Shown here: positions 1 through 64,000 of the stretch, piece after piece
How the letters are laid out: every line of letters begins with the position of its first letter
Position numbering within the stretch: position 1 is the first letter of the stretch
Assembly (NCBI RefSeq): GCF_044324785.1
Contig: NZ_CP172127.1
Length of the DNA stretch: 64,000 nt
Source of the DNA: Escherichia coli
GTDB lineage: Bacteria > Pseudomonadota > Gammaproteobacteria > Enterobacterales > Enterobacteriaceae
Reading direction: 5' to 3' (one strand)
Position numbers and translations under genes: made by a program
Notes under the pieces: model-generated
Told to the model about the DNA's origin: nothing
Databases searched by the model: none
Seen by the model: the letters and a program-made list of their open reading frames with translations, nothing else

Positions 1-1
1 C

Positions 2-1129
2 ATTCAGACGGAACGTATTACAGCCGGAGCTTATGATTACATACTGAAACGTGGTCAGGGGATTAACAGCACTAACTGGTATCTGATTAGCAGAAAAGAC
101 ATTCCTGTACCACAACCTGAAGCTGTACCGGAAAGCCATGATAATAATTTGCGTCCTGAGGCAGGTAGCTATGTTGCCAGTATTGCTGCTGCAAATAATC
201 TGTTTGTAACGAATCTGTATGAACGACAGGGACAGGAGTTGTATATCAGCCACATGACAGGAGAAGAAAATGAAGCAGGTATCTGGATGTATAATAAAGG
301 AAAACATAATCGCTGGCGTGACAACAGTAGTCAGCTGAGAACCCGGGGGAATAGCTACGTTGTGTTAATAGGGGGAGATATAGCTCAGTGGAGCCTGAAT
401 GGTACCGATCGCTGGCATACAGGTATGATGGCTGGCTATGGTCATAATAATAACAGTACGAATGCCCTGAGCACCGGATACCATTCGGAAGGAAGAATGA
501 ATGGATACACAGCGGGTCTTTATGCAACATGGTATGCCAATGATGAAACACACAATGGTTCTTATCTTGATAGCTGGCTGCAATACAGCTGGTTTGATAA
601 TCATATAAATGGAGAACGGCTGCCTGCTGAGTCATGGAAGTCAAAAGGGTTTACGGTATCTCTGGAAGCAGGATATTCATGGAAGGCTGGAGAGTTTACC
701 GACAATTACAAGGGAAGTCATGAATGGTATGTTCAGCCGCAGCTTCAGGTTGTCCGGATGAATGTAAAATCAGACAAATATCATGAAAGTAACGGAACCA
801 GTATTGAAAATACCGGTAACGGAAATATTCTCACCCGCCTGGGAGCAAGAACATGGCTTACCAGCAAAAACGGTAAAAATACGCGGTATGCGGTTCCGTT
901 CAGACCATTTGTGGAGGCACACTGGTTGCACAATAGTCGTGTTTTCGGCACCAGTATGAATGGTGTAAGTATATACCAGGATGGTGCGCGTGATATCGGA
1001 GAAATAAATGGTGGTGTTGTGGGAATGATAACACCAGAAGTAGCATTCCGGGCTGATGCAGGCATTCAACTTGGAGAACATGGATACCATAATACATCTG
1101 CCATGTTGAGTGTGGAATATCGTTTCTGA
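2..1129 (+). CDS. Autotransporter outer-membrane beta-barrel (translocator) domain protein, C-terminal portion; 5' end outside window
   Basis: Reading frame open from nt 2 to stop at 1129 with no stop codon; Gly/Tyr/Trp/Asn-rich alternating composition and terminal aromatic motif ...SVEYRF typical of autotransporter beta-domains; family by recall. Confidence 0.6.
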   Translation: MQTERITAGAYDYILKRGQGINSTNWYLISRKDIPVPQPEAVPESHDNNLRPEAGSYVASIAAANNLFVTNLYERQGQELYISHMTGEENEAGIWMYNKGKHNRWRDNSSQLRTRGNSYVVLIGGDIAQWSLNGTDRWHTGMMAGYGHNNNSTNALSTGYHSEGRMNGYTAGLYATWYANDETHNGSYLDSWLQYSWFDNHINGERLPAESWKSKGFTVSLEAGYSWKAGEFTDNYKGSHEWYVQPQLQVVRMNVKSDKYHESNGTSIENTGNGNILTRLGARTWLTSKNGKNTRYAVPFRPFVEAHWLHNSRVFGTSMNGVSIYQDGARDIGEINGGVVGMITPEVAFRADAGIQLGEHGYHNTSAMLSVEYRF

Positions 1130-1150
1130 TGTGTCGGTAATGACTCCAAC

Positions 1151-1654
1151 TTATTGATAGTGTTTTATGTTCAGATAATGCCCGATGACTTTGTCATGCA
1201 GCTCCACCGATTTTGAGAACGACAGCGACTTCCGTCCCAGCCGTGCCAGGTGCTGCCTCAGATTCAGGTTATGCCGCTCAATTCGCTGCGTATATCGCTT
1301 GCTGATTACGTGCAGCTTTCCCTTCAGGCGGGATTCATACAGCGGCCAGCCATCCGTCATCCATATCACCACGTCAAAGGGTGACAGCAGGCTCATAAGA
1401 CGCCCCAGCGTCGCCATAGTGCGTTCACCGAATACGTGCGCAACAACCGTCTTCCGGAGCCTGTCATACGCGTAAAACAGCCAGCGCTGGCGCGATTTAG
1501 CCCCGACATAGCCCCACTGTTCGTCCATTTCCGCGCAGACGATGACGTCACTGCCCGGCTGTATGCGCGAGGTTACCGACTGCGGCCTGAGTTTTTTAAG
1601 TGACGTAAAATCGTGTTGAGGCCAACGCCCATAATGCGGGCTGTTGCCCGGCAT
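1151..1654 (-). CDS. insB: IS1 transposase InsB frame
   Basis: ORF-track protein ...[46 protein letters not shown] matches IS1 InsB by recall; normally expressed as InsAB' by frameshift. Confidence 0.85.
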
Positions 1655-1848
1655 CCAACGCCATTCATGGCCATATCAATGATTTTCTGGTGCGTACCGG
1701 GTTGAGAAGCGGTGTAAGTGAACTGCAGTTGCCATGTTTTACGGCAGTGAGAGCAGAGATAGCGCTGATGTCCGGCGGTGCTTTTGCCGTTACGCACCAC
1801 CCCGTCAGTAGCTGAACAGGAGGGACAGCTGATAGAAACAGAAGCCAC
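1573..1848 (-). CDS. insA: IS1 InsA
   Basis: 91-aa protein [43 protein letters not shown]... (zinc-finger, HTH) matches IS1 InsA by recall. Confidence 0.85.
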
Positions 1849-2320
1849 TGGAGCACCTCAAAAACACCATCATACACTAAATCAGTAAGTTGGCAGCATC
1901 ACCCGTTCATTTTCTGAGCCTGTAAAACATGTGGTGATATAGTCTGAGAGCATAAAAGTTGAGATTCTGTGTATCAAGTCCTGTCTTGGCACCGAATGAA
2001 TATTGCTTACGAAGCCCCTTCATGCTTTCCTTGAGAACAATAATTTTATCTTTATGTGAATCTCATTTTTTATAATGATGTCAGATGATTGAAATGCTAA
2101 ATTATATCTGAATCAACTTTTCCTTTGCTAAAGGTATAGAAATAACTGCAAGGCTGTATTTTGTAATTGCCAATTTAAAAATGTCAATTTGTTTTTAATT
2201 ATGTTTTTGTAATAAGTTTGAAGACACAAAAAATAATATAATAACAAAAATCCTCCAGCCTTGTAGGCCAGAGGATAAAATACTTAATTGAGGAAAACAT
2301 CAGGGAAAAGTATTTCTGAC

Positions 2321-3505
2321 TTAACTTTCCCGGCTGGAGAGTGAATCAATGTAATCAGCGTACCATTGCATCATTTCACGGCGGCCATCGAGATACAGGG
2401 CATGATTATAGGTACCCCTGATGGAATTTTTATCCACATGAGCTAACTGCATTTCAATCCAGGCAGAATTAAAGCCCTGTTCGTGCAGAATGGTACTCAT
2501 GGTGTGACGAAAACCATGACCGGTTGCCCTGCCATCGTAACCGATACGTTTGAGCACCATATTGATGCTGGCTTCGCTCATTGGCTTGTTGATATCACAA
2601 CGTCCCGGAAAAACCAGCCGGTATTGCCCGGAGAAAGTTTTGAGCTGCAGCAGAATGTCAGTGGCCTGTCGTGACAGTGGTACGACATGTTTACGTCGCA
2701 TTTTCATGCGGCTTTCAGGGATTGTCCACAGTGCATTATCAAAATCAATTTCTGACCATTCAGCGGACCGTAGCTCAATGGTTCTGAGACCTGTCAGAAG
2801 CAGCAGATTTGTCGCCATGCGGGTAACAGGACTGCCATGATACTCAGCGAGCTTCCGGAGAAAAACAGGGAGCTCATCTGCTCTCAGGTGGGGGAAATGT
2901 GCAGCTTTTGGCGCCGCCAGCGTACTGGTCAGTTCAGATGCCGGATTGACAGTGGCTCGTCCGGTGGCGATGGCATAACGAAAAATCTGATTACAGTATT
3001 GACGCACCTTACGAAGTTTTTCCAGCGAGCCACGTTTTTCTATGCGGCGCAGAATTTCCAGCATTTCCAGCGGGAGGATATCCGTAACGCTTCGTTTGCC
3101 CAGATACGGGAAAATATCTTTATCCAGCGCTTCCAGTACGCTTCTGGCGTAACTTTCAGACCATGACAAAGATTTATGCTGGTGCCATTCCGTAGCGAGG
3201 GCATGGAACGTATTGGTGGCAGAGATTTTCTGAGTGAGTTTTTCCTTTCGCTTCTTTTCGCCCGGGTCACCACCTTCGGAGATGATTTTTCGGGCATCGT
3301 CGCGTTTGATTCTGGCCTCAGCAAGGGAGACGTCGGGATAGACGCCGAGGGCCAGTTTTTTCTCTTTTCCTGCTATCCGGTATTTAAGCCGCCAGTAGCG
3401 GGCACCCGTGGTTTTTACCAGCAGATATAAACCACGTTCGTCAGAGAGTTTATAGTCTTTTTCTTTAGGTCTGGCTGTTTCGACCTGTCTGGCTGTAAGT
3501 GCCAT
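2321..3505 (-). CDS. Tyrosine recombinase, P4-type phage/island integrase
   Basis: N-terminus MALTARQVETARPKEKDYKLSDERGLYLLV typical of P4-like integrases; C-terminal catalytic region with HGFRHT...R...Y; start set at ATG 3505 (MALTAR), not the longer track ORF; lies 177 bp from a tRNA-Phe 3' fragment. Confidence 0.85.
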   Translation of the reverse strand: MALTARQVETARPKEKDYKLSDERGLYLLVKTTGARYWRLKYRIAGKEKKLALGVYPDVSLAEARIKRDDARKIISEGGDPGEKKRKEKLTQKISATNTFHALATEWHQHKSLSWSESYARSVLEALDKDIFPYLGKRSVTDILPLEMLEILRRIEKRGSLEKLRKVRQYCNQIFRYAIATGRATVNPASELTSTLAAPKAAHFPHLRADELPVFLRKLAEYHGSPVTRMATNLLLLTGLRTIELRSAEWSEIDFDNALWTIPESRMKMRRKHVVPLSRQATDILLQLKTFSGQYRLVFPGRCDINKPMSEASINMVLKRIGYDGRATGHGFRHTMSTILHEQGFNSAWIEMQLAHVDKNSIRGTYNHALYLDGRREMMQWYADYIDSLSSRES

Positions 3506-3569
3506 ATGGGGGCTCCTGAAACTGACTGAACACAATGAGCCCCCACCGGGGCCCCCAATGAACGCTTGA

Positions 3570-3665
3570 TTGAGAGAGAGTTCAGTAGAGTCTGGTGGAG
3601 TTCAGAATGTTCAGATTGCTTGTAACGATGTGATTATACTTGAGTTTCGTGGAGTTCGGGAGATG
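3570..3665. promoter_or_regulatory. Cluster of short GGAGTTC(A/G)G direct repeats between integrase and tRNA-derived core; candidate arm-type integrase binding sites
   Basis: gagagttcag, tggagttcag, tgttcaga, tggagttcggg within ~100 bp; interpretation is inference. Confidence 0.3.
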
Positions 3666-3681
3666 AATCTGGAAGTGAAAG

Positions 3682-3734
3682 TGGTGCCCGGACTCGGAAT
3701 CGAACCAAGGACACGGGGATTTTCAATCCCCGTG
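3682..3734 (-). repeat. 3' fragment of tRNA-Phe (anticodon stem to CCA) = attachment-site direct repeat / island junction
   Basis: Reverse complement reads GGGGATTGAAAATCCCCGTGTCCTTGGTTCGATTCCGAGTCCGGGCACCA, identical to the 3' ~49 nt of E. coli tRNA-Phe (recall); the 5' half of the tRNA is absent, so not a functional tRNA gene. Confidence 0.75.
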
Positions 3735-3782
3735 CCATAATTGGCTGTGTCAGTTGGTTACACACCATTGAGGTGTGTACTA

Positions 3783-4661
3783 ATGAAAATACTGCCCGTT
3801 GTCTCCACAAAAGGTGGCGAAGGTAAATCAACACAATCCGCAAACCTGGCTGGTTTTCTCGCCGATGCAGGTATCCGTACCCTGCTGATTGACGGAGATC
3901 ATGCTCAGCCCACGGCAAGCAACATCTTTCCGCTGACATATGAAGCGTCAGCCGGTCTTTTTGAGTTGCTGATGCGCACGGCTGACCTCAGTCATCCCGA
4001 TAACATCATTTCCCGCACGGCTATCGACGGACTCGATCTGATAGTCTCCAATGACCCTCATGAGCAGTTAAAAACTGCGATGCTTCACGCCCCGGATGGT
4101 CGTCTGCGCCTCCGGAATGTCCTGCAGCATCCGCTTTTTCTGAACAACTACGATGTCATTGTAGTTGATTCTCAGGGAGCACGTTCTGTCATGCTCGAAA
4201 TGATTATGCTGTCGGCCACTGATTCGGTTGTCGGGATGGTCAATCCGGTACTCCCTGATGTGCGCGAGTTTATTCGGGGCACTGTCAATGTTATGGAGAA
4301 CCTGCTGCCTTACCGGGAGCTGGGGATACCCCTGCCGAAAGTACGCACGCTGGTTAACTGCATGGATTATACGGCACTGGCCAGGAAGACGCTGGATGAG
4401 CTGGCCGGAATTATTCAGACCGGTCGTTACAGCAGACAGTTACCTGAAGGTGCGGTTTCCCTTCTTTCCACACAGATTTACGACCTGAATATTTACAAGC
4501 AGGGGCATGCGGCTGGTCAACCCGTACATCGTCTCGAAAAAGAATCCACACGTCGCAGTGATTCCGCGCTTGTCACGATGCACAGCCTGGCCTGTGAACT
4601 CTTTCCTGAGTGGAAACAGGCGTTTGACGGGCTGCTGGCGAACGGGGGAATACGTCAGTGA
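3783..4661 (+). CDS. ParA/Soj-family partition ATPase
   Basis: MKILPVVSTKGGEGKST deviant Walker A (KGGxGKS/T); first gene inside the ICE next to att repeat as in PAPI-1/SPI-7-type elements (recall); start chosen at ATG 3783. Confidence 0.85.
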   Translation: MKILPVVSTKGGEGKSTQSANLAGFLADAGIRTLLIDGDHAQPTASNIFPLTYEASAGLFELLMRTADLSHPDNIISRTAIDGLDLIVSNDPHEQLKTAMLHAPDGRLRLRNVLQHPLFLNNYDVIVVDSQGARSVMLEMIMLSATDSVVGMVNPVLPDVREFIRGTVNVMENLLPYRELGIPLPKVRTLVNCMDYTALARKTLDELAGIIQTGRYSRQLPEGAVSLLSTQIYDLNIYKQGHAAGQPVHRLEKESTRRSDSALVTMHSLACELFPEWKQAFDGLLANGGIRQ

Positions 4662-4749
4662 TTCAGGTTAAGCGAGAACCATGCAGCTCCGTTACCCTGG
4701 CTTATGGACGTTATCAATACCGGACAATATGACGAGAAGGATTAACCCT

Positions 4750-5244
4750 ATGAATAACAGCAGCAATACCACAACCCGTAATACGCTTTCACCCGTTGAG
4801 TCAGCCTGTCATGCCTTACTGGATTTTATTGCCCGGGAAGTTTTTGAGAATAAAGCACCGGAAGAGGACGTCAGGGAACGTTGCAAAGTATTTACAGCGC
4901 TGCTTAACGAAGGATTTAAAGCCCTGCTTGATGAGGCAGGGCTGAATCTGTCAAACCTTCGTAAACAGTGTGAGGAACTGGAATCTCAGATAACCAGACT
5001 TGATTCTCAGTCCGATGCTATTTGTCGCAGAGGTGCTCAAATTGAACGCTTCATTGGTCACCATTTACCTTTTTTCGATTTGAACAAAGTTTTTGATACT
5101 GCCAGTCAGTCATGTGAACCAGCGCCTTCTCCGGCTCAGTCGGCTGTGTCCAGTAGTCAGCCCAGTAATCTGTCAGAGCAAGGGACATCTCAGCGGGTGT
5201 CATCTGTTCAACCGTTGCAGGGAGCCAGTGATGTTGATGAATAA
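4750..5244 (+). CDS. Hypothetical protein (helical N-terminal part, S/Q/P-rich tail)
   Basis: ATG 4750 preceded by AGAAGGA; tail overlaps a convergent minus-strand ORF, so 3' portion uncertain. Confidence 0.4.
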   Translation: MNNSSNTTTRNTLSPVESACHALLDFIAREVFENKAPEEDVRERCKVFTALLNEGFKALLDEAGLNLSNLRKQCEELESQITRLDSQSDAICRRGAQIERFIGHHLPFFDLNKVFDTASQSCEPAPSPAQSAVSSSQPSNLSEQGTSQRVSSVQPLQGASDVDE

Positions 5245-5527
5245 GAGCAAACTTAACGGCTTGTTGAACGCTGATACTGTTATCGTCCAGAAAAAACCAG
5301 CGGCGGCTGTTAATCAGCCAGTGTCCGAGCCAGCAAAGTCGGTAAGCGAGCTTCCGGTCAGCTCCGGGAAAGATTTCTGTTCCCTGGTCAAAGAAGGTTT
5401 TGCACCGTTCCACATCGTCGGTGCTCATACCTCCGACTTTCCAGTTTTCATAATATTTTGCCATGTTGCCATCCTCATCATGGTTGTTATCAATGCCGGA
5501 CGGCAGTTGCTGATGATTTGTGTTCAT
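5051..5527 (-). CDS. Hypothetical Trp-rich protein, antisense to the parA-dnaB operon direction
   Basis: Protein-like composition (…DYWADYWTQPTEPEKALVHMTDWQYQKL…); start chosen at MNTNHQQ; the same-region plus frame is hydrophobic low-complexity. Confidence 0.45.
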   Translation of the reverse strand: MNTNHQQLPSGIDNNHDEDGNMAKYYENWKVGGMSTDDVERCKTFFDQGTEIFPGADRKLAYRLCWLGHWLINSRRWFFLDDNSISVQQAVKFALIHQHHWLPATVEQMTPAEMSLALTDYWADYWTQPTEPEKALVHMTDWQYQKLCSNRKKVNGDQ

Positions 5528-5735
5528 AAGGTATTTCTCTTCGTAAACATGTTGATTATGAGCGCAAATATGCTGTACGTACCTTCTGACCGGGGTCGGC
5601 AAACTTACCGGTCGGAAAATGTACAGACAGTTATGGGCCTTTTATGCCCTGCAACTGTTCGTCCGGCACCCGTTTTCGTTTTTTTGCATGGTGGGTTTGC
5701 TGTGAAACAGGCTCCGTTTGCCCGGGAGGTGGCGT

Positions 5736-7124
5736 ATGTCTGAACGCTATATTCCACGCTCCGTTGATGCAGAGCAGGCCGTGCTGGGCGGCCTGATGCT
5801 CGATAATGAACGCTGGGATGAGGTGGTACTGATGCTCCGGGGGGAGGATTTTTCTCTGGCCGCACACCGGGTGATATTCCGCACCATGTCAGAGCTGGCA
5901 ACCAGCGGTCAGCCGTTCGACCTCATCACGCTGAGTGAGCATATTGAGAAAACAAACAATATTGAGGCACTGGGTGGTTTCGCTTATCTGGCTGAACTCA
6001 GCAAAAATACGCCTTCTGCAGCCAATATTATCGCTTATGCCCGTATTGTTGCTGAAAAGAGCATGCTGCGTCAGTTGCAGGAGACGGGGAATGCGCTGAT
6101 TACGGATGTGGCCGCACCGGATGCGACACCACGCACTGTTCTTGAATCCGCTGAACGTCGGCTCTTTTCACTTTCACAGACTGGCATGTTGCATGAGCGA
6201 TGTGAAGTCAGTCTCACCTCGGCTATGGAGCTGGCGCTGCGTCAACTGGAAGAGGGACTGAACGCCGGCGGGATGACGGGCACGCCCACGGGATTTGATG
6301 AACTGGATAAGATGACCTGTGGTCTGCAGCCCGGCGACCTCATTCTTCTGGCTGCACGCCCGTCTATGGGGAAAACAGCGCTGGGCCTTACCTTCTGTCT
6401 TAATGCCCTGTGTAACCGGACCGATGAAACGGTATTTCTTTTCAGTATCGAAATGTCCCGGGAGCAGCTGATTCTGCGTGTCCTGTCAATGCTCTCCAGG
6501 GTGGAGCTGACACGTCTTCGCAGCAGCATGATGAATGATGAAGAGTGGGCGAGAGTCACGGCAACCATGGGACGCTTCATGAATGAAGCGTCATTCATCG
6601 GAGATGGAAACCGCCTGATAATTGATGACACCTCCTTCCAGACGCCGTCATCGCTGCGTGCCAGCGCCCGTCGTTATGTCCGTCTGTATGGCAGACCTTC
6701 CCTGATAATGGTTGATTACCTCCAGCTGATTCGTTCTCCGGACCAGGAGAACCGAACGCAGGAAATTGCGGAAATATCCCGCGCCCTTAAGGCGTTAGGT
6801 AAAGAGCTGGGATGCCCGGTACTGGCACTGTCTCAGCTTAACCGTCAGGTGGAGCAGCGGGCGGATAAGCGCCCCAATAACGGTGACCTGCGTGATTCCG
6901 GGGCGCTGGAGCAGGATGCTGACCTCATTATGTTTATTTACCGTGATGAGGTTTATAACTCTGGCACGCTGGATAAGGGCGTTGCTGAAATCATTGTGAG
7001 CAAACAGCGGCAGGGGCCAACCGGAACGATACGGGTGAACTTCGACGGCCGCTACACCCTGTTTTCACCGTTTGAACGTGGATGGAATTTTGACCGTGCC
7101 GGAGGAAATGCGTATGTCAATTAA
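5736..7124 (+). CDS. DnaB-like replicative DNA helicase
   Basis: N-terminal DnaB domain (AEQAVLGGLMLDN), Walker A ARPSMGKTALGLTF, Walker B IMVDYLQL; SD GGGAGGTGG before ATG 5736. Confidence 0.9.
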   Translation: MSERYIPRSVDAEQAVLGGLMLDNERWDEVVLMLRGEDFSLAAHRVIFRTMSELATSGQPFDLITLSEHIEKTNNIEALGGFAYLAELSKNTPSAANIIAYARIVAEKSMLRQLQETGNALITDVAAPDATPRTVLESAERRLFSLSQTGMLHERCEVSLTSAMELALRQLEEGLNAGGMTGTPTGFDELDKMTCGLQPGDLILLAARPSMGKTALGLTFCLNALCNRTDETVFLFSIEMSREQLILRVLSMLSRVELTRLRSSMMNDEEWARVTATMGRFMNEASFIGDGNRLIIDDTSFQTPSSLRASARRYVRLYGRPSLIMVDYLQLIRSPDQENRTQEIAEISRALKALGKELGCPVLALSQLNRQVEQRADKRPNNGDLRDSGALEQDADLIMFIYRDEVYNSGTLDKGVAEIIVSKQRQGPTGTIRVNFDGRYTLFSPFERGWNFDRAGGNAYVN

Positions 7125-8766
7125 ACGAAATCATTCCGTTGATCTGGGAGCTGCCATCATGCAACCGGGCCGTCAGGCCAGCACGACGGGTAACGTGGTG
7201 GCGCTGGGGGAAACACCGATGATTCTGACGCTGGATCAACTGCGCCCCAACCCGGATAACCCGAGGACCACGCGTAATCCCCGGTACGACGATATTAAAA
7301 GTTCAATTTTCTCCCGTGGACTGGATACGGTGCCCAAAGTCACCCGGATACCTGAGAGTGAGCCGGATATCTATATTTTCAGCGATGGTGGTAACACGCG
7401 ATATCAGATCCTGAAAGAGCTGTGGGAGGAGACCGGCGATCAGCGTTTCTATCGTATTCATGTGCTTTTCAAGCCATGGCCGGGACGGCTTCAGTGCGTC
7501 ATTGGTCACCTGGCTGAGAATGAAGTCAGGGGCGAACTGACGTTTATTGAAAAGGCCCGGGGTATCCATAACGCCCGGATGATTTATGAGGAGTCGATGC
7601 AGCGAACCGTGACGATCAGGGAACTGGCGTCACTGCTGACGGATGAAGGACTTCCGGTAAGCCACTCATCTGTCAGCAGGATGGAGCATACTCTGAAATA
7701 TCTGTATCCGTGGATCCCCGATCTTCTGGAATCAGGATTAGGAAGACCGCAGATCAATTCACTGTTGTCTCTCCGGCAGGATGCGGAACGCATCTGGGGA
7801 CAGTTTGCGGTGGCAACAGAGAACGGGGCGGATTTTGACCGCGTGTTTGGTGAATGCTGCAGCAAATTCAATTCACCGGAGCTCTGGTCACTGGAGATGT
7901 TCCGGGATGAGCTGATTGGTGATCTGCTGAAAGCGTTACCACATCCGGTGCTGGATTATGACCGCTGGTTGCTTGAACTGGATCCGCGGGAGCGTAACCG
8001 ACGTCACCATTTTGGCGAACCTGAGCCGGTGCTCATTCCCGCAGACAGTGATGCGATGCCAGAGCCTGCGACTGACGGTGTGTCGGCAGTGACGGCGGAG
8101 AAGAACAGCGGAAGGGAGCAGTCTGTGATTTCCGCACCGGCTGACCATGACACCGTCATGAATACGGAGCAATCCCCGGCTGGAAAGGCGGAGAGTTCAG
8201 TTATCGAACAACGCGAAGAACGCCGTAGAAAGGAAGTCCAGCCGGATATGTATGGTGGTGAAGAAACATACAGCGGCGATTACGAAGAGGATGGCGATAC
8301 CCGTGATGCTGCGGATCTGCCGGTAACGTCACCGGAAGAGGGGGCTCAGCAGAGCAGCGGTGAAATATTCAGTGAGCCGGTATTCAGTGTTGGTGAACTG
8401 GATGATATCGAATATCTGCAGAATGAGGCATTTCACCTGGCATGGGAGCTGGCGTCACACACAGGCTGTGTCGATGAGCTGGCTATGGACAGGGAAAGCG
8501 AACTGTCTGCGGGATTCGGCGCGGCAGAGGCGAATTGTTCTCCGGTCATGGCATTTCTTGTCAGACTGACCGGTGAGGAGGTTCTGCGGGTCAATCCGGT
8601 TTCCCTTGATGCACTGCTGATAGGCGGCAGTACTGAAGAAGACCTGCCGTTGCTTGATGATGAACATGCAGGAAAGTTGCTTCGCCTGCTGGGTGTGTTG
8701 CGTCGTCTGCGGGGGCTGCAGCGTATGGTGGAAGACGAGAGTGAGGAAGGGCGCGATGAATGCTGA
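7114..8766 (+). CDS. ParB-like nuclease-domain protein with acidic C-terminal region
   Basis: N-terminal ParB/Srx-like domain (LTLDQLRPNPDNPR...); SD GGAGGAA before ATG 7114; overlaps dnaB-like stop by 11 nt. Confidence 0.8.
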   Translation: MSIKRNHSVDLGAAIMQPGRQASTTGNVVALGETPMILTLDQLRPNPDNPRTTRNPRYDDIKSSIFSRGLDTVPKVTRIPESEPDIYIFSDGGNTRYQILKELWEETGDQRFYRIHVLFKPWPGRLQCVIGHLAENEVRGELTFIEKARGIHNARMIYEESMQRTVTIRELASLLTDEGLPVSHSSVSRMEHTLKYLYPWIPDLLESGLGRPQINSLLSLRQDAERIWGQFAVATENGADFDRVFGECCSKFNSPELWSLEMFRDELIGDLLKALPHPVLDYDRWLLELDPRERNRRHHFGEPEPVLIPADSDAMPEPATDGVSAVTAEKNSGREQSVISAPADHDTVMNTEQSPAGKAESSVIEQREERRRKEVQPDMYGGEETYSGDYEEDGDTRDAADLPVTSPEEGAQQSSGEIFSEPVFSVGELDDIEYLQNEAFHLAWELASHTGCVDELAMDRESELSAGFGAAEANCSPVMAFLVRLTGEEVLRVNPVSLDALLIGGSTEEDLPLLDDEHAGKLLRLLGVLRRLRGLQRMVEDESEEGRDEC

Positions 8767-9487
8767 TGCCGCACGTCAGGATCAACTGATTAAACGGATA
8801 AGAAAACTGCTGGCGCTGAGCCGGAATAACAGTAACCCCCATGAGGCAGGCCAGGCACTTTCCCGTGCTCAGGCGCTGATGCGCAAGCACGGTATCACTG
8901 AACTGGATACTGATATTTCGGTGATAAAGACCTCGTCATCAAAGGGGGCCCCGTCAGAAGCGGAAAAAGTTCCGGTATGGATGGGGCGCCTTATGCATGT
9001 TGTTGCAGAGGCATTCGGATGCCATACATACCTGGACTGGCGTATCACAACCGGAAGGTACTGGCGGCGGGTTGTCATATTTTATGGCTTTGGGGAGCGC
9101 CCGGTTGTGGCGGCGTATGCCTTTGATGTTCTCTGCCGGCAGATGCAAAAGGCAACAAAGGCGTATCTTTCAACCCAGAGCCGGACATTAAAATTGTCAA
9201 CCCGAAGGGCAAGAGCAGCCATGTTTCGTGACGGCTGGGTTTATGGGGTGCGTGATGTGGTGGATGCATTCCCGCTCACGGAAGATGAGACGCGTGTAAT
9301 GAAGACGTGGCTGAAGAGACAGCAATTTGAGGGAATGGCTGCCTTCCGGAATGTTAAGGACTGTAATGGTGGTGATCGTGCACGCTGGCAGGGATACAAC
9401 GAGGGGAAAAAGGCAACGCTGAATCACGGTGTTGGTTCCCGGGATCTGAGACCGGAAAGCCTGATATCGGGCGGAGGTGAGGTATGA
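8756..9487 (+). CDS. Conserved ICE protein, DUF2786-like N-terminus
   Basis: MNADAARQDQLIKRIRKLLALSRNNSNPHEAGQALSRAQALMRKHGI; SD GAGGAAGG before ATG 8756; family by recall. Confidence 0.65.
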   Translation: MNADAARQDQLIKRIRKLLALSRNNSNPHEAGQALSRAQALMRKHGITELDTDISVIKTSSSKGAPSEAEKVPVWMGRLMHVVAEAFGCHTYLDWRITTGRYWRRVVIFYGFGERPVVAAYAFDVLCRQMQKATKAYLSTQSRTLKLSTRRARAAMFRDGWVYGVRDVVDAFPLTEDETRVMKTWLKRQQFEGMAAFRNVKDCNGGDRARWQGYNEGKKATLNHGVGSRDLRPESLISGGGEV

Positions 9488-10062
9488 GTAACAACTTATC
9501 ACAGGCCACCAACGGGCTGTTGATGCAACTGGTGATGGATCTCAAGAGTGGCTATCTGCGGCGATGTGAAGCGCTGGGGCTTTCCCGGGAAGAAATGCAG
9601 ATGCTGCAGGGGCTGAGCATTGAAGAAATTCACTATCTGTCAAATTCAGAAGTGTCGGTGCTGCGGCTGGATATTAACCACAACAATCTTGTGCGCATGT
9701 TGCAGCAGGCGCGGACTGAACAGAAACGTCTGCAGCGAATCGATCGCGCTCTGGCGCTGGGTGGGTCTATCGAACTCATGGCGTTTTATTTTGGTCTTTC
9801 CAGCGTGGATGTGGCTGCGCGGCGTCGTATCTCCGGTATTGATGTTCGTCCCGGAAGGGGGATCACCCTGAGTGACGATGAGAATTCTGAACTCTGGCGG
9901 TTGTGGCAGAAAGCCGGGATCAATGATGTGGAGAGTGTGGATGGGCTGGATGTCATGATGCTTTGTGCTGAACAGATGAACATTCCACTGACGGCCATCT
10001 GGCATGCCGTCAGAGGGTGGCATACAACCGGAAATCCGGATCAGGTAAGGAGTGCGTCATGA
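9484..10062 (+). CDS. Conserved ICE hypothetical protein (SPI-7-type replication/regulatory region protein)
   Basis: 192-aa ORF translationally coupled to flanking genes; family by recall. Confidence 0.65.
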   Translation: MSNNLSQATNGLLMQLVMDLKSGYLRRCEALGLSREEMQMLQGLSIEEIHYLSNSEVSVLRLDINHNNLVRMLQQARTEQKRLQRIDRALALGGSIELMAFYFGLSSVDVAARRRISGIDVRPGRGITLSDDENSELWRLWQKAGINDVESVDGLDVMMLCAEQMNIPLTAIWHAVRGWHTTGNPDQVRSAS

Positions 10063-10307
10063 AGATGACAGAACTGGTTCCCGGAGTGCTGACAAGTCCG
10101 GGCGTCCCTCCCACCAGTCAGCGTAAGGCGGTTGAACTGGTCAATCGCTTCCGTCGTGGAGAGCGGAATTATCATGAACTGAAGGAAAGGGGATTTGGTT
10201 ATTTCAAGATTGATGTTGGTCCTGGCTGGCGGTTACTGAGCCGGAATAAAGGGCTGACCTGGGCCCTGTTGAGTCATGAACGATACAACAACATGAGACT
10301 GAAGTGA
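10059..10307 (+). CDS. Small protein, weak RelE/ParE-toxin-like C-terminal pattern
   Basis: SD AAGGAG before ATG 10059; ...GYFKIDVGPGWRLLSRNKGLTWALLSHERYNN resembles RelE/ParE fold signature only loosely. Confidence 0.5.
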   Translation: MKMTELVPGVLTSPGVPPTSQRKAVELVNRFRRGERNYHELKERGFGYFKIDVGPGWRLLSRNKGLTWALLSHERYNNMRLK

Positions 10308-10316
10308 GGTGGAAAG

Positions 10317-10574
10317 ATGAGTAATGCAGCAAGACTCCAGCTGGGTTTTTCTCCGTTTTCAAAAACTATCGTGCTGGCAAAAATGCGTAATCTTGACGAC
10401 GGAACCAGTCTTCGTGTCGGTAATGATCCCGGTCGCGATGTAACCAATGAGGCGGCTCAGCTTGTCTGGCATCTGGTCATGGCAGAAGGTGGTGAAATTA
10501 TGTGGGAAATGGACGATGGCTCCCGCATGGTGCTGAAGGCTGAAAGTCAGGAGGCAACCAGTGAGCAAGATTAA
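10317..10574 (+). CDS. Hypothetical protein
   Basis: 85-aa ORF in tightly packed same-strand cluster. Confidence 0.45.
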   Translation: MSNAARLQLGFSPFSKTIVLAKMRNLDDGTSLRVGNDPGRDVTNEAAQLVWHLVMAEGGEIMWEMDDGSRMVLKAESQEATSEQD

Positions 10575-10776
10575 CTACCAGGCACTGCGTGAGGCGGCAG
10601 AGAAAGCACCGTGGGGAGACTGGGACTCATATAAACCGCACCGTGGCGCACGAGGTTATGAGGTCCGACTAAGTAAGACGAGTGAGGTTGACGGGGTGTT
10701 GCGGGGTGATGGGGCACAGTTGTTGCAAAAAGCCCAGCGCGGCGCAAAACCGCTGGAAAAACCACTTGCGCACTAA
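10561..10776 (+). CDS. Hypothetical protein
   Basis: 71-aa ORF overlapping neighbours in operon-like arrangement. Confidence 0.45.
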   Translation: MSKINYQALREAAEKAPWGDWDSYKPHRGARGYEVRLSKTSEVDGVLRGDGAQLLQKAQRGAKPLEKPLAH

Positions 10777-10787
10777 AGGAGATTGAT

Positions 10788-11153
10788 ATGGCACTGACGA
10801 AAAAACAACGTGCAGAACTGCGCATGAAGTTCGGCGGTCGCTGCGCTTATTGCGGCTGCGAGCTTGGCGAAAAGTGGCATGCAGACCATGTAAAACCGGT
10901 CATTCGTTTTGCTGGAAATATGCTTCACCAGGACCGTGACGATATATCCAACATGGTTCCGGCATGCCACCCATGCAATCTGCACAAGCATTGCAGTAGC
11001 CTGGAAGATTATCGGCGAATTATCAGTGATGGTCGTCGTGAATTCCTTGCGTCCGGGAAAGGCAAGGCGCTGGTTCGTATGGGATTGGTTGAAATGAAAT
11101 CTGACCCGGTTGTGTTCTGGTTTGAAAAATATCAAGAAGGGGCTACGGCATGA
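10788..11153 (+). CDS. HNH endonuclease
   Basis: CAYCGCELGEKWHADHVKPV ... VPACHPCNLHKH: Cys-box plus His-Asn-His motif. Confidence 0.8.
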   Translation: MALTKKQRAELRMKFGGRCAYCGCELGEKWHADHVKPVIRFAGNMLHQDRDDISNMVPACHPCNLHKHCSSLEDYRRIISDGRREFLASGKGKALVRMGLVEMKSDPVVFWFEKYQEGATA

Positions 11154-11536
11154 CCACTATTACCAAAGAGCGACTGCTGACAATCAAACAGTGGCGCGAA
11201 ACATACGGACCGGGTAGCAACGTTGTCCTTCCAGCAGAAGAAGCGGAAGAACTGGCACGAATTGCTCTGGCATCGCTGGAAGCAAAACCAATAGGTGCAT
11301 TCCACATTGCAGAACAGCAAGTTGACGGCACAAGTGACTACCTCAAGGATGGAGAATGGCCTATTGATAATGGAATTATTGAGGTCTACGCCGCTCCCCC
11401 CGTTCCAGTAGTACCGGAAGAAAAACCAATGCCTAATCCTCTTAGCATGTACGCGGTCGATGCTGTTGCCGCTATTGCAGAGGTGAGAGGCTGGAACGCC
11501 TGTCGTGCCGCCATGCTTCATGGTAAAGGAGAGTGA
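11150..11536 (+). CDS. Hypothetical protein (paralogous N-terminus with 11744-12250)
   Basis: MTTITKERLL...RIALASLEAKP shared with downstream ORF. Confidence 0.55.
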   Translation: MTTITKERLLTIKQWRETYGPGSNVVLPAEEAEELARIALASLEAKPIGAFHIAEQQVDGTSDYLKDGEWPIDNGIIEVYAAPPVPVVPEEKPMPNPLSMYAVDAVAAIAEVRGWNACRAAMLHGKGE

Positions 11537-11537
11537 T

Positions 11538-11747
11538 ATGGCTATTGCCGCAAGTTACACAATGCATCTCTATTGTGACTGCCGCCAGTGTACGGAAGGT
11601 GTATATCCAGTGCCAGACTTCGGTGAGTATATAGGTACGTCATGGGCTGGCTGTGCAAAAGAGGCGCGCAAGGATGGCTGGCGAATAAGCAAAGACAAAA
11701 CACGTGCTTTTGCGCCAGGGCATAAAGTTTTAAGGATTAACAAATGA
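11538..11747 (+). CDS. Small Cys-rich protein (possible zinc-binding)
   Basis: SD AAGGAG before ATG 11538; HLYCDCRQC...C motif. Confidence 0.5.
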   Translation: MAIAASYTMHLYCDCRQCTEGVYPVPDFGEYIGTSWAGCAKEARKDGWRISKDKTRAFAPGHKVLRINK

Positions 11748-12250
11748 CCACTATTACCAGAGAAAACGCGGAAATTAAATCATTCATCACTGGTTTCCTG
11801 AGCGACGCGGCGCACGATAAACAATCGTCAAACAGCCTGCTTGCCAATGTGTTTCGTATCGCACTGGCATCACTGGAAGCAGAGCCAGTTGCGTGGCGAT
11901 ATCGCTACGTGAAAAAAGGCGTTACGGACTCTCAGGGGGAGTCGTGGGTTGGTGACTGGAAATATGTACCGACAAAAGAGGATTGCAACGACAGACCGAA
12001 CTATGAAATTCAGGCGTTATTCACGGCTCAGCCTGTGCCACTGACACAAGAAGTGTTGAATCTGGAGAAGGCCAGGATGCAGTTGCGTGTTTTGTTATCT
12101 GGACCTGTTCCTGCAATCACTCCGATGGCGCATGCCGTGGCAATAAAAGTTGTGCTTGATGCTCTGGATGCGAGTGAGCGGAGGGTGGCTGAACTGGAAC
12201 AGGTCTGCACTGCCGCGGGTATTCGTATCAAAGGGGAACAAGTGAAATGA
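11744..12250 (+). CDS. Hypothetical protein (paralogous N-terminus with 11150-11536)
   Basis: MTTITRENAE...RIALASLEAEP. Confidence 0.55.
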   Translation: MTTITRENAEIKSFITGFLSDAAHDKQSSNSLLANVFRIALASLEAEPVAWRYRYVKKGVTDSQGESWVGDWKYVPTKEDCNDRPNYEIQALFTAQPVPLTQEVLNLEKARMQLRVLLSGPVPAITPMAHAVAIKVVLDALDASERRVAELEQVCTAAGIRIKGEQVK

Positions 12251-12257
12251 ACTGAAA

Positions 12258-12467
12258 ATGCAGACAATTTCGGGTCCTGTGATTATCGACAGTAATGAGG
12301 TGACACAGTTTTACCCGGACCATGAAAGTGGAGGGGAACTCACCGCTGTTGAGTACCTTGCTGACGGGGGAAGAATCACCGCGAGGGTGAGGCACTCTTT
12401 TTATCAGGTTGCTGCGGCACTTGCCGGGGCATGGCGTGCGGATGATGCATCAAAAAGCGGTGGGTGA
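12258..12467 (+). CDS. Hypothetical protein
   Basis: 69-aa ORF ending the small-gene cluster. Confidence 0.4.
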   Translation: MQTISGPVIIDSNEVTQFYPDHESGGELTAVEYLADGGRITARVRHSFYQVAAALAGAWRADDASKSGG

Positions 12468-12728
12468 GGACTGTGCCGGAATGATTGTCTGTTCCGAAGC
12501 TGCTGAGCCGCGACATAAATTTTTTATGTTGCGGTGAAGCAGCCGACAAACGAAGTGCGTCAGCGTGCTGGTTATTAAGGCAATATTTTTTCAGAGGAAC
12601 CGCAATACCGTCGGTATTAACGGTTTACGGGTAATGAAGTGTTTAGCCTGCATCTTTGCCGGGTGCAGTTATAAGCATTTCGGAAACCGTTCCCCGGCGC
12701 AGTCTGCCGGGATTTAAGGAGTTTATTT

Positions 12729-13994
12729 ATGGCGCTACCTGCAGAAAGCCTTATTGCGCATACGCTCAGAAAAATGAAGGCCAGCATGGCAGAGAAAGCC
12801 AGTCGTGAGGACGGGAGGATACGCAGTGGGCTGTTGTTTACCGGCAATGTTCACGATTCGTATCCCCGCAGGCTGTTGCTGGATACGCGCCTTTCTCCCC
12901 TTGATAAAACTGCGTGGATGATGATTCGTCTGCATGCCCTGAATAATGAGGGCGCAGTATTTCCGACGTACGATGAACTGCAGTTACAACTGGCATCTCC
13001 CGGGCGCGGGAAGGCGTCCCGTGAAACAGTGAGCCGGGTGCTGACAATGCTGCGGCTTACGGGCTGGCTGAGTCTGTGTAAGCGGGTCAGGGATGAAAAA
13101 GGGCGGGTCCGGGGGAATATTTACGCCCTGCATGATGAGCCACTGACCTGCTGTGATGCAGAAAAGTTTGACCCACGATACCTGGATATGGTTCTGGATA
13201 CTGTGAGCAGGAGCCGGAACAAGACAATCCGGCACACAGCCAGTGAAGTGCTCAGTGATATCAAAAATGAGCCCGGTATGCGGCATTACCACAGCCATAT
13301 CACTCTGTTTGAATCGCGTATGGGGGCAGCACAGACACCTGGTCAGCTGGCGGCGCGTCAGCGGGTGAACCCGATGGTGAATGAAAACACAGGCAGAGAG
13401 AGTGGTTCGGATTCCGTACATACCCCTGCACCTGTCGTGCAGGTAACCGAACTCAGTGCTCCGTTAACCGAACTCAGTGAAAAACAGGAAATGAGCCCAC
13501 TCAGTTCGGATTCCGTACTTCCTGAAAAATCAGTAACTTATCACTCGGTTCGGAAACCGAACAATTACGTACGTAATATCACACACAGTGTGATTAAAAA
13601 TACGTACGTATTGCCTGAGTCGGTGAAATCGCAAATCAGCGCAGAAGACACGGACATGCTGACAAAACAACTGCAGGCGTTGCCGGAAGAACTGGCAGGT
13701 AGTGTGCTGAGCAGCCTGTTACAGATGCTCAGCAAAAACACGCTCCAGAATCCGGTTGGCTGGATGCTGGCTGTGATGAAACTTGCGCGTGAGGGACGTT
13801 TTAATACGCCGGATATGTCCGTGCATGAATCCCGGTCGCCAGCCCGTGCACCATATCAGCCTGTGTACAACCGTGATGAACGTGAACGTCGTCGCGGGAA
13901 AGTGGCGTCACCTGAAACGGTGAGCAACATTGTCGCAGAATTCCGGGCCAGCCTGAAACGTGCAAATGCTGCCCGTCTGGCGGCGCGTGTGTGA
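12729..13994 (+). CDS. Putative ICE replication initiator (winged-helix Rep-like; SPI-7 STY4528-type family by recall)
   Basis: SD AAGGAG before ATG 12729; N-terminal HTH/winged-helix-like segment; internal peptide repeats coincide with DNA repeats/palindromes; followed immediately by a 36-bp tandem array. Confidence 0.7.
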   Translation: MALPAESLIAHTLRKMKASMAEKASREDGRIRSGLLFTGNVHDSYPRRLLLDTRLSPLDKTAWMMIRLHALNNEGAVFPTYDELQLQLASPGRGKASRETVSRVLTMLRLTGWLSLCKRVRDEKGRVRGNIYALHDEPLTCCDAEKFDPRYLDMVLDTVSRSRNKTIRHTASEVLSDIKNEPGMRHYHSHITLFESRMGAAQTPGQLAARQRVNPMVNENTGRESGSDSVHTPAPVVQVTELSAPLTELSEKQEMSPLSSDSVLPEKSVTYHSVRKPNNYVRNITHSVIKNTYVLPESVKSQISAEDTDMLTKQLQALPEELAGSVLSSLLQMLSKNTLQNPVGWMLAVMKLAREGRFNTPDMSVHESRSPARAPYQPVYNRDERERRRGKVASPETVSNIVAEFRASLKRANAARLAARV

Positions 13995-14008
13995 TGGTTA
14001 AAAGTCAA

Positions 14009-14836
14009 TCTATGGCGCTACTGGCACCATAGTACAAAAAATGAGCGATGGTGCCACTGACACCACGGTATAAAAAATGAGCGATGGTGACGCTGGCACC
14101 ATAGTACAAAAAATAAGCGATGGTGCCACTGGCACCATAGTACAAAAAATGAGCGATGGTGCCACTGGCACCACGGTATAAAAAATGAGCGATGGTGCCA
14201 CTGGCACCACGGTACAAAAAATAAGCGATGGTGCCACTGGCACCACGGTATAAAAAATGAGCGATGGTGCCACTGGCACCACGGTACAAAAAATAAGCGA
14301 TGGTGCCACTGGCACCACGGTACAAAAAATAAGCGATGGTGCCACTGGCACCACGGTACAAAAAACGAACGATGGTGCCACTGGCACCATAGTACAAAAA
14401 ATAAGCGATGGTGCCACTGGCACCACGGTACAAAAAATAAGCGATGGTGCCACTGGCACCACGGTACAAAAAACGAACGATGGTGCCACTGGCACCATAG
14501 TACAAAAAATAAGCGATGGTGCCACTGGCACCATAGTACAAAAAATAAGCGATGGTGCCACTGGCACCACGGTACAAAAAATAAGCGATGGTGCCACTGG
14601 CACCATAGTACAAAAAATGAGCGATGGTGCCACTGGCACCACGGTATAAAAAATGAGCGATGGTGCCACTGGCACCACGGTACAAAAAATAAGCGATGGT
14701 GCCACTGGCACCATAGTACAAAAAATGAGCGATGGTGCCACTGGCACCACGGTATAAAAAATGAGCGATGGTGACGCTGGCACCATAGTACAAAAAATAA
14801 GCGATGGTGCCACTGGCACCATAGTATAAAAACGAA
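14009..14836. repeat. Tandem array of ~22-23 copies of a 36-bp unit, each containing a 17-19-bp palindrome (A)TGGTGCCACTGGCACCA(T) plus an A-rich spacer
   Basis: Directly visible periodicity of 36 bp across ~830 bp with minor unit variants (cggtac/tagtac, ataa/atga/acgaa, gtgacgctg). Confidence 0.95.
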
Positions 14837-14964
14837 CGCAATTCATACGCTCAATCCCGTTAATTTTAAAAGGTTCAAATCTGTTTTCCTGTTGTTGTTA
14901 ATCCGGTTCTTTCTGACGATCTCACACTCAACTGGTGTTATTTCTGGTACTGAGTGGAGGTCAT

Positions 14965-15645
14965 ATGACTGATGAGAAAAAGACTGAACCTGGCGTGTTA
15001 AAAAGCTCCCTGACAATTAATATTCACACTTATTACGCTATTCGGTTGTGGAACGGTCGCAAGCCTGAGACTGGTGCTGATAAGTCGGAACGTCGGCGCA
15101 GGATCATTGGCATGCCCGGGGTTATTTCCCGTGCGGGTATCGCAACAAAAGATTCTGAGAACAATAATCCGTGGGCGGATGAATTTTTGTTCAGCCTTGA
15201 GGAAAAGCTGAATCACTCAAAGCAAAAGATTAATGACCTGGTTGAGCAGTTAAATGATGTTTTACGGGATGTGCCAGGGGATATTTGTATTTCTGAAATA
15301 TCATCAACCAGTCCAGTAAATATTGGTGTGCACAGTCGTTCACCTCTTGGTTACAAATGTGTATGGCTGCTTGTCGGGTACGATGAACTGGTGCTTAAAG
15401 CCTTTCAGGCTTTCCACTATGGACTGATTGCCCGATCACGTCGTGATGAAATACTTAATGCCGGAGGGCATGCTGTACGTCAGATTTGTGCTCTTGCCCA
15501 GGGATATAAAACTGTACCTGCAACGAGGGGTGATATTTCTTCTGGCTCACAAAAAGGAAAAGATGCGATCAGCCGCTATGGCATGCCTGATCCTGACATC
15601 CTTACCGGGAAGAAACGGTCCTCCTTTTCTGCACCGCTGAAATAA
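14965..15645 (+). CDS. Conserved ICE protein (PFL_4669-type family by recall)
   Basis: SD GGAGG before ATG 14965; conserved position before topB in this ICE family. Confidence 0.65.
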   Translation: MTDEKKTEPGVLKSSLTINIHTYYAIRLWNGRKPETGADKSERRRRIIGMPGVISRAGIATKDSENNNPWADEFLFSLEEKLNHSKQKINDLVEQLNDVLRDVPGDICISEISSTSPVNIGVHSRSPLGYKCVWLLVGYDELVLKAFQAFHYGLIARSRRDEILNAGGHAVRQICALAQGYKTVPATRGDISSGSQKGKDAISRYGMPDPDILTGKKRSSFSAPLK

Positions 15646-15657
15646 TCTGGTAACTCT

Positions 15658-17676
15658 ATGCGTCTCTATTTATGTGAAAAACCTTCACAGGCCGCTGATA
15701 TAGCCAGAGTACTTGGGGCTGCCAGACGTGGTGATGGTGCGATTGAAGGTAAGGACTTTGTTGTGACCTGGGCCTTTGGTCACTTGCTGGAGCAGGCGCC
15801 ACCGGAGGCGTATGGTGAACAGTTTGGCAGCCCCTGGAAAATTGACGTTTTGCCGGTCTTTCCTAAACAGTGGAAGATGGTGGTGAAGGATAATGTCGGG
15901 AAGCAGTTTAATGTGATCAGCCGCCTTCTCCGTAAGACTGATGAAGTGGTGATTGCCACTGACGCCGATCGTGAAGGCGAAATTATCGCAAGGGAACTGC
16001 TGGATTATTGTGGTTATACCGGCGTTGTGCGCCGTCTCTGGCTGTCCGCACTGGATGAGAGCAGTATCAGGGAGGCGCTGGGCAGAATACTGCCCGGAGA
16101 GGAGACCGAGAAGTTATATGAAGCCGGTAAGGGACGCAGCCGGGCTGACTGGCTGACGGGGATCAACCTGACGCGTCTGTATACCCTGAAAGCCAGGGGG
16201 TGTGGTGTGTCCGGCGTCCTCTCTGTTGGCAGGGTGCAGACGCCCACGCTTGCGATGGTGGTCAGACGGGACGCGGAAATAAAAAATTTTATTCCGGTAC
16301 CTTACTGGCAACTGTATCTCTGGCTGGAGAAGGATAATGTGCGTTTTCGTACCACCTGGATTGCGGCAGCGCAGTACTGCGATACTGAAAAACGGTGTGT
16401 GAATGTGCAGGCGGCAACAGCCGTCCTGTCACAGTGTCGTCAGGCAGGTGTTGCTGTTGTCAGGGATGTCAGCAGCAGACGGGAGAAAAAGCAGCCTCCG
16501 CTGTGTTTTTCGCTCGGAACGTTGCAGGAGGTCTGTTCGCGCAAATTTGGCCTCGGAGCGCAGGCTGTTCTTGATATAGCCCAGTCGCTGTACGAAAAGC
16601 ATAAGGCGACAACATATCCGCGTACAGATTGCGGTTATCTGCCGGTATCAATGCACAAAGAAGTGCCTGACGTACTGGCGGCGCTGGAAAAAACCGATCC
16701 GGATATTGCCACGGAGCTGGCAAAACTCAGTCCTGATATTGTGTCGGGGATCTGGAACGACAGGAAGATCACCGCGCATCATGCGATAATCCCCACCCGT
16801 CAGCCGTTTAATATTGTGGCGCTGAGTGATAATGAGCTTAAGGTGTACCGGTTAATTCGTCAGCATTATCTGGCTCAGTTTTTACCCATGCAGGAGTCGG
16901 ATGTCACAGAGGCCACATTTCTTGTTGCGGGGCAGTTGTTCGGAACGCGGGGACGGGTGGAGGTTGTCAGGGGATGGCGTGCGCTTTTTGTGTCAGATTC
17001 GGCGGGAGAGGAAGAGGATGTTGCAGACGATGAGCAGGCGATGCCCCTTCCCGTACTGGCAAAAGGTGATGAATGTCGTCCTGCTGAAGCTGAACTCAAA
17101 GAGATGCAGACCACGCCACCACGTCATTATACGGAAGGCACGCTGATTGCGGCGATGAAAAATGCTGCGGGTATGGTGAGTGATCCGGCACTGAAAAAAG
17201 TGTTACGCGAAAATGCGGGGCTGGGTACTGAAGCGACCCGCGCAGAAATACTGGAAACGTTGTTCACCCGCAAATATATCGAGAAGCAGGGTAAGCATAT
17301 CCGTGCCACGCAACTGGGGGCGGAGCTGATAGCGGGATTGCCGGAGGCGCTGACCAGTCCGGGAACAACGGCGCTGTGGGAACAGGCTCTGGATGATATT
17401 GCACAGGGTAAACTGTCACTGTCGTCATTTATGGAGAAGCAGAAACAGTGGCTTAACCACCTGGTGGCCGGTGCAAGGCAGCAGCCACTGCAGATCACGG
17501 CACCGGTTACGCCTGCATGCCCTCTTTGCAGGGGAAGAATGCGGAAAGTGAAGATGAAAAGCGGGAAAGGGGAATTCTGGAGTTGTCAGCGTTATCCGGA
17601 GTGTAAGGGAGTGATTTCAGAGCAGAAACCGACATCCGGGAAACGGGGCGGCAGAAAAATTAAAAAGCGTGGATGA
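15658..17676 (+). CDS. topB: DNA topoisomerase III
   Basis: TOPRIM (IATDADREGE), topo IA core (SVGRVQTPTLAMVV), C-terminal zinc ribbon (CPLCRGRM...CQRYPECKG). Confidence 0.9.
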   Translation: MRLYLCEKPSQAADIARVLGAARRGDGAIEGKDFVVTWAFGHLLEQAPPEAYGEQFGSPWKIDVLPVFPKQWKMVVKDNVGKQFNVISRLLRKTDEVVIATDADREGEIIARELLDYCGYTGVVRRLWLSALDESSIREALGRILPGEETEKLYEAGKGRSRADWLTGINLTRLYTLKARGCGVSGVLSVGRVQTPTLAMVVRRDAEIKNFIPVPYWQLYLWLEKDNVRFRTTWIAAAQYCDTEKRCVNVQAATAVLSQCRQAGVAVVRDVSSRREKKQPPLCFSLGTLQEVCSRKFGLGAQAVLDIAQSLYEKHKATTYPRTDCGYLPVSMHKEVPDVLAALEKTDPDIATELAKLSPDIVSGIWNDRKITAHHAIIPTRQPFNIVALSDNELKVYRLIRQHYLAQFLPMQESDVTEATFLVAGQLFGTRGRVEVVRGWRALFVSDSAGEEEDVADDEQAMPLPVLAKGDECRPAEAELKEMQTTPPRHYTEGTLIAAMKNAAGMVSDPALKKVLRENAGLGTEATRAEILETLFTRKYIEKQGKHIRATQLGAELIAGLPEALTSPGTTALWEQALDDIAQGKLSLSSFMEKQKQWLNHLVAGARQQPLQITAPVTPACPLCRGRMRKVKMKSGKGEFWSCQRYPECKGVISEQKPTSGKRGGRKIKKRG

Positions 17677-17876
17677 TGATTACATGCTTTTTTTATTTGT
17701 TAAAGTGCATACGCTTTGATGCGTACCCTGCTGACCACAGTAAAGAGCGGGCAGCTCTTCGGTCCGGTGATCGGCTCTACACACCAGCTGGATCACAAGG
17801 CGCATAAACTCCGTGAAAACCGCGCCGGGAGAAATCCCCGGAGACTGATGAGATAAACCACAGGGCTGGTAACCCC

Positions 17877-17908
17877 GGGCACCGTTTTTACGGTGCCCTT
17901 TTTATTTT
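17877..17908 (+). terminator. Rho-independent terminator-like hairpin
   Basis: GGGCACCGT-ttttt-ACGGTGCCC followed by TTTTTATTTT. Confidence 0.6.
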
Positions 17909-17940
17909 GGTATTGACTTTCTTTATGTGAGCTTTAAATA

Positions 17941-18270
17941 TGGCAGGGCTAACTTGTCGCTCCGGCGACCACCAATGTTCCATAGTGGCCTGTGAGGAAC
18001 GCCTTCGGGTGGCCCATGTCGCTTCAGCGACCACCAATGTTCCATGTGGCCTGTGAGGAACGCCTTCGGGTGGCCCACGTCGCTCCGGCGACCACCAATG
18101 CTTCATCTGACCTGTGAGGAGCGCCTTCGGGTGGTCAGTTTTACACCTCCTGAGCCTGAAAGGAGCTGTGCGTACTGAAGGGATATATTCCCGGAAGTAC
18201 GGGCAAATCTGCACACCTTTGAGAGCAGATGTCACTGCGGTTTTCCGTGATGATGAAGGCTTTTTTTACT
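17941..18270 (+). repeat. Structured ~320-bp element, copy 1 of 3 (three ~61-bp tandem units plus hairpin-rich tail)
   Basis: Unit gtcgctccggcgaccaccaatgttccatgtggcctgtgaggaacgccttcgggtggcccac x3, then tail with CTCCT/AGGAG, GTACT/AGTAC, ATCTGC/GCAGAT stems; near-identical at 46163 and 48465. Confidence 0.85.
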
Positions 18271-18385
18271 GCACAGACAGCCGGAAATTCAGCTGATTCC
18301 GGCATCCCCGACGGGAACTATCACTCCCGTCAGGGCTGGTGATGTTCTCCGTCATATCTTTTTTTCACTCCATGGAGAAATCATC

Positions 18386-18850
18386 ATGTCTGCAACTAAC
18401 TCTACTTCTGCAAAAACTGAATACTTCAACCTGACCATGAAAGGTCTTGGGTATCTCAGCAATGTACGTCAGGTTAACCATCAGAACGGTTCGTTCCTCA
18501 GCTGTGTGATTAACGCACTGAGTGGACCAACGGACAATCCGTCCTATACGCGTTTTGATGTTACGGTTGCCGGTAAAGAGGCGACCACCCTGATCTCCCG
18601 CTGCCAGAAAGCAGTGGATGAGGACCGCAAGGTACTGCTTGGTTTTACGTTAAGCAACCTTGCCACCGACATTTTCACCCTGAACAAGGGGGAGCATGCC
18701 GGTGAGCAACGCGTCAGCCTGAAAGCCCGCCTGATCAAGGTGGACTGGATAAAAATAGGCCAGGAGCAGGTCTATAAGGCTGAAAAAGCGGAGTCCCAGC
18801 CACCGAGCCATGGCACCACAAAACGTGAATACGCAGAAGACTCCTTCTGA
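18386..18850 (+). CDS. Conserved ICE protein preceding ssb (STY4534-type family by recall)
   Basis: SD GGAGAAA before ATG 18386; conserved neighbour of ssb in this ICE family. Confidence 0.65.
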   Translation: MSATNSTSAKTEYFNLTMKGLGYLSNVRQVNHQNGSFLSCVINALSGPTDNPSYTRFDVTVAGKEATTLISRCQKAVDEDRKVLLGFTLSNLATDIFTLNKGEHAGEQRVSLKARLIKVDWIKIGQEQVYKAEKAESQPPSHGTTKREYAEDSF

Positions 18851-18949
18851 TCGCGTATTTTTCTCACTGCCTCCCTGATAAAGAAAACAGACCACCATCA
18901 GGGAGGTCTGTTTTCTTATTGTGTTTACTGAACTTTAAGGAAACAAATT

Positions 18950-19153
18950 ATGACTTCTACAAACGGTATTCTCGCAGCTGCGGCAGGTTATACATTACCT
19001 CTGGAAATACTCAAAAGTGGGCGCGGATATTATATTGGCACTCAGTGTTGTGAGGGGCCGGTATCCCGTGAATCAGAAGAGTATTTCAAAAAATATGAGC
19101 AGGCTGAGCGGGCGCTGAAAAATGGCACCTGGACACAACGTCATGCCTGGTAA
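18950..19153 (+). CDS. Small hypothetical protein
   Basis: 67 aa; SD AAGGAAA before ATG. Confidence 0.45.
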   Translation: MTSTNGILAAAAGYTLPLEILKSGRGYYIGTQCCEGPVSRESEEYFKKYEQAERALKNGTWTQRHAW

Positions 19154-19165
19154 TGAGGAGGTGCT

Positions 19166-19723
19166 ATGGCTTCACGTGGCGTAAACAAAGTTATCCTGAT
19201 AGGACATCTGGGGCAGGATCCGGATATCCGGTATTTCCCCAATGGCGGTGGCGTTGTGGCGAATCTGTCACTGGCGACCAGCGACACCTGGCGGGATAAA
19301 CAGAGCGGTGAAATGAAGGAAGTCACTGAATGGCACCGCGTTGTTCTCTATGGAAAACTGGCTGAAGTTGCCTGCGAGTACCTGCATAAGGGGTCGCAGG
19401 TGTATATAGAAGGCCAGCTTAAAACCCGTAAATGGTTTGACCAGCAGAATGGTGTGGACCGTTATTCAACTGAGGTTGTTGTGGGCGTGAATGGTGTCAT
19501 GCAGATGCTGGGTTCATCGCGTCAGCAGGGCGCTTCCGGTAATGGTGCTTCAGCACCGGCACAAGGGGGCCAGGGACAGCCGCCGAAGACGACCGGACAG
19601 ACTGGTCGTGCTACCCGGACAACTTCAACAGGTAATGGTGCTCCACCTGTGGACTTTGACGATGATATCCCCTTTATGGGGATCGGGTATGGCATGGAAC
19701 GGCGAATTATTCATGCCATGTAA
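19166..19723 (+). CDS. ssb: Single-stranded DNA-binding protein with C-terminal extension
   Basis: OB-fold N-terminus ([28 protein letters not shown]...), Gly/Gln-rich linker, acidic tip DFDDDIPF followed by 15 extra residues before stop. Confidence 0.9.
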
Positions 19724-19769
19724 TATTAACCATGGGGCGATACGCCCCACTTTTTTATCCGGAGGTTAC

Positions 19770-20714
19770 GTGAGTGAAAAAGTTAACAAAATCACTATGA
19801 TTCATGACGGGGCGTTAAAGAAGACGCTTGAAGATCCCGCAGCAGTAAGGGACTTTCTTGAACAGGTCTTGACACACGATCAGATATCCCGCTGTAATCT
19901 TGATACAATAGAAGTTGAAAAGAATTCGTTCGTGACGGAAAGTTTGCGTCAGCATGCCTGTGATGTTTTGATCAGCATGAAGACAAACGACGGCAGGGAC
20001 GGATACATTTATACCTTAATCGAGCACCAGAGTTCGCCGGATAAATTCATCCCGCTGCGTATGATGCGATATATCCTGGCTGTAATGGAGCAACATGTTG
20101 AAAAGCATAAGTGTGCACCTGTGGTGATCCCCGTGCTGTTTTATCATGGTGCAGTGCGGCCATATCCGTATCCGCTGAACTGGGTGGATTGTCTGGATGA
20201 CCCGGAGTACGGACGTGAGATTTATGGCGAGTCAAAGCCATTCAGTCTGGTGGATGTCAGTACGCTTGATGATGATGAAATTGAGCAGTATCGCCGGATG
20301 GCGGCGCTGATGTACACCATGAAGTCCGGAACTCAGGGTGATTTGATTGAGCTGATTGGTAAATCGATCACACTGACGGATAAGTATGGCAGCAGCGTTC
20401 ACCTGAATACGGTGCTTACTTATCTGATGGAACTTTACCAGATGGATGTTGCTGAACTTTTTGAAGCAATATCCACACACTATCCCAGCCACAAGGGGGT
20501 GATTATGACGATAGCGGAACAACTGGAAGAGAAAGGCCTTGAGAAAGGCCGTGCTGAAGGTCTTGCTGAAGGCCGTGCTGAAGAGCGTCAAAAAGCGCTT
20601 GCAGAAACCTATGCATCTGTCCGTCGCATGAGTGATATGGGGATGTCAACAGAAGTTATTAAGCAAGCTCTTCAGCTTTCTGATGAACAGATTCAGGAAG
20701 CGCTTAATAATTAA
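19770..20714 (+). CDS. Rpn-family (YhgA-like) recombination-promoting nuclease
   Basis: DGYIYTLIEHQSSPDKFIPLRMMRY, PVLFYHG, C-terminal GLEKGRAEGLAEGRAEE repeats; resembles E. coli RpnA by recall; GTG start 19770 after GGAGG. Confidence 0.75.
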   Translation: MSEKVNKITMIHDGALKKTLEDPAAVRDFLEQVLTHDQISRCNLDTIEVEKNSFVTESLRQHACDVLISMKTNDGRDGYIYTLIEHQSSPDKFIPLRMMRYILAVMEQHVEKHKCAPVVIPVLFYHGAVRPYPYPLNWVDCLDDPEYGREIYGESKPFSLVDVSTLDDDEIEQYRRMAALMYTMKSGTQGDLIELIGKSITLTDKYGSSVHLNTVLTYLMELYQMDVAELFEAISTHYPSHKGVIMTIAEQLEEKGLEKGRAEGLAEGRAEERQKALAETYASVRRMSDMGMSTEVIKQALQLSDEQIQEALNN

Positions 20715-20782
20715 CCTCACATCGTAATGATGTGGCAGAGCGCGACTGATGCGTCAGAATGCGTGATGCCCTGTGAACACAG

Positions 20783-20810
20783 CGCCTGCCATTGTGCAGG
20801 CGTTTTTTTT
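20783..20810 (+). terminator. Rho-independent terminator
   Basis: CGCCTGC-cattgt-GCAGGCG followed by T8. Confidence 0.6.
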
Positions 20811-20904
20811 GTCAACCGGAAATCAGTTGTTCATTGAGCCTCCCCTCACTTCTTCTGCAAATTGACCTCTGACTTTATCACTTCACTGCAGAGGTAATTC
20901 CCTG

Positions 20905-21483
20905 ATGAAAATATCCCTTCTTTTTTCCGCGCTGTCTGCCTGTGTGTTGCTGGCGGGGTGCCAGAGTCCGCAAAAACTGCAGCAGAGGGCGGCTGCCGTC
21001 CCGGTACCGTCGGTGACAGTCAGCAACAATGTCCGTCCGGCAAATCCGGATGTGTACGCCGGTGCGGCGACACCGGAGGTGGTGCGTTATGACCGCTATC
21101 TGCTGGTTAACACGGCACCGGATACGGTACAGCGTGACCCGCTTTCCCAGGTGATTGACATCCGCATTCCGGCATCACTGAAGCCGACGGTGGCGGATGC
21201 GATGCGTTATGCCCTGAAACAGTCCGGCTACACACTCTGCGCCACGGGGCCTGCCAACGGTGTGCTCTACCGTCAGCCGCTACCGGCCGTGCAGTACCAG
21301 ACCGGGCCGGTCAGACTGCGGAGCGCGCTGCAGATGATGGCGGGGCCGGCATGGCAGCTTGAGGTGGATGATGTGCAGCGCGTGGTCTGTCACAGTCTGC
21401 GTGAGGGTTATCAGTTACCGGCACGCCAGCTGGCGCCGGTACCGGCGGTGGTGAAGGTATCCGGTGCGGAGCAGAAAAAATGA
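20905..21483 (+). CDS. pilL: PilL-like lipoprotein of GI-type conjugative T4SS
   Basis: Signal peptide with lipobox LLAGC; first gene of T4SS block as in PAPI-1/SPI-7 (recall). Confidence 0.7.
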   Translation: MKISLLFSALSACVLLAGCQSPQKLQQRAAAVPVPSVTVSNNVRPANPDVYAGAATPEVVRYDRYLLVNTAPDTVQRDPLSQVIDIRIPASLKPTVADAMRYALKQSGYTLCATGPANGVLYRQPLPAVQYQTGPVRLRSALQMMAGPAWQLEVDDVQRVVCHSLREGYQLPARQLAPVPAVVKVSGAEQKK

Positions 21484-22259
21484 GTGAAAAGCAACAGGAG
21501 ATATCAGCCGCTGCAGGTGGTTCAGGTGGCACCACACCGTCAGGAAGGGCGAAACGGCGTCCCTCTCCCGGTCTGTTCGCAGGGCTGGTGACGGTGGTGA
21601 TGATGGCGATCGCGGTTGCCGGTCTGGTTCGTTATACGGGAGAGCAGGACAGGCGAATGACTGCGCTGGCGGTGCAGATGAAGGCGTATTCTGATGCGCT
21701 CGCCTTGTCCGGAACGGAACTGGTACCACTGAGGGAGAGGCTGGCTGAGACCGAAAAACAGCTGAAGAGTGTGGCGGAACGTATTTCTCAGCTGGAAAAG
21801 CGTCCTGCACTGACGGAGGAAGAGCATGCGCGTACGGGAGAGATGGCCGCCAGCCTGGCATCACTGCAGACCTCACTGGCGCAACAGGGAGAAACGCTTC
21901 GCACGTATGAGCAGCGACTGGAGAAGGTGGAGAAGACTTCAGTCACCCCGGTATCACCGTCATCTGCGAAAGGCGCGGGCGGGACGATGAAGGGCACAGC
22001 GGCGGTTGCGCCACAGAAGAAACGAATGTCTGCCGGCGTGCCGGTGGTCAGTCGTACCGCGCCGTTTGTTCTGACCGGGACAGAGCAGCGGGGAGGCCGT
22101 ACGTATGCGGCAGTGGCCCCCCGTGGATTCAGCAGTCTTGCTGATGTGACGTTACTGGGTGAAGGGGAGAGCACGACAGGCTGGGTGCTTGAGCGTGCAG
22201 GACGTGGCGAGGCCACGTTCCGGGTGAATGGTCGTCAGGTCCGGGTCATGGTGGAGTGA
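21480..22259 (+). CDS. T4SS-associated membrane-anchored coiled-coil protein
   Basis: One TM helix then long helical region; translationally coupled within conjugation block. Confidence 0.65.
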   Translation: MSEKQQEISAAAGGSGGTTPSGRAKRRPSPGLFAGLVTVVMMAIAVAGLVRYTGEQDRRMTALAVQMKAYSDALALSGTELVPLRERLAETEKQLKSVAERISQLEKRPALTEEEHARTGEMAASLASLQTSLAQQGETLRTYEQRLEKVEKTSVTPVSPSSAKGAGGTMKGTAAVAPQKKRMSAGVPVVSRTAPFVLTGTEQRGGRTYAAVAPRGFSSLADVTLLGEGESTTGWVLERAGRGEATFRVNGRQVRVMVE

Positions 22260-22263
22260 GAAA

Positions 22264-22983
22264 ATGAAGCTGAAAAGTCTGTCACTGGCGCTCATGCTGC
22301 TGTCCCTGCAGGCGATGGCCGCCGTACAGGAGAGTACGCAGCAGGGAACGCGCACCTCCTCATCCTCTCAGGTCAGTACCACCACACAGGAACTGCAGCA
22401 GCAGGCCGGGCAGTGGGGACTCAGTGAGGAAGATTACCGGCGTTACCGTACCCTGATGGAAGGTCCCCGCGGTATTCAGTCTCCGGGGCTGGACCCGCTG
22501 ACGGTACTGGGGATTGAAGCGCGGACGGATGCAGAGCGCAGGGTGCTGGCCGAAAAATGGGTTAAAGCTGAGTATGAACGCACTGAGAAGGAACTGGCTT
22601 TCCAGCGTGAAGTGAATGCCGCCTGGAAACGGTTGTATCCGGGGGTGATGCCGGTCAGCCTGGGGAATTCTGCCGGCATCGCCCGTGACACCGGGGGACG
22701 TCTTGCCCTGTTTGTCAGGTCGAAAGACTGCAGTACCTGTGATGCGCGGCTGGCCGCCGTGCTTTCATCCGGTCGTCAGGTGGATATTTACCTGGTCGAC
22801 AGTCAGGGAAATGATGAAAAGCTGAGGCAGTGGGCCCGGGAGCACAGTATCCCGGCAGACCGTGTGCGCAGTCGCCACATCACGCTGAACCATGACGGCG
22901 GTCGCTGGCTGCGGTTTGGGGAGGGGAGAATGCCGGTGGTACTTCAGCAGGGGGCTGACGGATGGCGCGTGGCAGCCTTCTGA
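22264..22983 (+). CDS. ICE conjugation protein with signal peptide (thioredoxin/DsbC-like, by recall)
   Basis: MKLKSLSLALMLLSLQAMA signal; SD GGAG before ATG 22264. Confidence 0.65.
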   Translation: MKLKSLSLALMLLSLQAMAAVQESTQQGTRTSSSSQVSTTTQELQQQAGQWGLSEEDYRRYRTLMEGPRGIQSPGLDPLTVLGIEARTDAERRVLAEKWVKAEYERTEKELAFQREVNAAWKRLYPGVMPVSLGNSAGIARDTGGRLALFVRSKDCSTCDARLAAVLSSGRQVDIYLVDSQGNDEKLRQWAREHSIPADRVRSRHITLNHDGGRWLRFGEGRMPVVLQQGADGWRVAAF

Positions 22984-23618
22984 TGTCGCTGCTGCTGATG
23001 GCAGTCAGCATTCCGGCGGGGGCGGCGCTGCATGATATCCCGGAGGGATACGTGCGTGTGGCGGAACAGCATGGTGTTCCGGCAGAAGTACTCTATGCCG
23101 TCTCGCTGACCGAGACGGCCATGGTCCCCTCCGCCATTGGTGCTGTAATGAAAAAACGGAATGAGGATTACAGGGTACCAGCAGTGGCACGTCCCTGGCC
23201 CTGGACCATCAATGTGGCGGGCCGGGGATACCGCTATGCCAGTCGACTGGAGGCCTGGCAGGCCCTCCAGGTTTTTCTGAAACGATATCCGGCCCGACGG
23301 ATTGATGTGGGGATAGCCCAGGTCAATCTGGGCTGGAACGGGCACCGTTTTGCGTCCACATGGGCGGCATTTGACCCGTACACCAGTCTGAACACGGCGG
23401 CGGTCATCCTGAGAGAATGTCGCCGTCGCCATCCTGACAGCTGGCTGCAGGCTGCCGGCTGTTATCACCATCCGGCAGGCGGCGCACCCGCAGTACGCTA
23501 CATCGCGCTGGTGAGGCGGCATATTGACCGCCTCCACCGTGATGCGGTCAGTACGTCAGGTGTGACTGCCATGAATCCCCGTTATATCCGGACAGAACCC
23601 CGGGAGTTAACCCCATGA
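22962..23618 (+). CDS. Lytic transglycosylase (SLT-domain) of T4SS
   Basis: Signal peptide; ...EVLYAVSLTETAM... SLT-like catalytic Glu region. Confidence 0.7.
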   Translation: MARGSLLMSLLLMAVSIPAGAALHDIPEGYVRVAEQHGVPAEVLYAVSLTETAMVPSAIGAVMKKRNEDYRVPAVARPWPWTINVAGRGYRYASRLEAWQALQVFLKRYPARRIDVGIAQVNLGWNGHRFASTWAAFDPYTSLNTAAVILRECRRRHPDSWLQAAGCYHHPAGGAPAVRYIALVRRHIDRLHRDAVSTSGVTAMNPRYIRTEPRELTP

Positions 23619-24142
23619 AACGATTTAAACGATATGTCATGACGACCGCAACGGGTCTGTTGCTGTGCGCGGCTCAGGCCGGCGCGGAGCTCAGGGTGAT
23701 TGCTGACCTTGGTGGCAGTGATGCCGGCAGGTTTTATGAAGCAATAAACCGCCAGGCGGACAGCGGAACGTCGTCGCCTGTCACGGCGCTGCTGCCGCAG
23801 GGGGAGAGTGCGATGCTGCCTGTTTCCACGCCGGAAATGTCTCCCGGAGAGGTGACGCCGAGGCCACTGCAGTTACCGGGGCTGGGGGCACTGTTCCTCG
23901 TGGGGGATGATGCACTCTCCCGTCAGTGGCTGCAGGCGAATGCGGCCGCGCTGCTTGAAAGGAAGGCTGCCGGTATGGTGGTGAGCGTGACGAATGAGAG
24001 CGGTCTGCAGGCGCTGCGGGCGCTGGCTCCCGGTGTGATGATGGTACCGGCTTCCGGTTCAGCACTGGCCCGCCGTCTGCAGCTTGACCACTGGCCGGTG
24101 CTGATAACGGACAGTGGTATCAGCAGTGTGGTGATGCCGTGA
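23615..24142 (+). CDS. ICE conjugation protein (secreted)
   Basis: Signal peptide LLCAAQAGA; SD GGGAG before ATG. Confidence 0.65.
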   Translation: MKRFKRYVMTTATGLLLCAAQAGAELRVIADLGGSDAGRFYEAINRQADSGTSSPVTALLPQGESAMLPVSTPEMSPGEVTPRPLQLPGLGALFLVGDDALSRQWLQANAAALLERKAAGMVVSVTNESGLQALRALAPGVMMVPASGSALARRLQLDHWPVLITDSGISSVVMP

Positions 24143-24732
24143 TGCAGAGACAACTGACGGACCTGTTACAGGAAGGCGCGTGGCACGGCATTCTGCTGTG
24201 CGTTCTGGTCGTGCTGTTTCTGTTTTTTCCGCGCCTGTGGGGGCGATGCAGGCATCGTGAACGCGCCAGTGAGCGTCGTCACCGCCGTTACCGCGCTGCG
24301 GCTGAACGTGTGCTGACAAAGCTGCCGGAAGGTGGGGCGGGTGTGAAATACCTGCGAAAAATTAACCCGTATGTGTTTGAAGAACTGCTGCTTCTGGCGT
24401 TTGAACGCAGGGGGATGGCGGTCATCCGTAACACACGTTACAGCGGAGATGGTGGCCTGGATGGTCAGGTGCTGATTGACGGCGAGCGGTGGCTGATTCA
24501 GGCCAAACGTTACGGACGGACCATCCGTCCGTCGCATATTGATGATTTTGGTGACCTGCTGCGCCGTGAAGGCTGCCGTGGATTTTTTATTCACACCGGT
24601 CGTACGGGACCTGCCAGCCGGGCACGGCTGGCGCTGTGGCCGGATATTGAGCTGGTCAGCGGGCAGCGTCTGCTGAAACTGCTGAACGGGGCATTGCTGC
24701 CGGATGAACTTACCAGAGGAGCGCGGAGATGA
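24139..24732 (+). CDS. Membrane-anchored restriction-endonuclease-like (Mrr-cat-like) protein
   Basis: N-terminal TM segment; C-terminal ...YSGDGGLDGQVLIDGERWLIQAKRY... resembles PD-(D/E)xK Mrr catalytic core (recall). Confidence 0.6.
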   Translation: MMQRQLTDLLQEGAWHGILLCVLVVLFLFFPRLWGRCRHRERASERRHRRYRAAAERVLTKLPEGGAGVKYLRKINPYVFEELLLLAFERRGMAVIRNTRYSGDGGLDGQVLIDGERWLIQAKRYGRTIRPSHIDDFGDLLRREGCRGFFIHTGRTGPASRARLALWPDIELVSGQRLLKLLNGALLPDELTRGARR

Positions 24733-25241
24733 TGACGGTAAAACGGATGTTTATGTTTTTATTCAGAATAACGATTGTCTGGCCATCCGTGCTGACAGGA
24801 TGCGTGATGATGCTGTATTTCGCGAAGGTCGCCGGCGGTGGTGTGGCGGGACTGGAGCAGCGTTACGGGGTGGAATCCGCCCGCTGGCGTGATGCGCCGG
24901 AAGGGATGGTGATGACAGTGCAGTGCCCGTCGCGTCCCTTTATGGCGTCTGTGAGCACCGGGGAGTGGCGTGCACTGGCTGCATCTGATGATGAATGCAG
25001 CCAGGTTTCGCGCTCTTTCAGAGAAGCTGCAGAGGGCGATGCGCAGTCGCTGCGCAGAGTGGCAGTGACACTGCTGCTGGCATCCGTGGTTCTGGAAGCG
25101 TTTTCAGCCTGCATTCTGCGCCGGGTAACGGCATCCGTCCGGGTATCACCACACTGTGGATATGGCTGCGGACGTGGTGCGGTGGCGCACTGGCCAGAGA
25201 GCAGCGTTCACACTGCACCGGAGAAAGGAGAGCGGGTGTGA
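24729..25241 (+). CDS. Putative lipoprotein
   Basis: Hydrophobic N-terminus with LTGC lipobox; low-complexity remainder lowers confidence. Confidence 0.4.
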   Translation: MMTVKRMFMFLFRITIVWPSVLTGCVMMLYFAKVAGGGVAGLEQRYGVESARWRDAPEGMVMTVQCPSRPFMASVSTGEWRALAASDDECSQVSRSFREAAEGDAQSLRRVAVTLLLASVVLEAFSACILRRVTASVRVSPHCGYGCGRGAVAHWPESSVHTAPEKGERV

Positions 25242-26023
25242 ACGTTTCATTTACTGAACAGGTGCAGAGGGATATGCCGCAATGGGCGAATGACCCGTTA
25301 CTGGCATGGGATGCCACCGCGTTTGCGGCAATGTCGGATTTTATTACAGAGCACTACTGGACGGGACAGGGCAGCATCAATGTGTTCCGCATTGTGGGAA
25401 CTGACCATCCACAGTATGCCGGAATGACCTGGCTGGAGCTGCTGGAGCGCGGTAACCGTATGGACATCAATATCCCGTTACTGGAAAAAAATCCGGGATA
25501 CTACACGCAGGCAGAGCAACAGCATGCCGGGATGAGTTTTGTCAGCACGGATGGCGTTGACTGGTATGTCAGTGCAGACGGCAATCACCGCAGTTGCCTG
25601 GCACGCTTTCTGTTTCACCTGCAGGGGGAGGAGCGCACACAGCTTCACAACGTGGCACAGAGTATTTATCACACAGACCGGGCGTTCTGGTCTGCCTGCC
25701 GGGAAATCCACAACCTGACTGACGCGCTGTCCCGGCATGGTGTGTATATCCGTCTGCAGACCCGACGGCAGTGTGTTGCCCGCGAAGACCTGGCCTGCTG
25801 GAAAGTGGACCGTTTCAGCACAGAGGCGCAGCTGACAGTGGATGACGTGCGTGCCGGCGGACATGATATGCCTGCGGTGTATAAGACGTTGCTGCTGAAT
25901 GCAGCAGACGCATGGCGTGAGGTGATGGTATTACAGCGCAGACTGGAGGCGCTGTCTGCATCACCGGGGAACGATTTGCCACGCACATGGTGGCGACGTC
26001 TTTTACGGAAGGGGGACATGTAA
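25238..26023 (+). CDS. ICE conjugation-block hypothetical protein
   Basis: GTG 25238 after AAAGGAGAG; stop overlaps traD start (TAATG). Confidence 0.55.
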   Translation: MNVSFTEQVQRDMPQWANDPLLAWDATAFAAMSDFITEHYWTGQGSINVFRIVGTDHPQYAGMTWLELLERGNRMDINIPLLEKNPGYYTQAEQQHAGMSFVSTDGVDWYVSADGNHRSCLARFLFHLQGEERTQLHNVAQSIYHTDRAFWSACREIHNLTDALSRHGVYIRLQTRRQCVAREDLACWKVDRFSTEAQLTVDDVRAGGHDMPAVYKTLLLNAADAWREVMVLQRRLEALSASPGNDLPRTWWRRLLRKGDM

Positions 26024-28140
26024 TGAGCAACCGCTATGTCATTGAGGCATTGCTGAGACCGGCTGTGGAGTTCAATACGGCAGTGGTGGCAGCAACAGCA
26101 GCATGTATCTGTGTGACAGCCCCCTGGGCGGTGGCGCTGGCACCCACCGTCAGTTACGCCACTGCCGGTGGATTTGCCCTGCTGGCCGTGGTGCGTTTCC
26201 GGCAGGGGATGAACATCATCCGGTATCGCCGTAATCTGCGCCGGCTGCCCCGCTATGTGATGAGTACACGGCAGATCCCGCTCAGCCGTCAGCGGCTGTT
26301 TCTGGGGCGGGGATTTCGCTGGACCCAGAAGCATACCCAGCGTCTCCAGGATACGCTGCGACCGGAGGTGGCACACTATCTGCAGCCGGGCGGACTTTAC
26401 CGGCTGGCGCGCTGGCTGGAAATGAAAACGGAACACCGTCTGCCCGCGCTGGGGAAACTGCTCCGGCATGAGTCGTCGCTGAATCCTGTGCGTCCTCTGC
26501 CGCCGGTGGGGGGAAATCCCGCCCTGCATGGTATTGAGCCGGATGAACAGGATGTGACGCTGGCTCTGGGGGAGCGTGTGGGGCATACCATTGTCTACGG
26601 CACCACCCGTGTCGGTAAAACCCGCCTGGCAGAACTGCTGGTCACTCAGGATATCCGCAGGGGAGAGGTGACCATTGTGTTTGATCCCAAAGGTGATGCT
26701 GATCTGCTGCTGCGTGTCTGGGCGGAAGCACACCGTGCCGGGCGGGGTGATGAACTGTATATTTTCCATCTGGGATGGCCGGAAATTTCGGCCCGATATA
26801 ATGCGGTGGGACGCTTCGGGCGTGTTTCGGAAGTGGCTTCCCGTGTGGCCGGTCAGTTGTCCGGTGAAGGGAACTCGGCGGCTTTCCGCGAGTTCGCCTG
26901 GCGGTTCGTCAACATCATTTCCCGCGCCCTGGTGGCACTCGGTGAGCGCCCGGACTACCTGCTGATTGTGCGGTATGTGAACAACATAGCCGATCTCTAT
27001 ATCCGCTATGCCGGAAAGGTGATCCGCGAGCGCATGCCGGAACTGGAGCAGGCGATTGCGAATAACCAGAATGTGATCAGCGAGGAGGATGTTCCCCGCA
27101 CCATGCAGAACCAGCCGGATGCGGTACGTATCTGGTCCATCGAGATGGCCCTGAGCAGTGAGGAGGGTAAAAAAATTTACGATCCGATCCTGGACGGGCT
27201 TCGCAGTGCGGTCCGCTATGACCGTACCTATTTTGACAAAATCGTGGCGTCCCTGCTGCCGCTGCTGGAAAAACTCACCACGGGCAGGATCGCAGAGCTG
27301 CTGGCACCGGACTATCTGGACATGAACGATGCGCGACCGATTTTTGACTGGGAACAGGTGATCCGTAAAAAGGCGGTGGTCTATATCGGCCTGGATGCAC
27401 TCAGCGACAGTGTGGTAGCCAGTGCTGTGGGGAATTCGATGTTTGCGGACCTGGTGAGCGTGGCGGGGCATATCTACAAGCACGGCATGCATGCCGGTCT
27501 GCCCGGTAAGGGGGAAGGCAAAAATGTGGTGAACCTGCACTGCGATGAGTTTAACGAACTGATGGGGGATGAGTTTATTCCGCTCATTAACAAGGGGGGC
27601 GGTGCCGGTATGCAGGTCACCGCGTACACCCAGACATCGTCAGATATTGAAGCGCGTATCGGTAATGCAGCCAAAACGGCGCAGGTTCAGGGAAACTTCA
27701 ACAACATGATCATGCTGCGTGTCAGGGAGAACAGGACGGCAGAGCTGCTGACCACACAACTGCCTCAGGTGGAGATCTACACCAAGACGCTGGTCTCCGG
27801 TCACCAGGATACGGCGGACGTGTCTGCCGGTCAGGATTTCACGTCCAGCACCCAGGATCGTGTCGGCACGGTGAAGGTACCTCTGCTGGAGCCGTCAGAT
27901 ATTGTCACCCTGCCCAAGGGACAGGCGTTTGCCCTGCTGGAAGGGGGGCAGTTGTGGAAAATCCGGATGCCGCTGCCGGCAGGGGATACGGATGACGTGC
28001 TGATGCCGGAGAACATTGCCCGGGTGGCAGAGGCGATGAGACAGAACTATCACACCGGTGAAGGATGGTGGAATGAGCCGCCGTCAGCGCAGGCCGCCGG
28101 AACAGATGAAGGAGGCGGATATGGCGGAAGCGCGTCGTGA
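26023..28140 (+). CDS. traD: Conjugative coupling protein TraD (T4CP, GI-type)
   Basis: Two N-terminal TM helices, Walker A GTTRVGKT, TraD/VirD4-like architecture. Confidence 0.85.
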   Translation: MSNRYVIEALLRPAVEFNTAVVAATAACICVTAPWAVALAPTVSYATAGGFALLAVVRFRQGMNIIRYRRNLRRLPRYVMSTRQIPLSRQRLFLGRGFRWTQKHTQRLQDTLRPEVAHYLQPGGLYRLARWLEMKTEHRLPALGKLLRHESSLNPVRPLPPVGGNPALHGIEPDEQDVTLALGERVGHTIVYGTTRVGKTRLAELLVTQDIRRGEVTIVFDPKGDADLLLRVWAEAHRAGRGDELYIFHLGWPEISARYNAVGRFGRVSEVASRVAGQLSGEGNSAAFREFAWRFVNIISRALVALGERPDYLLIVRYVNNIADLYIRYAGKVIRERMPELEQAIANNQNVISEEDVPRTMQNQPDAVRIWSIEMALSSEEGKKIYDPILDGLRSAVRYDRTYFDKIVASLLPLLEKLTTGRIAELLAPDYLDMNDARPIFDWEQVIRKKAVVYIGLDALSDSVVASAVGNSMFADLVSVAGHIYKHGMHAGLPGKGEGKNVVNLHCDEFNELMGDEFIPLINKGGGAGMQVTAYTQTSSDIEARIGNAAKTAQVQGNFNNMIMLRVRENRTAELLTTQLPQVEIYTKTLVSGHQDTADVSAGQDFTSSTQDRVGTVKVPLLEPSDIVTLPKGQAFALLEGGQLWKIRMPLPAGDTDDVLMPENIARVAEAMRQNYHTGEGWWNEPPSAQAAGTDEGGGYGGSAS

Positions 28141-28882
28141 TGCGGAACGCAGCCCGCAGTCCCGGGCGCCCCGTCAGCATGGTCTGCTGTACAATCTGGT
28201 GTGGGGCTGGCCGTGGGCACTGGTGGGGCTGATTTTATCCTCCCTGCTGCTGAGTCTGTTGATTGAGTATGCCGGTATGACGTTTTTCTGGAGTGAGGAG
28301 GGGGCGGCGCACAGCCGCGCTGTCATGAACACGGAGCTGGGCTGGCTGTCAACGGAGTTCACCCGCAGTCTGCTGCTTTCCGCGCCGGCAGAAACGGTGC
28401 CGGCGTGGATTTCCGCCGCGTATCAGTGGCTGTTTGTGGACAGTGGCATGCAGACATGGCTGCATGCACAGCAGGCGGGGACGGCGGCAGGCAGAAGCGT
28501 GTCTGAATTCAGCAGTGAGCTGAGTCAGTGGCTGGCTTATCATCTTCATGACTACCTGCTGGCGACGGTGTATGTGACGGTGGTGACGATGGTCAGGGTG
28601 GTTATTCTCGTCCTGTCCGTTCCGTTGTTTGTGATGGTGGTTCTGGTGGCCGTTGTGGAGGGGCTGGGGCGCCGTGATTTGCGGCGTTACGGCGCGGCTT
28701 ATGAGTCCAGCTTTGTCTATCATCATGCAAAAAAATCAGTCAGACCGGCGATTTATGTCCCCTGCATTATTTACCTTTCCTGGCCCGGCGCGGTATATCC
28801 GAACCTGCTGATATGGCCGGCGGCCATGCTGCTGGGACTGGCGGTTACCGTGACTGTGGCATCGTTCAAAAAATATCTCTGA
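28121..28882 (+). CDS. ICE integral membrane protein
   Basis: SD AAGGAGG before ATG 28121; multiple TM helices. Confidence 0.65.
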   Translation: MAEARRDAERSPQSRAPRQHGLLYNLVWGWPWALVGLILSSLLLSLLIEYAGMTFFWSEEGAAHSRAVMNTELGWLSTEFTRSLLLSAPAETVPAWISAAYQWLFVDSGMQTWLHAQQAGTAAGRSVSEFSSELSQWLAYHLHDYLLATVYVTVVTMVRVVILVLSVPLFVMVVLVAVVEGLGRRDLRRYGAAYESSFVYHHAKKSVRPAIYVPCIIYLSWPGAVYPNLLIWPAAMLLGLAVTVTVASFKKYL

Positions 28883-28965
28883 TTCATGCGCCGGACACCC
28901 CGGTGCAAAACGTGTTTTGTGGCGGGGTGTCGGCAGACAAGCCACGTACTGACTGTCACAGCGCG

Positions 28966-29157
28966 TCAGCGTAAGAGCACCGGCAGCAAGGGAATGACAA
29001 CAATGGTGATGACGATGATGAGCAGGTTGATGCCCCTGATGACGTCATATAACCAGACAGGGCACTGTGGCTCTTCCCTGACGATATATAACACAACAAA
29101 AAACCAGGTAAGACTGAACAGGGCCCGGTACGGAAGGGCGGTGAGGAGAAATTCCAT
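28966..29157 (-). CDS. Small hydrophobic protein (63 aa), antisense within T4SS block
   Basis: Strong SD AGAGGAAA 7 nt before ATG; two predicted TM helices; sits in a 0.5-kb gap with no plus-strand gene. Confidence 0.4.
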   Translation of the reverse strand: MEFLLTALPYRALFSLTWFFVVLYIVREEPQCPVWLYDVIRGINLLIIVITIVVIPLLPVLLR

Positions 29158-29400
29158 GCTGATGTTTCCTCTTTACGGGGGGTCATTAGCGGGAAACTGT
29201 AGTGATGACCTGTTTCAGTAAACAGAAAAAATCATTAAAGATGGAATAAAATTGCGCCCCGGCGCGGGGATATGTTCCGGCATTCAGCCATGTCCGTTTT
29301 CCCTTAAAAATTTTCAGTTTTACAAATAGAGTTTATCGCTGACCGGCACACCTGCCTTCTTCATGCTGTACGCACCCACAGATTCTTAACGGAGGTGCGT

Positions 29401-29742
29401 ATGTTTTCTCTTCCCGCATTTCCCCGGCGTGCCGCTGCCCTGGCAGGTACTACCGGGATGATGCTTCTTGCCATTGTGGCTGTGCCGGTTCAGGCCGCCG
29501 AAAAGGATGAGCTGGCAACGGCCATGCGCCAGCTTGACCAGGTACGGGCGGCGCTTGACCGTGCCAGAACGGCATCCCTTCAGGCCACGCCTCATGACGG
29601 GCGTTATTTCTTCGACTACCCGCGCGCACAGGCTGACATTCAGACCATGCAGGCGGGTATTGACCGTTATCTCACGCCGTCCCGTGCCCAGCCCCGAAAC
29701 GGCAGTGCCGTGACCGGTGAATACCGGCGGGAGCGTCCCTGA
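29401..29742 (+). CDS. RAQPRD-family ICE protein (secreted)
   Basis: Signal peptide; motif SRAQPRN near C-terminus; SD GGAGG before ATG 29401. Confidence 0.7.
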   Translation: MFSLPAFPRRAAALAGTTGMMLLAIVAVPVQAAEKDELATAMRQLDQVRAALDRARTASLQATPHDGRYFFDYPRAQADIQTMQAGIDRYLTPSRAQPRNGSAVTGEYRRERP

Positions 29743-29984
29743 TGGCGCTGACGTCGGCACAGATCACGGCCTTTAAGGTGGCATCCGGTGATGTGGATCT
29801 GAATGTGGTGCATCTGACATCGGTGGGAATGCTGGTTGCCGTTCTCTTTCTCTGGGCCGCCTGGGGACTGTCGGATGCATGGTCCGGGTGGCGTAACGGT
29901 GACGTCAGGGAATCTGCGTTTATCTGGTTTACCGTCCGTACCGCACTGCTGCTTGTCAGCAGTATCTGGATGTTTGCGGGCTGA
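29742..29984 (+). CDS. Small T4SS membrane protein
   Basis: 80 aa, two TM helices. Confidence 0.65.
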   Translation: MALTSAQITAFKVASGDVDLNVVHLTSVGMLVAVLFLWAAWGLSDAWSGWRNGDVRESAFIWFTVRTALLLVSSIWMFAG

Positions 29985-30011
29985 TTTTCCGTTTTCTTTA
30001 AGGAGACATAT

Positions 30012-30377
30012 ATGTTTAAAAACGCTTTTACTTTCCGTCACCTGCGTCTGGCGGGAATGGGGCTGATTGCTTTTCTGCTGGGCAGTCTGACCCCGGCACT
30101 GGCCGATTTGCCCAAAATTGAGCCGCCATCATCCGGTGGGGGTGGTGGTTTTTTTAATCAACTCAAAGGCTATATCCAGGATGGCATTGTGCTGTTTGGT
30201 CTGGTAGTTGCAGCGGCGGCCTTTGTGAAGGTGGCGGAGGCTGCCGTTACCACTTTTTCTGAGGTGCGTGACGGCAAGACGGGCTGGGGACAGTTCGGGG
30301 CCATTATCGTGGTCGGGGTGGTGCTGCTGGTTGCGGTTATCTGGCTGCTCGGCAAATCCGCGAACATCATCCTGTAA
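30012..30377 (+). CDS. Pilin-like T4SS membrane protein
   Basis: Signal sequence, Gly-rich segment, two hydrophobic helices; SD TAAGGAG. Confidence 0.65.
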   Translation: MFKNAFTFRHLRLAGMGLIAFLLGSLTPALADLPKIEPPSSGGGGGFFNQLKGYIQDGIVLFGLVVAAAAFVKVAEAAVTTFSEVRDGKTGWGQFGAIIVVGVVLLVAVIWLLGKSANIIL

Positions 30378-30396
30378 TCCACCAGGAGGGCTGTTT

Positions 30397-30762
30397 ATGG
30401 AAACCATTCGTTTTCTGCCCGATCGTCTGAATGCCGAACCGACGGTGTTCCGGGGATTCACCACGCCAGAGCTGGGTCTGGCCGCACTGAGCGGTGTCTT
30501 TCTCGGTCTTCTCTGGACACTGCCACTGATACCGCTGTTCGGCTGGGTGATTATTCCCACCGGTGCCCTGCTCACTCCACTGCTTCTGGTCTGGACCGGC
30601 GGCGTGTGGATCACCCGGCTGAAACGGGGCAAACCGGATAACTGGCTCTGGCAGCGTATTGAAGAGAAAAAAGCGGCGCTGGGTGTGGGGCGCCCTGCAT
30701 TTATCAGGGAAGCACAGGGCTGGTCCCTGCGTCGTTCCCGCGTCAGGGGAGGAAAAGGATGA
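30397..30762 (+). CDS. T4SS membrane protein
   Basis: SD AGGAGGG before ATG 30397; two TM helices. Confidence 0.65.
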   Translation: METIRFLPDRLNAEPTVFRGFTTPELGLAALSGVFLGLLWTLPLIPLFGWVIIPTGALLTPLLLVWTGGVWITRLKRGKPDNWLWQRIEEKKAALGVGRPAFIREAQGWSLRRSRVRGGKG

Positions 30763-31406
30763 GTCGTTTTCGTCATGCCCTGCAGGATCGTGACCAGCAT
30801 ATTCTGACGCTTCGTGTGTTCAGTGGTGTGCTGGCGGGGCTGCTTCTGATGGTCACCCTCGGCTGGATGTCTGCACCTGACCGGCTGACCATCCATAATC
30901 CACCTGATTTACGTTCCGGCAGTACCCGTCCGTGGTGGGAGGTTCCGCCTTCCACTGTCTATTCCTTTGCGTATTACATTTTCCAGCAACTGAATGCCTG
31001 GCCGAAAAACGGTGAGGTGGATTATCCGGCAAAAATTCATGCCCTGTCGGCCTATCTGACACCGTCGTGCCGGGAAATCCTTGAAACGGATGCACGACGC
31101 CGTAAGGACGCGGGGGAACTGCTGGATCGTGTTCGTGTGGTGTATGAGATCCCTGAGCACGGTTACGGCGGACGTTACAACCGTAATCCGGTCACGGTGG
31201 AAGGCCGGGACAACTGGCAGGTTCGTCTCGACCTGGTGGTGGATGAGTATTTTCATGCTGAGCCGGTCAAACGGGCGCTGGTCCGCTATCCGATGAAGGT
31301 GGTGCGTATGGAGGGCGATCCGGAACTTAATCCGTTTGCTCTGGCGCTGGACTGTTACAGCTCCACGCCGCAGCGTCTGGAAGCCGTGAAGGGAGGTGGT
31401 GAATGA
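30759..31406 (+). CDS. T4SS protein (membrane-anchored)
   Basis: N-terminal TM helix; coupled overlaps with neighbours. Confidence 0.65.
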   Translation: MSRFRHALQDRDQHILTLRVFSGVLAGLLLMVTLGWMSAPDRLTIHNPPDLRSGSTRPWWEVPPSTVYSFAYYIFQQLNAWPKNGEVDYPAKIHALSAYLTPSCREILETDARRRKDAGELLDRVRVVYEIPEHGYGGRYNRNPVTVEGRDNWQVRLDLVVDEYFHAEPVKRALVRYPMKVVRMEGDPELNPFALALDCYSSTPQRLEAVKGGGE

Positions 31407-32323
31407 GAACCTGTGTACTGCGCAACCTGCTGCGTCCTGCCGCTGTGATGTTGTCGCTGTCAGTGATGTCCCTGACGGCGCAGGCAGATGAACTGATGAA
31501 GTGGGAGCGTATTCCGCTGGATGTCCCGCTGATGGTGGGGCAGGAGCGGGTCATTTTTGCCGATAAAAACGTGAGGGTGGGCTTTCCGCCGGCACTGAAC
31601 GGCAGGCTGCGGGTGCAGAGCACCGGCGGTGCCGTTTACCTGAAAGCGGACAGCGCGTTTCCGAAAACGCGGATCCAGCTGCAGGATGTGGAAAGCGGGG
31701 AGATGATCCTGCTGGATGTGACGGCCGCAGAAAAGGGGCCCACTGAGCCTGTCCGGATTGTGTATGACGGGGAGGTGAACACGGTGAGCCGTGCCGGCGG
31801 CAGCGCTCCGGAGAGCGCGAAGGCGGGCAGCAGTGACGGACGTCCCGGGAAAGTCGGTGCGGATGACGGCACGCAGGCCCGCCGGACCGCCCCCCGTTAT
31901 GACGAGCCCTTGCCGGTTCTGCTGACCCGGTATGCGGCACAGTCCCTGTATGCTCCGCTGCGCACCCTTGAACCGGTTGCGGGGATCAGACCGGTGGTGC
32001 CACCTCTTCCCCGGCAAATCACCACGCTTTACCCGTCTGAACCCCTGACGGTATCCCCGGTGGCGGCATGGTCCGCCGGCGGACGAACCGTGGTGGCCCT
32101 GAAACTCACCAGTACGGTGAGCCGGCGTATTGTGCTTGATCCGCGAGCCCTGCAGGGCCGTTTTGTGGCGGCCACCTTCCAGCACCGCTGGCTGGGTGCT
32201 GCCGGGACACCGGAAGACACCACAATGCTGTATGTGGTGACGGCAGGCCGCCCGGAGAAGGCCTTTGTGGCAGAGCCTGTGGCACCGAGCAGGACGGGCG
32301 GGGAGGTGAAACATGCAGATTAA
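31403..32323 (+). CDS. T4SS protein with signal peptide (VirB9/TraK-like role by position)
   Basis: Signal peptide ...SLTAQA; conserved block position. Confidence 0.65.
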   Translation: MRTCVLRNLLRPAAVMLSLSVMSLTAQADELMKWERIPLDVPLMVGQERVIFADKNVRVGFPPALNGRLRVQSTGGAVYLKADSAFPKTRIQLQDVESGEMILLDVTAAEKGPTEPVRIVYDGEVNTVSRAGGSAPESAKAGSSDGRPGKVGADDGTQARRTAPRYDEPLPVLLTRYAAQSLYAPLRTLEPVAGIRPVVPPLPRQITTLYPSEPLTVSPVAAWSAGGRTVVALKLTSTVSRRIVLDPRALQGRFVAATFQHRWLGAAGTPEDTTMLYVVTAGRPEKAFVAEPVAPSRTGGEVKHAD

Positions 32324-33791
32324 GTCCAATACCCTGGTGAAATTTGTGGTACCTGCTGTGGTACTGGCGGGGCTGGTGATCACGATGAAAAGCTGCAGCA
32401 CACCGGAGAGCGGGAGTGAGAGTACAGCACAGAGCGGTGCGCTGGCCGGATTATCGTCAGAAGAGCTGCGTGCGCTGGGCGTGGAAGGGGACACGCCGGA
32501 GGATACCCTGCGGACCCTGGTTGCCCGCCTGAACCAGGTCAGGGATAACCAGAAAACGCTGGAGAGCCAGAATGCGCAGTTGCTGAAGGACAACGAACAG
32601 CTGCGTCGCCGGGGGACGGATGTGTCCGGCCAGGTCAGTGAAGCCGTGGCGGGAATGCAGAAAACCTACGATCAGAAGCAGCGTGAACTGCAGGAGCAGC
32701 AGCGCTCCCTGATGTCGCAGATTGATGTGCTGCGGGGGCAACTGAGTGACCAGCTGACGGGAAGTCACACGAAGCTCAGCGATATTCCTGACGGGCTGGG
32801 ACTGGATTCAGGCAGTGGTGCCGGGTCGTTGATCTCGCAGGGGGCGGACGGGCTGATGTGGGTGAGTCCGGCCGATCAGTCACAGGATGATCCGCTGAGC
32901 AGCGGCGGAAAGAGCGGTCCGCGTTTTCCGACCTCCTTCCTTGAAGATAACCCCCTGACCCGGCAGAAAGCAGCCTATGAGCAGCAGGTGAAGGGGTACA
33001 GCAATGAGCAGCAGGCGGCCACCACGCAGGCCGTGTACACCCTGCCGGAGAACTCAACCCTGACGGGCAGCCGTGCCATGACGGCCCTGCTGGGCAGGGT
33101 GCCGGTAAACGGCACGGTGACCGATCCGTATCCGTTCAAGATCCTCGTGGGGCGCGATAACCTCACGGCAAACGGCATTGAACTGCCGGATGTGGAGGGG
33201 GCTGTGGTGTCAGGGACGGCCAGCGGTGACTGGACGCTTTCCTGTGTGCGCGGACAGGTGAACAGCATCACCTTTGTGTTTGCTGACGGCACGGTACGCA
33301 CGCTGCCACAGGCGGATGTGAACGGTACCACCAACAGCAATCAGCAGGCGAAAAACGGGAATAACGCAGGCGGGATTGGCTGGATTTCGGATGAGGATGG
33401 GATCCCGTGTATCAGCGGCACCCGTAAATCCAATGCGTCAACCTACCTGCCGACGATATTCGGGCTGGCCGCAGCCGGCGCGGCCGGGGATGCCCTGAGT
33501 GAGGGGCAGTACACCTCGCAGAACAATGTCAACGGTATCACCTCGACGCTGACCGGCAGTGCCGGTGAAGCGGCGCTGGGTAAGGCCCTTTCCGGCGGGA
33601 TGAATGAGACCGCGGACTGGGTAAGACAGCGTTACGGGCAGACCTTTGATGCCATTTATGTGCCGCCGGGAAAAACGCTGGCCGTTCACATTACCCGTCA
33701 GCTGGCGATTGATTATGAAGAGCGTGGACGTCGTGTGCGTTATGACTTCACCCTGCCGGGAGAAGCGGGCGACCGGGGCGGCCTTGACTGA
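32313..33791 (+). CDS. T4SS protein (VirB10/TraB-like role by position)
   Basis: N-terminal TM helix, coiled-coil, Gly-rich C-terminal domain. Confidence 0.65.
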   Translation: MQIKSNTLVKFVVPAVVLAGLVITMKSCSTPESGSESTAQSGALAGLSSEELRALGVEGDTPEDTLRTLVARLNQVRDNQKTLESQNAQLLKDNEQLRRRGTDVSGQVSEAVAGMQKTYDQKQRELQEQQRSLMSQIDVLRGQLSDQLTGSHTKLSDIPDGLGLDSGSGAGSLISQGADGLMWVSPADQSQDDPLSSGGKSGPRFPTSFLEDNPLTRQKAAYEQQVKGYSNEQQAATTQAVYTLPENSTLTGSRAMTALLGRVPVNGTVTDPYPFKILVGRDNLTANGIELPDVEGAVVSGTASGDWTLSCVRGQVNSITFVFADGTVRTLPQADVNGTTNSNQQAKNGNNAGGIGWISDEDGIPCISGTRKSNASTYLPTIFGLAAAGAAGDALSEGQYTSQNNVNGITSTLTGSAGEAALGKALSGGMNETADWVRQRYGQTFDAIYVPPGKTLAVHITRQLAIDYEERGRRVRYDFTLPGEAGDRGGLD

Positions 33792-33808
33792 ACAGGGAGA
33801 ATGAGTCC

Positions 33809-34213
33809 GTGAAACGATTACTGTTCGTGATGAGTGTGGCACTGGTGCTGTCGGGCTGTGCCACCTCTAAAGAAGAGCTGCTGCCTGCCGGAGAGCAGAC
33901 GATGCTGGAGCTCTGGCAGGGTAAAACCGCAGGTGGCGGTCAGCGGCATGCGCTGGCCGCCCGGGAAACGTTGCGCCGTCCCCTTACGGTAACGGAGCAG
34001 CAGGGGATGAACGCGGAGGCGTACAGCTACAGCCGGACGCAGGAAAGCGAAATCAGCCAGCAGTTTCCGCGTCTGCCGAATCCCGACATGGTGATGTATG
34101 TGTTTCCGCATCTGGCCGGCGGTACGTCGCCGGTTCCGGGCTACAGCACGGTATTTCCTTTTTACAGCAGGACGCAGTATGCGCTGCCAGGTGAGCGTAC
34201 GGAGGCTCTGTAA
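33809..34213 (+). CDS. Conjugal transfer lipoprotein
   Basis: GTG start; lipobox VLSGC. Confidence 0.65.
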   Translation: MKRLLFVMSVALVLSGCATSKEELLPAGEQTMLELWQGKTAGGGQRHALAARETLRRPLTVTEQQGMNAEAYSYSRTQESEISQQFPRLPNPDMVMYVFPHLAGGTSPVPGYSTVFPFYSRTQYALPGERTEAL

Positions 34214-37062
34214 TGACATTCTCGCTTTTCAGACGCCGTGAGGAAAAAGGTACAGCAGAGACCAGGGAACGACCGGAAGCAGAAGCGGGGGCATCTTCAT
34301 CGGCCTTTGTTCCGCCCTGTCCTCCGGGGGCACAGCCCCTGCGACGTCCGGGACAGATGACCCGTGATGCTGAGGCGGCGGTTTATCATGCCGGTCCGTC
34401 GGTTATTGATTTTCTGCCATGGGTGGAATATCTGGATGAGGAGCAGTGTCTGCTGCTTGACGACGGGGTGTCGGTGGGAGCGGTCTATTCGGTGACGCCG
34501 GCCGCAACGGAAGGGCGTACGGAAGAGCGCCTGGCGCAAATCAGGGACATGGTGGAGGATGCCCTCCAGGACAGTTTTGATGAGTACGACACGCATCCCT
34601 GGGTGGTGCAGTTCTACTGTCAGGATGAAAATGATGTGGATGCGTACCTGGACTATCTGAAGGGGTATGTGAAACCCCACGCGCAGGGAACGGCATTCAC
34701 GGAGGCCTGGCTGGGTGAAATGGCCCGCCATCTCAGGGGGATTGCCCGTCCTGAGGGACTGTTTACGGACACCCTGGTCACCGGTCAGCCCTGGCGGGGA
34801 CAGCAGCGACGAACCCGGATGGTGGTTTACCGTCGTATCGGGAAGAACAATAACGATCCGATGTCGCCGGTGGCGATGCTGAACCAGGTCTGCGACCGCG
34901 TGGTGTCCGCACTGGGTGGAGCCGGTATCCGCTGTACCCGGATGAACGGTCAGCAGGTGCACAGCTGGCTGCTGCGGTTATTTAATCCGGCACCGGACTG
35001 GATTGCCCGTGAAGAGCTGTACCGGATGGCCTCACGGGTTGATCCGCGTGAGCGTGGTGATGATGTGATGCCGGTGATGACGGATTTTGCCGAGAGCCTG
35101 TGGTTTAACCCGCCGTATTCCGATCCGGAGAACGGGGTGTGGTGGCTGGACGCCATGCCGCACTGTGCCGTGGTGGTGGAAAAGCTGCGTACGCCGCCGG
35201 AGCCGGGGACCATCACCGGAGAGATGCCCCGTGGGGAAAAAACGGTGAATGCGCTGATGGACACCTTTCCGGAGGGAACGGTGATGTGCATGACCATCGT
35301 GGTGCAGCCCCAGGACACCCTGGAGGACCGTTTCACCCGGCTGTCGAAAAATGCGGTGGGTGAGAACACGGAATCCATCCGGGCGCGTCAGGACGTGAAG
35401 GTGGTGAAGGAGCTGCTGGGGAACCGGCACAAGCTGTACCGGGCAGGGCTCACCTTTCTTCTGCGGGCAGAGGATATGGACAGCCTGAAACGCCGGCGTG
35501 TGGAGCTGACCACGGTGCTTCTGGGGGCTGGTCTGCAGCCGGTGCGGCCTGAGTTTGACGTGGGGCCGCTGAACAGCTGGCTGCGGGCGCTGCCGATGTG
35601 TTTTGATCCGGATACGGACAAAAAGCAGTGGTACACGCGTCTGATGTGGGTACAGCACATGGCAGGATTGTTGCCGGTGACCGGCCGGGATACGGGGACC
35701 GGACATCCGGGGTTCAGTTTTTTTAACCGGGGTGGTGATGTGCTGACTTTCGATCCGCTGAACAAGCTGGACCGTACCCAGAACGCGCATCTGCTGCTGT
35801 TCGGACCAACGGGGGCCGGTAAATCGGCCACGCTGTGTGCTTCACTGTCGCAGGTGATGGCAGTACACCGTCCCCGCCTGTTCATTGCCGAAGCGGGGAA
35901 CTCGTTTGGTCTGCTGGCCGATTATTTTGAGAGTCTCGGGCTGTCGGTGAACAAAATCAGCGTCAGACCGGGAACCGGTGTGACCCTGCCGCCGTTTGCA
36001 GATGCGCATAAACTGGTTGAGGAAGGGCAGGATCTGCAGTGCGTGGATGAGCACTCACTGCCTGATATTGAGGATGAAGCCGGGGATGAAGGGGAGGATA
36101 AACGAGACATTCTGGGCGAGATGGAAATCTCAGCCAGGATGATGATCACCGGGGGGGACCCGAAAGAAGAGGCCGCGCTGAAGCGTGCGGACAGGGCGAT
36201 GATCCGCGAGGCGCTGCTGATGGCCACACACCGGACATACCGTGAGGGGCGGCAGATGCTGCCGGAGGATTTGCAGTCCGCCCTGTGGGAGATCTCCCGT
36301 GACAGCAGCCGTAACGATGTGCGCAATGCAAAGGCGGCGGAGATGGCGGAGTCTCTGGGGATGTTCACCCAGAAGGGGAGTTTTGAGGCGGAGTTGTTCA
36401 ACCGCGAGGGCGAACTGTGGCCGGAAGCGGATGTGACGCTGATTGACCTGGGGCATCTGGCCCGTGAGGGGTATGAGGCACAGATGGCGCTGACCATGGT
36501 GTCGATGACCAACATGATCAATAACATTGCCGAACGTGATCAGTATCTGGGGCGTGACATCGTGTTTGCGGTGGATGAGGCGCATATCGTGACGGTCAAT
36601 CCGCTGCTTTCGCCGTACATGACGAAGGTTGTGAAGATGTGGCGTAAGCTGGGAGCGTGGCTGTGGCTGGCGACACAGAACCTGAAGGATTATCCGGATG
36701 TGTCGGAGAAGATGCTGAATATGGCGGAATGGTGGGTGTGTCTGACGATGCCACCGGAGGAAGTGAACAACATTGCACGCTTTAAATCACTGACGGAGGA
36801 GCAGAAAGCGGTGCTGATGTCGGCGAGTAAGCTGTCCGGCTGTTATACCGAAGGCGTGGTGCTGGCGAAGCAGATTGAGGCGCTGTTCCGTGCGGTGCCG
36901 CCAAGTCTCTATCTGGCGCTGGGCATGACGGAGAAGGAGGAGAAGGCTGAGCGGCGTATGCTGATGAAGGAACACCAGTGCAGCGAACTGGAGGCTGCGT
37001 TCCATGTGGCGCGTAAGCTGGACAGGCTGCGTGGTCTGTCGTCCATGGAGGCGGAGGTATGA
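34213..37062 (+). CDS. Conjugative transfer ATPase (VirB4/TraC-like, GI-type)
   Basis: 949 aa; Walker A GPTGAGKS; Walker B region VFAVDEAH. Confidence 0.85.
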   Translation: MTFSLFRRREEKGTAETRERPEAEAGASSSAFVPPCPPGAQPLRRPGQMTRDAEAAVYHAGPSVIDFLPWVEYLDEEQCLLLDDGVSVGAVYSVTPAATEGRTEERLAQIRDMVEDALQDSFDEYDTHPWVVQFYCQDENDVDAYLDYLKGYVKPHAQGTAFTEAWLGEMARHLRGIARPEGLFTDTLVTGQPWRGQQRRTRMVVYRRIGKNNNDPMSPVAMLNQVCDRVVSALGGAGIRCTRMNGQQVHSWLLRLFNPAPDWIAREELYRMASRVDPRERGDDVMPVMTDFAESLWFNPPYSDPENGVWWLDAMPHCAVVVEKLRTPPEPGTITGEMPRGEKTVNALMDTFPEGTVMCMTIVVQPQDTLEDRFTRLSKNAVGENTESIRARQDVKVVKELLGNRHKLYRAGLTFLLRAEDMDSLKRRRVELTTVLLGAGLQPVRPEFDVGPLNSWLRALPMCFDPDTDKKQWYTRLMWVQHMAGLLPVTGRDTGTGHPGFSFFNRGGDVLTFDPLNKLDRTQNAHLLLFGPTGAGKSATLCASLSQVMAVHRPRLFIAEAGNSFGLLADYFESLGLSVNKISVRPGTGVTLPPFADAHKLVEEGQDLQCVDEHSLPDIEDEAGDEGEDKRDILGEMEISARMMITGGDPKEEAALKRADRAMIREALLMATHRTYREGRQMLPEDLQSALWEISRDSSRNDVRNAKAAEMAESLGMFTQKGSFEAELFNREGELWPEADVTLIDLGHLAREGYEAQMALTMVSMTNMINNIAERDQYLGRDIVFAVDEAHIVTVNPLLSPYMTKVVKMWRKLGAWLWLATQNLKDYPDVSEKMLNMAEWWVCLTMPPEEVNNIARFKSLTEEQKAVLMSASKLSGCYTEGVVLAKQIEALFRAVPPSLYLALGMTEKEEKAERRMLMKEHQCSELEAAFHVARKLDRLRGLSSMEAEV

Positions 37063-37445
37063 TGTGTCTGAAATACCCGAAACCGGAGGTGATGACAGAG
37101 GTCATGCCCGGGGGCAGCGTGTTTTTTCTGCCGCCGCAGGGAAAACCGGGTGTTGCGGATCTGGCGCAACCGCATCTGCAGCGCCTGCGGTCACAGCTTG
37201 AACGCAGGCTGGGTACGCTGCATCGTGTGGTGTGTCAGCCCCAGCGGGTGGGGCAGAGCAGCAGTGTGGCCGTGACAGCAGAAGGGGCGTGTGGCGAGGT
37301 GCATCTTCTGCTGACAGTAGGGGGGCATGAGAGCTGGCCCTCTGAAGAGGAATACCGGCATCCGCGCTGGTATATCCAGGTGGTGGATGCGGCCGATCTG
37401 TTCTACCTGCTGCTCTGGCTGTGTGATGGCGGGCAGGAAGCCTGA
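37059..37445 (+). CDS. Hypothetical protein in T4SS block
   Basis: 128-aa ORF coupled to ATPase gene. Confidence 0.5.
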   Translation: MMCLKYPKPEVMTEVMPGGSVFFLPPQGKPGVADLAQPHLQRLRSQLERRLGTLHRVVCQPQRVGQSSSVAVTAEGACGEVHLLLTVGGHESWPSEEEYRHPRWYIQVVDAADLFYLLLWLCDGGQEA

Positions 37446-37818
37446 AAAAACTGCCGCTACTGGCAACTGTGTCGTGGTGGCATGTTACTGGCAGGTGGTT
37501 TACGGAGTATGGGCCCAATTCTGGCCTGCCGGAACATGCCCTTATAACCTTTAACACAGCGGTTACATAAAAAACAATGTCTTTTATGCACAGCAGTATT
37601 ATGGCTGAAAGTGAAATAAAAGCGCGATATTATACTGCTTCGCGTCCGGTTGTCATTATCATGGATAGTGCGTTATGTTTATAAAGGCGTGACGGACGCT
37701 TAATTCTCACGCAACGCACCCCTCTTAAATTTTCAGTTTCCGGTTTTGAATTTATTGCTGCTATTGGTGCTGCTTATGCGCACGCTGTAAGTCGGATATT
37801 GTCTGACGGAGGCGTACA

Positions 37819-38214
37819 ATGTACCGGATTTTCTGTTCCCTGTTTTTCCTGCCGCTGGCAGCGTCTGCTGGCACAACAATTTATACCGATTCTCAGCACC
37901 TCCCCGTTAATACTCCCGATGGTGTCAGGGTGGTTCTGCTGGATGCACCGGAGCAGCTTCAGAACCGCTTTTTTGGCTCGTTGCCTGCTGATGCGGATAA
38001 GGCTGAAGCGCTGGTCAGGGCACGTATGCAGTCTCCCGAATGGCAGATGATGCAGGCGGAACTGGCTGCTCATTACCGCGATGTGGCACATGCCTGGTCG
38101 CTGGGCGTGAAGAAATATCCTGCCGTGGTGTTTGATGACAGTGAGGTGGTTTACGGCACCACTGATGTGGTGGTGGCCGGGAAACTCCGTACTGAGGGAG
38201 GAGTGCAGCCATGA
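37819..38214 (+). CDS. Secreted T4SS protein
   Basis: Signal peptide FFLPLAASAG; SD GGAGG. Confidence 0.65.
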   Translation: MYRIFCSLFFLPLAASAGTTIYTDSQHLPVNTPDGVRVVLLDAPEQLQNRFFGSLPADADKAEALVRARMQSPEWQMMQAELAAHYRDVAHAWSLGVKKYPAVVFDDSEVVYGTTDVVVAGKLRTEGGVQP

Positions 38215-39185
38215 TATCCCTGAAAGGTCGTCTGCGTGCCGGCGCGCTGTTACTGAGTGTGGCATCACTGCCTCTGGCGTCTGCGTCACTGAATACTGCC
38301 AGCATTATCGCCAGCGCGGCGGCACCGGACTGTATCAGCTGGCGTGTCAGCGGGATTTGTTACTGGCTTTACTGCAGCACGTTTGGCTGCAAGGTCCGAA
38401 CCTCCGTGAAGGTGACGCATTTCATCCCGGAAGTGGTTGTTTCCACCTATACGGCACCGGGTGGTAATCCCTGGAAAGAGATGTCGCTGGTCAGCCGGAC
38501 GGCAGGTGGCCCGGAGAATGCCATCACTGACGGTCTGTCGGGGCTGAGTGCAGGCGGGGGAAATCCGGCGGATATGAAAGCACAGGGGGAGCGGCGTTCA
38601 GCCATTCGCTTCAAATACGCAGATGCGCTGGGGCATCCGGCAACGAAGCTTATCGGCGGGATGGTGCCCGGATTCAGCTGTGATTCACCGGTGACGCCGG
38701 CCATGCCCTATTTCCTGAGTACCCTGGACAGCATCGTCTGGCGAACGGGATTACCTGAATCCCTGTATCCCGAAGCACTGGTTCCCGGCAAACGCGAGAT
38801 TGGCAGCCAGGCCGATAAAAACATGTGGGGGAGTGTTTATCCAAGAAGCGGTTTTGTGATGCAGACCGATGATGACCGGGCCGCGGCGGTGGTGGCCCAG
38901 CGGGTGGCCGACATTATCACGCGGACGGGGGAGCCGCATGTCTACAGGGAGGTGAAGGGCGTGAAACGTGACGGCTACTGGCCCCCGGAGGCGGTGGAGG
39001 AAAACACCGGCACCCGCAATCACAAATGGCAGCGACTGACGCCGTCAGTGTCGCGTTCCTGTGCCGTTTTCCCGGATGGTGAACACCAGGCAGCGGAGAA
39101 CGGTAATGCCGCCTTTGCACTGTGGCAGCCCTACAGTTGCTGCAAAAAGCGCGGGCAGCGATTCCTTGGCAGTACGAATTTTTAA
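38211..39185 (+). CDS. TraU-like T4SS protein
   Basis: Signal peptide; Cys-rich mature region; family by recall. Confidence 0.65.
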   Translation: MISLKGRLRAGALLLSVASLPLASASLNTASIIASAAAPDCISWRVSGICYWLYCSTFGCKVRTSVKVTHFIPEVVVSTYTAPGGNPWKEMSLVSRTAGGPENAITDGLSGLSAGGGNPADMKAQGERRSAIRFKYADALGHPATKLIGGMVPGFSCDSPVTPAMPYFLSTLDSIVWRTGLPESLYPEALVPGKREIGSQADKNMWGSVYPRSGFVMQTDDDRAAAVVAQRVADIITRTGEPHVYREVKGVKRDGYWPPEAVEENTGTRNHKWQRLTPSVSRSCAVFPDGEHQAAENGNAAFALWQPYSCCKKRGQRFLGSTNF

Positions 39186-39191
39186 GGAACC

Positions 39192-40613
39192 ATGATGATG
39201 AAGATGAAAACAGGTGTGGTGGCACTGAGTGTGATGCTGTGCTGCAGTACTCCGGTGATGGCTGATCTTCTTTCCCTGCCGAAACTGAATGACAGCACGT
39301 TCGGTTACGGGAAATCCGTGGATGGCGCCGTATCTGACAAACTGTTCTATACGCTGGGTGGCGGCTCGGTGATCTCCCAGCCAGCCACGCGCAGCAACAT
39401 GCAGAAGCTGGGTATGGACCTGGGCTGGAGCAGCGATCTGATGTGCGGCAACTTTGACCTGAAGACCACGGTGGGTAATCAGCTTAACGGCGTGACCGAA
39501 GGTTTTAAAAATCTGATGGGGGATGTGATTCAGGGGGCGACCGGCGCCGTTGCCAGTCTGCCGGCGATGGTGATACAGCGTGCCAATCCCGGCCTGTACG
39601 ACATGATCACCAACGGTGTGCTGCAGGCGAATGTGGCTTTCGACAAGGCGCAACTGAACTGCCAGAACATGGCAAAACGGATGATGGACTTTTCTGATCG
39701 CAGCAAATGGACGCAGGCTGCGATGCTGGAAGAGTACAAGAAGGTGGTGAACAGCGGTGACGGCGATGCGGTGAAAGGGGATGAGGCCGGGCGTCAGGCC
39801 ACCGGGAAGGAGGGTAAGAAATGGATTGGCGGACAGCAGCGTGGCGGGGCAGGTCAGCCCGCCATCCGGCCGGTGCATGATCTGACAGCGGCCGGGTTTA
39901 ACATGATGAACGGTCTGCCCGTGACCAGTACGGCCAGCGTCAGTGCCGGCAACTGTAACGGCAGCGCCTGTGAGATGTTCCGGAATGCAGAAGAGGCCGC
40001 GAAGGCGGTGGTGAAGGTGCTGGGTGATCGTACCATGCGCACCTGTACGGATGCGAAGGCCTGTACCAGCGGGGATAATGAACAGCAGCAGGGAACCGTT
40101 GCAGGAACGGGGTTTGCGCCGGTGCTGGAAGAGGCGACCCGGGTGAACACGGAACAACTGGTCCGTCTGGTGAATGGTCAGGAGAAACCCACAGCGGAGA
40201 ATCTGGCAAAACTGAAAACCGGCAGTCTGGCTGTCTCTGCAGGGGTGATCAATGCCCTGCGTCGTGACCCGGACAATATGTCCCTGACATCGCGGCTGGC
40301 GGGAGAACTGGCGATGGCGCATACCGTGGAAACGGCTCTGGTGATGCGCAGAATGCTGCTCACCGGGATGTCTGAGCCGTATGCGGCCGCAGAAGATGCC
40401 GCGATTCAGGAAGGCGACCGGCGTATCGCTTCACTGGACAGGGAAATCATGGCGCTGAAGAACGAGATGGAGCTGAAACGCGATCTGGCACGTAACAGCG
40501 TGCTGACCATCATTGAACGCGACAATGAGCGCGTGGGCAGCAACCCGATGATCCAGCCTGCAGACAATACTGACAGTCGTGTCCGGGCACTGGAAACTCC
40601 GGACGGGGAGTAA
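39192..40613 (+). CDS. T4SS protein (secreted, coiled-coil C-terminus)
   Basis: Signal peptide; conserved block position. Confidence 0.65.
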   Translation: MMMKMKTGVVALSVMLCCSTPVMADLLSLPKLNDSTFGYGKSVDGAVSDKLFYTLGGGSVISQPATRSNMQKLGMDLGWSSDLMCGNFDLKTTVGNQLNGVTEGFKNLMGDVIQGATGAVASLPAMVIQRANPGLYDMITNGVLQANVAFDKAQLNCQNMAKRMMDFSDRSKWTQAAMLEEYKKVVNSGDGDAVKGDEAGRQATGKEGKKWIGGQQRGGAGQPAIRPVHDLTAAGFNMMNGLPVTSTASVSAGNCNGSACEMFRNAEEAAKAVVKVLGDRTMRTCTDAKACTSGDNEQQQGTVAGTGFAPVLEEATRVNTEQLVRLVNGQEKPTAENLAKLKTGSLAVSAGVINALRRDPDNMSLTSRLAGELAMAHTVETALVMRRMLLTGMSEPYAAAEDAAIQEGDRRIASLDREIMALKNEMELKRDLARNSVLTIIERDNERVGSNPMIQPADNTDSRVRALETPDGE

Positions 40614-40617
40614 GCGT

Positions 40618-40977
40618 ATGGCGATGACTCAGGGGACAAAAGCGGGGCTGGTCCTGAAGGGCGTTAAGGTGGCCGGCATGTGGCTGTCGGGCCTTATTGC
40701 CATGATGATTCTGGCCCTCCTGGTGGCTGATACGGGCATGCGGCATACGCAGGAAGTGGAAGCATTACGGCTCTGGCTCCACGAGACACGTTTCGGATGG
40801 CTGGGGTGGCGGGTGTGCCTCTACGGTGCGCTGGCATGGGGATGCCGGAAAATCTGGCGTGCGCCGGGGTTCAGACCGGAATACCGCCGTCCCTTTGCGC
40901 GGATTTGTCTGGTCAGTGCTCTGTTTGCGTTACTTTGCGAGTACAGCATTTTTTTCGGACCGGGGGCTGAACTGTGA
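40618..40977 (+). CDS. Membrane protein
   Basis: SD GGGGAG before ATG 40618; TM helices. Confidence 0.55.
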   Translation: MAMTQGTKAGLVLKGVKVAGMWLSGLIAMMILALLVADTGMRHTQEVEALRLWLHETRFGWLGWRVCLYGALAWGCRKIWRAPGFRPEYRRPFARICLVSALFALLCEYSIFFGPGAEL

Positions 40978-42476
40978 CCACGAATAACTATCTGGAACAC
41001 TTTCTGACCCTGCTGGGCTGGCTGGTGAATAACGGCCTGTGGGATCTGCTGACGGGGACGGGGCTGTTTGCCCTGCCACTGGCCTTCAGGGTTATCGGGA
41101 TCTGGCTGAAAGTGCGGGAAGAGGGGGCGGATGAGGGAAATAAAGGGATGCTCTCACTGCCCCGCATTGAGCATGCCCTGTATGGTGCATTTTTTGTGAT
41201 GGTGGCCTGCTGTGTGCCGCTGGTACAGGTGACGCTGGACACGCTGAAATTTGATCGCAGCCGTGCCCAGACCTGCGGTGTGTGGACACCGAAAGCACCC
41301 GGTGATACCGGGTACAGCGGGGTGATCAGCAGCCTGGGTGACAGGACAGCGGCCGCCCCGGTGTGGTGGGTGGTGGTGCATAAACTCTCCAAAGGTGTGA
41401 CGCAGGCTGCTGTGGCGTCCATTCCCTGCCGGCCGGATATACGGCAACTGCGTTTTGAGGTGCAGCGGACATTCATTGCGAACCGGGCGCTGGCCGACGA
41501 GCTGCAGGACTTCACCAACGACTGTTACTCGCTGGCGCTGTATCAGTGGAAGCAGCGTGACCAGGGGATGACGAAGGACAGGAAGCTGCTTTCGGATATC
41601 AGCTGGATTGGCAGCAGTACGTTCATGCAGGGTGACTACGGGACACTGCAGTCGAAAATGCCACGTGCGGCATTCCCGTGGAATAGCGCCCGTGACAGCG
41701 GCCGTCCGGATACGGGACGGGGGGGTTATCCCACATGCCGTGAATGGTGGAGTGACAGTAGTGTCGGGCTGAAGAAGCGGGTGACAGAGGAAGTTGATGA
41801 AGGACTGTGGTTACGTATTTCGGCGGCAATGAAAATGCTGGGGAACGCGCAGGCGAACTACCAGGAGGAAATCATCAAACGTCTGGTGAGTCCGGCGAAC
41901 CTGACCCTGTCACAGGGGGGGGAGGTGTACCGTGGCTATGGCGGTAATGCAGATATGACGGCGGCGAATGCGGTCACGCGTGCAGCAGGCACGGCGGGTT
42001 CTGCCGTTGCTAGTCTGGCAGCGTTTCCGGCGTTTGATGCGATGCGGCAGGCGCTGCCGATGGTGCAGAGTATTCTGCTGATGGCGGTGTATATCATGCT
42101 CCCGTTGATTCTGGCGTTTGCGGCGTATGAATTCAGCACGCTGATCACACTGACGTTTGTGGTGTTTGCACTGAATTTCCTGACGTTCTGGTGGGAGCTG
42201 GCGCGGTGGCTTGACAGCTGGATGCTGACGGCCTTGTACAGTTCGGACACGCATTCCCGAGTGAACATGATGGGGCTGCAGAACACGTCGGATGATATCA
42301 TCATGAATTTTGTGATGGGCACGATGTTTCTCGTATTACCGGCGGTGTGGCTGGGAGCATTATCCTGGGCTGGAGTTAATATCGGACAGGCTATTTCTGA
42401 GGGATTCAATCGAGCAGGGCATGTTACACAACAAGCAGGCCAGCATGCTGGAAGTTTTGTTAAAAGAATAAAATAA
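40974..42476 (+). CDS. traG: TraG-like (N-terminal domain type) conjugal transfer membrane protein
   Basis: GTG start; multiple TM helices at both ends; last gene of T4SS block. Confidence 0.75.
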   Translation: MTTNNYLEHFLTLLGWLVNNGLWDLLTGTGLFALPLAFRVIGIWLKVREEGADEGNKGMLSLPRIEHALYGAFFVMVACCVPLVQVTLDTLKFDRSRAQTCGVWTPKAPGDTGYSGVISSLGDRTAAAPVWWVVVHKLSKGVTQAAVASIPCRPDIRQLRFEVQRTFIANRALADELQDFTNDCYSLALYQWKQRDQGMTKDRKLLSDISWIGSSTFMQGDYGTLQSKMPRAAFPWNSARDSGRPDTGRGGYPTCREWWSDSSVGLKKRVTEEVDEGLWLRISAAMKMLGNAQANYQEEIIKRLVSPANLTLSQGGEVYRGYGGNADMTAANAVTRAAGTAGSAVASLAAFPAFDAMRQALPMVQSILLMAVYIMLPLILAFAAYEFSTLITLTFVVFALNFLTFWWELARWLDSWMLTALYSSDTHSRVNMMGLQNTSDDIIMNFVMGTMFLVLPAVWLGALSWAGVNIGQAISEGFNRAGHVTQQAGQHAGSFVKRIK

Positions 42477-42489
42477 CTACCTGTTTTTT

Positions 42490-42527
42490 ATGGCGATATT
42501 TGTCATGAATATCGCCATATTTTTATT
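42490..42527 (+). terminator. Hairpin terminator after traG
   Basis: ATGGCGATATT-tgtcatga-AATATCGCCAT followed by ATTTTTATT. Confidence 0.55.
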
Positions 42528-42822
42528 CTGGCGTTTTGTAAGGGCTACCACTCCATTCTCTACTATCAATAGGATGATGATCTCGATAAAGAGGATGAAA
42601 GGGATTGAACATCGCTTCATTCGAATCTTTTTCATTTGAATCGCATATATCAGATAAAACAGATGTTAAATAATTGTTTTCTTTCTTATTGACACGATGA
42701 ACCGTGTGTGGACCAGAATCCGGTAAAACCGCACAGATAGCCTTTTTCAGCAGGCGGCTGAAAGTCCATGGTGTGTCAGAGGTTTTGCAACTCCACATTG
42801 CTTTTTCTGTTTCATTGGTCAT
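42523..42822 (-). CDS. Hypothetical protein
   Basis: SD GGAGG 6 nt before ATG 42822 (MTNETEKAMW...); AT-rich. Confidence 0.45.
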   Translation of the reverse strand: MTNETEKAMWSCKTSDTPWTFSRLLKKAICAVLPDSGPHTVHRVNKKENNYLTSVLSDICDSNEKDSNEAMFNPFHPLYRDHHPIDSREWSGSPYKTPE

Positions 42823-43118
42823 CGCGGCCTCCTGTAAGTGGATAATCATCCTGGTACTATCATACGTGTTGTATGATAAATGTTCAATGCTTGCGAATCC
42901 AGGTATAATTGTCCGATTTTGCACCTCCTGCTGTACAGCTTGTGATGTGGGCCAGGATGTGACTCTGCATGTCACAATAGCTCCAGGAACTTCAGTCTCA
43001 GCCCTGCTGAACATTGTGTGATTAATTTTTAAAAATGAGAAAAGAATAATCTCTCTTTTTAGTCGTCCGGCTATGCCTTAATTCTCCCTGAGTCAAAACC
43101 TGTATCAGGAGAAGCTGA

Positions 43119-43691
43119 ATGAAAATATCAAAACTGGTTGTTGTGGCTACAGTATGTTCCACGCTTAGTGCATGTTCCGTGGAAGAGATGGCTGCTGTGA
43201 ACAAGAAAATCAGTGACGGTGCATTTGCTGTGACGAAAGCGCTCAATGGGGGAACGGGCTACGCGGATAATGGTATGCCGATCCTTAACAAGCAATTGCC
43301 GCCGGCGCAGGATAAACGCGAAAATGTTATTGATGTCCCTGTTGATGTGGATACCGCAGCAGGCCGACTGAAACGCTATTACAAGTTTTACTCGAATGAT
43401 GAGGTAAATGCGATCCGCAATAACGGCACAACTGACGGAAAATGGCAGGCAAGTGCGATTATTGACAATGGGCATATCTGGGATGCGATGCCGGGCAGTT
43501 ACTACAAAATGGGAGGAAACTGGCGTAAAGGCAGCTTTGATGATCACCTGACGATTGAGGTGGAAAAGAACGGTAAGGGAAGCCGGGTCTATATCACCTA
43601 TGCTTCAGCTTCTCAGGCGCATTTGCAGGCAAGTTCTCTTGAGCCTCTGTTTAAGCGAGTGAAGGATGTGGCTGAAGGAAAGGTTCGTTGA
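43119..43691 (+). CDS. Putative lipoprotein
   Basis: Signal peptide with lipobox LSAC; SD AGGAGAA. Confidence 0.6.
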   Translation: MKISKLVVVATVCSTLSACSVEEMAAVNKKISDGAFAVTKALNGGTGYADNGMPILNKQLPPAQDKRENVIDVPVDVDTAAGRLKRYYKFYSNDEVNAIRNNGTTDGKWQASAIIDNGHIWDAMPGSYYKMGGNWRKGSFDDHLTIEVEKNGKGSRVYITYASASQAHLQASSLEPLFKRVKDVAEGKVR

Positions 43692-43915
43692 TGAGCACGC
43701 CACGGGCAAGCCCTTATGGCTAAAGGAGAGGGAGATTGCCCGTGGCGGCCCACTTTTTTTAATCATTTTTTTACCATGTTGTCCAGTATTTTTACATAAG
43801 TGAAACATCTGGTGTTGTTTTCTGTTCATCGTGCTGGAAGTTACAGGGCTTGTAATTGAACGGGGAGAGATGTAATTTACGTGCGCAAAAATTTTACTCA
43901 AGGGGGAGAAAACCG

Positions 43916-44179
43916 ATGAAACCGAATATCCATCCTGAATACCGTACTGTGGTGTTCCACGATACCAGTATCGATGAGTACTATAAAATTGGTTCGACCA
44001 TCAAGACTGAACGTGTGATTGAGCTTGATGGTGTCACCTATCCGTACGTAACAATTGATGTTTCCTCTAAGTCGCATCCTTTCTACACTGGCAAACTGAG
44101 AACTGTTGCTTCAGAAGGTAACGTGGCGCGCTTTAACCAGCGTTTCGGTCGTTTTGTTGACACCAAAAAAGGCGCATGA
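43916..44179 (+). CDS. ykgM: 50S ribosomal protein L31 type B (zinc-independent paralog)
   Basis: [31 protein letters not shown]... matches RpmE2/YkgM by recall, lacks the CxxC zinc ribbon; SD GGGGAGAAAA. Confidence 0.8.
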
Positions 44180-44301
44180 GCAGAAATCGATCACAGGCGC
44201 TATTGATATGCAAAAGTATTGCTTGAGTGTCTGAGGTCGGTTATTTTACGTTTCACAAGAAAGAAGCACTTAAACAGAAACTCACAGTCCATATTCCTTC
44301 A

Positions 44302-44325
44302 TCCCCGGTTACGGGGATTTTTTTT
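44302..44325 (+). terminator. Rho-independent terminator after ykgM-like gene
   Basis: TCCCCG-gtta-CGGGGA followed by T8. Confidence 0.6.
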
Positions 44326-44898
44326 AGCTGTTGTCTGGGGAGGGAAGGGGGCTGTGTCGGGCTGGGAGCTGTAAGGCTGCGATTGTCCGGGTGATGTCTG
44401 AACATGCGGTATGTTTGCGTTAAACAAGGGGGGAGTATGTGGATACTGATTTTCTGGCTTTCAACACCATATTCAGTGTCATCCAGTGTTGCCAGACAAC
44501 CAACGCTTGCTGTTCATTCTCAGGAGTTCGCTGGCTGAGATGAAGAAGGTGAATGTCGGAGAACTGACCCTGAGGGGGATCTGTGTCTCAAAAGAATAGT
44601 GGGGTAGAGGGAGCGAACCAGGCTGTTTTATCAGGATGTGATTCTGGAGAGTCCGCTCGCCGCAGTCCGGCGACCGAACGGTAGTGAGCGAGCGGACGAG
44701 GAAGCGGAACGTCACAGTTCTTTCATAATGCACCTACGCTGTGTGGTTACATGGGTAAAGGATGAATATCACCATTCTATATCTGTTTCTGAAAAACAGT
44801 TTCGCTTGTTGCCTGTCATTGCCGGCTGGCGTTAGCATACAGAGGCGGTATTATCCCCTGTGATATTACGGGTTATTTTGTTTTGCTCTGTAAGACCT

Positions 44899-44924
44899 GG
44901 CCAGCTATTATGCTGGCCTTTTTT
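44899..44924 (+). terminator. Hairpin plus T-run
   Basis: GGCCAGC-tattat-GCTGGCC followed by TTTTTT. Confidence 0.45.
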
Positions 44925-44929
44925 GTGGT

Positions 44930-45247
44930 TTATTGTTCGCAGTCCAGCATTGCAAATAATTTTCGTTTCTGTTCCTTCACATACTCAACATCAACAGTAC
45001 AATCCAGATAACTTAACTCATCTTCTGTCCAGGCATTGATGGATTCTTTTATTCGGTGTGTCACATCCGGTGTGAGTATGTCGCGCATTTTCTCAATGGT
45101 ATCCCGGCTTATTTCTCCTCGTGGAGATTCAAGCAGAGGAATTACTGCCTGATGTCCCGGAGGGAGTATAAGACGTAATTCATATTTAAGTGTTTCGTTG
45201 AGTAAACGACAGAAAGCACTGTATTTCTCTTTCCGGGTACTGTTCAT
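44930..45247 (-). CDS. Hypothetical protein (low GC)
   Basis: SD GAGAAGGAA before ATG 45247. Confidence 0.5.
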   Translation of the reverse strand: MNSTRKEKYSAFCRLLNETLKYELRLILPPGHQAVIPLLESPRGEISRDTIEKMRDILTPDVTHRIKESINAWTEDELSYLDCTVDVEYVKEQKRKLFAMLDCEQ

Positions 45248-45342
45248 CGTTTTATTCCTTCTCATTACTGTGCATGGTGTAAGATTAAAGCGTTTTGCAA
45301 AAGATGTACAAGTTGTTTTTATCCGGATTTAATATCATGGAC

Positions 45343-45996
45343 TCACTTTTCTTTTGTGTCAGTGGGTACTGCATTGTTTATTAGCCACGGCAATTGTTGA
45401 TTACCCTGTATTTTTCGGATGTAGTTATCAATAATATCTTTTGTTTCATCACTATTATTATAAAAAGATTCAAGTGTGCATATAAAATCATCATTTAATG
45501 CAGGTAGCAGGATTATGTTTTTTACTGTGAACCGGATATGACGATTACTCAGTGTTTTTAAATAAAGTTTCTTTCCAATAACAGGATTTACATTGAAAAT
45601 ATTGTAACAGATTTCCACTGTGTTTTCTGAAGGTGCGTATAATACGTATACCGGATATTTTTTATGAAGTTTTATCAGGCAATTTATAAAGTCTAAGGAA
45701 TTTGTTTGTTTTGCTTTTTCTCGCATCTTATTTACGTGTTGCGAAAAGAAATATGCTTTTGTAAATATAAAAAGAAAAATAAGCGCAGTGTTTAACAGAA
45801 ATGTGATGGCAATTGTTATAAATAACCATTTACCTGAACCTGTATTAAAGATATGGGATGAAAGATACCCACCTGTCAGCAACAAAAATATAAATAATAA
45901 TGACTGCATTTTTTCCTGGTTGTTTATTGATGATTTCAGACACAGAAATATAACAACACATGCAAAGCTCCAGAAAAATATAACAGCAAAATCCAT
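45343..45996 (-). CDS. Hypothetical membrane protein (3 N-terminal TM helices plus soluble C-domain; low GC)
   Basis: SD AAAGGTGA before ATG 45996; strongly AT-rich relative to ICE backbone. Confidence 0.55.
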   Translation of the reverse strand: MDFAVIFFWSFACVVIFLCLKSSINNQEKMQSLLFIFLLLTGGYLSSHIFNTGSGKWLFITIAITFLLNTALIFLFIFTKAYFFSQHVNKMREKAKQTNSLDFINCLIKLHKKYPVYVLYAPSENTVEICYNIFNVNPVIGKKLYLKTLSNRHIRFTVKNIILLPALNDDFICTLESFYNNSDETKDIIDNYIRKIQGNQQLPWLINNAVPTDTKEK

Positions 45997-46162
45997 ATTA
46001 TCACCTTTTGTCTGACAGTTCATTTGTTGATGCTATCACGATATTCGCGATGCGGTAAATATATCAATATGTTGGTTTATTTGTGTAATACATTATTTCC
46101 CATATGCCATAAATCAGTCTGTTGACGATAGCTTTTTTCTTTTGTTATTCTGTTCCCGCATT

Positions 46163-46478
46163 AACTGTCGCTTCGGCGACCACCAATGTTCCATGAGGCC
46201 TGTGAGGAACGCCTTCGGGTGGCCCATGTCGCTCCGGCGACCACCAATGTTCCATGTGGCCTGTGAGGAACGCCTTCGGGTGGCCCACGTCGCTCCGGCG
46301 ACCACCAATGCTCCATCTGACCAGTGAGGAGCGCCTTCGGGTGGTCAGTTTTACACCTCCGTAGCCTGAAAGGAGCTGTGCGTGCTGATGGGATATGTTT
46401 CCGGAAGTACGGGTAAATCTGCACACCTTTGCGAGCAGATGTCACCACGGTTTACGTGATGATGAAGGCATTCCGGAT
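46163..46478 (+). repeat. Structured ~320-bp element, copy 2 of 3
   Basis: Same three-unit plus hairpin-tail organisation as 17941-18270, with a few substitutions. Confidence 0.85.
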
Positions 46479-47175
46479 TTCGTCCGGTACTTTTACTTTT
46501 TCTCAGCAGACTTTCATAAAAAATGCTTTATGGATCTGCGTCTTAACATATTTTCTGACTTTCCGCATAAGCTTCTTATGACTGTGCGCACGGCATAAGG
46601 CCATTTGAAATTTGGCCGCTTGCGTGTGTACGTGGAGTTTGAAGCAGTGCATGCGTCACTTTTGTCGGCGTTCACGCTGACAAAGTGACGCATGAACGTC
46701 GACTCAACGAACCCGCATAAACAGGCTCTTCACGGGATGTTTTTTAACATTTGAAGAAGTGACCTGACGTGATCGTTTTTTTTCAACTTCATTCTGTTTC
46801 GTAGTGACGTCTCTCCGGTAAAACTTCCGGAAAAACGTCAGTCAACAGAATATCATTGTTTTTTAAGGAGTTTAATGTAGTGAGATGCCGAATCGGCGAT
46901 ATATCTGACAGGCAGATATGTCGGGGGCGACCTTCAGAGGTACAGTTAATTCTGCGGCCGGTTAAACTAACCGGCTTGACACCCCGCAAAACCTGAACAC
47001 TTTGCGTTACCCTGACGCACAGGCACTCACTCACCGAAGGAACGTAACGAAGAACCGTGTCGTCAGGTGAAATGCAGATGAATTCTTCTGTTGTGTTCAC
47101 GGCACAACAGAAGAATTCATCTGTGTTGTGTGCTGCTGTTTTGTTTAGGTCATAGGTCATAAGGAGAATGTACAG

Positions 47176-48081
47176 ATGTCCAGACGTGAGAAATTGCTTA
47201 AAAAGGATCTGGTTGCTCATGTCCGAAAAGAAAAGGGGAGTTTTAAAAAGTTAAGTGACTATACAAGGATTATGCATCGATTCGCTGAAACGCTTGCTCG
47301 TCTGAATGTACAGATTAGTTCTGCTGCACAGTTAAAAGTTCGTCACATTGAATTATATATGAACAGCAGGACGGATGTATCAAAACGAACGAGAGAAAAT
47401 GAAATGTCAGCAATACGCGCGGTTTTACGTCAGGTTGGTAAGAATAAACTTGCCGATCCCAGCCATCCACGGCTGAGTAATAAAGCATTAGGTATTTCAG
47501 GTGAGAGTCGTAAAGGTACGAAAAGTCTGATTACAGACGATCGTTTTCGTGAAATTCTTCAGCGCATTGAACAAAAAGATAAAGGACTCGCTGCAACGGT
47601 TAAATTGTCGCGTTATCTTGGTCTGAGAAATGAGGAGGCCATTCAGTCCGCCAAATCGCTCAAAACATGGAAACAGGCATTAGAACGGGGAGATGAAAAA
47701 TTACGTGTTATTTTTGGTACGAAAGGCGGTCGTGAGAGAATGACCACGATTGTTGACAGAAATAATGTTATTGAGGCTGTTAATTATGCTATTAAATATG
47801 CCGGTGAGCATGACGGGCGATTAATCGACAGAGGTAATCTTAAGTCTGCAATGAATTATTATCTTAACTCATTGCGTCGTTATGGTGAAATGAAAGGCGG
47901 TGATGAGACACCACATAGTTTTCGTTACAGTTATGCCGCAAGTGCAATGAAATACCATATTATGAATGGTTACAGTTATCATGAAGCGCTTGCATTAACA
48001 TCTATGGATCTTGGTCACGGTGACGGCAGAGGACGTTATATCGAGCAGGTATATTGCCAGTTGTTAGGACATGAAGAATAG
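47176..48081 (+). CDS. Tyrosine-recombinase/integrase-like protein
   Basis: SD TAAGGAGAA before ATG; candidate catalytic residues R (LGLRNEEA), HxxR (HSFRYSYA), Y (GRGRYIEQVY); family by pattern only. Confidence 0.55.
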   Translation: MSRREKLLKKDLVAHVRKEKGSFKKLSDYTRIMHRFAETLARLNVQISSAAQLKVRHIELYMNSRTDVSKRTRENEMSAIRAVLRQVGKNKLADPSHPRLSNKALGISGESRKGTKSLITDDRFREILQRIEQKDKGLAATVKLSRYLGLRNEEAIQSAKSLKTWKQALERGDEKLRVIFGTKGGRERMTTIVDRNNVIEAVNYAIKYAGEHDGRLIDRGNLKSAMNYYLNSLRRYGEMKGGDETPHSFRYSYAASAMKYHIMNGYSYHEALALTSMDLGHGDGRGRYIEQVYCQLLGHEE

Positions 48082-48121
48082 CTGTTATTATATTGTAGCC
48101 ATTTTCTTAAAAGGGACCGTT

Positions 48122-48415
48122 ATGAGTGATTATATTTATATGACTATTACTTCTGTTAAAAGTATCACTGACAACTCTCCTTTCTGGTCTTATGATTTAG
48201 GTTATTATCTTTATTCAGGAAAACTTGTGTCTTTTTATTGTGAGGGCATGTCCAACGAATGGGATATGTGTTCTGCTATCGCGGATCATTTTGACGTTGT
48301 CGGAGATTTTTCTTTTGATGTTATTCGTAAGAAAAAAAGAACGCTGATACGTGGGAACTGCGTTTTTCTTTTTGAACAACCCTTTCCGGGAGCGTATAAA
48401 ATACCGCTTTACTGA
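48122..48415 (+). CDS. Hypothetical protein (AT-rich)
   Basis: SD AAAGGGA before ATG 48122. Confidence 0.4.
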   Translation: MSDYIYMTITSVKSITDNSPFWSYDLGYYLYSGKLVSFYCEGMSNEWDMCSAIADHFDVVGDFSFDVIRKKKRTLIRGNCVFLFEQPFPGAYKIPLY

Positions 48416-48464
48416 ATTTTTTTGTTGTTCTTCCACGTAGTTTGTGCTTACAATTTAAACGCTA

Positions 48465-48775
48465 ACTTGTCGCTTCGGCGACCACCAATGTTCCATGTGG
48501 CCTGTGAGGAACGCCTTCGGGTGGCCCATGTCGCTCCGGCGACCACCAATGTTCCATGTGGCCTGTGAGGAACGCCTTCGGGTGGCCCACGTCGCTCCGG
48601 CGACCACCAATGCTTCATCTGACCTGTGAGGAGCGCCTTCGGGTGGTCAGTTTTACACCTCCTGAGCCTGAAAGGAGCTGTGCGTACTGAAGGGATATGT
48701 TTCCGGAAGTACGGGCAAATCTGCACACCTTTGAGAGCAGATGTCACTGCGGTTTTCCGTGATGATGAAGGCTTT
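48465..48775 (+). repeat. Structured ~320-bp element, copy 3 of 3
   Basis: Near-identical to copy 1. Confidence 0.85.
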
Positions 48776-48901
48776 TTTATCACTGTATGACCTGAGTTAT
48801 CTCTGGTCCTTAAGCACATCGTGTTATCGCATTGATGTGTTCACCTGACGGATTTTCCAGTCCGTCAGGGCGGAACGTCCGTCTTTTATCCGGAGGTTCC
48901 A

Positions 48902-49303
48902 ATGTTTATTCCACTTCTGTTTCGCGCAGAGATGCGCCTGACACCTTTCTTTCAGCGACTCAGACAACGTCTGTGTTATCCGGTGAGTCGTGTTCATACA
49001 CAACATCCCTGGTCTTCTCCACAGTTGCGGCACCTTTACTGCACGCCGTGGTTTGTTAACGCCACCGGCAATCTTGCACTCCGTGCCTGCATTGTTTCCA
49101 TTGACGGTTCTTTGCGACACTGCTTTGAGTTCCGTGAAGGCTCTCACAGCCGTGAATACCGTTTCTGGTTTGAGGCGCTTCCTTTGTCGGTACTGCGTTT
49201 TAACACTTTTACCGGTCGAATATCCGATCGCCGTACACTCTCTGCTGCCTCCCGTATGGCCGCGCAGCTTACTTCCTTTCGCTATCGCTTCGGTTTGCGC
49301 TGA
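48902..49303 (+). CDS. Hypothetical basic protein
   Basis: SD GGAGG 5 nt before ATG 48902; preceded by 9-bp-stem hairpin. Confidence 0.45.
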   Translation: MFIPLLFRAEMRLTPFFQRLRQRLCYPVSRVHTQHPWSSPQLRHLYCTPWFVNATGNLALRACIVSIDGSLRHCFEFREGSHSREYRFWFEALPLSVLRFNTFTGRISDRRTLSAASRMAAQLTSFRYRFGLR

Positions 49304-49455
49304 AGCTGTTTGAGGTCGTTATGACAGTCATTTTCTCTACGAGCAGCGTTGTCTGATCGCGCCATTCAGAACGCGATGACAAAGCTGATTTTTCCTTAAC
49401 CCGTCCGGGACCGCTTCCGTTCGGGGAACGGTCTCTCTGTTTCTGGAGATTGTTT

Positions 49456-49842
49456 ATGGGACTCGATATTTTTTTCCTTGGGCGTGATCGTGTTTGTGTT
49501 ACCGACGCAGTGGTATCGGTACCGGAAACGCGGGAAGTGGGGTACTTTCGCAAGGTTAACCCACTGATTGCCTGGTTTGAGAAGCATTGTGGACCGCTTG
49601 AAAATGCCGTGGAGCGTCCGGTTTCCAGAACGGAACTGGAGGCACTACTGAGCGATCTTGAATGCCTTACGCCGGAGAACTGCCGGGAATTCTTCCCCAC
49701 AACAGAAGGATTCTTTTTTGGCTCTCAGGAGTATGACCAGTATTACTGGAAGGATGTTGAGGACGTGAAGTCGTGGGTCAGAAGCACGCTTGATTCGTTT
49801 GATTTTGAACGAAAAATACTGTTGCTCTGGGCATGGTGGTAA
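49456..49842 (+). CDS. Hypothetical protein
   Basis: SD GGAGA before ATG 49456 (track ORF begins at upstream TTG). Confidence 0.5.
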   Translation: MGLDIFFLGRDRVCVTDAVVSVPETREVGYFRKVNPLIAWFEKHCGPLENAVERPVSRTELEALLSDLECLTPENCREFFPTTEGFFFGSQEYDQYYWKDVEDVKSWVRSTLDSFDFERKILLLWAWW

Positions 49843-49928
49843 CTATTTCTCAGTCCTTGTTTTTAACCATGTGATTATTCGCAGAAGCCCGACTTCTCTG
49901 GCCTGCTTTTATTCCGGAGAATGAGATT

Positions 49929-50177
49929 ATGCAAATAAGTGCAGAAACTCGCGCTGTTTTACGTCACTACAGACAGATCATTAACGCCAGACGGCGTGAA
50001 GATGGCATGAAAGCTCTCAGCACGCCGCAAATCGTTGATGAGATCTGTGAGTTTATGCTCAGCCAGCCAGCAGTGTATCTGGGGGGGGCAGTTCATCATG
50101 CAGAAGGCCAGAACAAGATAGCTGTCTTTGTTCATGGCTTTTCAACAGACCGTTATGCTTTCGCCACCACATGGTAA
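49929..50177 (+). CDS. Hypothetical small protein
   Basis: 82-aa ORF in same-strand block. Confidence 0.45.
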   Translation: MQISAETRAVLRHYRQIINARRREDGMKALSTPQIVDEICEFMLSQPAVYLGGAVHHAEGQNKIAVFVHGFSTDRYAFATTW

Positions 50178-50261
50178 GGCGGGTCTGATTTTACTGTTAA
50201 CCGTACGGTTCACTCTCATACCGTACGGTGGGAGTGAACCCTTTTCATTAAGGACACTCTC

Positions 50262-50771
50262 ATGAAAACGAAAACTTCTGCACCTGCTGTATATGTTGGT
50301 ACCTGGGCTAAATACAACAATGGCAGCATAGAAGGATGCTGGTTTAATGATTTAACCGTTTTTGAAACTGAAAGCGATTTTTTATCTGCGGCCCGTAAGT
50401 TTCATCAGGATGAAAAAGATCCTGAATTTATGTACCAGGATTATGAAAACTTTCCTTCGGGAATGGCTTCAGAATATGGTTTCAACTGGGCTTATGTTGA
50501 AGGTTATCGTCTTGCCCGTGAAGAAGGCTGTGAAGATGCATGGTATGCATGGGTTTCTAATACCGGTGATACCTGTTTCGAACAGTTCAGGGAGGCGTGG
50601 CTTGGTGGTCCTTATGACAGTGAACTCGAGTTCGCCGCGCAGTACGTGGATGAATGCGGTTTTCTGTCAGAGGTACCTGATACTGTTGCACGCTATTTTG
50701 ATTATGAGGCTTTTGCGCGCGATTTGTTCATGGAACTGGATTTTGTCGACGGACACGTTTTCCATCGGTAA
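50262..50771 (+). CDS. ardA: Antirestriction protein ArdA
   Basis: PAVYVGTWAKYNNGSIEGCWF...HQDEKDPEFMYQDYENFP and acidic composition match ArdA by recall. Confidence 0.8.
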   Translation: MKTKTSAPAVYVGTWAKYNNGSIEGCWFNDLTVFETESDFLSAARKFHQDEKDPEFMYQDYENFPSGMASEYGFNWAYVEGYRLAREEGCEDAWYAWVSNTGDTCFEQFREAWLGGPYDSELEFAAQYVDECGFLSEVPDTVARYFDYEAFARDLFMELDFVDGHVFHR

Positions 50772-50967
50772 CTCACAGCCATGAGGGCGCATATAAGCCG
50801 TGTACTGGCGGATGTGATTTCAGCATACATTCTGCTGGTTTTTTTACCGTTGTTGACAATTTTAATCATCGCGGATGAACAACCTGAACTCTGTTGTTCA
50901 CCGCCCGGAGGCATCGTTCCTTCGGACGGTGTGCTCTTTCATCAGAAAGAATCAGACAGGGGGTTTT

Positions 50968-51327
50968 ATGTATTCGCGTTTTATTACTGGTTACTGGCAT
51001 CTTCAGACGCAGTCCGCTTTGCTGGCACATCTCTGTCAGCTTGAAGGTGAACTGACGATACTTCGCGCCTGGCAACGTCTCGGAATTACCCCGGTGCCGG
51101 AGGATGAAGATGAGCCTTCACCACTTTACTCAATTTTGTGGGATGTTGGTGAGGCTCTGGGCTGGTTGCTGTATGACCTGGAGATGGAAAATGTTCCTGC
51201 ACCGGGAACGATTTTCCACGAGGTATTCGACAGGGTTATATCTCTGGGGTATGAGACTGAGCCCGGTATCTGGGCTGAAAGTATCAGTACCGGAAAGCGC
51301 TACGCTGCAATGCCTGACGAATTTTAA
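50968..51327 (+). CDS. Hypothetical protein
   Basis: SD GGGGG before ATG 50968. Confidence 0.45.
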   Translation: MYSRFITGYWHLQTQSALLAHLCQLEGELTILRAWQRLGITPVPEDEDEPSPLYSILWDVGEALGWLLYDLEMENVPAPGTIFHEVFDRVISLGYETEPGIWAESISTGKRYAAMPDEF

Positions 51328-51394
51328 TGTTTTCCACATTCCCACAGGGACTCATCCCTGTGGGACGGGTCCCGGCTTTTTCAGGAGAAATTTC

Positions 51395-51733
51395 ATGAGA
51401 CCCGATTTGAATACTTTACCCGGAGATTCCGGCTGCAGCGTCTGGTTCTATGACGGAATGTCTCAACCGCGTCTGCTGGCGGGCAGTATTGCCGGGTTAC
51501 TGACGGATGTTACGATCACATCGAATTACCGTGGTGACGTCACATCTGAAATTCATGACGTGGTGCAGGAGTGGCTTGCGACCGGCAGGGGTAACCTGGC
51601 GGATTTAAAGGAAGAACTCTGGTACTACAACCTCTACATAAATCCGTCGGCAGACGAACTTATGAATGCCAACAGGCGGTATGGCCTCGGACATACCACC
51701 AGGCTGAAAGGCTTTATCAATAACGCGGCGTGA
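51395..51733 (+). CDS. Hypothetical protein
   Basis: SD AGGAGAAA before ATG 51395; preceded by hairpin. Confidence 0.5.
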   Translation: MRPDLNTLPGDSGCSVWFYDGMSQPRLLAGSIAGLLTDVTITSNYRGDVTSEIHDVVQEWLATGRGNLADLKEELWYYNLYINPSADELMNANRRYGLGHTTRLKGFINNAA

Positions 51734-51808
51734 CACACCGCCATCCCGTGAGGGCTCAGCTCCTCACGGGGCTGTTCCCTCGGTGATTTTCATACAGAGA
51801 GGAGCAGA

Positions 51809-52246
51809 ATGATGAACGTTAAGTCTGTGACTGAGGTTGACGACGCTGTGGTTGCCCGTGTCAGTGAAGTTCTGGAATTCGCATTTCCGGGGCAGAAATT
51901 TGAAGTGCTGAAGGTATGCGATTCCGGCGTTTACAACATGATTAATGTGTACTGGCTGGACGGCCCGACACAGGCTGAAGTGCGGTTTATCACCCGTGCG
52001 TTTGAAGGCAAAAACGGGCTGAGGTTTGTGCACGAATCCCGCGAATTCAGTAATGAATTTGTGCAGGAGTGCATTGACCGGCTTCGCCAGAAGTACGGGC
52101 ATCGCAACGTTCCGCCAGAGGTGACCGTGGAGCGTTACTGGAAAAACGATCTGTGGAAGATTAAAACAGATCGTTTCCCGGGCACTATTGAGGTTGCCAT
52201 CAACGAAATGGGGATGGAAACCAGTAAATACCGGAAGGTTGTATAA
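51809..52246 (+). CDS. Hypothetical protein
   Basis: 145-aa ORF, SD GAGAGGAG upstream. Confidence 0.5.
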   Translation: MMNVKSVTEVDDAVVARVSEVLEFAFPGQKFEVLKVCDSGVYNMINVYWLDGPTQAEVRFITRAFEGKNGLRFVHESREFSNEFVQECIDRLRQKYGHRNVPPEVTVERYWKNDLWKIKTDRFPGTIEVAINEMGMETSKYRKVV

Positions 52247-52353
52247 CCGGCTGGACTTTTGACGATGGCGGAATGTGACAATTCCGCTTTTCCCGTGAGG
52301 GCATTGTTCCTCACGGGACAATGCCCTCTTCATTTACCAGAGGAGCATTGATT

Positions 52354-53331
52354 ATGGCTGAATGGTGCAGAAATCGTTTTGAAATCACCGGTAAGTCAGT
52401 CTGTCTTGACGTACTGATTCAGTGGATTGAAGGGAATGATGCCCCCCGGTACCGTCATGCGATCCAGCAGAGCATACTGCTGTTTCTTGCAGGCTGTGCG
52501 GGGATACTGAAACCGGTAAGAACGGTGTCATATCCGCCTTATCCCGGGCTGGTCAGTCACGGTGCCGGCTCAACAACTGTAGCCAGTCAGGCGTTTGAAC
52601 AATGGCTGGGATTACTGACCAGGGATGCCTTCCTTGATCACGAGACGGTGAAGACAATAGATCGTCTTTATCATCAGACAGGGACAGGCGCTATCCGGTG
52701 GAGTAATCTGCCTGATACGGCGAAGGAGATAATCGGTGGTGTGCTTGCACAACAATATGCTGACTGGTTTGGCGTGGCGGATGTGTATGAACGCCCTGAT
52801 AACGCCTTTCTCTGGGAGTCGTTGTTAACATTTGCGGAGTATTCGCAACCCTGTGATATGCTGCAGGTGATGCCAACACGACTGGCCACGGAGCTGAACG
52901 GAAGTGGTGGTTTGCTGAAAGGCACCGGAACGACCCGCAGTTTTTACTGCCGCCAGTTTGGTATGGAGTACCCACTGGGGCAGAATGTCCGGTGGAAACG
53001 AACCGGGCTGAGTACGTTGATACTGGAGTTTGATACCATCTGGTGTCCGCCTTCAGGTGTACTGGTGGGGGAGATTTCGGCAGTGTTTGACTGTGAGGTC
53101 CGTCACTGGTACAGCGAGCCGAAGAACGGAATCAGAGGCTATGACTGTTATGATGGTGGTGAACATACGGACAGCAATATGGAAGCCGAATGGCCACACT
53201 CTGACGATGAGGGGGAGGTCGCGGAGCATGAGCAGCCACAACTCTGTCTGATCAGGGACACGCAGCCAGGTGAACGCGTCATGGCATTAGCATCAGTCGA
53301 GTCCCCGGGGCCAGTAGTAAAAATAGTGTAA
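52354..53331 (+). CDS. Hypothetical protein
   Basis: SD GGAG before ATG 52354 (MAEWCRNRFEITG...). Confidence 0.55.
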   Translation: MAEWCRNRFEITGKSVCLDVLIQWIEGNDAPRYRHAIQQSILLFLAGCAGILKPVRTVSYPPYPGLVSHGAGSTTVASQAFEQWLGLLTRDAFLDHETVKTIDRLYHQTGTGAIRWSNLPDTAKEIIGGVLAQQYADWFGVADVYERPDNAFLWESLLTFAEYSQPCDMLQVMPTRLATELNGSGGLLKGTGTTRSFYCRQFGMEYPLGQNVRWKRTGLSTLILEFDTIWCPPSGVLVGEISAVFDCEVRHWYSEPKNGIRGYDCYDGGEHTDSNMEAEWPHSDDEGEVAEHEQPQLCLIRDTQPGERVMALASVESPGPVVKIV

Positions 53332-53340
53332 TGAAACAAT

Positions 53341-53365
53341 GCGCCACATTTTGTGGCGCTTTTTT
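53341..53365. terminator. Terminator hairpin between convergent genes
   Basis: GCGCCACA-tttt-GTGGCGC followed by TTTTTT. Confidence 0.6.
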
Positions 53366-53412
53366 AATAAATCAGTGATGGCAGAGTTGTTATTGTAAAT
53401 AACTCTCCGTGT

Positions 53413-56328
53413 TTACTGAGTCAGTTTTTTTATCAGGTCGTGAATTTTATCACCTGAAAACTGGGTCATGAAAGTTATCTTTATGGATTTACTGATTTGT
53501 TCGAAGAGTTTCTGTGCATGTTTTATTTTATCGCGTTCTTCATGTCTGAGTTCACGTTTGCCATCAACATTTTTGGTTTCAATAATAAGGTTCAGATAAT
53601 CACCCTTTGACGTGTTTACAACATAAGCGAAGTCAGGGGAGTAAGTGTATCCTCCCGCTACAGGAATTTTTATTGAATTTTTGGGGATCTTTGTGAAGAC
53701 AATGACTGACCTGACCTCACCCTCTGTCATATTGAGTTTTTCAAGTTCTGAATCATAAAATACTTCTTCAAAAAGATAAGAGTCCAGTGGAGGGCTTGTA
53801 TTATCCTGTAAAACGCCAAGATCACTTGACAATACATCAGCAAGATAACCGCCGTCTGCATTGGTGAATTTCGTGGGATGGACAGTTCCTGATATTACAT
53901 TATACCCAAGGCTGAATTTACTGAACGAGTTATTAAGCAAATACTTGCTGAAACCAGATTTAATTTTTCTGATTGTCTGAATGTTAAGGTATTCAGTTAT
54001 ATTTATGATGTCTTTTATATCACAAAAAACCTTATGCATGGTGTCATGTTTGACAAAAATAGTCTGTGATAATTTATCAAGGAATTCACGATAGCTCATT
54101 GTGTTTATTTTGTGAAAATTATCCTCATCAACACTGAGAATGCTTTTCGACATTGCCGTATCATTATGGATATAAATTCTTTCAATACGAGTATGAGCAC
54201 CGGATTTGGTAAATCTGTCTGCTTCTTCCAGCATAAACGCTCTGAAAAGGGATAAAAACTCACGTTCACTTTTTATTTTATACTCAATCACGACCTTTTG
54301 ATTGATCAAGTCCCATAGTTCTTTCAGCTCACTGAACTTACCAACACGCATTTTAGTGCGTCTTTTTCCATCAGAGGCTTTTTTTATTTTGCCTGGTTTC
54401 ACTCCTGCAGGAAATGCTGCCGGATATCTGGCTTTTAAGCGGCTATAGGCATCTGAATCTTTGAAGTTATCATTATCATCAATGATCTCATCACCAAAAA
54501 TTTCATTCAAGAGTGTTCTGGAGGAAAGCTCCGGATATTGAGACAGGATTTTATCCTTAAGCTCCTGAGTAAACTTACCTGGAACAGTCTCTTTGAAAGA
54601 ACTATCGTTGATCTCTTTGACAAGAGAATCGACAAAATCTTTTTCTGTAAAATCAACATAATAGTTGAGGGTAAAATTGCGGTCTTTCACACGACACATG
54701 TATTCATTCACCGGAAGACGTAAACCACGCCCTACTTCCTGAAGTTTAGATGTGGTGCTACCGCTCGAACGGAGCTTACAAATCTGAAAGACATTTGGGT
54801 TATCCCATCCCTCACGCAACGTCCATTTAGAGAAAATGAAACGGCGAGGATTTTCTAAAGACAATAGAAGCTCTTTATCATGAAGGATTTCGTTGATTTC
54901 CTGCTCAATTTTATCATCTTTATCACTATTATCTTTTGAAAAATAACCACCATGAACAGAAGATATATCCTTAACAGTTTTTTCAAGGTAGTTTCTGTAA
55001 AACTCATCTTTTTCTGTTTTTAACAGTTCATTTGCTTCTGCCAAAACGTATTCTTCGAACTTAGTTTTCAGGCTTCCTGCAATATCATTACCATCACGAT
55101 AGCCTTCAATGTCATCAATGAAGAAAAGAGTAAGAGGTTTTATGCGTGGCCTTTGTGTCAGATACTCTTTTTCTAACTTAAAGTGTTCTTTGACAGCTTT
55201 ACGTATCATGTTATCAGCAAGTGTCTGATCGTAAGAATAGGGGTTTATCGAACTACCAATTTTTAGCTCAATACCATTACTCAACACTGCTGTATTCTTA
55301 TTTAAAGCATCAAGAGTTAAATCATGGATCGCACTATGCGTCTTAGATAGTGATTCACCTTTGGCTAACTTAAAAATTTTTTTATTATTATTTTCGTTCA
55401 GTTCAAATGTAGCTTCTTTTCCGTCAGATTTGACCAACTTGAGGTTGGCATTACCATCACCAACTATATCCTCAATGTATGCATCAATACCTTTAACAAG
55501 ATCTTCATTGAAGGCATCTACGGCTGTAAGACGATAAACTAAGTTCTTATAGCCTTCACTAAAGGTTGCACCATAGCGGATGATATATTGGGCATTAAAT
55601 TTTTGAATATGTTCCCATGTCTTTTTACCAGTAGGAAATTTATGAGGCTCATCAATGATAATGAATGGTTTTATCGCACTAAGTGCAGAAAATGGGGTAT
55701 CAAACTGATTATTAAGCAAGCCAACATCATAAGTGTCAGTTAAAGACTTAGAGTTAATCATCCCTGAATTGATCACAAGAATGTGTATATATTTCTTATT
55801 GAAATTACTTGCTTCAACAAAATCATGGATAGCTTGAGGTATATACGATTTTGTATTTTTACCCGAACGTTTCTGACTTTCAACAACGTAAGTCTTTAGT
55901 TCACGCTCGTAATCATCTCGAAAGTGTTCTTTTATAGCATCGCTTTTTAAAAAGTTAACGGTTCCGGCTTTGATCGATAGGGTAGGAACAATGATGATAA
56001 ACTTGTTAATACCAAATGATTTGTTCAGGTCAAAAATTGTTTTGGTGTAAGTATAAGTTTTACCTGTACCTGTCTCCATAGAAACATCAATTACGTTGCT
56101 TTTAGCATCGTAATTATCTTTTGAGTGCTCAATACCATTGAACTCCTGAACATTTTTTATGTTGTTGTAGTATTGTTGTTCAGATAGATTCAGTTCTGGA
56201 TTAGCTAACAGGCGAATTGCAACATGATCCGTCTGATGAGGTATGGCGGATACAAAGACATTCATTACCGAATCAACGCCAGCCTTTTGATGAGGTAAAT
56301 TTTTTTCGAATGTGAACCCTTTAGACAT
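53413..56328 (-). CDS. res: Type III restriction enzyme Res subunit
   Basis: 971 aa; helicase Walker A METGTGKTYT, DEAH-like IIIDEPH, motif VI QEVGRGLRL, C-terminal PD-(D/E)xK; low GC; immediately downstream of mod. Confidence 0.85.
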   Translation of the reverse strand: MSKGFTFEKNLPHQKAGVDSVMNVFVSAIPHQTDHVAIRLLANPELNLSEQQYYNNIKNVQEFNGIEHSKDNYDAKSNVIDVSMETGTGKTYTYTKTIFDLNKSFGINKFIIIVPTLSIKAGTVNFLKSDAIKEHFRDDYERELKTYVVESQKRSGKNTKSYIPQAIHDFVEASNFNKKYIHILVINSGMINSKSLTDTYDVGLLNNQFDTPFSALSAIKPFIIIDEPHKFPTGKKTWEHIQKFNAQYIIRYGATFSEGYKNLVYRLTAVDAFNEDLVKGIDAYIEDIVGDGNANLKLVKSDGKEATFELNENNNKKIFKLAKGESLSKTHSAIHDLTLDALNKNTAVLSNGIELKIGSSINPYSYDQTLADNMIRKAVKEHFKLEKEYLTQRPRIKPLTLFFIDDIEGYRDGNDIAGSLKTKFEEYVLAEANELLKTEKDEFYRNYLEKTVKDISSVHGGYFSKDNSDKDDKIEQEINEILHDKELLLSLENPRRFIFSKWTLREGWDNPNVFQICKLRSSGSTTSKLQEVGRGLRLPVNEYMCRVKDRNFTLNYYVDFTEKDFVDSLVKEINDSSFKETVPGKFTQELKDKILSQYPELSSRTLLNEIFGDEIIDDNDNFKDSDAYSRLKARYPAAFPAGVKPGKIKKASDGKRRTKMRVGKFSELKELWDLINQKVVIEYKIKSEREFLSLFRAFMLEEADRFTKSGAHTRIERIYIHNDTAMSKSILSVDEDNFHKINTMSYREFLDKLSQTIFVKHDTMHKVFCDIKDIINITEYLNIQTIRKIKSGFSKYLLNNSFSKFSLGYNVISGTVHPTKFTNADGGYLADVLSSDLGVLQDNTSPPLDSYLFEEVFYDSELEKLNMTEGEVRSVIVFTKIPKNSIKIPVAGGYTYSPDFAYVVNTSKGDYLNLIIETKNVDGKRELRHEERDKIKHAQKLFEQISKSIKITFMTQFSGDKIHDLIKKLTQ

Positions 56329-56330
56329 GA

Positions 56331-58367
56331 TTAGTTCCTTACCACCAAATCTAAATCAATAGATTTTTTATTAGCATAACTTTTTAGTGCTTCATTGAGT
56401 TCCATCTGTTTCGCACTTTCGAAGTTGCTGCCATAAAATACAACTTTGTTAGGGGCAAAGTCTTTGTCTGCATCCAGCTTTTGAAGTAAAGCTTTCAAAG
56501 CCTCACTTGTGAAATTAGGCGCAATTAGATATAGCCGACCATCGCACAAGTGTGCTTTGTAGCCATTAAGGTCAATATCTTCAATTGGTGTTGTTAGCAA
56601 GCTGCCATCATACACGCACCATGTCGTCAATAGAGTGTCATACTGCTCTGGTGTCAATACAGCATCGTCAAAGAAACTAAGATTAGAAAGCGTAAGTTCA
56701 GACTCATCTTTCACTCGAAAATCATGAACTGTTTCAAATATTTTAAATCCCAAATCTCCATTATAATTAGGATTATCTTTTTTCAGCTTTTTTCCTGCCT
56801 TAATAATTCTGTCTTTTGTTATATTGAAGATGGATTTATACCCTTCTTTATAGGCTTGTTTCTTTTTATCTGTTTCTTCATCTAATTGAACACAGATGAA
56901 GTTTCTTTTCCTGCCGTCTTCAATATTTAACTCCAGAATACCATGAGCTGTAGTTCCAGAGCCAGCAAAAAAGTCAAGATAAATGTCTTTATCTTCGGTT
57001 TTTACTGAACCAAATAGTGTTTTTATTAAACTTGTTGGCTTCGGGTAGGAGAAATATCCTTTCCCACCAAAAAGATTTTCAACCTCAACACCACCATCAC
57101 TTTTAGTTGAAATAATTGATCTTAGTAAAAACTCTTCAACTTCATCTAAAAATTTAACCGAACTGGGTTGGGTGTTTTCTGTACTGGCAAACCAAATTCC
57201 ACCACAAATAACGCTACCATCATGTAGTTTTTTGATATCTGCATACTTTCCATCTATTCTTTTTGCAATATGATTAAAAGTGCCTTCTTTCCAACGCCAG
57301 CCTCTGTCTGGGATTTTGACAGGGTTATTAGTCAAAGGGTGCAATACTTCATACGTGGGTCCAAATGAATCTGCATTAGGCCAGCTCATATTAATTTTAC
57401 CCCATGGCCTATAATCTTCGTTCAAACAGTTGTAAAGAGTAATTCCACGATCATATCCGTTGGAGCTGTAGAATTTTTTGAGTTGCTGCTCTGCTTTATC
57501 TAATGGCACCTTCTCCTTTTTTAACTTTTCAATAAACTGATATACATCATCAATACCATCTTTCCGCATTAAAAATTCTTTACTTATTTCGTTATTCTTC
57601 GCATAAGCAAGGATGTACTCATGGATATTACCAATACCCTTATCATTTTTAGGGATACGTTTATTCCATACAATATTTTCTATGAAATTTGCTTCGCCAA
57701 AAATTTCATCACAAATAGTTTTAAGTTGATTTAATTCATTTTCGTCAATCGAAATAAATATCACACCATCTTCACGTAGAAGCTCACGAGCAATATATAA
57801 ACGAGGATAAATGAACGTTAACCATGCGCTATGGCTGCTTGAACCATTCGTGGTAAATTCAAGTATACGTTTAGCCTCATCAAGATCGATACCTGCCAGA
57901 TCAGAAAGCTGTTCAGGTGTAAACTTGCGATCATCGTTATAGGCGAATCCATCCTTACCTGTATTGTATGGTGGATCAATGTAAATCATCTTCACCTTTT
58001 CAGAGTAAGCATTAACCATATGCTTCAATACTTCGAGGTTATCCCCTTTGATTAACAGATTCTGACTGTTTTTGTTCTCTTCACGTTGGTTATGGTCTTT
58101 ATCTTCGGAGAGTAATGTCTTCGGCGGCAAGTTAGCTAACAGACGGGCATAGGATTTACCAAGCCAGTTCAGGCTGTATGATTCTTTGGAGAGTTCAACA
58201 TCCGATGATTTGACGATTTCAAGCAATTTTTCCTGAATGAACGCTCCATTTTTATCAAAACACTGTGGAAAGTTAGCCTTTAAAATCGCAAGCTGTTTAC
58301 TGTTTGTGGTTTCAGTTTCAGAGAAAAGAGTTTCTTTTTTCAGTTGAAATTGGGGTTGTGTATTCAT
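56331..58367 (-). CDS. mod: Type III N6-adenine DNA methyltransferase Mod subunit
   Basis: Motif IV DPPY (MIYIDPPYNTG) preceding motif I FFAGSGTT (beta-class order); SD GGAGGTG 5 nt before ATG 58367; mod-res order. Confidence 0.85.
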   Translation of the reverse strand: MNTQPQFQLKKETLFSETETTNSKQLAILKANFPQCFDKNGAFIQEKLLEIVKSSDVELSKESYSLNWLGKSYARLLANLPPKTLLSEDKDHNQREENKNSQNLLIKGDNLEVLKHMVNAYSEKVKMIYIDPPYNTGKDGFAYNDDRKFTPEQLSDLAGIDLDEAKRILEFTTNGSSSHSAWLTFIYPRLYIARELLREDGVIFISIDENELNQLKTICDEIFGEANFIENIVWNKRIPKNDKGIGNIHEYILAYAKNNEISKEFLMRKDGIDDVYQFIEKLKKEKVPLDKAEQQLKKFYSSNGYDRGITLYNCLNEDYRPWGKINMSWPNADSFGPTYEVLHPLTNNPVKIPDRGWRWKEGTFNHIAKRIDGKYADIKKLHDGSVICGGIWFASTENTQPSSVKFLDEVEEFLLRSIISTKSDGGVEVENLFGGKGYFSYPKPTSLIKTLFGSVKTEDKDIYLDFFAGSGTTAHGILELNIEDGRKRNFICVQLDEETDKKKQAYKEGYKSIFNITKDRIIKAGKKLKKDNPNYNGDLGFKIFETVHDFRVKDESELTLSNLSFFDDAVLTPEQYDTLLTTWCVYDGSLLTTPIEDIDLNGYKAHLCDGRLYLIAPNFTSEALKALLQKLDADKDFAPNKVVFYGSNFESAKQMELNEALKSYANKKSIDLDLVVRN

Positions 58368-58425
58368 AACGCACCTCCAGAATGCACGGAGGTACTTGAC
58401 GCGGAATTTTTATACAGGCATATTG

Positions 58426-58575
58426 TTGCGTTGCGTTGCGTTGCGTTGCGTTGCGTTGCGTTGCGTTGCGTTGCGTTGCGTTGCGTTGCGTTGCGTTGCG
58501 TTGCGTTGCGTTGCGTTGCGTTGCGTTGCGTTGCGTTGCGTTGCGTTGCGTTGCGTTGCGTTGCGTTGCGTTGCG
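58426..58575. repeat. Perfect pentanucleotide repeat (TTGCG)x30; (CGCAA)x30 on the mod-sense strand
   Basis: 150 bp of uninterrupted 5-nt periodicity, 58 bp upstream of mod ATG, preceded on the sense strand by ATG-AAA with SD GAGG. Confidence 0.95.

Positions 58576-64000: not shown

Follow-up and report, generated by a model that had tools for sequence, protein, structure and literature searches.

Introduction

Deletions adjacent to IS1 are a classical phenomenon, described for gal/IS1: one end of the deletion is fixed at the element, the other endpoints are nested, the IS is kept and no target duplication is present. A natural setting in which IS1 is found beside a virulence gene is the 3' side of aatA, an adhesin gene of avian pathogenic Escherichia coli (APEC), for which both the gene size and a homologue in BL21 have been published (PMC2944236). 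The passages of Dai et al. 2010 (PMC2944236) on the flanking regions of this gene report IS2/IS91 on its 5' side and IS1, IS30 and IS629 on its 3' side, and infer horizontal transfer. Here we describe a locus in which the end of aatA is joined through an IS1 without target duplication to the remnant of another gene and a hybrid integrase gene, and we compare it with related loci from complete E. coli genomes.

Results and Discussion

The window, by which we mean the whole stretch of 64,000 nucleotides that was analysed, contains one complete IS1 of the IS1A type (768 bp, 1136..1903, minus strand). Both terminal repeats, GGTAATGACTCCAACTTATTGATAGTG (1136-1162, plus strand) and GGTGATGCTGCCAACTTACTGATTTAGTG (1903-1875, minus strand), are exact matches, occur once each in the window and lie 768 bp apart. 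The element encodes insA (1848..1573, minus strand, an ORF of 91 aa) and insB' (1654..1151, minus strand, 167 aa) with an intact A6C frameshift motif TTAAAAAAC, and it is 100% identical to RefSeq copies annotated as 'IS1A family transposase, programmed frameshift'. Thus, it shows the length of about 768 bp, the imperfect terminal inverted repeats of the ~23-30 bp type and the -1 frameshift between insA and insB' at A6C that are typical of the IS1 family. Its IRR end points toward aatA and its IRL end toward the integrase gene. An earlier sequence-only reading had placed the element at 1136-1902; the start holds, and the end lies one base further, at 1903. The same reading let IS1 begin 6 bp past the stop codon of the autotransporter gene, which agrees with the position of the TGA at 1127-1129. 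A search with the terminal repeats found no second IS1 copy in the 64,000-nt window that could have served as a recombination partner.

On the left side the element adjoins the 3' part of an autotransporter adhesin gene (1..1129, plus strand; ORF 149..1129), the start of which lies outside the window. Over 1,135 bp this part matches the locus of the 3,498-bp autotransporter CDS in strain M25631H with 100% identity, and one site distinguishes it from BL21. Judged by its sequence, the fragment is the last 1,129 bp of the APEC adhesin gene aatA, a 3,498-bp ORF with homologues in BL21/REL606 and on APEC plasmids and with a C-terminal beta-barrel of the AIDA type, and only this portion of the gene is present in the window. 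Between stop codon and IS1 only the 6 bp TGTGTC (1130..1135, plus strand) survive of the native 3' flank, and they mark the putative left deletion endpoint. In BL21 and in plasmid pHS30-1, which both lack IS1 here, TGATGTGTC runs on into TTTACATTATAAATATC / TTTACATTAT, and the native DNA 3' of aatA on the BL21 chromosome and on pHS30-1 consists of a hypothetical-gene fragment, a phoA fragment and relE/yefM.

The right side has a different origin. The window sequence CGTTCAT (1904-1910) is the reverse complement of ATGAACG, the start of a 1,044-bp tetratricopeptide-repeat (TPR) gene, and these first 7 nt of the gene (1904..1910, minus strand) form the fixed right junction when compared with strain YL3. 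In the IS1-free YL3 locus the TPR CDS is intact (4964..6007, minus strand), similarity to the window sets in at 6001, and the sequence at the junction is AGCATAATCTAT followed by CGTTCATTTTCTGAG. The gene order in this selC island is tRNA-Sec, integrase, a spacer of 410 bp and the intact 1,044-bp TPR gene. Comparison with M25631H and YL3 also identifies the AT-rich DNA between TPR gene remnant and integrase in the window (1911..2320) as a spacer of the selC-island type, the first 560 bp right of IS1 being 100% identical to M25631H and showing 6 mismatches to YL3. A homologous TPR gene is found in strain VTB96937v (900-1760 of the extracted locus), where it is cut by another IS1 in opposite orientation that is itself interrupted and sits 14 bp from the position of the junction in the window. 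It appears that IS1 has targeted the 5' end of the TPR gene repeatedly.

To the left and right of IS1 the abutting 9-mers are TGATGTGTC (1127-1135) and CGTTCATTT (1904-1912), and they differ. The sequence-only reading had described these flanks as not duplicated, which we can confirm and extend, as no repeat of any length adjoins the IS1 ends. The longest word common to the 30-bp flanks is the 7-mer TTTCTGA (1114-1120 and 1911-1917), lying 7-13 bp away from IS1 on the left side and 8-14 bp away on the right. It abuts neither end and was set aside as a probable chance repeat. Thus, the 8-9-bp direct duplication of a simple IS1 insertion is absent from the window. As such a duplication is a feature of the insertion event and not of the element, this shows that the present flanks of IS1 do not derive from one insertion. 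The missing duplication is informative because perfect duplications of 8-9 bp flank all six simple IS1 insertions that we found in other strains within the same two neighbourhoods. Three of them follow aatA, namely in pPKF8 (+202, CGGTCACTG), p13QT31-2 (+154, TGTTTAGGA) and pF801-2 (+1057, CATTTTTT, 8 bp), and the others are located in the 3' part of the TPR gene in SK0832 (CCAGGGCCA), inside the integrase gene in VTB96816v (GGTACCCCT) and in a hypothetical gene adjoining the TPR gene in CRE10 (AGCATTATG).

If IS1 had simply inserted at this site, relatives might show an empty site at which both flanks run together uninterrupted, which had been named beforehand as the observation that would speak against a loss of DNA. 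Using the joined flanks as queries (146 nt and 1,321 nt) we searched a collection of 5,426 complete E. coli genomes. Contiguous flanks without IS1 were found in 0 of the 5,426 genomes with the 146-nt query and likewise in none with the 1,321-nt query, even though one flank or the other is present in 975 of them. In the relatives without IS1 each flank leads into different, unrelated DNA, as seen for aatA in BL21 and pHS30-1 and for the TPR gene in YL3. The proposal that DNA between autotransporter and integrase gene has been lost therefore withstood this test, and it is borne out by the shortening of both sides relative to the IS1-free forms and by M25631H, a strain with exactly the joint of the window and a single chromosomal IS1: neither the block of TPR, LacI, MFS and GH31 genes nor the block 3' of aatA was found anywhere in its 58-kb selC island. 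The joint between aatA+6 and IS1 was found in about 175 records, the right junction in 156 genomes and both flanks together in 135, so the joint is an old, fixed allele and not private to the genome of the window. It is absent from the PLSDB plasmids, whose IS1 copies at +154, +202 and +1057 are simple insertions with duplications. A further plasmid, the IncHI1B plasmid NZ_CP149470.1 from Salmonella enterica, carries the aatA 3' end with the native downstream region and an IS1 (4001-4768) at a distance of about 2.2 kb from that end, flanked by AAAAGCCG / CATTTGGCT and without duplication; in the plasmid table, which is incomplete by design, no autotransporter is annotated there.

A closer relationship to deletions becomes visible when the alleles of this joint are compared. 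Strains LR-50 and LR-17-1 share the right junction ACC|CGTTCATTT with the window and have different left junctions, IS1 following the aatA stop codon at +132 in LR-50, at +109 in LR-17-1 and at +6 in the window. The +6 and +132 alleles are 99.92% identical over 5.2 kb upstream, and over the 2.3 kb right of IS1, through the integrase gene to selC, the +6 allele is 99.74% identical to the +132 and 99.78% identical to the +109 allele, compared with 99.2% for the IS1-free YL3. Within IS1 the +6 allele differs from the +109 and +132 alleles at two sites, 325 and 507. One right junction combined with three left junctions shows the pattern of nested IS1-adjacent deletions: the flanks are non-contiguous in the references, DNA is missing and the endpoints are nested about a constant junction. 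In all three inspected loci with the right junction of the window the aatA-IS1 block is located at selC. The +132/+109/+6 series could also be used as a marker of lineages among aatA-positive APEC/ExPEC strains.

IS1 is found at joints 3' of aatA in other strains as well. An independent case is CFSAN061761, which has the arrangement of BL21 except that 5.65 kb are missing between +53 after aatA and a point within setC; IS1 occupies the joint without a duplication, and both endpoints lie on collinear BL21 DNA. In two further independent cases IS1 is found at +324 after aatA in SL124, its other flank lying 54 bp from tRNA-Sec, and at +1154 in an argW island in ZF8-1. In Combat13F7 (NZ_CP019245.1, 1725744-1730772) an aatA+132-IS1 junction is separated by about 4.6 kb from an IS1-CGTTCATTT junction on the other strand, which suggests an inversion between two IS1 copies. 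Every IS1 found 3' of aatA shares the orientation of the one in the window, but an apparent bias of this kind was discarded as evidence, as the search joined pieces on one strand only and left inverted copies unflagged.

From these data we propose that the IS1 in the window is very probably the joint left by an IS1-mediated rearrangement and not a simple insertion, and a two-step course is the most likely and most economical account. In the first step an IS1 that already occupied the 5' end of the TPR gene, and the IRL end of which (1903) would have stayed fixed 7 nt inside this gene beside the selC-type integrase gene, would have become fused to the region 3' of aatA under removal of the TPR gene body, by an adjacent deletion or else by a fusion of replicons with subsequent loss of DNA. 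This would have placed DNA of the mobile aatA module beside the IRR end (1136) of the element. In the second step a further IS1-adjacent deletion would have trimmed the 3' flank of aatA from at least +132 bp to +6 bp and kept the stop codon. Intramolecular replicative transposition, in which the IS and one old flank are kept while the other end attacks a new target, could bring this about, and no flanking duplication would be expected because this process joins the IS end to a new target. As to the earlier statement that IS1 inserted 6 bp after the stop codon, the position is correct and there is no evidence of an insertion at that spot; it is more likely the place where a deletion spreading from the resident IS1 came to an end.

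The founding fusion between aatA and IS1 could equally have been a plasmid cointegrate event, since aatA of the window type is closest to the copies on IncHI plasmids (99.4-99.9%). We also looked for the junctions that a precursor or a reciprocal product should carry, that is the TPR gene body up to CGTTCATTT followed by IS1, and IS1 followed by TGATGTGTCTTTACAT. With 150-nt and long queries both were absent from the 5,426 genomes; the 40-mers ATCTATCGTTCATTTGGTAATGACTCC and GCAGCATCACCTGATGTGTCTTTACAT would mark a surviving precursor or reciprocal product. Full-coverage matches in this search (SK0832, VTB96816v, CRE10, pPKF8 and the loci L010 and L011) were rejected, as they are composed of several pieces and come from other IS1 insertions nearby. 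Because no such junction survives, we only infer the order of events, as we do the molecular mechanism, from the boundaries, the missing duplication, the unrelated flanks and the allelic series, all of which are directly seen.

The sequence-only reading had offered an adjacent deletion or a recombination between two IS1 copies as explanations, and both are still alive. In the second of them, RecA-dependent recombination between two IS1 copies in direct repeat would have removed the intervening DNA together with one IS1, starting from simple insertions with duplications, the first of them located 6 bp beyond aatA and the second within the TPR gene or else in an earlier +132 allele. We consider this possible but the less probable course. 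Its product at the joint would be indistinguishable from that of a deletion, and suitable raw material exists, as the independent simple insertions 3' of aatA (+154, +202 and +1057) all carry duplications and the neighbourhood of TPR and integrase gene has been struck by IS1 too. The differences at sites 325 and 507 would be expected if another IS1 copy had supplied the left part of the element; they count against a simple descent of the alleles by intramolecular transposition, and the two-step account needs gene conversion, mutation or an IS1×IS1 crossover to accommodate them. However, under recombination each nested member of the series needs an extra IS1 in the same orientation 23-126 bp from the existing copy and thus more events, neither precursor junction has been kept in any of the 5,426 genomes, and the element is no mosaic with divergent plasmid IS1 variants such as that of pPKF8 (96.9%).

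Two simpler explanations can practically be dismissed. The length of IS1 duplications does vary, as seen from the 8 bp in pF801-2, and one might therefore think of a simple insertion with a duplication that has decayed or is of atypical length, but flanks from different loci, the missing empty site and the lack of any repeat at the ends refute this idea. Equally improbable is a false join by collapse of two IS1 copies during assembly: although the multicopy IS1 is known to break short-read assemblies, about 135-175 independent complete genomes share this joint, among them the strain with a single chromosomal IS1, which refutes such an artefact.

Beyond the spacer the window carries an ORF for a P4-type tyrosine integrase (2321..3535, minus strand), which is the longest ORF from 3535 and probably has its real start at the ATG at 3505. 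BLAST segments and a per-site comparison, in which the loci L001 and YL3 (L003) represented the selC type and L005 and VTB96937v (L006) the Phe type, revealed this gene to be a hybrid: its 3' end up to 2384 is of the selC-island type and from 2465 on it is of the tRNA-Phe-island type, placing the crossover within an identical stretch of 80 bp (2385-2464). Accordingly, the DNA from IS1 to 2464 is identical to M25631H (selC type) and from 2465 on it follows the integrase genes of CM2 and VTB96937v. As far as can be judged from the sequences, this implies that paralogous P4-type integrase genes recombined homologously, whereby the aatA-IS1 block came to lie at another tRNA site. Within the proposed course of events a homologous crossover inside the integrase gene would thus have followed the deletions and brought the block beside the integrase of the tRNA-Phe type. 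The combination seen in the window occurs in no complete E. coli genome of the collection, and the coverage of window 1-3600 by any single record does not exceed 70%.

Next to the integrase gene lies the 3' part of a tRNA-Phe (GAA) gene of about 48 nt (3683..3731, minus strand), recognised by sequence and Rfam as an attachment-site remnant. The Rfam tRNA match (3693-3746, minus strand) is sub-threshold with 22.6 bits and includes the anticodon loop CUGAAAA; ARAGORN detected no complete tRNA in the 64 kb. Located between the integrase gene and parA of an integrative and conjugative element (ICE), this remnant represents the att repeat within an array of tandem islands. The ICE is of the SPI-7/PAPI-1 type according to the RefSeq annotation of near-identical loci, starts at 3741 (plus strand) and runs off the window at 64000, and it encodes parA, dnaB-PI, parB, topoisomerase III, a type IV pilus and conjugation genes. 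This ICE provides context only and has no part in the IS1 event. Over 17949-64000 it shares 99.93-99.96% identity with the ICE of APEC E19035, an O2:K1:H5 strain in which another island (tia, eptA) adjoins the ICE. The E19035 counterpart carries a type III restriction-modification system, and an overlap or indel of about 150 bp relative to E19035 lies near 58425-58577. Extra BLAST matches to E19035 revealed a repeat of about 315-325 bp in three copies (17948-18271, 46162-46472 and 48462-48785) that are 93-97.5% identical. An autotransporter fragment in the E19035 ICE was considered as a second copy of aatA and rejected, as it has no similarity to aatA.

Conclusion

In summary the observation of an IS1 without target duplication is confirmed and its interpretation as the trace of a rearrangement is supported, while the phenomenon itself is classical and IS1 3' of aatA has been known since 2010. 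The new detail, consisting of the TPR gene remnant, the nested series and the hybrid integrase gene, is descriptive only. Its main value lies in annotation, as it explains an IS1 without duplication and assigns the adjoining 7 nt to a TPR gene that has been destroyed. In addition, it indicates that the aatA module came to adjoin the integrase gene through IS1-driven loss of DNA, and the hybrid integrase gene suggests that a block with a virulence gene can switch its tRNA site through plain homologous recombination. More tentatively, and with some doubt on our side, the IS1 copies at aatA might act as a recurrent 'portable joint', where repeated trimming of the 3' flank as far as the stop codon together with crossovers in the conserved 3' end of P4-type integrase genes shuttles aatA between plasmids and selC, argW and pheV/U. 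Were this true, the +6 endpoint would represent a selected limit of deletion, and aatA would be kept functional in about 3% of the sequenced E. coli.

Compared with the flanking-region variants of aatA in Dai et al. 2010 (PMC2944236), the window shows the same 3,498-bp gene with IS1 on its 3' side; the passages on these variants contain nothing on junctions, target duplications, a TPR remnant or a nested series. The tandem tRNA-Phe islands of CM2, VTB96937v and APEC E19035 likewise have an integrase gene, a partial tRNA-Phe and then the parA/dnaB-PI end of an ICE, whereas the window differs from them by its selC/Phe hybrid integrase and by the aatA-IS1 block in the adjoining island. With its common right junction and the nested left endpoints at +132, +109 and +6 the series follows the same pattern as the classical gal/IS1 deletions, from which it differs in that its members are natural alleles of wild strains and not selected in the laboratory, and in the two SNPs within IS1.

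Follow-up and report, generated by a model that had tools for sequence, protein, structure and literature searches.

The stretch of Escherichia coli DNA analysed here (64,000 nucleotides, hereafter the window) contains, from left to right, the end of an autotransporter gene, an IS1 element, a P4-family integrase gene, a fragment of a tRNA-Phe gene and the greater part of an integrating conjugative element (ICE). The fragment (3682-3731, minus strand) comprises the last 50 nt of the tRNA, namely the anticodon stem-loop, the variable loop, the T-arm, the 3' strand of the acceptor stem and the CCA end, and it is identical at 50 of 50 positions to the intact pheV and pheU genes of ten ICE-free loci (L006-L015). 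It is adjoined on one side by parA, the first gene of the ICE, and on the other side by the integrase gene, which points away from it. The open reading frames confirm these flanks, and the original prediction was right to recognise an ICE boundary at a tRNA-Phe 3' fragment that is devoid of its 5' half. The extent given there, 49 nt over 3682-3734, needs correction: the match is indeed to the tRNA-Phe 3' end, but it spans 50 nt at 3682-3731, while nucleotides 3732-3734 (GTG) lie outside the tRNA match and are part of the ICE side.

ARAGORN made no tRNA call over the whole window, the full 76-mer of tRNA-Phe was absent from it with up to three mismatches allowed, and no cloverleaf fold was obtained for 3682-3731. 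A search of the junction region (2321-3734) against Rfam likewise found no RNA family. The 27-mer and the 23-mer of the tRNA-Phe 3' half occur once each in the window, with none expected from shuffled sequences. No second copy of about the last 23 nt of the tRNA, the repeat that would mark the far end of the island, was found in the window at up to three mismatches; the island to which the integrase belongs runs off the left edge. The 'tRNA-Ser' annotated between int and parA in VTB96937v and other genomes was rejected, being a PGAP call placed over the fragment and the ICE end, where ARAGORN calls nothing.

Together with the GTG on the ICE side, the anticodon stem makes up a perfect 10-nt inverted repeat, CACGGGGATT-GAA-AATCCCCGTG (3712-3734, unstranded). 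This dyad is the presumed core-type site of the ICE integrase, which would bind and cross over here. Because the T-arm differences described below segregate 3' of the 22-mer GGGGATTGAAAATCCCCGTGTC in the tRNA alignments, the ICE crossover can be placed inside this 22-mer. The fragment doubles as the attR site of the ICE and as the tRNA part of the attL site of the neighbouring integrase island.

The integrase gene (2321-3505, minus strand), identified from the list of open reading frames and Pfam, is intact, represents the phe-type allele and encodes 394 amino acids followed by a stop codon. It is located on the same strand as the tRNA fragment and reads away from it. The exact protein matches Arm-DNA-bind_3 (PF13356), Phage_int_M (PF22022) and Phage_integrase (PF00589) in Pfam and has the three-domain layout of the P4 family, with N-terminal arm-binding, central and C-terminal catalytic domains. 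Its match to NCBIfam NF007246 (PRK09692) has an E-value of 3e-92 and 309 bits, a score under the curated cut-off of 434, and IntS-type integrases of HK620, HK633 and Sf6-like phages share 46-47% identity with it across 98% of its length. The same protein was found in 452 blocks of the collection, and in ten of the ten places listed it is adjoined by an intact pheV or pheU gene.

The start of the integrase gene at 3505 lies 176 nt from the CCA end at 3682, both on the minus strand, which places the gene directly 3' of the tRNA in the style of the GI-pheV and GI-pheU islands. The 176-nt spacer between them (3506-3681, minus strand) forms the int-proximal arm of the island attL and is presumed to contain the int promoter; a promoter scan of 3400-3900 found no sigma-70 consensus promoter. 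Short GGAGTTC(A/G)G repeats had been pointed out at this place. Exactly two copies are present (3597 and 3651), and they are clustered, but with 0.86 expected window-wide their count by itself is not significant. The local clustering is nevertheless real, since the shorter motif GAGTTCRG occurs three times within 82 nt (3578, 3598 and 3652) versus ten times in the whole 64 kb, and since a 16-nt direct repeat (GAGTCTGGTGGAGTTC / GAGTTTCGTGGAGTTC) occupies 3588-3603 and 3642-3657. The block GAACTC(C/A)ACCAGACTC recurs upstream of the integrase of E19035, which is just 43% identical. By analogy with the precedents of IntS and P4 (PMC2951348, PMC7286903), the GAGTTCRG repeats may be arm-type or autoregulatory sites for the P4-family integrase.

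The ICE (3732-64000, plus strand) is a member of the ICEEc2/SPI-7/pKLC102-PAGI-2 family and exits the window at its right edge, so that about 60.3 kb of an element of about 78 kb are covered. Positions 3676-64000 are collinear with the ICE of the relative E19035 at 99.68-99.96% identity. The first gene, parA (3783-4661, plus strand), is located 51 nt from the att core, and its product belongs to the ParA family (WP_000698645.1 in E19035 and in a second relative, CM2), with Pfam matches to CbiA/ParA/AAA_31. It is part of a parA-dnaB-parB module at the tRNA-distal end of the ICE (ORFs 3783-4661, 5718-7124 and 7072-8766), and PGAP annotates the three products in the 99.7% identical E19035 copy as ParA, 'SPI-7-type island replicative DNA helicase' and ParB. 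The gene order of the ICE is parA, dnaB-PI, parB, the STY4528/STY4534 replication genes, topoisomerase III and ssb, followed by MPF-G type IV secretion genes, traD, ArdA, type III R-M and traF. The PGAP annotation of the E19035 ICE includes proteins of the STY4528 and STY4534 families and TIGR037xx 'integrating conjugative element' proteins; MPF-G genes (TIGR037xx / PFL_46xx), TraD and TraG are annotated in the segment corresponding to window positions 14252-58577, which is 99.93% identical.

The far ends of the ICE and of the island were taken from E19035 and CM2, the window covering neither the intact tRNA gene nor the distal repeat. The far end in E19035 comprises dsbD-dicD, an intact tRNA-Phe gene (pheU), a 366-aa XerC/D-like integrase, TraI and the pil operon. 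The intact pheU lies 17.9 kb past the point equivalent to the right edge of the window, and the ICE measures about 78.2 kb from core to core. The int-phe'-parA junction of the window is found again in CM2, at 99.1% identity, and the far end of the CM2 ICE adjoins speC-yqgA with an intact tRNA-Phe gene, which is pheV. The XerC/D-like ICE integrase stands beside the intact tRNA gene in E19035, CM2 and ten other assemblies. Both of the repeats of about 50 nt that flank the ICE are seen in E19035 and CM2, and the window covers one of them (3682-3731). The E19035 array, pheU*-ICE-phe'-PAI-phe''-cadC, displays all three att repeats. These relatives bear out two further claims made for the locus, that an intact tRNA-Phe gene lies beyond the right edge and that two tandem elements are present, each with its own integrase.

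The element resembles ICEEc2 of the APEC strain BEN374, which was reportedly described by Roche et al. in 2010 as a member of the pKLC102/PAGI-2 family located downstream of a phe tRNA gene. The likeness, which is one of description and not of sequence, concerns the parA-dnaB-parB module at one end, the MPF-G genes, the type IV pilus, and the XerC/D-like integrase and TraI relaxase at the tRNA end; the two may differ in cargo, which here includes type III R-M with a GTTGC repeat and ArdA. The likeness to SPI-7 of Salmonella Typhi is reflected in the PGAP names 'SPI-7-type', 'STY4528 family' and 'STY4534 family' in the E19035 ICE. ICEs of the ICEEc2 type use both pheV and pheU (PMC11537424, PMC13127887). 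Such ICEs, assigned by the authors through citation of Roche 2010, were located at pheV/pheU in 20 of 133 experimental hybrids; they have also been placed singly in E. coli MG1655 donor strains, and their excision and conjugative transfer have been reported (PMC13127887).

The two halves of the interrupted tRNA gene differ in their T-arms. Five assemblies (E19035, CM2, L037, L039 and L040) have GTGTCGGTGGTTCGATTCCGCCTCC in the intact tRNA gene that adjoins the ICE integrase, and GTGTCCTTGGTTCGATTCCGAGTCC is present in all 15 fragments at parA ends and in all ten ICE-free intact genes. The four changes of the variant T-arm, which has GGTGG/CCGCC where the native one has CTTGG/CCGAG, amount to two compensatory base pairs; the cloverleaf fold is kept, and ARAGORN still calls tRNA-Phe. 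In Marinobacter, Alcanivorax, Xenorhabdus and others, the tRNA-Phe gene natively has this variant 3' half. The canonical T-arm was found in the intact tRNA of 7 of 11 assemblies sampled via the ICE integrase. Because the intact gene carries the foreign T-arm and the fragment the native one (E19035, CM2), the ICE probably brought a new 3' half, and the native half was displaced together with the resident island. The original prediction had taken the fragment for the regenerated repeat; it would instead be the displaced native 3' half, and the ICE-borne T-arm sits in the intact gene. By itself the asymmetry tells which half is native and not which element came first: an identical junction would result if a P4-type integrase used the last ~23 nt of the fragment.

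In a survey set of 5,426 complete genomes, the int allele was found in about 530, mostly beside an annotated intact tRNA-Phe gene and with no ICE, and the int-phe'-parA junction of the ICE was present in seven of these int carriers. The sequence 3' of the CCA in the window (beginning with CTTTCACTTCCAG) equals that behind intact pheV or pheU in nine of the ten ICE-free loci; at L014 the first three bases after the CCA differ from the window. An ICE 99.7-99.96% identical to that of the window adjoins cadC, kps or three unrelated integrase islands and occupies pheU or pheV, and configurations with the ICE only, the island only or both all exist in the population. Since the near-identical ICE occupies two different tRNA genes and has no fewer than three unrelated neighbours, it can be regarded as the recent mover. 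GI-pheV, for its part, co-evolves with the chromosome, its types tracking the chromosome phylogeny and intP4 being its sole conserved gene (PMC11537424). Probably, the island was resident first and the ICE came second. This reverses the order originally proposed, in which the integrase island later used the repeat as its attachment site, an order that is less parsimonious given the prevalence of int beside an intact tRNA-Phe gene with no ICE and the rarity of the ICE junction. We estimate the probability at about 0.8 that the junction in the window represents an ICEEc2/SPI-7-type ICE in a tRNA-Phe gene that already had an island behind it, which is an already well-known structure.

The left part of the window begins with the 3' end of an AIDA-type autotransporter gene (1-1129, plus strand), which encodes the beta-barrel part of a protein of 1165 aa in full; almost every other genome that has this gene carries it as selC-island cargo. 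It is followed by an IS1A element of 768 bp (1136-1903, minus strand), identified from its sequence, its open reading frames and the PGAP annotation of an identical copy in L004, and by the spacer downstream of int (1904-2320, unstranded), which is common to selC- and phe-type islands. The IS1 removes the start of the TPR gene usually located behind this spacer. A 9-bp target-site duplication is absent around IS1A (tgatgtgtc versus cgttcattt), and the element therefore marks a rearrangement joint. The int 3' end and the segment downstream of it are about 99% identical between the selC and phe island families. The window has selC-type alleles at 2138 and 2154 (seven of seven selC loci versus none of nine phe loci) and phe-type alleles at ten sites in 2465-2522. 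The crossover interval (2155-2464, unstranded), with selC-type sequence to its left and phe-type sequence to its right, extends over 310 nt, including the 3' end of int, in which the two types of island are identical.

The resident island thus appears to be a recombinant that combines a phe-type integrase with selC-type sequence left of about 2464, where the IS1, the autotransporter gene and the alleles at positions 2138 and 2154 lie; homologous recombination in the 3' end of int and the segment downstream joined the two parts. The integrase, IS1 and autotransporter had been regarded as one element, a view that does not hold, since, apart from this locus, the selC integrase is the only one behind which the cargo left of about 2464 occurs. 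The complete arrangement of integrase, IS1 and autotransporter (window 1-3700) was found in none of the 5,426 complete genomes, nor did it turn up among the places listed for the exact autotransporter and ParA proteins; L001, L002 and L014 are further, independent mosaics whose breakpoints fall in this 3' region of int. The idea of a hybrid integrase with a selC-type C-terminus and a phe-type N-terminus, which might have marked an inversion between selC and pheU, was dropped, as the exact protein is common at intact pheV and pheU genes and as both island families have in common a module made up of the 3' end of int, the spacer behind it and the TPR gene. What survives of it is the crossover at the DNA level in 2155-2464, drawn from the two diagnostic SNPs and the IS1 joint; for this an inversion is unneeded. 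When the selC integrase was joined to phe-type downstream sequence in a synthetic query, matches were obtained in 565 genomes, but this layout is native to selC islands and so provides no signal of a reciprocal product.

The proposed course of events would start from an intact chromosomal tRNA-Phe gene, either pheV or pheU, with both of which the window is compatible. The resident island would have been located directly behind this gene in the common GI-pheV/GI-pheU layout, in which the tRNA is followed by about 176 nt containing the attL arm and the int promoter and then by int on the same strand. An ICE of the ICEEc2/SPI-7 family would then have integrated via its own XerC/D-like tyrosine recombinase, with the crossover inside the anticodon stem-loop segment defined above. 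The 3' half carried by attP would have completed a functional tRNA gene beside the ICE integrase, about 18 kb past the right edge of the window, and the native 3' half would have been pushed, together with the resident island, some 78 kb away (about 80 kb) to the parA end. Precise excision of the ICE would restore the ordinary tRNA-int junction.

The opposite order of arrival, in which the ICE entered a naive tRNA-Phe gene and the integrase island later used the fragment at the distal ICE end as attB, is consistent with several observations. Tandem arrays can arise in this way, as a second element may use either of the restored cores (PMC7192596), and the fragment retains the last ~23 nt, which constitute the repeat of GI-pheV islands (PMC11537424). 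The intact gene of the ICE strains differs from this core at two positions, so that the fragment could be the better target, and ICE-only configurations exist, for example with the parA end beside cadC. However, the island lacks transfer genes in its visible part and shows decay and mosaicism, with an IS1 lacking a target duplication and with recombinant cargo, and the int-tRNA junction is widespread in genomes devoid of any ICE. Together with the near-identity of the ICE beside unrelated neighbours at two tRNA genes and the agreement of GI-pheV types with the chromosome phylogeny (PMC11537424), this makes a later arrival of the island unlikely.

The local picture would be similar if the P4-family integrase were the ICE's own and the int-att-parA arrangement were a circular attP junction or the join of tandem ICE copies, as the integrase end and the parA end of a circularised ICE also flank attP. 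This reading is contradicted, and hardly credible, in view of the different, XerC/D-like integrase at the other end of the ICE in the twelve assemblies mentioned above, of the hundreds of genomes in which the P4-family integrase is present without an ICE, of the parA ends that are found without this integrase, and of a synthetic attP query, which yielded no contiguous match and no plasmid copy in the 5,426 genomes. It is also very improbable that the int-phe'-parA join or the int/IS1/autotransporter join is an assembly chimera formed across a repeat. Such a chimera could account for the uniqueness of the left-hand arrangement (1-3700) among the complete genomes, and the 310-nt stretch identical in both island types would offer a site for it, but the int-phe'-parA junction recurs in seven independent complete genomes and natural mosaics are broken in the same region of int. 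Moreover, the window crosses the multicopy IS1, which is rare in short-read contigs and suggests a long-read or finished assembly.

For an ICE preceded by a resident island, the significance of the locus is small beyond correct annotation. The partial tRNA beside the island integrase is to be annotated as the displaced native half and not as a pseudogene or as the 'tRNA-Ser' of PGAP, and the boundaries of both the ICE and the island belong at the anticodon-loop core. The intact gene's foreign T-arm marks the ICE-derived half and indicates a history of the ICE outside E. coli. A conjugative element able to drive Hfr-like chromosomal transfer adjoins a virulence-type island in E. coli of the avian-pathogenic type, which bears on the spread of such islands. 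The ICE and the integrase island might even behave as one composite. Recombination between the intact tRNA gene and the distal repeat of the island would excise both elements jointly ('accretion-mobilisation'), or Hfr-like transfer, recently shown for ICEs at pheV/pheU, would carry the virulence island to recipients at high frequency. The mosaic of phe-type integrase and selC-type cargo would then have arisen through exchange driven by the ICE or through an inversion between selC and phe around oriC. We consider this composite behaviour quite doubtful.

The integrase island is similar to GI-pheV and GI-pheU in having a P4-family integrase gene directly 3' of tRNA-Phe and on the same strand, with the exact protein found at both genes; these islands have modular, IS-bounded cargo, int being the one conserved gene (PMC11537424). 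It differs from them in that the tRNA is reduced to a 50-nt remnant with the ICE wedged in, and in that the cargo on the int side is the selC-island version. In tandem att arrays, including those of SXT/R391, the accretion of ICESt1 and tRNA tandems, two elements with their own integrases likewise share one tRNA target with a partial tRNA repeat between them, and recombination within or between such arrays yields hybrids (PMC7192596, PMC5812530). Unlike in those arrays, the two integrases here belong to different families and act on different parts of the tRNA gene, that of the ICE on the anticodon stem-loop, with a 50-nt repeat, and that of the island on approximately the last 22-23 nt (E19035 array; PMC11537424).

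A 50-nt 3' fragment of a tRNA-Phe gene lies on the minus strand of the window at positions 3682-3731, where TGGTGCCCGGACTCGGAATCGAACCAAGGACACGGGGATTTTCAATCCCC gives, in reverse complement, the final 50 nt of E. coli tRNA-Phe; these begin with the 5' strand of the anticodon stem and run to the CCA. Ten ICE-free assemblies have an intact pheV or pheU gene identical to the fragment at all 50 positions. The fragment was originally predicted as 49 nt at 3682-3734; its presence stands, while its length is 50 nt and its end is at 3731, the GTG at 3732-3734 being outside the tRNA match. ARAGORN called no tRNA in the entire window, so the 5' half is missing; the full tRNA-Phe 76-mer had no match in the window with up to three mismatches allowed, and the fragment does not form a cloverleaf fold. 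Each of two probes from the tRNA-Phe 3' half, a 27-mer and a 23-mer, hits a single position of the window (zero expected), which therefore holds no second tRNA-Phe repeat. In several genomes PGAP places a 'tRNA-Ser' across this junction, a spurious call where ARAGORN finds none. The 78-nt feature, seen in strain VTB96937v (L002, 9362-9439) and other RefSeq genomes and labelled 'tRNA-OTHER' in E24377A, covers the fragment plus the ICE end and looks like an annotation artefact.

On one side of the fragment is parA, the first ICE gene (plus strand, start at 3783), and on the other, downstream of the CCA end, a 394-aa integrase ORF running from 3505 to 2321 on the same strand as the fragment and directed away from it, as originally described. 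A tRNA gene followed by the integrase gene is the standard layout of islands with P4-family integrases. The protein contains the Arm-DNA-bind_3, Phage_int_M and Phage_integrase domains, matches the PRK09692 model with E = 3e-92, which is under the curated cut-off of that model, and shares 46-47% of its residues with IntS-type integrases from HK620-like phages; on these sequence grounds it is classed as a P4-family integrase. The exact protein occurs in 452 blocks of the public collection, and in 10 of 10 places among the matches listed it lies, with no ICE, directly behind an intact tRNA-Phe gene, either pheV (speC-yqgA) or pheU (dsbD-yjdC). This allele together with its upstream spacer is present in 530 of 5,426 complete E. 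coli genomes, in most cases next to an annotated tRNA-Phe; the parA end of the ICE adjoins it in only 7.

To the right of the fragment, the chromosome of the APEC strain E19035 is collinear with window positions 3676-64000 at 99.68-99.96% identity. Its copy is annotated with ParA, an 'SPI-7-type island replicative DNA helicase', ParB, replication proteins of the STY4528 and STY4534 families, topoisomerase III, Ssb, the full TIGR037xx/PFL_46xx 'integrating conjugative element' set, TraD, TraG, TraF, ArdA and a type III restriction-modification system. The element belongs to the ICEEc2/SPI-7/pKLC102-PAGI-2 family of ICEs. In E19035 it runs 17.9 kb past the point equivalent to the right edge of the window, through a shufflon recombinase, a type IV pilus operon, a UvrD-like helicase, the TraI relaxase and a 366-aa XerC/D-like tyrosine recombinase, the ICE integrase. 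The element stops at an intact tRNA-Phe with dsbD-dicD ahead of it, the pheU locus; from core to core it measures about 78.2 kb. The closest relative thus supports the expectation of an intact tRNA-Phe beyond the right edge.

The two ends of the ICE in E19035 differ in the T-arm. The intact pheU beside the ICE integrase reads ...GTGTCGGTGGTTCGATTCCGCCTCCGGGCACCA, and the fragment at the parA end, like that of the window, reads ...GTGTCCTTGGTTCGATTCCGAGTCCGGGCACCA; the four differences form two compensatory base pairs in the T-stem. The variant is still called as tRNA-Phe by ARAGORN and retains the cloverleaf fold. Across all loci fetched, it was confined to intact genes beside the ICE integrase (E19035, L037, L039, L040 and strain CM2; positions 26417-26492 of L005 for E19035 pheU and 2978-3053 of L169 for CM2 pheV), being found in 0 of 15 parA-end fragments and 0 of 10 ICE-free intact genes; 7 of 11 ICE-adjacent tRNAs sampled via the ICE integrase have the canonical T-arm. 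This distribution implies that a tRNA 3' half travels with the ICE in its attP and that the crossover lies 5' of the T-arm, within GGGGATTGAAAATCCCCGTGTC. Upon integration the ICE-borne 3' half completes the functional gene and the native half is shifted to the far end, so that the fragment, formerly taken for a 'regenerated' repeat, is the original 3' half of the gene. Because the variant 50-nt 3' half is native to the tRNA-Phe of Marinobacter, Alcanivorax, Marinobacterium, Salinivibrio, Xenorhabdus and other Gammaproteobacteria, it appears to point to a history of the ICE outside E. coli. A perfect 10-nt dyad, CACGGGGATT-GAA-AATCCCCGTG, at 3712-3734 corresponds to the anticodon stem extended on the ICE side. 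Core-type recombinase sites look like such dyads, and this one is a putative core-type site.

If the P4-family integrase were the ICE's own, the junction would be an attP. This was rejected, since the ICE integrase is a different protein at the opposite end of the element and a synthetic attP query returned no contiguous matches and no plasmid copies in 5,426 genomes. The order of arrival was originally proposed as ICE first, with the island later entering the fragment. The T-arm alone is no proof against this order, as an island that integrated later, at the terminal ~23 nt of the fragment, would produce an identical junction. Nevertheless, it is improbable, and the direction of events was most likely the reverse, given that the integrase-tRNA layout is common without the ICE and that a near-identical ICE is found in varied contexts, adjoining cadC, kps capsule genes or three unrelated integrase islands. 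The spacer after the fragment (CTTTCACTTCCAG...) and the integrase are as behind intact pheV or pheU in 9 of 10 ICE-free loci; in the tenth (L014) the first three spacer bases differ. Between the window and E19035, the island integrases share only 43% identity.

In the most economical reading, the island was already in place when the ICE came in. Strain CM2 has a junction like that of the window (99.1% identity), and on the other side its ICE borders an intact tRNA-Phe that has the ICE-type T-arm, along with speC-yqgA; the ICE site thus varies by strain between pheU and pheV. ICEs of a type for which the authors cite Roche et al. 2010 were placed singly in E. coli MG1655 donor strains, and 20 of 133 experimental hybrids had such an ICE integrated at pheV or pheU (PMC13127887). 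GI-pheV types follow the chromosome phylogeny (PMC11537424).

The tandem islands originally proposed were right in outline, and E19035 has the full array with all three tRNA-Phe repeats: intact pheU with the ICE-type T-arm, the ICE of ~78.2 kb, the 50-nt fragment, a pathogenicity island of ~53.5 kb with its own integrase, tia, pap, pgt and ireA, a 22-nt repeat, an integrase remnant and cadC. The distal repeat (L168 4290-4311; record 4743189) comprises the 3'-terminal 22 nt of tRNA-Phe minus one G, and is followed by the same terminator-like flank as the 50-nt fragment, before the remnant and cadC. The unequal repeats, 50 and 22 nt, indicate that the two elements use different sublocations of one tRNA gene. 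There is ample precedent for integrative elements in tandem arrays (PMC7192596, PMC5812530). The structure, an ICEEc2/SPI-7-type ICE and a GI-phe island arranged in tandem, is a textbook case, and several public complete genomes contain its junction.

Between the fragment and the integrase, GGAGTTC(A/G)G occurs twice, which is unremarkable at window scale; GAGTTCRG is present in three copies inside 82 nt against ten across 64 kb, and positions 3588-3603 and 3642-3657 hold the two copies of a 16-nt direct repeat. Upstream of the divergent E19035 island integrase there is likewise a related block, GAACTC(C/A)ACCAGACTC. A consensus scan of the repeat region found no promoter. In P4, KplE1 IntS and PAI I of strain 536, the int promoter lies partly within the attL arm, and the integrase, which binds arm-type sites there, is its own repressor (PMC2951348, PMC7286903). 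By analogy, the GAGTTCRG and 16-nt repeats may be arm-type, autorepression sites of the P4-family integrase.

The integrase island is present as predicted, but it is not a single unit: it is a recombinant of phe-type and selC-type islands. Window positions 1-2464 are identical to islands behind tRNA-Sec (selC) in many genomes, which consist of selC, a 64%-identical integrase, a spacer, IS1 and a gene for a 1165-aa autotransporter. The selC- and phe-type integrases are 64% identical overall and 100% alike in the last 68 residues (window 2321-2524; 8321-8524 of the selC island L004), and both island types share ~400 nt of spacer downstream of the integrase gene and a TPR gene. At 2138 and 2154 the window has the selC-type alleles (7 of 7 selC loci, 0 of 9 phe loci), and at ten sites in 2465-2522 the phe-type alleles, which places the crossover in 2155-2464. 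IS1A (1136-1903) has no 9-bp target-site duplication and therefore marks a rearrangement joint. The identical joint is also present in selC islands, and in some genomes (L017, L022, L023) the IS1-autotransporter module adjoins the fec operon or other DNA. This pattern suggests that IS1 has mediated rearrangement more than once. Complete genomes lacked the arrangement of window 1-3700 (0 of 5,426); its join may have come from exchange with a selC island in the same genome, imported DNA or misassembly. Further breakpoints in the 3' region of the integrase gene in L001, L002 and L014 define a recombination-prone module boundary, in agreement with the modular nature of GI-pheV (PMC11537424), and islands at different tRNA genes appear to recombine preferentially at the 3' end of the gene. 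L014 has selC-type sequence at 2465-2492 inside a phe-type gene.

Within the ICE, the type III R-M methyltransferase gene, placed by transfer from E19035 at about 56246-58282 on the minus strand, lies behind a perfect (GTTGC)x30.6 repeat (58425-58577, ~143 nt upstream of the annotated mod start), whose length differs between the window and E19035; the mod gene is a candidate for phase variation. A 36-nt unit is repeated 22.8 times with 91% match at 14012-14832, within a minus-strand hypothetical ORF (WP_289245789.1 in E19035). The STAXI RNA motif (RF01728) has six matches of 62-69 bits in three ICE loci, 17955-18261, 46166-46461 and 48468-48773, each made of 61-nt tandem units.

Follow-up and report, generated by a model that had tools for sequence, protein, structure and literature searches.

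The window, a stretch of 64,000 nucleotides from Escherichia coli, is the left part of a SPI-7-type integrative conjugative island. Its segment from 4600 to 5750 matches the APEC strain E19035 chromosome, and several other isolates that are mostly from poultry, at 100% identity; a search of a plasmid collection with the locus gave no match. An initial annotation had described two convergent open reading frames (ORFs) between parA and a DnaB-like gene, a plus-strand ORF with a good Shine-Dalgarno sequence (4750 to 5244) and a tryptophan-rich minus-strand ORF (5051 to 5527) that overlap by ∼190 bp, and had offered two alternatives: either one of the two is spurious, or they form a genuine sense/antisense pair. 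Both ORFs and both flanking genes are present as described, and the overlap as read from the sequence is 194 nt. The features of the locus are as follows.

3783 to 4661, plus strand: parA, a ParA-family ATPase with matches to Pfam AAA_31, CbiA, and ParA; the upstream neighbor of ORF A
4750 to 5244, plus strand: ORF A, 164 amino acids, ATG start with AAGGA 8 nt upstream; judged a protein-coding gene without a known family
5051 to 5527, minus strand: ORF B, 158 amino acids, ATG at 5527; judged a protein-coding gene of an orphan family
5051 to 5244, both strands: tail-to-tail A/B overlap, 194 nt including both stop codons
5231 to 5743, plus strand: ORF C, 170 amino acids, RefSeq WP_064733473.1; judged not to be a gene
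5489 to 5710, plus strand: conserved structured element, ∼220 nt, recognized by covariation and conservation
5736 to 7124, plus strand: dnaB-PI, the SPI-7-type island replicative helicase, from NCBIfam NF040583 (dnaB_SPI-7_type) and RefSeq annotation

The first of these genes appears as WP_000698645.1, "ParA family protein," in an identical E. coli record. dnaB-PI scores 683.8 bits against NF040583 (cutoff, 655), starts ∼50 nt past the T-rich run of the structured element, and is followed by a ParB-family gene. Apart from B, the island genes are nearly all on the plus strand, from parA via topB and ssb to the type IV secretion genes, which makes B a rare counter-oriented gene. A longer in-frame version of ORF A starts at 4681. 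The third long plus-strand frame, ORF C, was absent from the initial annotation; its start overlaps the stop of A by 14 nt, and its stop overlaps the start of dnaB by 8 nt. A consensus scan detected no sigma-70 promoter and no intrinsic terminator for A or B, and literature searches yielded no description of A, B, or the element.

RefSeq/PGAP treats identical copies of this DNA in two ways, calling either A and C (WP_001066088.1 and WP_064733473.1), as in most identical genomes, or B alone (WP_001354423.1), as in the others. Two incompatible calls on the same DNA amount to an annotation conflict that still stands in the public data.

Selection on the overlapping frames

The gene status of the pair was decided by evolution rather than by ORF length. 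Loci compared with the window were a 99% variant (L012), a lineage with ∼75% DNA identity comprising E24377A, KE41, C5, A19, and one draft genome (L005, L007, and L009 to L011), and two distant metagenomic loci, L008 and L091. The pair is thus known from four lineages, which are not independent and two of which are short metagenomic contigs. Values of dN/dS were calculated by the Nei-Gojobori method for the window against the 75%-identity lineage (L011/L009/L007), with L008 versus L091 as an independent pair; the results are listed in that order.

A, first ∼100 codons, outside the overlap: 0.21 to 0.24; 0.34
Antisense control for A: 0.74 to 0.92
B, N-terminal ∼92 codons, outside the overlap with A: 0.26 to 0.29; 0.32
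The same B triplets read in the frame of C: 0.94 to 1.40; 0.85
Overlap in the frame of B: 0.13 to 0.18; 0.28
Overlap in the frame of A: 2.4 to 2.5; 1.83

Outside the overlap, synonymous changes were in excess over nonsynonymous changes in both genes (Fisher test, p = 1e-8 for A, with dS of ∼0.7 to 1.4 over its first 100 codons, and p = 3e-5 for B). Inside it, the excess was confined to the frame of B (p = 4e-7, versus 0.99 for A; the value for ORF C was 0.86). These substitution patterns support the conclusion that each ORF of the pair is a genuine protein-coding gene, conserved and held under purifying selection over the part that it does not share, so that the second alternative of the initial annotation, a genuine sense/antisense pair, is the one that holds. 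Its first alternative fails for both A and B, although a spurious ORF does lie here, namely the unlisted C. The frame-by-frame substitution comparison that it had proposed gave a mixed outcome: both frames are constrained outside the overlap, but only that of B is constrained inside.

The distribution of changes within the overlap makes the same point at the level of codon positions. Differences fell 9/5/20 on B codon positions 1/2/3, and the wobble position of B is the second position of A, while the wobble position of A carried the fewest changes (5 of 34). Because overlap substitutions track the frame of B only, the last ∼64 codons of A appear to be carried along rather than selected, and we conclude from the sequence comparisons that the C-terminal tail of A is an unconstrained run-on. 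An AF2 model of A contains helices at residues 15 to 33, 38 to 105, and 111 to 121, including a confident long helix, and predicts residues 126 to 164 to be disordered, which fits a run-on tail unseen by selection. Constraint on both frames, the hallmark of a dual-coding overlap, was not found (1.8 to 2.5 in the frame of A), nor was a lowered synonymous rate of the dominant frame: dS in B was 0.83 to 1.03 inside the overlap versus 0.50 to 0.54 outside, with no reduction inside.

ORF C lies in exact antisense codon register with B, C positions 1/2/3 corresponding to B positions 3/2/1 by their coordinates. Each of its first 99 codons reverse-complements a codon of B, and the remainder reads through the conserved noncoding element, where diversity by codon position is flat (0.197/0.189/0.259 in 5528 to 5668). 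A query with C retrieved 50 database proteins, most of them of 93 to 107 amino acids, from Escherichia, Salmonella (including Typhi), and Citrobacter; these match only the C-terminal part of C, and their tails are frame-shifted and variable. On this evidence, ORF C is an antisense shadow of B and not a gene. Altogether, it is very probable from the patterns of substitution that A and B are genuine genes arranged tail to tail, that their overlap is constrained only by B, that the last ∼64 codons of A are unconstrained, and that C is a shadow.

How such a pair would be expressed can be sketched. Since the consensus scan found no promoter or terminator, the transcript architecture is one that we infer. 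A would be translated from a parA-side transcript, with ribosomes continuing through the antisense of the B 3′ end to the first stop codon, and leftward transcription of B would begin in the stretch that immediately precedes dnaB. Because A and B leave no space for an intervening terminator, and the scan found none, each transcript would cross into the opposite gene: rightward parA/A transcripts would traverse the whole of B in antisense, and leftward B transcripts would enter A. Strong transcription from the parA side would then damp B, and vice versa. Such mutual transcriptional interference between the A side and B is conceivable but doubtful; no sequence signal requires it.

An alternative explanation for the overlap is that it is itself functional, a selected switch between the parA side and B that works through complementary 3′ mRNA ends or head-on polymerases. 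The lack of space for a terminator would suit such a switch, as would the constant company that A keeps with this B subfamily and the retention of the convergent overlap in four lineages (194, 170, 179, and 200 nt) despite divergence that reduces amino acid identity to 31% in A and ∼50% in B. However, the synonymous sites of B carry no extra constraint in the overlap, and other members of the B family stand alone without A. Nor is it improbable that A stays open given the B protein: in simulations in which the B protein was fixed and synonymous codons were drawn at random, the frame of A stayed open across the overlap in 18%, 35%, and 50% of cases in three lineages, so that selection for the overlap as such need not be assumed. 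We consider a selected switch unlikely.

It is far less likely still that only B is real and that A is a chance ORF held open by the constraint of B on the opposite strand. The dN/dS above 1 in the frame of A within the overlap, the few database homologs of A, and its omission by PGAP in some records are what a chance ORF would produce; yet the 100 codons free of overlap evolve at dN/dS of 0.21 to 0.34 with ample synonymous divergence, A has a Shine-Dalgarno sequence and a confidently modeled long helix, and homologs at 31% identity retain its length, helical motifs, and stop position. The remaining explanation, that the RefSeq majority is right in calling a parA-A-C-dnaB operon with B as the antisense shadow of C, can practically be dismissed: short overlaps with A and dnaB that look like translational coupling, a C frame open in diverged islands, and the 50 proteins found with C all speak for it, but the same triplets give dN/dS of 0.26 to 0.32 as B versus 0.85 to 1.4 as C, the database "homologs" match mainly the noncoding element with frame-shifted tails, codon-position diversity is flat beyond B, and B relatives at 20 to 40% identity retain protein motifs.

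With A and B as genes and C as a shadow, the pair is a case of a known phenomenon, convergent overlap with a shadow ORF, in two orphan families. As in other bacterial convergent overlaps and shadow ORFs, opposite frames share sequence, a frame such as C is open only by mirroring a real gene, and annotation pipelines choose one strand and drop the other. Bacterial tail-to-tail overlaps are mostly a few bases long, in contrast to the 194 nt found here and its recurrence at 170 to 200 nt in four diverged lineages; the pair differs further in that both partners are selected outside the overlap and only one inside.

The families of ORF B and ORF A

The B protein has eight tryptophans, is mildly acidic, and is modeled as all-alpha (AF2 pLDDT, 78.5). 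Its predicted fold had no match in PDB or BFVD, and its sequence gave nothing above noise in Pfam, NCBIfam, PADLOC, or PHROGs. When 1.84 billion representative proteins were searched exhaustively with a profile, the family came out as 18 clusters at 50% identity, with members of 98 to 163 amino acids. Shared motifs are MNTNxQLPSGID at the N terminus, YRLxWLGxWL in the middle, and MTxxEMSLALTxxW further on, and they are retained in diverged members with 20 to 40% identity. An alignment search of representative genome contigs gave no confirmed relative, these islands evidently being absent from representative genomes.

The B-family gene runs counter to parA and dnaB in all nine loci examined. 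It sits between these two genes in eight of the nine; in the exception, L091, it is found just past dnaB and before a ParB-like gene. B has decayed in some islands, with an ATA start codon in strain C5, a premature stop in E24377A, and a truncation in G6/7, so the island can do without it, at least while integrated. Speculatively, B may serve the island replication/partition module as a small protein-binding factor or as a regulator. The small, acidic, tryptophan-rich protein hints at a protein-binding or establishment factor and the divergent arrangement at a regulator of the adjacent dnaB-parB genes; both are guesses made with low confidence.

ORF A also gave nothing above noise in Pfam, NCBIfam, PADLOC, or PHROGs, and a collection of 5.8 billion proteins contained only close relatives. 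Homologs at 55 to 57% and at 31% identity share the end motif GASDxxE*, and a fourth lineage was also seen. An A-like partner accompanies B in four of the nine B-family loci (the window type, the 75%-identity lineage, L008, and L091). The other five (the first cassette of L005/L009, L087, L088, L089, and L090) have B without A, which places B in the module independently of A and makes A an accessory gene, present together with one subfamily of B.

The position of A recalls the parA-shi-parB locus of ICEclc, a member of the same island superfamily, in which a small uncharacterized gene likewise lies directly 3′ of an ICE parA on the same strand. Shi is an 85-amino-acid HicA-like growth arrest protein, and SPI-7 was published as lacking a shi homolog (PMC6812849). 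Unlike Shi, the A protein has 164 amino acids, is all-helical and of a coiled-coil type, and has no match to Pfam HicA_toxin, and no counter-oriented partner resembling B has been described in ICEclc. Size, fold, and the published absence of shi from SPI-7 rule out A as a Shi homolog.

A conserved structured element at the start of B

The conserved element takes in the first ∼12 codons of B and extends rightward almost to dnaB-PI. A repeated feature of SPI-7-type islands, it is present in a single copy in the window (nhmmer) and in 219 places in 138 of 5,426 complete E. coli genomes, with up to six copies per genome; all E. coli copies are chromosomal, and none is on a plasmid. Against representative genome contigs, a DNA pattern for the element produced only 71 chance matches in unrelated taxa. 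Rfam 15 had no match at E ≤ 1 in 3400 to 6000 except a tRNA-like fragment at 3693 to 3746 (E = 0.14), and only noise at E ≤ 10 in 5450 to 5760. The predicted fold and the adjoining sequence comprise the following parts.

5494 to 5510 with 5651 to 5668: closing stem, 17 bp
5521 to 5527 with 5558 to 5564: hairpin containing the B start codon (CAT, 5525 to 5527)
5572 to 5593 with 5608 to 5631: hairpin
5635 to 5637 with 5648 to 5650: hairpin
5673 to 5685: T-rich run starting 4 nt past the closing stem in E. coli copies

In E. coli copies, the next plus-strand gene starts within ∼45 to 80 nt; the T-rich run is missing from divergent copies of the element.

Covariation was evaluated in 24 distinct copies, three of them very divergent, with shuffled and slid alignments as controls. 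In the predicted fold, 96.6% of cells were paired, compared with 31 to 42% in slid controls, and 15 pairs had double changes, compared with 4.7 ± 1.4 in shuffles (0 of 500). Pairs changed on both sides occurred in all six counted helices. Divergent copies build the closing stem from other bases, although its 5′ arm encodes B residues 6 to 12; alignments read by eye show QLPSGID becoming QHESDID with matching changes 160 nt away. Since the stem is rebuilt even as B residues change, pairing appears to be maintained in that segment. Covariation in these alignments thus supports the four-helix fold.

The fold favors the plus strand, which is the sense strand for parA and dnaB and the template strand for B. 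On this strand, 1,066 of 1,104 cells pair, versus 968 on the minus strand, and G.T cells number 108 versus 10 A.C cells. The alifold consensus energy is −51.8 kcal/mol for the plus strand versus −29.3 kcal/mol for the minus strand, and single-sequence z-scores (plus/minus) are −5.9/−4.8 for RNA minimum free energy and −4.8/−3.3 for DNA.

Flat codon-position diversity rules out the element as coding sequence, that is, as the tail of C. The element retains 80 to 97% identity at loci where B is destroyed or absent (L004a, L006, L086, and Salmonella Typhi SPI-7); this retention without an intact B points to a function of the element that is independent of B.

Possible roles and significance of the element and the gene pair

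We tentatively interpret the element, from its conservation and covariation, as an undescribed strand-specific functional nucleic acid structure of SPI-7-type islands, either a single-stranded DNA (ssDNA) initiation or promoter signal or a cis-regulatory RNA, an interpretation on which we are close to evenly divided. As ssDNA, it would be of the single-strand origin or ssDNA promoter type and would act on the displaced or transferred strand. As RNA, it would be a cis-acting domain of the long plus-strand transcript, such as an attenuator, a processing site, or an antitermination-type signal, ahead of dnaB and other genes. The data are accounted for equally well by action on the operon transcript and by an ssDNA signal.

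By architecture, the element can be likened to sso1 of ICEBs1, which has three stem-loops and strict orientation dependence (PMC4595007), and to Frpo/ssi of F-like plasmids (PMC11541004). Like them, it spans ∼180 to 220 nt with several stem-loops, is strand specific in one orientation, occurs in several copies per element, and belongs to the replication/establishment part of a conjugative element. The multihairpin, strand-specific, fixed-orientation arrangement of a single-strand origin or ssi was found in all 24 full-length copies (15 loci), every one of which has the same orientation relative to parA and dnaB. The hairpin structure of Frpo is on the template strand, and the plus-strand fold is likewise on the template strand of B. 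Unlike sso1 and Frpo/ssi, the element has no evident −35/−10 hexamers in its stems; promoter-like sites were absent from both strands of 5486 to 5710, by consensus scan and by inspection of the helices by eye. The lack of stem hexamers rules out the element as a canonical Frpo. As to which strand would be transferred, the F analogy and the ICEBs1 analogy point in opposite directions.

Among RNA signals, the nearest comparison is with structured intercistronic elements, attenuators, and terminators of long ICE operons, such as the Tn916 terminator/antitermination system (PMC11658703): the element shares with these a stable sense-strand fold in a long codirectional operon, followed in E. coli copies by a T-rich run, and a position directly before the next gene. 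It differs in that its stem encloses a 140-nt multibranched interior, its T-rich run is 4 nt off and absent from divergent copies, its sequence conservation is far above the need of a terminator, and the terminator scan was negative. The offset of the T-rich run from the stem and its lack of conservation in divergent copies rule out a plain terminator.

A simpler explanation for these data could be that the element is only the double-stranded promoter/operator of B together with its 5′ untranslated region, the covariation reflecting paired inverted operator sites. The element does separate genes of divergent orientation, inverted repeats spaced 157 nt apart form its two ends, and it always carries the start codon and Shine-Dalgarno sequence of B. 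Protein-binding sites, however, would not be expected to show the strong strand asymmetry in wobble pairs and folding energy, and the favored strand is not the mRNA strand of B. Double-changed pairs in every counted helix, and preservation of the element where B has been lost, including in Salmonella Typhi SPI-7, also argue against this explanation, which we regard as rather improbable.

For the gene pair, the gain is first one of annotation: recognizing B as real and C as not would clean up the records of pathogenicity and resistance islands that form a widespread family. It identifies a counter-oriented orphan gene family within the otherwise codirectional replication/partition module of SPI-7-type ICEs, and the locus offers a clean case, from nature, of two genes overlapping tail to tail over a long stretch with one partner unconstrained at its C terminus. 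The "hypothetical proteins" of 93 to 107 amino acids in Escherichia, Salmonella, and Citrobacter appear to be a translated noncoding element.

The element, found in passing, is the more interesting lead. If the ssDNA interpretation is true, it would be the first such signal for a Gram-negative ICE, with the start of the counter-oriented B built in; if either interpretation is true, dozens of those database proteins would be translations of the element. Placed beside the helicase gene, this covarying, strand-biased structure is a concrete candidate for the way in which SPI-7-type ICEs, once transferred, prime or regulate their replication and establishment.

A repeated structured element beside gene B

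A conserved structured sequence holds the start codon of gene B (minus strand, 5051-5527). This element is repeated in SPI-7-type islands; of 5426 E. coli genomes, 138 carry it, at 219 places altogether. Covariation supports a four-helix fold, with the plus strand favoured, and Rfam has no entry for it. In B-family genes the start codon and the first ~12 codons lie inside the element, which is also kept where a B-family gene is missing.

Element copies in the window and in homologous loci
Window 5489-5710, plus strand, ~220 nt
L003 (strain G6/7) ~4384-4608 and 5670-5892
L004 4043-4269 and 5330-5553
L005 (strain E24377A) 3993-4217 and 4999-5222
L009, three copies; L092/L093, two copies

B itself is decaying in several islands: those of C5 (L010, at 3545), E24377A (4677-5042), G6/7 (3988-4332), L004 (~4055) and L006 (~3119). 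The start codon has gone from ATG to ATA, a stop comes too early, after 121 aa, the protein is shortened at both its N- and C-terminal ends, or a remnant of just 32 to 38 codons is left; the element beside each decayed B is intact in every case.

Reading frames associated with the element

A minus-strand ORF of a second kind, either a candidate gene or another shadow ORF, also begins at the element's ATG, in copies directly upstream of the helicase gene dnaB. It is 131 to 132 aa long (MNTxxQQLPSGIESEVKYTLQFW...).

Second-kind ORF, minus strand
L003 5314-5712
L004 ~4940-5338
Also L007, L010, L084 and L085

About 245 nt of it overlap a hypothetical gene of 300 aa on the plus strand, at that gene's 3' end, and it is cut to 76 to 77 aa where that gene has a deletion.

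The RefSeq protein WP_064733473.1 (5231-5743, plus strand) appears to be translated noncoding sequence, namely the element. The same appears to hold for "hypothetical proteins" of 93 to 107 aa from Escherichia, Salmonella Typhi and Citrobacter (database proteins P0025-P0060). In some of these entries the element's translation appears to be fused to the antisense of B, and the tails of the entries differ through frame shifts.

Strand layout and the region around parA

Nearly all island genes over ~3783-48000 lie on the plus strand (NZ_CP126926.1 annotation, 4645000-4693413), in a run from parA through dnaB, parB, an STY4528-family replication protein gene, topB and ssb as far as the genes for type IV secretion. 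Apart from B, the sole counter-oriented genes there are two or three small hypothetical ones.

In related islands an 86-aa ORF overlaps the end of parA, in the same position as shi in ICEclc (PMC6812849). Its two CxxC pairs are zinc-ribbon-like and it has no family match; the window lacks this ORF.

86-aa CxxC ORF
L005 3276-3536, plus strand
L009 1779-2039
L011 2065-2325
L007 3885-4145, minus strand

Between the integrase gene (2321-3535, minus strand) and parA lies a tRNA-like fragment.
3693-3746, minus strand, tRNA-like fragment (Rfam tRNA, 22.6 bits, E = 0.14)
ARAGORN called no tRNA at this position; related E. coli genomes carry "tRNA-OTHER" or "tRNA-Ser" annotations at the equivalent spot. 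The fragment is probably a remnant of the attachment-site tRNA, in which case the integrase on its left would belong to a neighbouring or tandem element.

Follow-up and report, generated by a model that had tools for sequence, protein, structure and literature searches.

A predicted RelE/ParE-fold protein in an SPI-7/ICEclc-type element of Escherichia coli is probably a lone accessory protein and not half of an addiction module

Gene content at the left end of the element

The window analyzed here, a stretch of 64,000 nucleotides from an Escherichia coli contig (NZ_CP172127.1), contains the left end of an integrative conjugative element (ICE) of the SPI-7/ICEclc type. The genes follow each other in the order integrase, ParA, two small ORFs, 'SPI-7-type island replicative DNA helicase', ParB-family, DUF2786/DUF7168 and DUF2857, and continue with an 82-aa ORF, DUF7446, a phage-like block, STY4528-family, PFL_4669-family, topoisomerase III, SSB and PilL. 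The 82-aa ORF, referred to here as ParE_like after its Pfam family, lies inside a same-strand array that extends in the RefSeq annotation from parA through the STY4528-family gene. No sigma-70-like promoter was detected on the plus strand when positions 3000-14500 were scanned with a consensus. A 3.5-kb query covering positions 9000-12500 was 100% identical to the chromosome of E. coli O2:K1:H5 APEC E19035, and the RefSeq annotation of this identical record lists the CDS of ParE_like as WP_000784286.1, 'ParE family toxin-like protein'. The features surrounding the ORF are given in Table 1.

Table 1. Positions of ParE_like and of the features around it in the window
Feature	Position	Strand	Evidence
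ParB-family gene, counterpart of ICEclc BisD (equivalence inferred)	7072..8766; RefSeq start 7114	+	RefSeq of identical record
DUF2857 gene, family of ICEclc BisC and STY4526/YPO1902	9484..10062	+	Pfam DUF2857 8.7e-66, weak FlhD match
Shine-Dalgarno AAGGAG, 6 nt 5' of the ParE_like ATG	10047..10052	+	read from sequence
ParE_like gene, 82 aa, PF24732 / phrog_1525, solitary protein of predicted RelE/ParE fold	10059..10307	+	
DUF7446 gene, 85 aa, phrog_1578, pI 4.6	10317..10574	+	Pfam 1.7e-15; phrog_1578 2e-31
Rest of phage-like insert: Ead/Ea22-like fragment, HNH endonuclease, small ORFs	10561..12467	+	Pfam Ead_Ea22, HNH; RefSeq pseudogene fragments
STY4528-family island replication protein gene	12729..13994	+	NCBIfam NF040582, 1.1e-115

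In ICEclc, BisD is the subunit with a ParB domain and BisC the DUF2857/FlhC-like subunit, and together they form BisDC, the master activator of transfer competence (PMC7423338). The ParB-family and DUF2857 genes of the window (7072-10062) appear to be the counterparts of bisD and bisC, which encode this bistable activator. The DUF2786/DUF7168 gene at 8756-9487 separates the bisD-like from the bisC-like gene, at a place where one further locus of the family has a gene of the TraR zinc-finger type instead. From the NCBIfam names of the neighbours (STY4526/YPO1902 on a DUF2857 fragment, and STY4528), we infer that ParE_like is the ortholog of STY4527.

The 82-aa ORF as a gene

The initial annotation, made from the sequence alone, had described an 82-aa product encoded at 10059-10307, a 4-nt overlap (ATGA) with the upstream gene and an 85-aa ORF further on, and each of these was recovered when the sequence was read again. 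The ORF starts with ATG at 10059-10061 and stops at 10305-10307, and its 82-aa product reads MKMTELVPGV...GYFKIDVGPGWRLLSRNKGLTWALLSHERYNNMRLK. The upstream ORF (9484-10062) terminates with TGA at 10060-10062 and thus overlaps the start of ParE_like, while the 85-aa ORF at 10317-10574 lies on the same strand after a gap of 9 nt. The Shine-Dalgarno sequence in Table 1 represents a strong ribosome-binding site, and similar motifs (AAGGA/GGAGG) were found 5' of the ParE_like orthologs in ICE loci.

Comparison with the ortholog in E. coli 5CRE51 gave a dS of 0.55 and a dN of 0.064 (dN/dS 0.12). ICE-type loci of Citrobacter, Pantoea, Erwinia, Serratia, Morganella, Xenorhabdus and Brenneria carry homologs (50-58% identity) at the corresponding place. 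Judged from its sequence, the ORF has not arisen by chance but is a real gene that looks expressed and is under purifying selection.

Family and predicted fold of ParE_like

A Pfam scan placed ParE_like in PF24732, the 'ParE_like toxin domain', with 62.0 bits against a gathering score of 24.4 (E = 5.3e-17). Residues 21-78 were aligned with profile positions 4-67 of 67, which represents the full domain, and the scan returned no other Pfam family at E <= 1. In PHROGs, the protein was assigned to phrog_1525 (7.9e-19), for which the function entry reads unknown. ParE_like is a full member of PF24732 and phrog_1525 and shows no difference from them; the family itself is uncharacterised, and a search for published work on PF24732, STY4527, phrog_1525 or 'ParE family toxin-like' found none. 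The identity of the protein is in this sense already known from public annotation, both from Pfam (ParE_like) and from the RefSeq name.

When 1.84 billion cluster representatives were searched exhaustively with phmmer, only 36 relatives were returned, and the family is therefore small. In an alignment of 34 cluster representatives, R58 was invariant, whereas A24, W57, S61, G65, W68, H73 and Y76 were conserved in at least 90%; the family consensus is G..WRLLS...G..W.LMSHE.YN. This pattern points to a putative functional site that is kept throughout the family. All 35 representatives tested were very basic, with a median pI for the family of 10.7, the same value as for ParE_like. In ParE, the inhibition of DNA gyrase depends on the C-terminal segment; the C-terminus of ParE_like extends 5 residues beyond the HERYNN motif.

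AlphaFold2 (AF2) prediction with the family alignment resulted in a confident model (pLDDT 89.6, pTM 0.76). It begins with a beta hairpin (residues 4-12) and a helix (18-32), which are followed by three strands (49-54, 57-61 and 68-72) and a C-terminal helix (73-81). Foldseek searches with this model reached probabilities as high as 0.99, although the E-values were marginal (0.014 or more) and the TM-scores were ~0.5. Among the viral structures in BFVD, the only good matches were named 'ParE-like toxin domain-containing protein' (TM 0.72-0.83), and they included proteins of the jumbo lytic phage RaK2 and Yersinia phage fHe-Yen9-04. At the level of the fold, the model has the features of the RelE/ParE superfamily, i.e. 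N-terminal helices on an antiparallel beta-sheet that can be superposed on solved toxins. It differs from the toxins of this superfamily in having one N-terminal helix instead of two and a shorter domain of ~65 residues.

At the sequence level, on the other hand, canonical superfamily models such as TIGR02683 did not recognise ParE_like, which scored 14 bits with TIGR02683 against a cut-off of 62.85. Neither the protein nor the family profile retrieved a toxin from the sequences in PDB, and the only matches were chance ones to TFIIB and histones. When the family profile was compared by hhalign with E. coli RelE, RK2 ParE and YoeB, the probabilities were below 1%, and no residue-level equivalence to canonical toxins can be claimed. 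ParE_like thus lacks a significant sequence-profile link to RelE, YoeB, YafQ, HigB and ParE. In ribosome-dependent mRNA interferases of the RelE type, catalytic basic and aromatic residues lie on the face of the sheet and at the C-terminus, examples being R61, R81 and Y87 in RelE and E46, R65, H83 and Y84 in YoeB. In the AF2 model, the conserved R58, H73 and Y76 of ParE_like are located in strand 3 and just past strand 4, and their likeness to a catalytic set is one of motifs compared by eye only. PADLOC returned no match for ParE_like or for DUF7446, and ParE_like matched no anti-defence family.

Despite the missing sequence link to canonical toxins, the Pfam assignment, the AF2 model and the structure matches support a placement of ParE_like as a distant, shortened relative within the predicted RelE/ParE fold. 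The initial annotation had seen a loose resemblance of the C-terminus to RelE/ParE-fold toxins. This resemblance holds for the fold, as indicated by a profile-HMM score above the gathering score of PF24732, by the structure prediction, which did yield a RelE/ParE fold, and by the BFVD matches; it does not extend to the canonical sequence profiles (TIGR02683, hhalign and PDB).

Synteny across related ICEs

Thirteen ICE loci with ParE_like were examined, including the window's own record (L016), and a single-protein scan of genome contigs with ParE_like yielded only 7 loci. In 11 related SPI-7-type ICE loci, ParE_like is situated directly between the DUF2857 gene and the STY4528-family gene, with a gap of 75-140 nt to the latter. 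The ATGA overlap between the DUF2857 stop and the ParE_like start is kept in nine ICE loci, down to ~50% protein identity, and by this overlap the two genes are translationally coupled in this lineage. ParE_like is absent from ICEHin1056, pKLC102 and a Klebsiella pneumoniae element (DUF2857 54% identical), in which DUF2857 is directly followed by STY4528. The next gene on the 3' side is usually that of the STY4528 family, both after ParE_like and, in elements that lack it, after DUF2857. By this gene order, ParE_like belongs to the accessory genes of SPI-7/ICEclc-type ICEs; one enterobacterial sub-clade of them carries it, exactly at the DUF2857/STY4528 junction.

Comparison of the ICE with that of E. 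coli 5CRE51 revealed a mosaic, with flanks of at least 99% identity around a divergent block at ~8590-10225 (77-96% identity, dS 0.2-0.75). The block comprises DUF2786 and DUF2857 together with the initial two-thirds of ParE_like, in which it ends at ~10225. A second, short divergent patch was observed at ~7500-7800, within the ParB-family gene. An argument for separate histories of ParE_like and DUF7446 based on this comparison was dropped, because the divergent block ends within ParE_like.

DUF7446 and the phage-like insert

DUF7446 was found in 2 of the 13 ICE loci with ParE_like, those of this element and of strain 5CRE51, and is absent from the remaining 11. In both E. coli elements it heads a phage-like insert of ~2.1 kb with an Ead/Ea22 fragment, an HNH gene and small ORFs, and within the set of ICE loci such a block between ParE_like and the STY4528-family gene was confined to the E. 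coli elements L001 and L016. Homologs of DUF7446 formed 332 clusters at 90% identity and are much more widely spread than those of ParE_like. In seven lambdoid prophage places, DUF7446 was located in the early-left operon, between the recombination/CIII genes and the integrase, and had no ParE_like neighbour. Phage records with DUF7446 numbered 21 and those with ParE_like 65, and in the one record shared among the matches listed, the two genes are 9 kb apart. The proteins encoded 3' of ParE_like in other elements were not DUF7446.

ParE_like and DUF7446 were also modelled as a fusion with a (GGGGS)6 linker and a block MSA. The pTM was 0.42 and the DUF7446 part was poorly folded (pLDDT 47-72), which is only a weak negative for a complex because the MSA of DUF7446 was shallow. 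By the distribution described above, DUF7446 is an accessory gene of lambdoid-phage early-left operons and no conserved partner of ParE_like.

A cryptic homology between ParE_like and DUF7446, tried on the basis of a MAFFT alignment, was rejected as chance (hhalign probability 0.8%, E = 0.068, 15 columns). A hairpin-like motif, W-x-L-[LV]-x4-G-x2-3-W-x-[LM], is common to DUF7446 (10317-10571) and ParE_like (10059-10304), most likely by chance. The whole phage-like block at 10317-12467 is absent from 11 related ICE loci. As homologs of ParE_like occur in lambdoid early-left operons too, the ParE_like gene of the ICE may have served as a recombination anchor for this block. Within the block, the HNH endonuclease of 121 aa at 10788-11153 showed weak, sub-threshold matches to PtuB/retron-type HNH effectors and to the HNH region of IscB; it is probably a generic phage HNH.

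Relatives of ParE_like outside ICEs

Genomic contexts of ParE_like were sampled in ~20 cases. In an F-like tra operon, the order of genes was TraV-TraR-103 aa-X-112 aa, in which X is a relative of ParE_like. In a phage/plasmid region, a relative follows a Lar-type protein, and a methylase and an AcrIF11-like gene are present there as well. Two arrangements were seen in P2-like early operons: in one, the relative is flanked by an Rv2179c-like exonuclease and the primase, and in the other by the Dam and Dcm methyltransferases. Further relatives were found in lambdoid early-left (pL) operons, in a Murrayvirus and in the jumbo lytic phage RaK2.

None of the small proteins flanking ParE_like in these other contexts contained an antitoxin-type Pfam domain, and by Pfam the flanking proteins are mutually unrelated. 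In the contexts sampled, co-occurrence with DUF2857 was restricted to the one ICE sub-clade. Across these contexts, the neighbours of ParE_like differ by element type and no adjacent cognate antitoxin is co-conserved with it, so that the feature that defines a type II toxin-antitoxin (TA) module is missing. For the relative in RaK2, plasmid-style addiction would make no sense, because RaK2 is a lytic phage.

Comparison with known toxin-family genes

ParE_like differs from the toxins of the RelE/ParE superfamily not only in its structure. No conserved adjacent antitoxin was found for it, and it appears to be located in long operons and not in an autoregulated bicistron.

A closer parallel is found in Shi of ICEclc, a small overlapping ORF in the parA-shi-parB operon, some homologs of which carry a HicA_toxin domain with no HicB (PMC6812849). 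Shi together with ParA arrests the growth of transfer-competent cells, whereas Shi alone is not toxic, and shi is absent from SPI-7 (PMC6812849). Like ParE_like, Shi is small (~85 aa) and overlaps its neighbours in the partition/regulatory operon of an ICE, and the two ICEs are of the same broad family. Each protein is related to a type II toxin domain and is without the cognate antitoxin. Growth arrest of transfer-competent cells is, by this analogy, a plausible shared function. The two proteins are not homologous: Shi is HicA-like and ParE_like has a RelE/ParE-like predicted fold, and in the Pfam scan ParE_like matched its own family alone, which gives no homology to Shi or the HicA_toxin domain. 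Their positions also differ, with shi between parA and parB and ParE_like after the bisC-like gene.

TA modules borne by ICEs have been described for SXT (MosAT; PMC2654960) and for tfs4 of Helicobacter pylori (a TA system of the YafQ family; PMC7584586). They resemble ParE_like as toxin-family genes on an ICE, and the tfs4 toxin is from the same superfamily; they are reported as two-gene systems, whereas no conserved partner of ParE_like was found.

Alternative explanations and proposed role

The initial annotation had suggested that a real toxin would form an addiction module in the maintenance region of the ICE, and the neighbouring 85-aa ORF was considered as its other half. Such a type II module would consist of a ParE_like toxin and an acidic DUF7446 antitoxin in the toxin-first order of HigBA. 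The two genes are indeed neighbours on one strand with 9 nt between them, encode a basic/acidic pair (pI 10.7 and 4.6), and ParE_like has the toxin fold. We nevertheless find this module highly improbable and the suggestion unsupported, because DUF7446 is missing from 11 of the 13 ICE loci, has no ParE_like neighbour in the seven lambdoid prophage places, lies 9 kb away in the one shared phage record among the matches listed, and is not what other elements encode 3' of ParE_like. The pTM of the fusion (0.42) is a further, weak negative, the consensus scan of 3000-14500 (+) found no dedicated promoter, and no other conserved partner emerged. An overlap of stop and start codons is the usual arrangement in RelBE and ParDE operons, and the ATGA overlap, kept in nine ICE loci to ~50% protein identity, directs attention to the gene on the other side. 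In an antitoxin-first, TA-like pair, the BisC-like DUF2857 protein would bind and neutralise or regulate ParE_like, and ParE_like would thereby be a modulatory third subunit of, or a brake on, the BisDC-type master activator. This would agree with the divergent recombination block that the 5' two-thirds of ParE_like shares with DUF2857 in the comparison with 5CRE51, and with BisC being at work in a DNA-binding activator complex (PMC7423338). However, BisDC alone activates its target promoters in ICEclc (PMC7423338), most of the non-ICE contexts of ParE_like examined are without DUF2857, and DUF2857 is found without ParE_like in ICEHin1056, pKLC102 and the Klebsiella element; we consider such a pair improbable.

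It is also conceivable, though rather unlikely in our judgement, that the RelE/ParE fold has been domesticated into a non-toxic protein, for instance one that counters defence or restriction, or one that binds nucleic acids and helps incoming DNA to become established. The phage and plasmid neighbours, among them Lar restriction alleviation, Dam and Dcm methyltransferases and the AcrIF11-like gene, would suit such a role, as would the presence in lytic jumbo phages and the scores below cut-off on canonical toxin models. Opposed to it are the lack of any match in PADLOC or to anti-defence families, and the conserved polar set of R, H and Y, which together with the high pI resembles RNA-binding sites of the RelE type.

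The reading that we prefer is that ParE_like probably serves a mobile element as a lone accessory protein and is not part of a classic addiction module. That it is a member of a RelE/ParE-fold family without a cognate antitoxin we regard as very probable. The full picture, in which this solitary toxin-fold accessory protein is co-expressed with the ICE activation operon and acts as a host modulator and not as an addiction toxin, seems to us evenly balanced between right and wrong. A specific role in growth arrest or host modulation, taken by itself, is argued by analogy and is tentative, possible but on the doubtful side.

According to this preferred reading, ParE_like would be made only while the activation/partition operon of the ICE is on, and elsewhere while the equivalent operon is on, i.e. 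the early lytic operon of a phage or the tra operon of an F-like plasmid. The protein would then bind a host target associated with nucleic acids, which could be the ribosome/mRNA, as for RelE, or gyrase, as for ParE. In this way it might slow or redirect the physiology of the host during the active phase of the element (growth arrest or host shut-off). A modulator of host physiology appears likelier than a post-segregational killer because all contexts sampled are active-phase operons and the family includes members in strictly lytic phages. Several points weigh against the preferred reading: the proposed host role comes from context and analogy only; a sequence-profile link to canonical RelE, YoeB and ParE is missing; the ATGA coupling to DUF2857 is typical also of an antitoxin-first TA pair; and the contexts sampled number ~20.

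Carried further, PF24732 could be seen as a family of antitoxin-less RelE/ParE-fold effectors that are on only in the active phase. In SPI-7-type ICEs, the effector would be slaved in its translation to the BisC-like subunit. The amount of a toxin that arrests growth or reprograms translation would then be set directly by the bistable switch in the small subpopulation of transfer-competent cells, in convergence with Shi through another fold. This is speculation, and we think it unlikely to hold in full.

What the present analysis adds is that ParE_like does not look like one half of a TA pair: it is solitary, coupled to the BisC-like gene in one ICE sub-clade, and scattered singly in phage and plasmid operons. 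If it should prove to be a factor for growth arrest or host takeover that is wired to the bistability switch of the ICE, it would be the SPI-7-type counterpart of ICEclc Shi. Such a finding would represent a second case of orphan TA toxins repurposed by mobile elements.

A repeat array downstream of the STY4528-family gene

A tandem array was observed at 14012-14832, beginning 18 nt past the stop codon of the gene for the STY4528-family 'island replication protein'. The array contains 22.8 copies of a 36-bp unit with 91% matches, and within each unit a palindrome that is nearly perfect, GTGGTGCCAGTGGCACCAT, precedes a T-rich tail. The array is open in several frames on both strands, and RefSeq has a 'hypothetical protein' on the minus strand there. 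From its structure, the array looks more like repeats of the iteron, origin or centromere type than like a gene.

Follow-up and report, generated by a model that had tools for sequence, protein, structure and literature searches.

Two neighbouring genes, ORF A and ORF B, in a 64-kb stretch of Escherichia coli DNA (the window, by which we mean the whole stretch analyzed) start alike and share a second short motif further in, and between them lies a gene for a small protein with a cysteine motif. An earlier note had taken the two for paralogs next to an HNH endonuclease gene, in a phage-like insertion in an ICE. The locus raises the question of whether this pair arose by duplication in place or was assembled from elsewhere, and what kind of genes have been assembled. 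Our preferred answer, to which we assign a probability of about 80%, is that an array of lambdoid-type accessory cassettes recombined into an ICE operon, that ORF A and ORF B were acquired independently, that modules were exchanged at short junctions, and that ORF B was fused to a neighbouring gene.

The window is 100% identical to the chromosome of E. coli APEC E19035 and represents a SPI-7-type ICE of that strain. In the identical record, PGAP annotates the backbone parA-dnaB-parB-DUF2857-STY4528-PFL_4669-topB together with an integrase and type IV transfer genes, the combination that defines SPI-7/ICEclc-type elements, and the surroundings of the array as dnaB-PI, ParB, DUF2857, STY4528, PFL_4669, topoisomerase III, STY4534, ssb and PilL. 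The genes of the partition-replication module of the SPI-7, PAPI-1 and ICEclc family (parA, dnaB-PI, parB, DUF2786, DUF2857, STY4528, PFL_4669, topB, STY4534 and ssb) also flank the cluster in the window, but the cluster itself has no place in that module and was added specifically in E. coli. One locus of the module in ICEclc, parA-shi, arrests growth in transfer-competent cells (PMC6812849).

The backbone order of the window recurs at 18 loci from seven other genera (Kluyvera, Erwinia, Edwardsiella, Chimaeribacter, Mixta, Serratia and Xenorhabdus). The ParE-like gene lies directly 3' of DUF2857 in 17 of these 18 ICE relatives, and the STY4528 gene is kept in all of them. The distance between the two genes is about 70-140 bp in the 17 relatives, the 18th having no ParE-like gene, whereas it is 2.4 kb in the window; we therefore regard 10317-12467 as an insertion (Table 1). 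All genes of this interval, the DUF7446 gene among them, are missing from each of the 18 relatives, and every one of them matches a PHROG family. Within E. coli, the ParE-like/STY4528 slot of other ICE variants holds different PHROG-type genes, including a Mom-like DNA modification gene in one variant. Genes of the MTTIT family, to which ORF A and ORF B belong, are found in six sampled slot variants (window/5CRE51, L002, L003, L007, L008 and L009), with two copies in the window and two in L007, and are missing from NC101-type ICE variants. The idea of a phage-like insertion in the ICE backbone is thus supported. Nor is the cluster a conserved core of the family: it is present in 0 of 18 relatives from other genera, and although 35 of 5,426 E. 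coli genomes carry the STY4528 gene at ≥95% identity, the full arrangement occurs in four. Between positions 10226 and 12060 the window and strain 5CRE51 differ at a single site, and their flanks differ by 5-14%, which indicates that this block of about 1.8 kb was exchanged recently between two ICE lineages. Base composition gave no usable marker of the insertion, since its GC content (48-53%) is not clearly separated from that of the backbone (53-57%). A search of the + strand from 10000 to 12700 found no sigma-70-like promoter or terminator, and an Rfam scan of 9000-15500 returned a single spurious miRNA match, in a tandem repeat.

Table 1. Features of the inserted array and its backbone borders (window coordinates)
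Feature	Coordinates	Strand	Remarks
ParE-like toxin-domain gene	10059..10307	+	ICE backbone, left border of the insertion; Pfam PF24732, 5.3e-17
DUF7446 gene	10317..10574	+	First gene of the array; Pfam PF24233, 1.7e-15; phrog_1578, 2e-31
Ead/Ea22-like gene remnant	10561..10776	+	Ea22-like N-terminal part only (MSKINYQALREAAEKA...)
C-terminal remnant of another gene	10676..10786	+	Ends ...KGD*; PGAP pseudogene, 'missing N-terminus'
Gene-boundary junction, copy 1	10774..10792	+	TAAAGGAGATTGATATGGC (Shine-Dalgarno, stop, start)
HNH endonuclease cassette, 121 aa	10788..11153	+	Pfam PF01844, phrog_2118
ORF A, 128 aa	11150..11536	+	Leader, core, Pro-rich linker, GWNACRAAML helix
In-frame junction RIALASLEAKP, copy 1	11258..11290	+	End of leader helix 2
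Gene-boundary junction, copy 2	11524..11542	+	TAAAGGAGAGTGATATGGC; ...KGE* of ORF A, Shine-Dalgarno, next start
CxCxxC mini-protein, 69 aa	11538..11747	+	Putative small zinc-binding protein; phrog_926
ORF B (168 aa, 11744-12250), phage-type part, residues 1-104	11744..12055	+	Leader B, junction, core PVAWRYRYVKKG...ALFTAQPVP
In-frame junction RIALASLEAEP, copy 2	11855..11887	+	
ORF B tail, last 64 aa	12056..12250	+	From a separate 71-aa gene of related ICEs
69-aa gene	12258..12467	+	Last gene of the array; phrog_5994, 3.7e-24
STY4528-family island replication protein	12729..13994	+	ICE backbone, right border of the insertion; PGAP name

The HNH gene, ORF A, the 69-aa ORF and ORF B are all present on the + strand, and overlapping stop and start codons (ATGA at 11150-11153 and at 11744-11747) join the HNH gene to ORF A and the mini-protein gene to ORF B. 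The nuclease had been named correctly: it scores 28.9 bits against PF01844 (cut-off 21.4) and 3.4e-56 against phrog_2118. Upstream of it lies gene debris. The Ead_Ea22 model (Pfam PF13935) covers only residues 2-22 of the fragment that starts at 10561, with 26.2 bits against a cut-off of 27, PGAP annotates 10561..10776 as incomplete, and its homology to the intact 244-aa gene of L002 and L003 ends at 10599. The mini-protein matches phrog_926 over its entire length (7.8e-37; residues 1-69 align with positions 1-69 of a 69-position profile) and belongs to a family of 47 clusters whose named members are all from Enterobacterales. To call it Cys-rich was generous given four cysteines in 69 aa, yet the CxCxxC motif behind that label is real: C13, C15 and C18 are invariant over 18 aligned family members. 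As judged by eye, H63 is present in all full-length members and is lost in the two rows whose C-termini diverge; the fourth cysteine, C40, is not conserved among the aligned members. The last gene of the array also occurs in the E. coli ICE variants L002, L003, L007 and L008 and is missing in other genera.

ORF A and ORF B are homologous, as both match the same PHROG families: phrog_660 (2.7e-21 for ORF A and 1.6e-28 for ORF B), phrog_60 (4e-28 and 7.3e-13), phrog_5117 (3.1e-22 and 2.7e-08) and phrog_3323 (3.2e-22 and 1.8e-05), all of which we take to be phage proteins of unknown function. BLASTP aligns the two with 30 identities in 106 positions (28%, E = 3e-4). Both carry MTTIT(K/R)E and RIALASLEA(K/E)P, so that a shared N-terminal module exists, but 'near-identical' is too strong a description: identity is concentrated in two islands, MTTIT-E (20 nt, 95%) and RIALASLEA-P (33 nt, 82%), with some 30 unrelated residues between them. 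The DNA of each island occurs exactly twice in the window, against an expectation of 0 from 100 shuffles.

Each of the two genes is far closer to genes elsewhere than to the other. The N-terminal ~126 residues of DUF551 or 'Eaa' prophage proteins of 200-223 aa (e.g., YfdS-type, PF04448) match ORF A at 96-98% identity, as do 128-aa forms, which are common (a cluster of 212 sequences). Unlike the DUF551 proteins, ORF A ends ...AMLHGKGE*, before the DUF551 domain (DGWISCSERMP...HWMPLPEPP), and alignment indicates that it is a natural, DUF551-less short form of these proteins. The core of ORF B shares 87-94% identity with many prophage proteins, and its DNA is 92% identical to the core of a gene in L002 in which the leader of ORF A and the core of ORF B form one gene; at this point the window has 562 extra bp between the two junction copies. 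The same combination as one gene is found in P0193. The tail of ORF B has another source. In related ICEs it corresponds to an independent 71-aa gene, MRKISGMLNLEKARMQ...GIRIKGEQVK (L002 6280-6495, L003 6229-6444, L007/L008 3807-4022), and the tail matches no PHROG. ORF B is a chimera of a phage-type leader and core fused in frame to a resident 71-aa ICE gene. The contrast between a shared N-terminus and divergent C-termini is a true, family-wide mosaic pattern, but the divergent end of ORF B was acquired with the adjoining ICE gene and does not stem from variation in specificity.

There is nothing unusual about ORF A and ORF B within their family, a huge and much-shuffled set of small lambda-type phage accessory genes with at least 1,262 clusters at 50% identity (E ≤ 1e-3). 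Family members begin with a two-helix leader ending in RIALASLEAEP, followed by a beta core of 29-45 aa, of which many unrelated versions exist. A proline linker of the form (Y/F)xAPPxP and a helical tail come next, and some members have a further C-terminal domain, which can be DUF551, a dATP/dGTP pyrophosphohydrolase or another domain; Pfam partners in the top 150 members are DUF551 (44), dATP-dGTP_PPHyd (5) and Ead_Ea22 (3). Twenty-five leader types and 16 core types were seen in 52 combinations, with the ORF A leader on all 16 cores, in a tally that is biased because ORF A and ORF B served as the queries for collecting the proteins. Leaders and cores reassort freely across the family, and modules are swapped at short conserved junctions, namely the in-frame ALASLEAEP and the gene boundaries. 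The ALASLEAEP core junction, CTGGCATCGCTGGAAGC, is kept at the protein level, eight of its 12 variable DNA sites being third codon positions. At the gene boundaries, '...KGE-stop' doubles as Shine-Dalgarno sequence for the gene that follows, whose start is 'ATGACCACTATTACC'; the two copies in the window constitute direct repeat D4 and are 95% identical. Module exchange at such short junctions is the reason why the neighbouring ORF A and ORF B share only those islands.

Relatives of the cassettes occur in phages and phage-like plasmids. An IncY (presumably P1-like) plasmid carries ORF A together with the Cys-motif gene at 96% identity, and in a lambdoid phage the Cys-motif gene and an MTTIT gene after it also form a pair. 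The HNH gene recurs as a gene-sized block, 97% identical, in Stx phage ArgO145, where it stands beside Ea22-like genes, and in the phage-like plasmid ESBL242, with differing flanks. We compare the array with the accessory genes of lambdoid early regions, that is, the exo-xis region of lambda (ea22, ea8.5, orf60a/61/63/73), the 'ea' genes of P22 and the Ea22 proteins with DUF551 of Stx phages. Like these, the array genes are small, tightly packed and co-directional, and they are mosaic in the extreme, DUF551 being one of the portable domains (PMC10834534); in phages, the cluster genes adjoin Ead/Ea22-like genes, and an Ea22-like N-terminal fragment lies within the array. The differences are that the array belongs to an ICE replication operon and not to the pL operon of a phage, that neither ORF A nor ORF B matches Ead_Ea22 PF13935 at E ≤ 1, and that none of the characterized exo-xis proteins is homologous to them by sequence. 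Exo-xis genes influence the lysis-lysogeny decision (PMC7093339, PMC3824215), Ea22 is itself mosaic with a portable DUF551 (PMC10834534), and for DUF551 only indirect phenotypes are described (PMC4776307, PMC10834534).

Searches for function yielded little. Single-sequence and profile searches with ORF A, ORF B and the Cys-motif protein gave nothing usable against Pfam, NCBIfam, PADLOC and PDB; in particular, neither ORF has a Pfam match to DUF551 PF04448, and PADLOC returned no match for ORF B or the Cys-motif protein. A marginal PADLOC hit of ORF A to PglZ (E = 0.0016, 14.9 bits) was taken as chance, and the HNH protein shows only generic similarity there, to PtuB-type HNH domains. AlphaFold2, run on both ORFs with custom-built alignments, gave a model of ORF A with a mean pLDDT of 71, a pTM of 0.35 and a low-confidence core, and a poor model of ORF B (pLDDT 53.6); both models suggest a layout of helix-helix, strands, then helix. 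Foldseek with the ORF A model found nothing at E ≤ 0.001 in PDB and BFVD, its best matches being uncharacterized phage proteins that are also sequence homologs. In the 26.6 kb of L001 that surround the cluster, every annotated gene has another identity, and no sign of a diversity-generating retroelement or shufflon was seen there.

Four other accounts of the pair and its surroundings were weighed. Local tandem duplication followed by divergence in place might be suggested by two co-directional genes, 594 bp apart, whose start and junction motifs agree, but we reject it as scarcely credible: likeness at the DNA level is confined to the 20-nt and 33-nt islands, each gene has far nearer relatives elsewhere, against 28% identity between the two, and leader A with core B makes up a single gene in L002 and P0193. 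The array may, on the other hand, be decaying phage DNA, hitchhiking cargo without a role for ICE or host, because its left part (10561-10786) consists of two clear gene remnants and PGAP calls ORF A a pseudogene fragment and, in 5CRE51, ORF B as well. The rarity of the arrangement and the accidental nature of the ORF B fusion point the same way. We nevertheless hold this to be unlikely, given that ORF A, the Cys-motif ORF, the HNH gene and ORF B are intact with coupled starts and Shine-Dalgarno sequences, and that the 128-aa form of ORF A is widespread; the PGAP calls are probably over-calls that reflect partial matches to longer reference proteins and not disruptions.

The HNH gene could itself be the agent of movement, if a homing endonuclease cut HNH-less alleles and repair copied it, along with the adjoining ORF A and Cys-motif gene, into phages, phage-plasmids and the ICE. 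As in free-standing phage HNH homing endonucleases, the gene is small and stand-alone and may show presence/absence polymorphism between otherwise similar loci: it is a gene-sized cassette bounded by conserved junctions, present in the window, L005 and L011 and missing at the same junction in L004 and L010 (where the flanks also differ), and it lies within the near-identical 1.8-kb block that two ICE lineages share although their flanks have diverged. However, neighbouring cassettes that contain no nuclease move just as readily, the homing role is putative with no target site found, phages use small HNH proteins in many other ways, and matches in defence and annotation libraries are generic HNH similarity far under cut-offs; we consider this explanation rather improbable. 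Equally doubtful in our estimation is the proposal that the family consists of diversified binders, in which a scaffold of helical leader and proline linker would present a hypervariable core of about 30-45 aa to different host or competitor targets (e.g., in anti-defence or exclusion) and the ICE would keep such genes to establish itself in new hosts. Conserved flanks around a core with at least 16 unrelated versions, the protein-level conservation of the junction, the recurrence of MTTIT-family genes in the slot and the Mom-like gene in one variant are consistent with it. Against these stand the lack of likeness to known defence or anti-defence proteins in PADLOC, the core without a confident fold, the NC101-type variants that do without the family, and the C-terminal divergence of ORF B as a fusion accident; moreover, recombination at conserved linkers yields the same pattern without selection for specificity. 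In its widest form, the MTTIT/ALASLEAEP scaffold with its hypervariable core would furnish a pool of target-specific binders that modulate hosts or defences, with the ParE-like/STY4528 slot as a dedicated 'establishment' locus, which we find still harder to credit. Such a pool may be common to phages, phage-plasmids and ICEs, and the slot may be stocked from it.

We favor the recombined lambdoid cassette array. In all likelihood the array consists of small accessory cassettes like those that lambda, P22 and Stx phages carry in their 'ea'/exo-xis early regions; they were recombined into an E. coli SPI-7/ICEclc-type element, in its partition-replication operon between the ParE-like and STY4528 genes, and ORF A and ORF B are two separate acquisitions from one very large mosaic prophage family. 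The array genes would share a transcript with the ICE parA-dnaB-parB...STY4528 operon and be translationally coupled to it, in keeping with the overlapping start and stop codons and with a + strand that shows no promoter or terminator here. Provided that they have a function, they might, by analogy, encode small binding proteins, expressed early, that modulate either host or element upon ICE activation or entry into a new cell. Ea22, Orf63 and YfdS-type proteins are reported to modulate likewise for phages.

What the analysis mainly clarifies is annotation: seeming local duplicates are independently recombined cassettes of a very common, uncharacterized prophage family, and one of the two 'paralogs' is a chimera with an ICE gene. 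Should the family prove functional, the natural reassortment of leaders and cores would be a useful map of its modules. The locus also offers a clean, datable case in which a SPI-7-type ICE received genes from the pool of lambdoid phages and phage-plasmids, at one fixed slot of the replication operon that is empty in other genera and differs in its contents among E. coli lineages.

The window matches the chromosome of E. coli O2:K1:H5 APEC E19035 at 100% identity, and the PGAP annotation around the cluster (see table) is that of an SPI-7-type integrative conjugative element (ICE), with the order integrase, parA, dnaB-PI, parB, DUF2786, DUF2857, ParE-like, DUF7446, and the cluster, followed by the STY4528-family replication protein, PFL_4669, topoisomerase III, STY4534, ssb, and pilL. 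With the DUF2857 protein as query and one genome per species, we retrieved 18 related loci from Kluyvera, Erwinia, Edwardsiella, Chimaeribacter, Mixta, Serratia, and Xenorhabdus. Seventeen share the order ParB, DUF2857, ParE-like, STY4528, PFL_4669, TopB, and the gap between their ParE-like and STY4528 genes is ∼70–140 bp, compared with 2.4 kb in the window; the Serratia locus is without the ParE-like gene and has ∼125 bp between DUF2857 and STY4528. DUF7446, the Ea22 fragment, the HNH gene, ORF A, the Cys-motif gene, ORF B or its tail, and the last 69-aa gene are found in none of the 18. This distribution, together with the varying contents of the same slot in E. coli, shows that the cluster was inserted into the backbone of the ICE and supports the earlier note's reading of it as phage-like. 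The cluster is therefore not a housekeeping core conserved across the family: the relatives lack it, and the E. coli variants fill the slot differently.

Features of the cluster, its surroundings, and comparable E. coli ICEs
Feature	Position	Strand	Remark
ParE-like toxin-domain gene	10059–10307		
Block shared with the 5CRE51 ICE	10226–12060		1.8 kb, ParE-like end to ORF B fusion point
Two gene remnants	10561–10786		
HNH endonuclease	10788–11153	+	121 aa; passes Pfam threshold
ORF A	11150–11536	+	128 aa
ORF A, PGAP pseudogene call	11150–11284		
Cys-motif ORF	11538–11747	+	69 aa
ORF B	11744–12250	+	168 aa
STY4528 gene	12729–13994		
Tandem repeat	14005–14850		∼23 copies of a 36-bp unit
5CRE51 ORF B, PGAP pseudogene call	L030 2345–2494		
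ECCNB12-2 ICE, MTTIT/MITIT paralogs	L007 2514–3758		132 and 137 aa
SI-NP020 ICE, XF1762-family protein	L009 3800–4291		phrog_1384, 4.4e-39

The ParE-like gene directly follows DUF2857 in 17 of the 18 relatives and has no obvious antitoxin gene adjoining it. DUF7446 then follows in several E. coli variants (the window, 5CRE51, L002, and L003) and is absent from the other genera. Directly downstream of the STY4528 gene lies the tandem repeat, each unit of which contains a palindrome, (A/G)TGGTGCCAGTGGCACCAT, then CGCTYATTTT. This repeat is a candidate for an iteron array or for the origin of the ICE; PGAP places a "hypothetical protein" over it, and among the ICE relatives the gene annotated in the corresponding place varies in length and sometimes in strand.

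The four ORFs lie where the earlier note had placed them, Pfam bears out the HNH identity, and each start either overlaps the preceding stop (ATGA) or has a Shine-Dalgarno sequence ahead of it. Both ORF A and ORF B carry the MTTIT(K/R)E start and, at residues 37–48, RIALASLEA(K/E)P, and the DNA of each motif has exactly two occurrences in the 64 kb of the window, where shuffles predict none. The "near-identical" module does not hold up: BLASTP aligns 106 residues of the two proteins with an identity of 28% (E = 3e-4), and their DNA matches only in one 20-nt and one 33-nt island. Despite this low identity the two are homologous, because they match the same PHROG families (660, 60, 5117, and 3323). 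AlphaFold2 gives both the same layout, namely two leader helices, the second ending in RIALASLEA, then short strands, a proline linker, and C-terminal helices, with moderate confidence for ORF A (pLDDT 71; 87–89 in the 90–124 helix) and poor confidence for ORF B (53.6). The mini-protein between them is "Cys-rich" only in a limited sense: it has four cysteines, of which the CxCxxC triplet is invariant in 18 aligned family members; His63 is retained by all full-length members in an alignment judged by eye.

Over its whole length ORF A is 96–98% identical to the first ∼126 residues of 200–223-aa "DUF551 domain-containing / Eaa" proteins and equally similar to common 128-aa forms (one cluster holds 212 sequences). 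Since such forms are common and divergence from the DUF551 proteins begins immediately past GWNACRAAML(Q/H)GK, ORF A is the natural DUF551-less short form and not a broken gene. PGAP marks only the first 45–50 codons of ORF A and of the 5CRE51 ORF B, as "incomplete" pseudogenes; both are intact ORFs, and the calls are probably over-calls from partial matches to longer or differently assembled mosaic references. ORF B has exact relatives in a few assemblies only. Similarity to many prophage proteins extends over its first ∼104 residues (core PVAWRYRYVKKG...ALFTAQPVP, 87–94% identical), and its last 64 residues form an independent 71-aa gene in four other E. coli ICEs (L002, L003, L007, and L008). 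ORF B thus arose by the joining, in frame, of a phage-type leader and core to a gene already resident in the ICE. The comparison with L002 is decisive: it carries a single gene joining the ORF A leader to the ORF B core, and in the window two copies of the RIALASLEA junction enclose an additional 562 bases. With closer relatives of each in prophages and plasmids, ORF A and ORF B are mosaic cassettes and not a local duplication, and the reading of a duplicated, variable-specificity module is not supported as stated.

The family shows the same pattern. An exhaustive HMMER search (E ≤ 1e-3) gave 1,262 clusters at 50% identity; the best 150 are 94 to 408 aa long and match over segments that vary, and Pfam finds DUF551 in 44 of them, dATP/dGTP pyrophosphohydrolase in 5, and Ead_Ea22 in 3. 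Alignments show a conserved leader (MTTITKERL...ELARIALASLEAEP), a core of 29–45 aa in many unrelated versions, a conserved (L/V)YAAPPxPVVP linker followed by a variable one, and a conserved GWNACRAAML helix followed by variable C-termini. Among 281 retrieved proteins with the leader-junction-core unit, a sample biased by the queries, 25 leader types and 16 core types form 52 combinations, the ORF A leader being paired with all 16 cores, which demonstrates reassortment. At the in-frame junction the DNA has a core that hardly varies, CTGGCATCGCTGGAAGC; third codon positions nevertheless account for 8 of the 12 variable sites of the junction, which is therefore constrained as protein too. A 19-nt sequence, TAAAGGAGAnTGATATGGC, forms the gene boundary ahead of both the HNH and Cys-motif genes, and the recurrent "...KGE-stop" C-termini are the Shine-Dalgarno of the next gene. 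This is the classical lambdoid mosaic, and earlier work has described Ea22 proteins that are mosaic and carry a portable DUF551 domain (PMC10834534). Two ORF A-like database proteins (P0011 and P0007) extend ∼40–70 residues upstream with CxC...CxxC motifs, either a fused zinc-ribbon cassette or a mis-called start.

The donors are the pool of lambdoid phages and phage-plasmids. An IncY (presumably P1-like) plasmid carries ORF A together with the Cys-motif gene at 96% identity; a second phage-like plasmid (typed IncHI1B) has ORF A at 97.8% identity, in the order Cys-motif gene, ORF A. Stx phage ArgO145 carries the HNH gene and the first 22 nt of ORF A at 97% identity, adjoining Ead/Ea22-like genes, and a lambdoid phage has a Cys-motif gene followed by an MTTIT gene downstream of its replication genes. 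Pieces of the cluster occur in about half of complete E. coli genomes, in up to nine places per genome. The block shared with 5CRE51 differs at one site, whereas its flanks are 5–14% diverged between the two ICE lineages (34 of 249 sites in the ParE-like gene on the left; 12–13 sites each in the ORF B tail and the last gene on the right), and its right breakpoint is the ORF B fusion point. This contrast indicates that the block moved recently between lineages by recombination.

A STY4528 relative is present in 109 of 5,426 complete E. coli genomes (at ≥95% identity in 35), and only four genomes have ORF A, the Cys-motif gene, and ORF B in the full arrangement. In L002 and L003 the slot is filled by an Ea22-like gene that is intact (244 aa), one phage gene of 171 aa, a single MITITK gene, and two further small genes; in L007 and L008 by several Ea22 fragments together with small phage genes; in L009 by one MTTIT gene and a gene for Mom-like DNA modification; in NC101-type elements by two genes whose N-termini resemble Ea22 (one of them is annotated ead/Ea22-like); and in RM11911 by one small gene. 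Nearly all of these genes match PHROG families. The L007 paralogs lie on either side of a 73-aa gene and a zinc-ribbon-like 65-aa protein (CxxC...CxxC); the layout is the same with different cassettes, and thus two paralogs flanking a small Cys protein recur in this slot. The XF1762-family protein of the more distant L009 matches a phage Mom-like family and could possibly serve in anti-restriction.

No promoter-like or terminator-like sites were found on the + strand within the array, which, with the coupled starts, fits co-transcription with the ICE partition-replication operon. The corresponding module of ICEclc includes parA-shi, which causes growth arrest of transfer-competent cells (PMC6812849). 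Neither fold searches nor any profile library gave a match assigning function to the cluster proteins. If the exo-xis genes (PMC7093339, PMC3824215) and the YfdQRST cluster (PMC4776307) are a guide, the products would most likely be small early binding proteins that modulate host or element. That the array is hitchhiking debris is a serious alternative, favored by the two gene remnants just ahead of the HNH gene. The earlier observation is confirmed in part. As a mosaic lambdoid accessory cassette, the feature is of an ordinary kind with ample precedent. The modest new point is that such mosaic lambdoid cassettes populate one fixed slot of an SPI-7-type ICE in E. coli.
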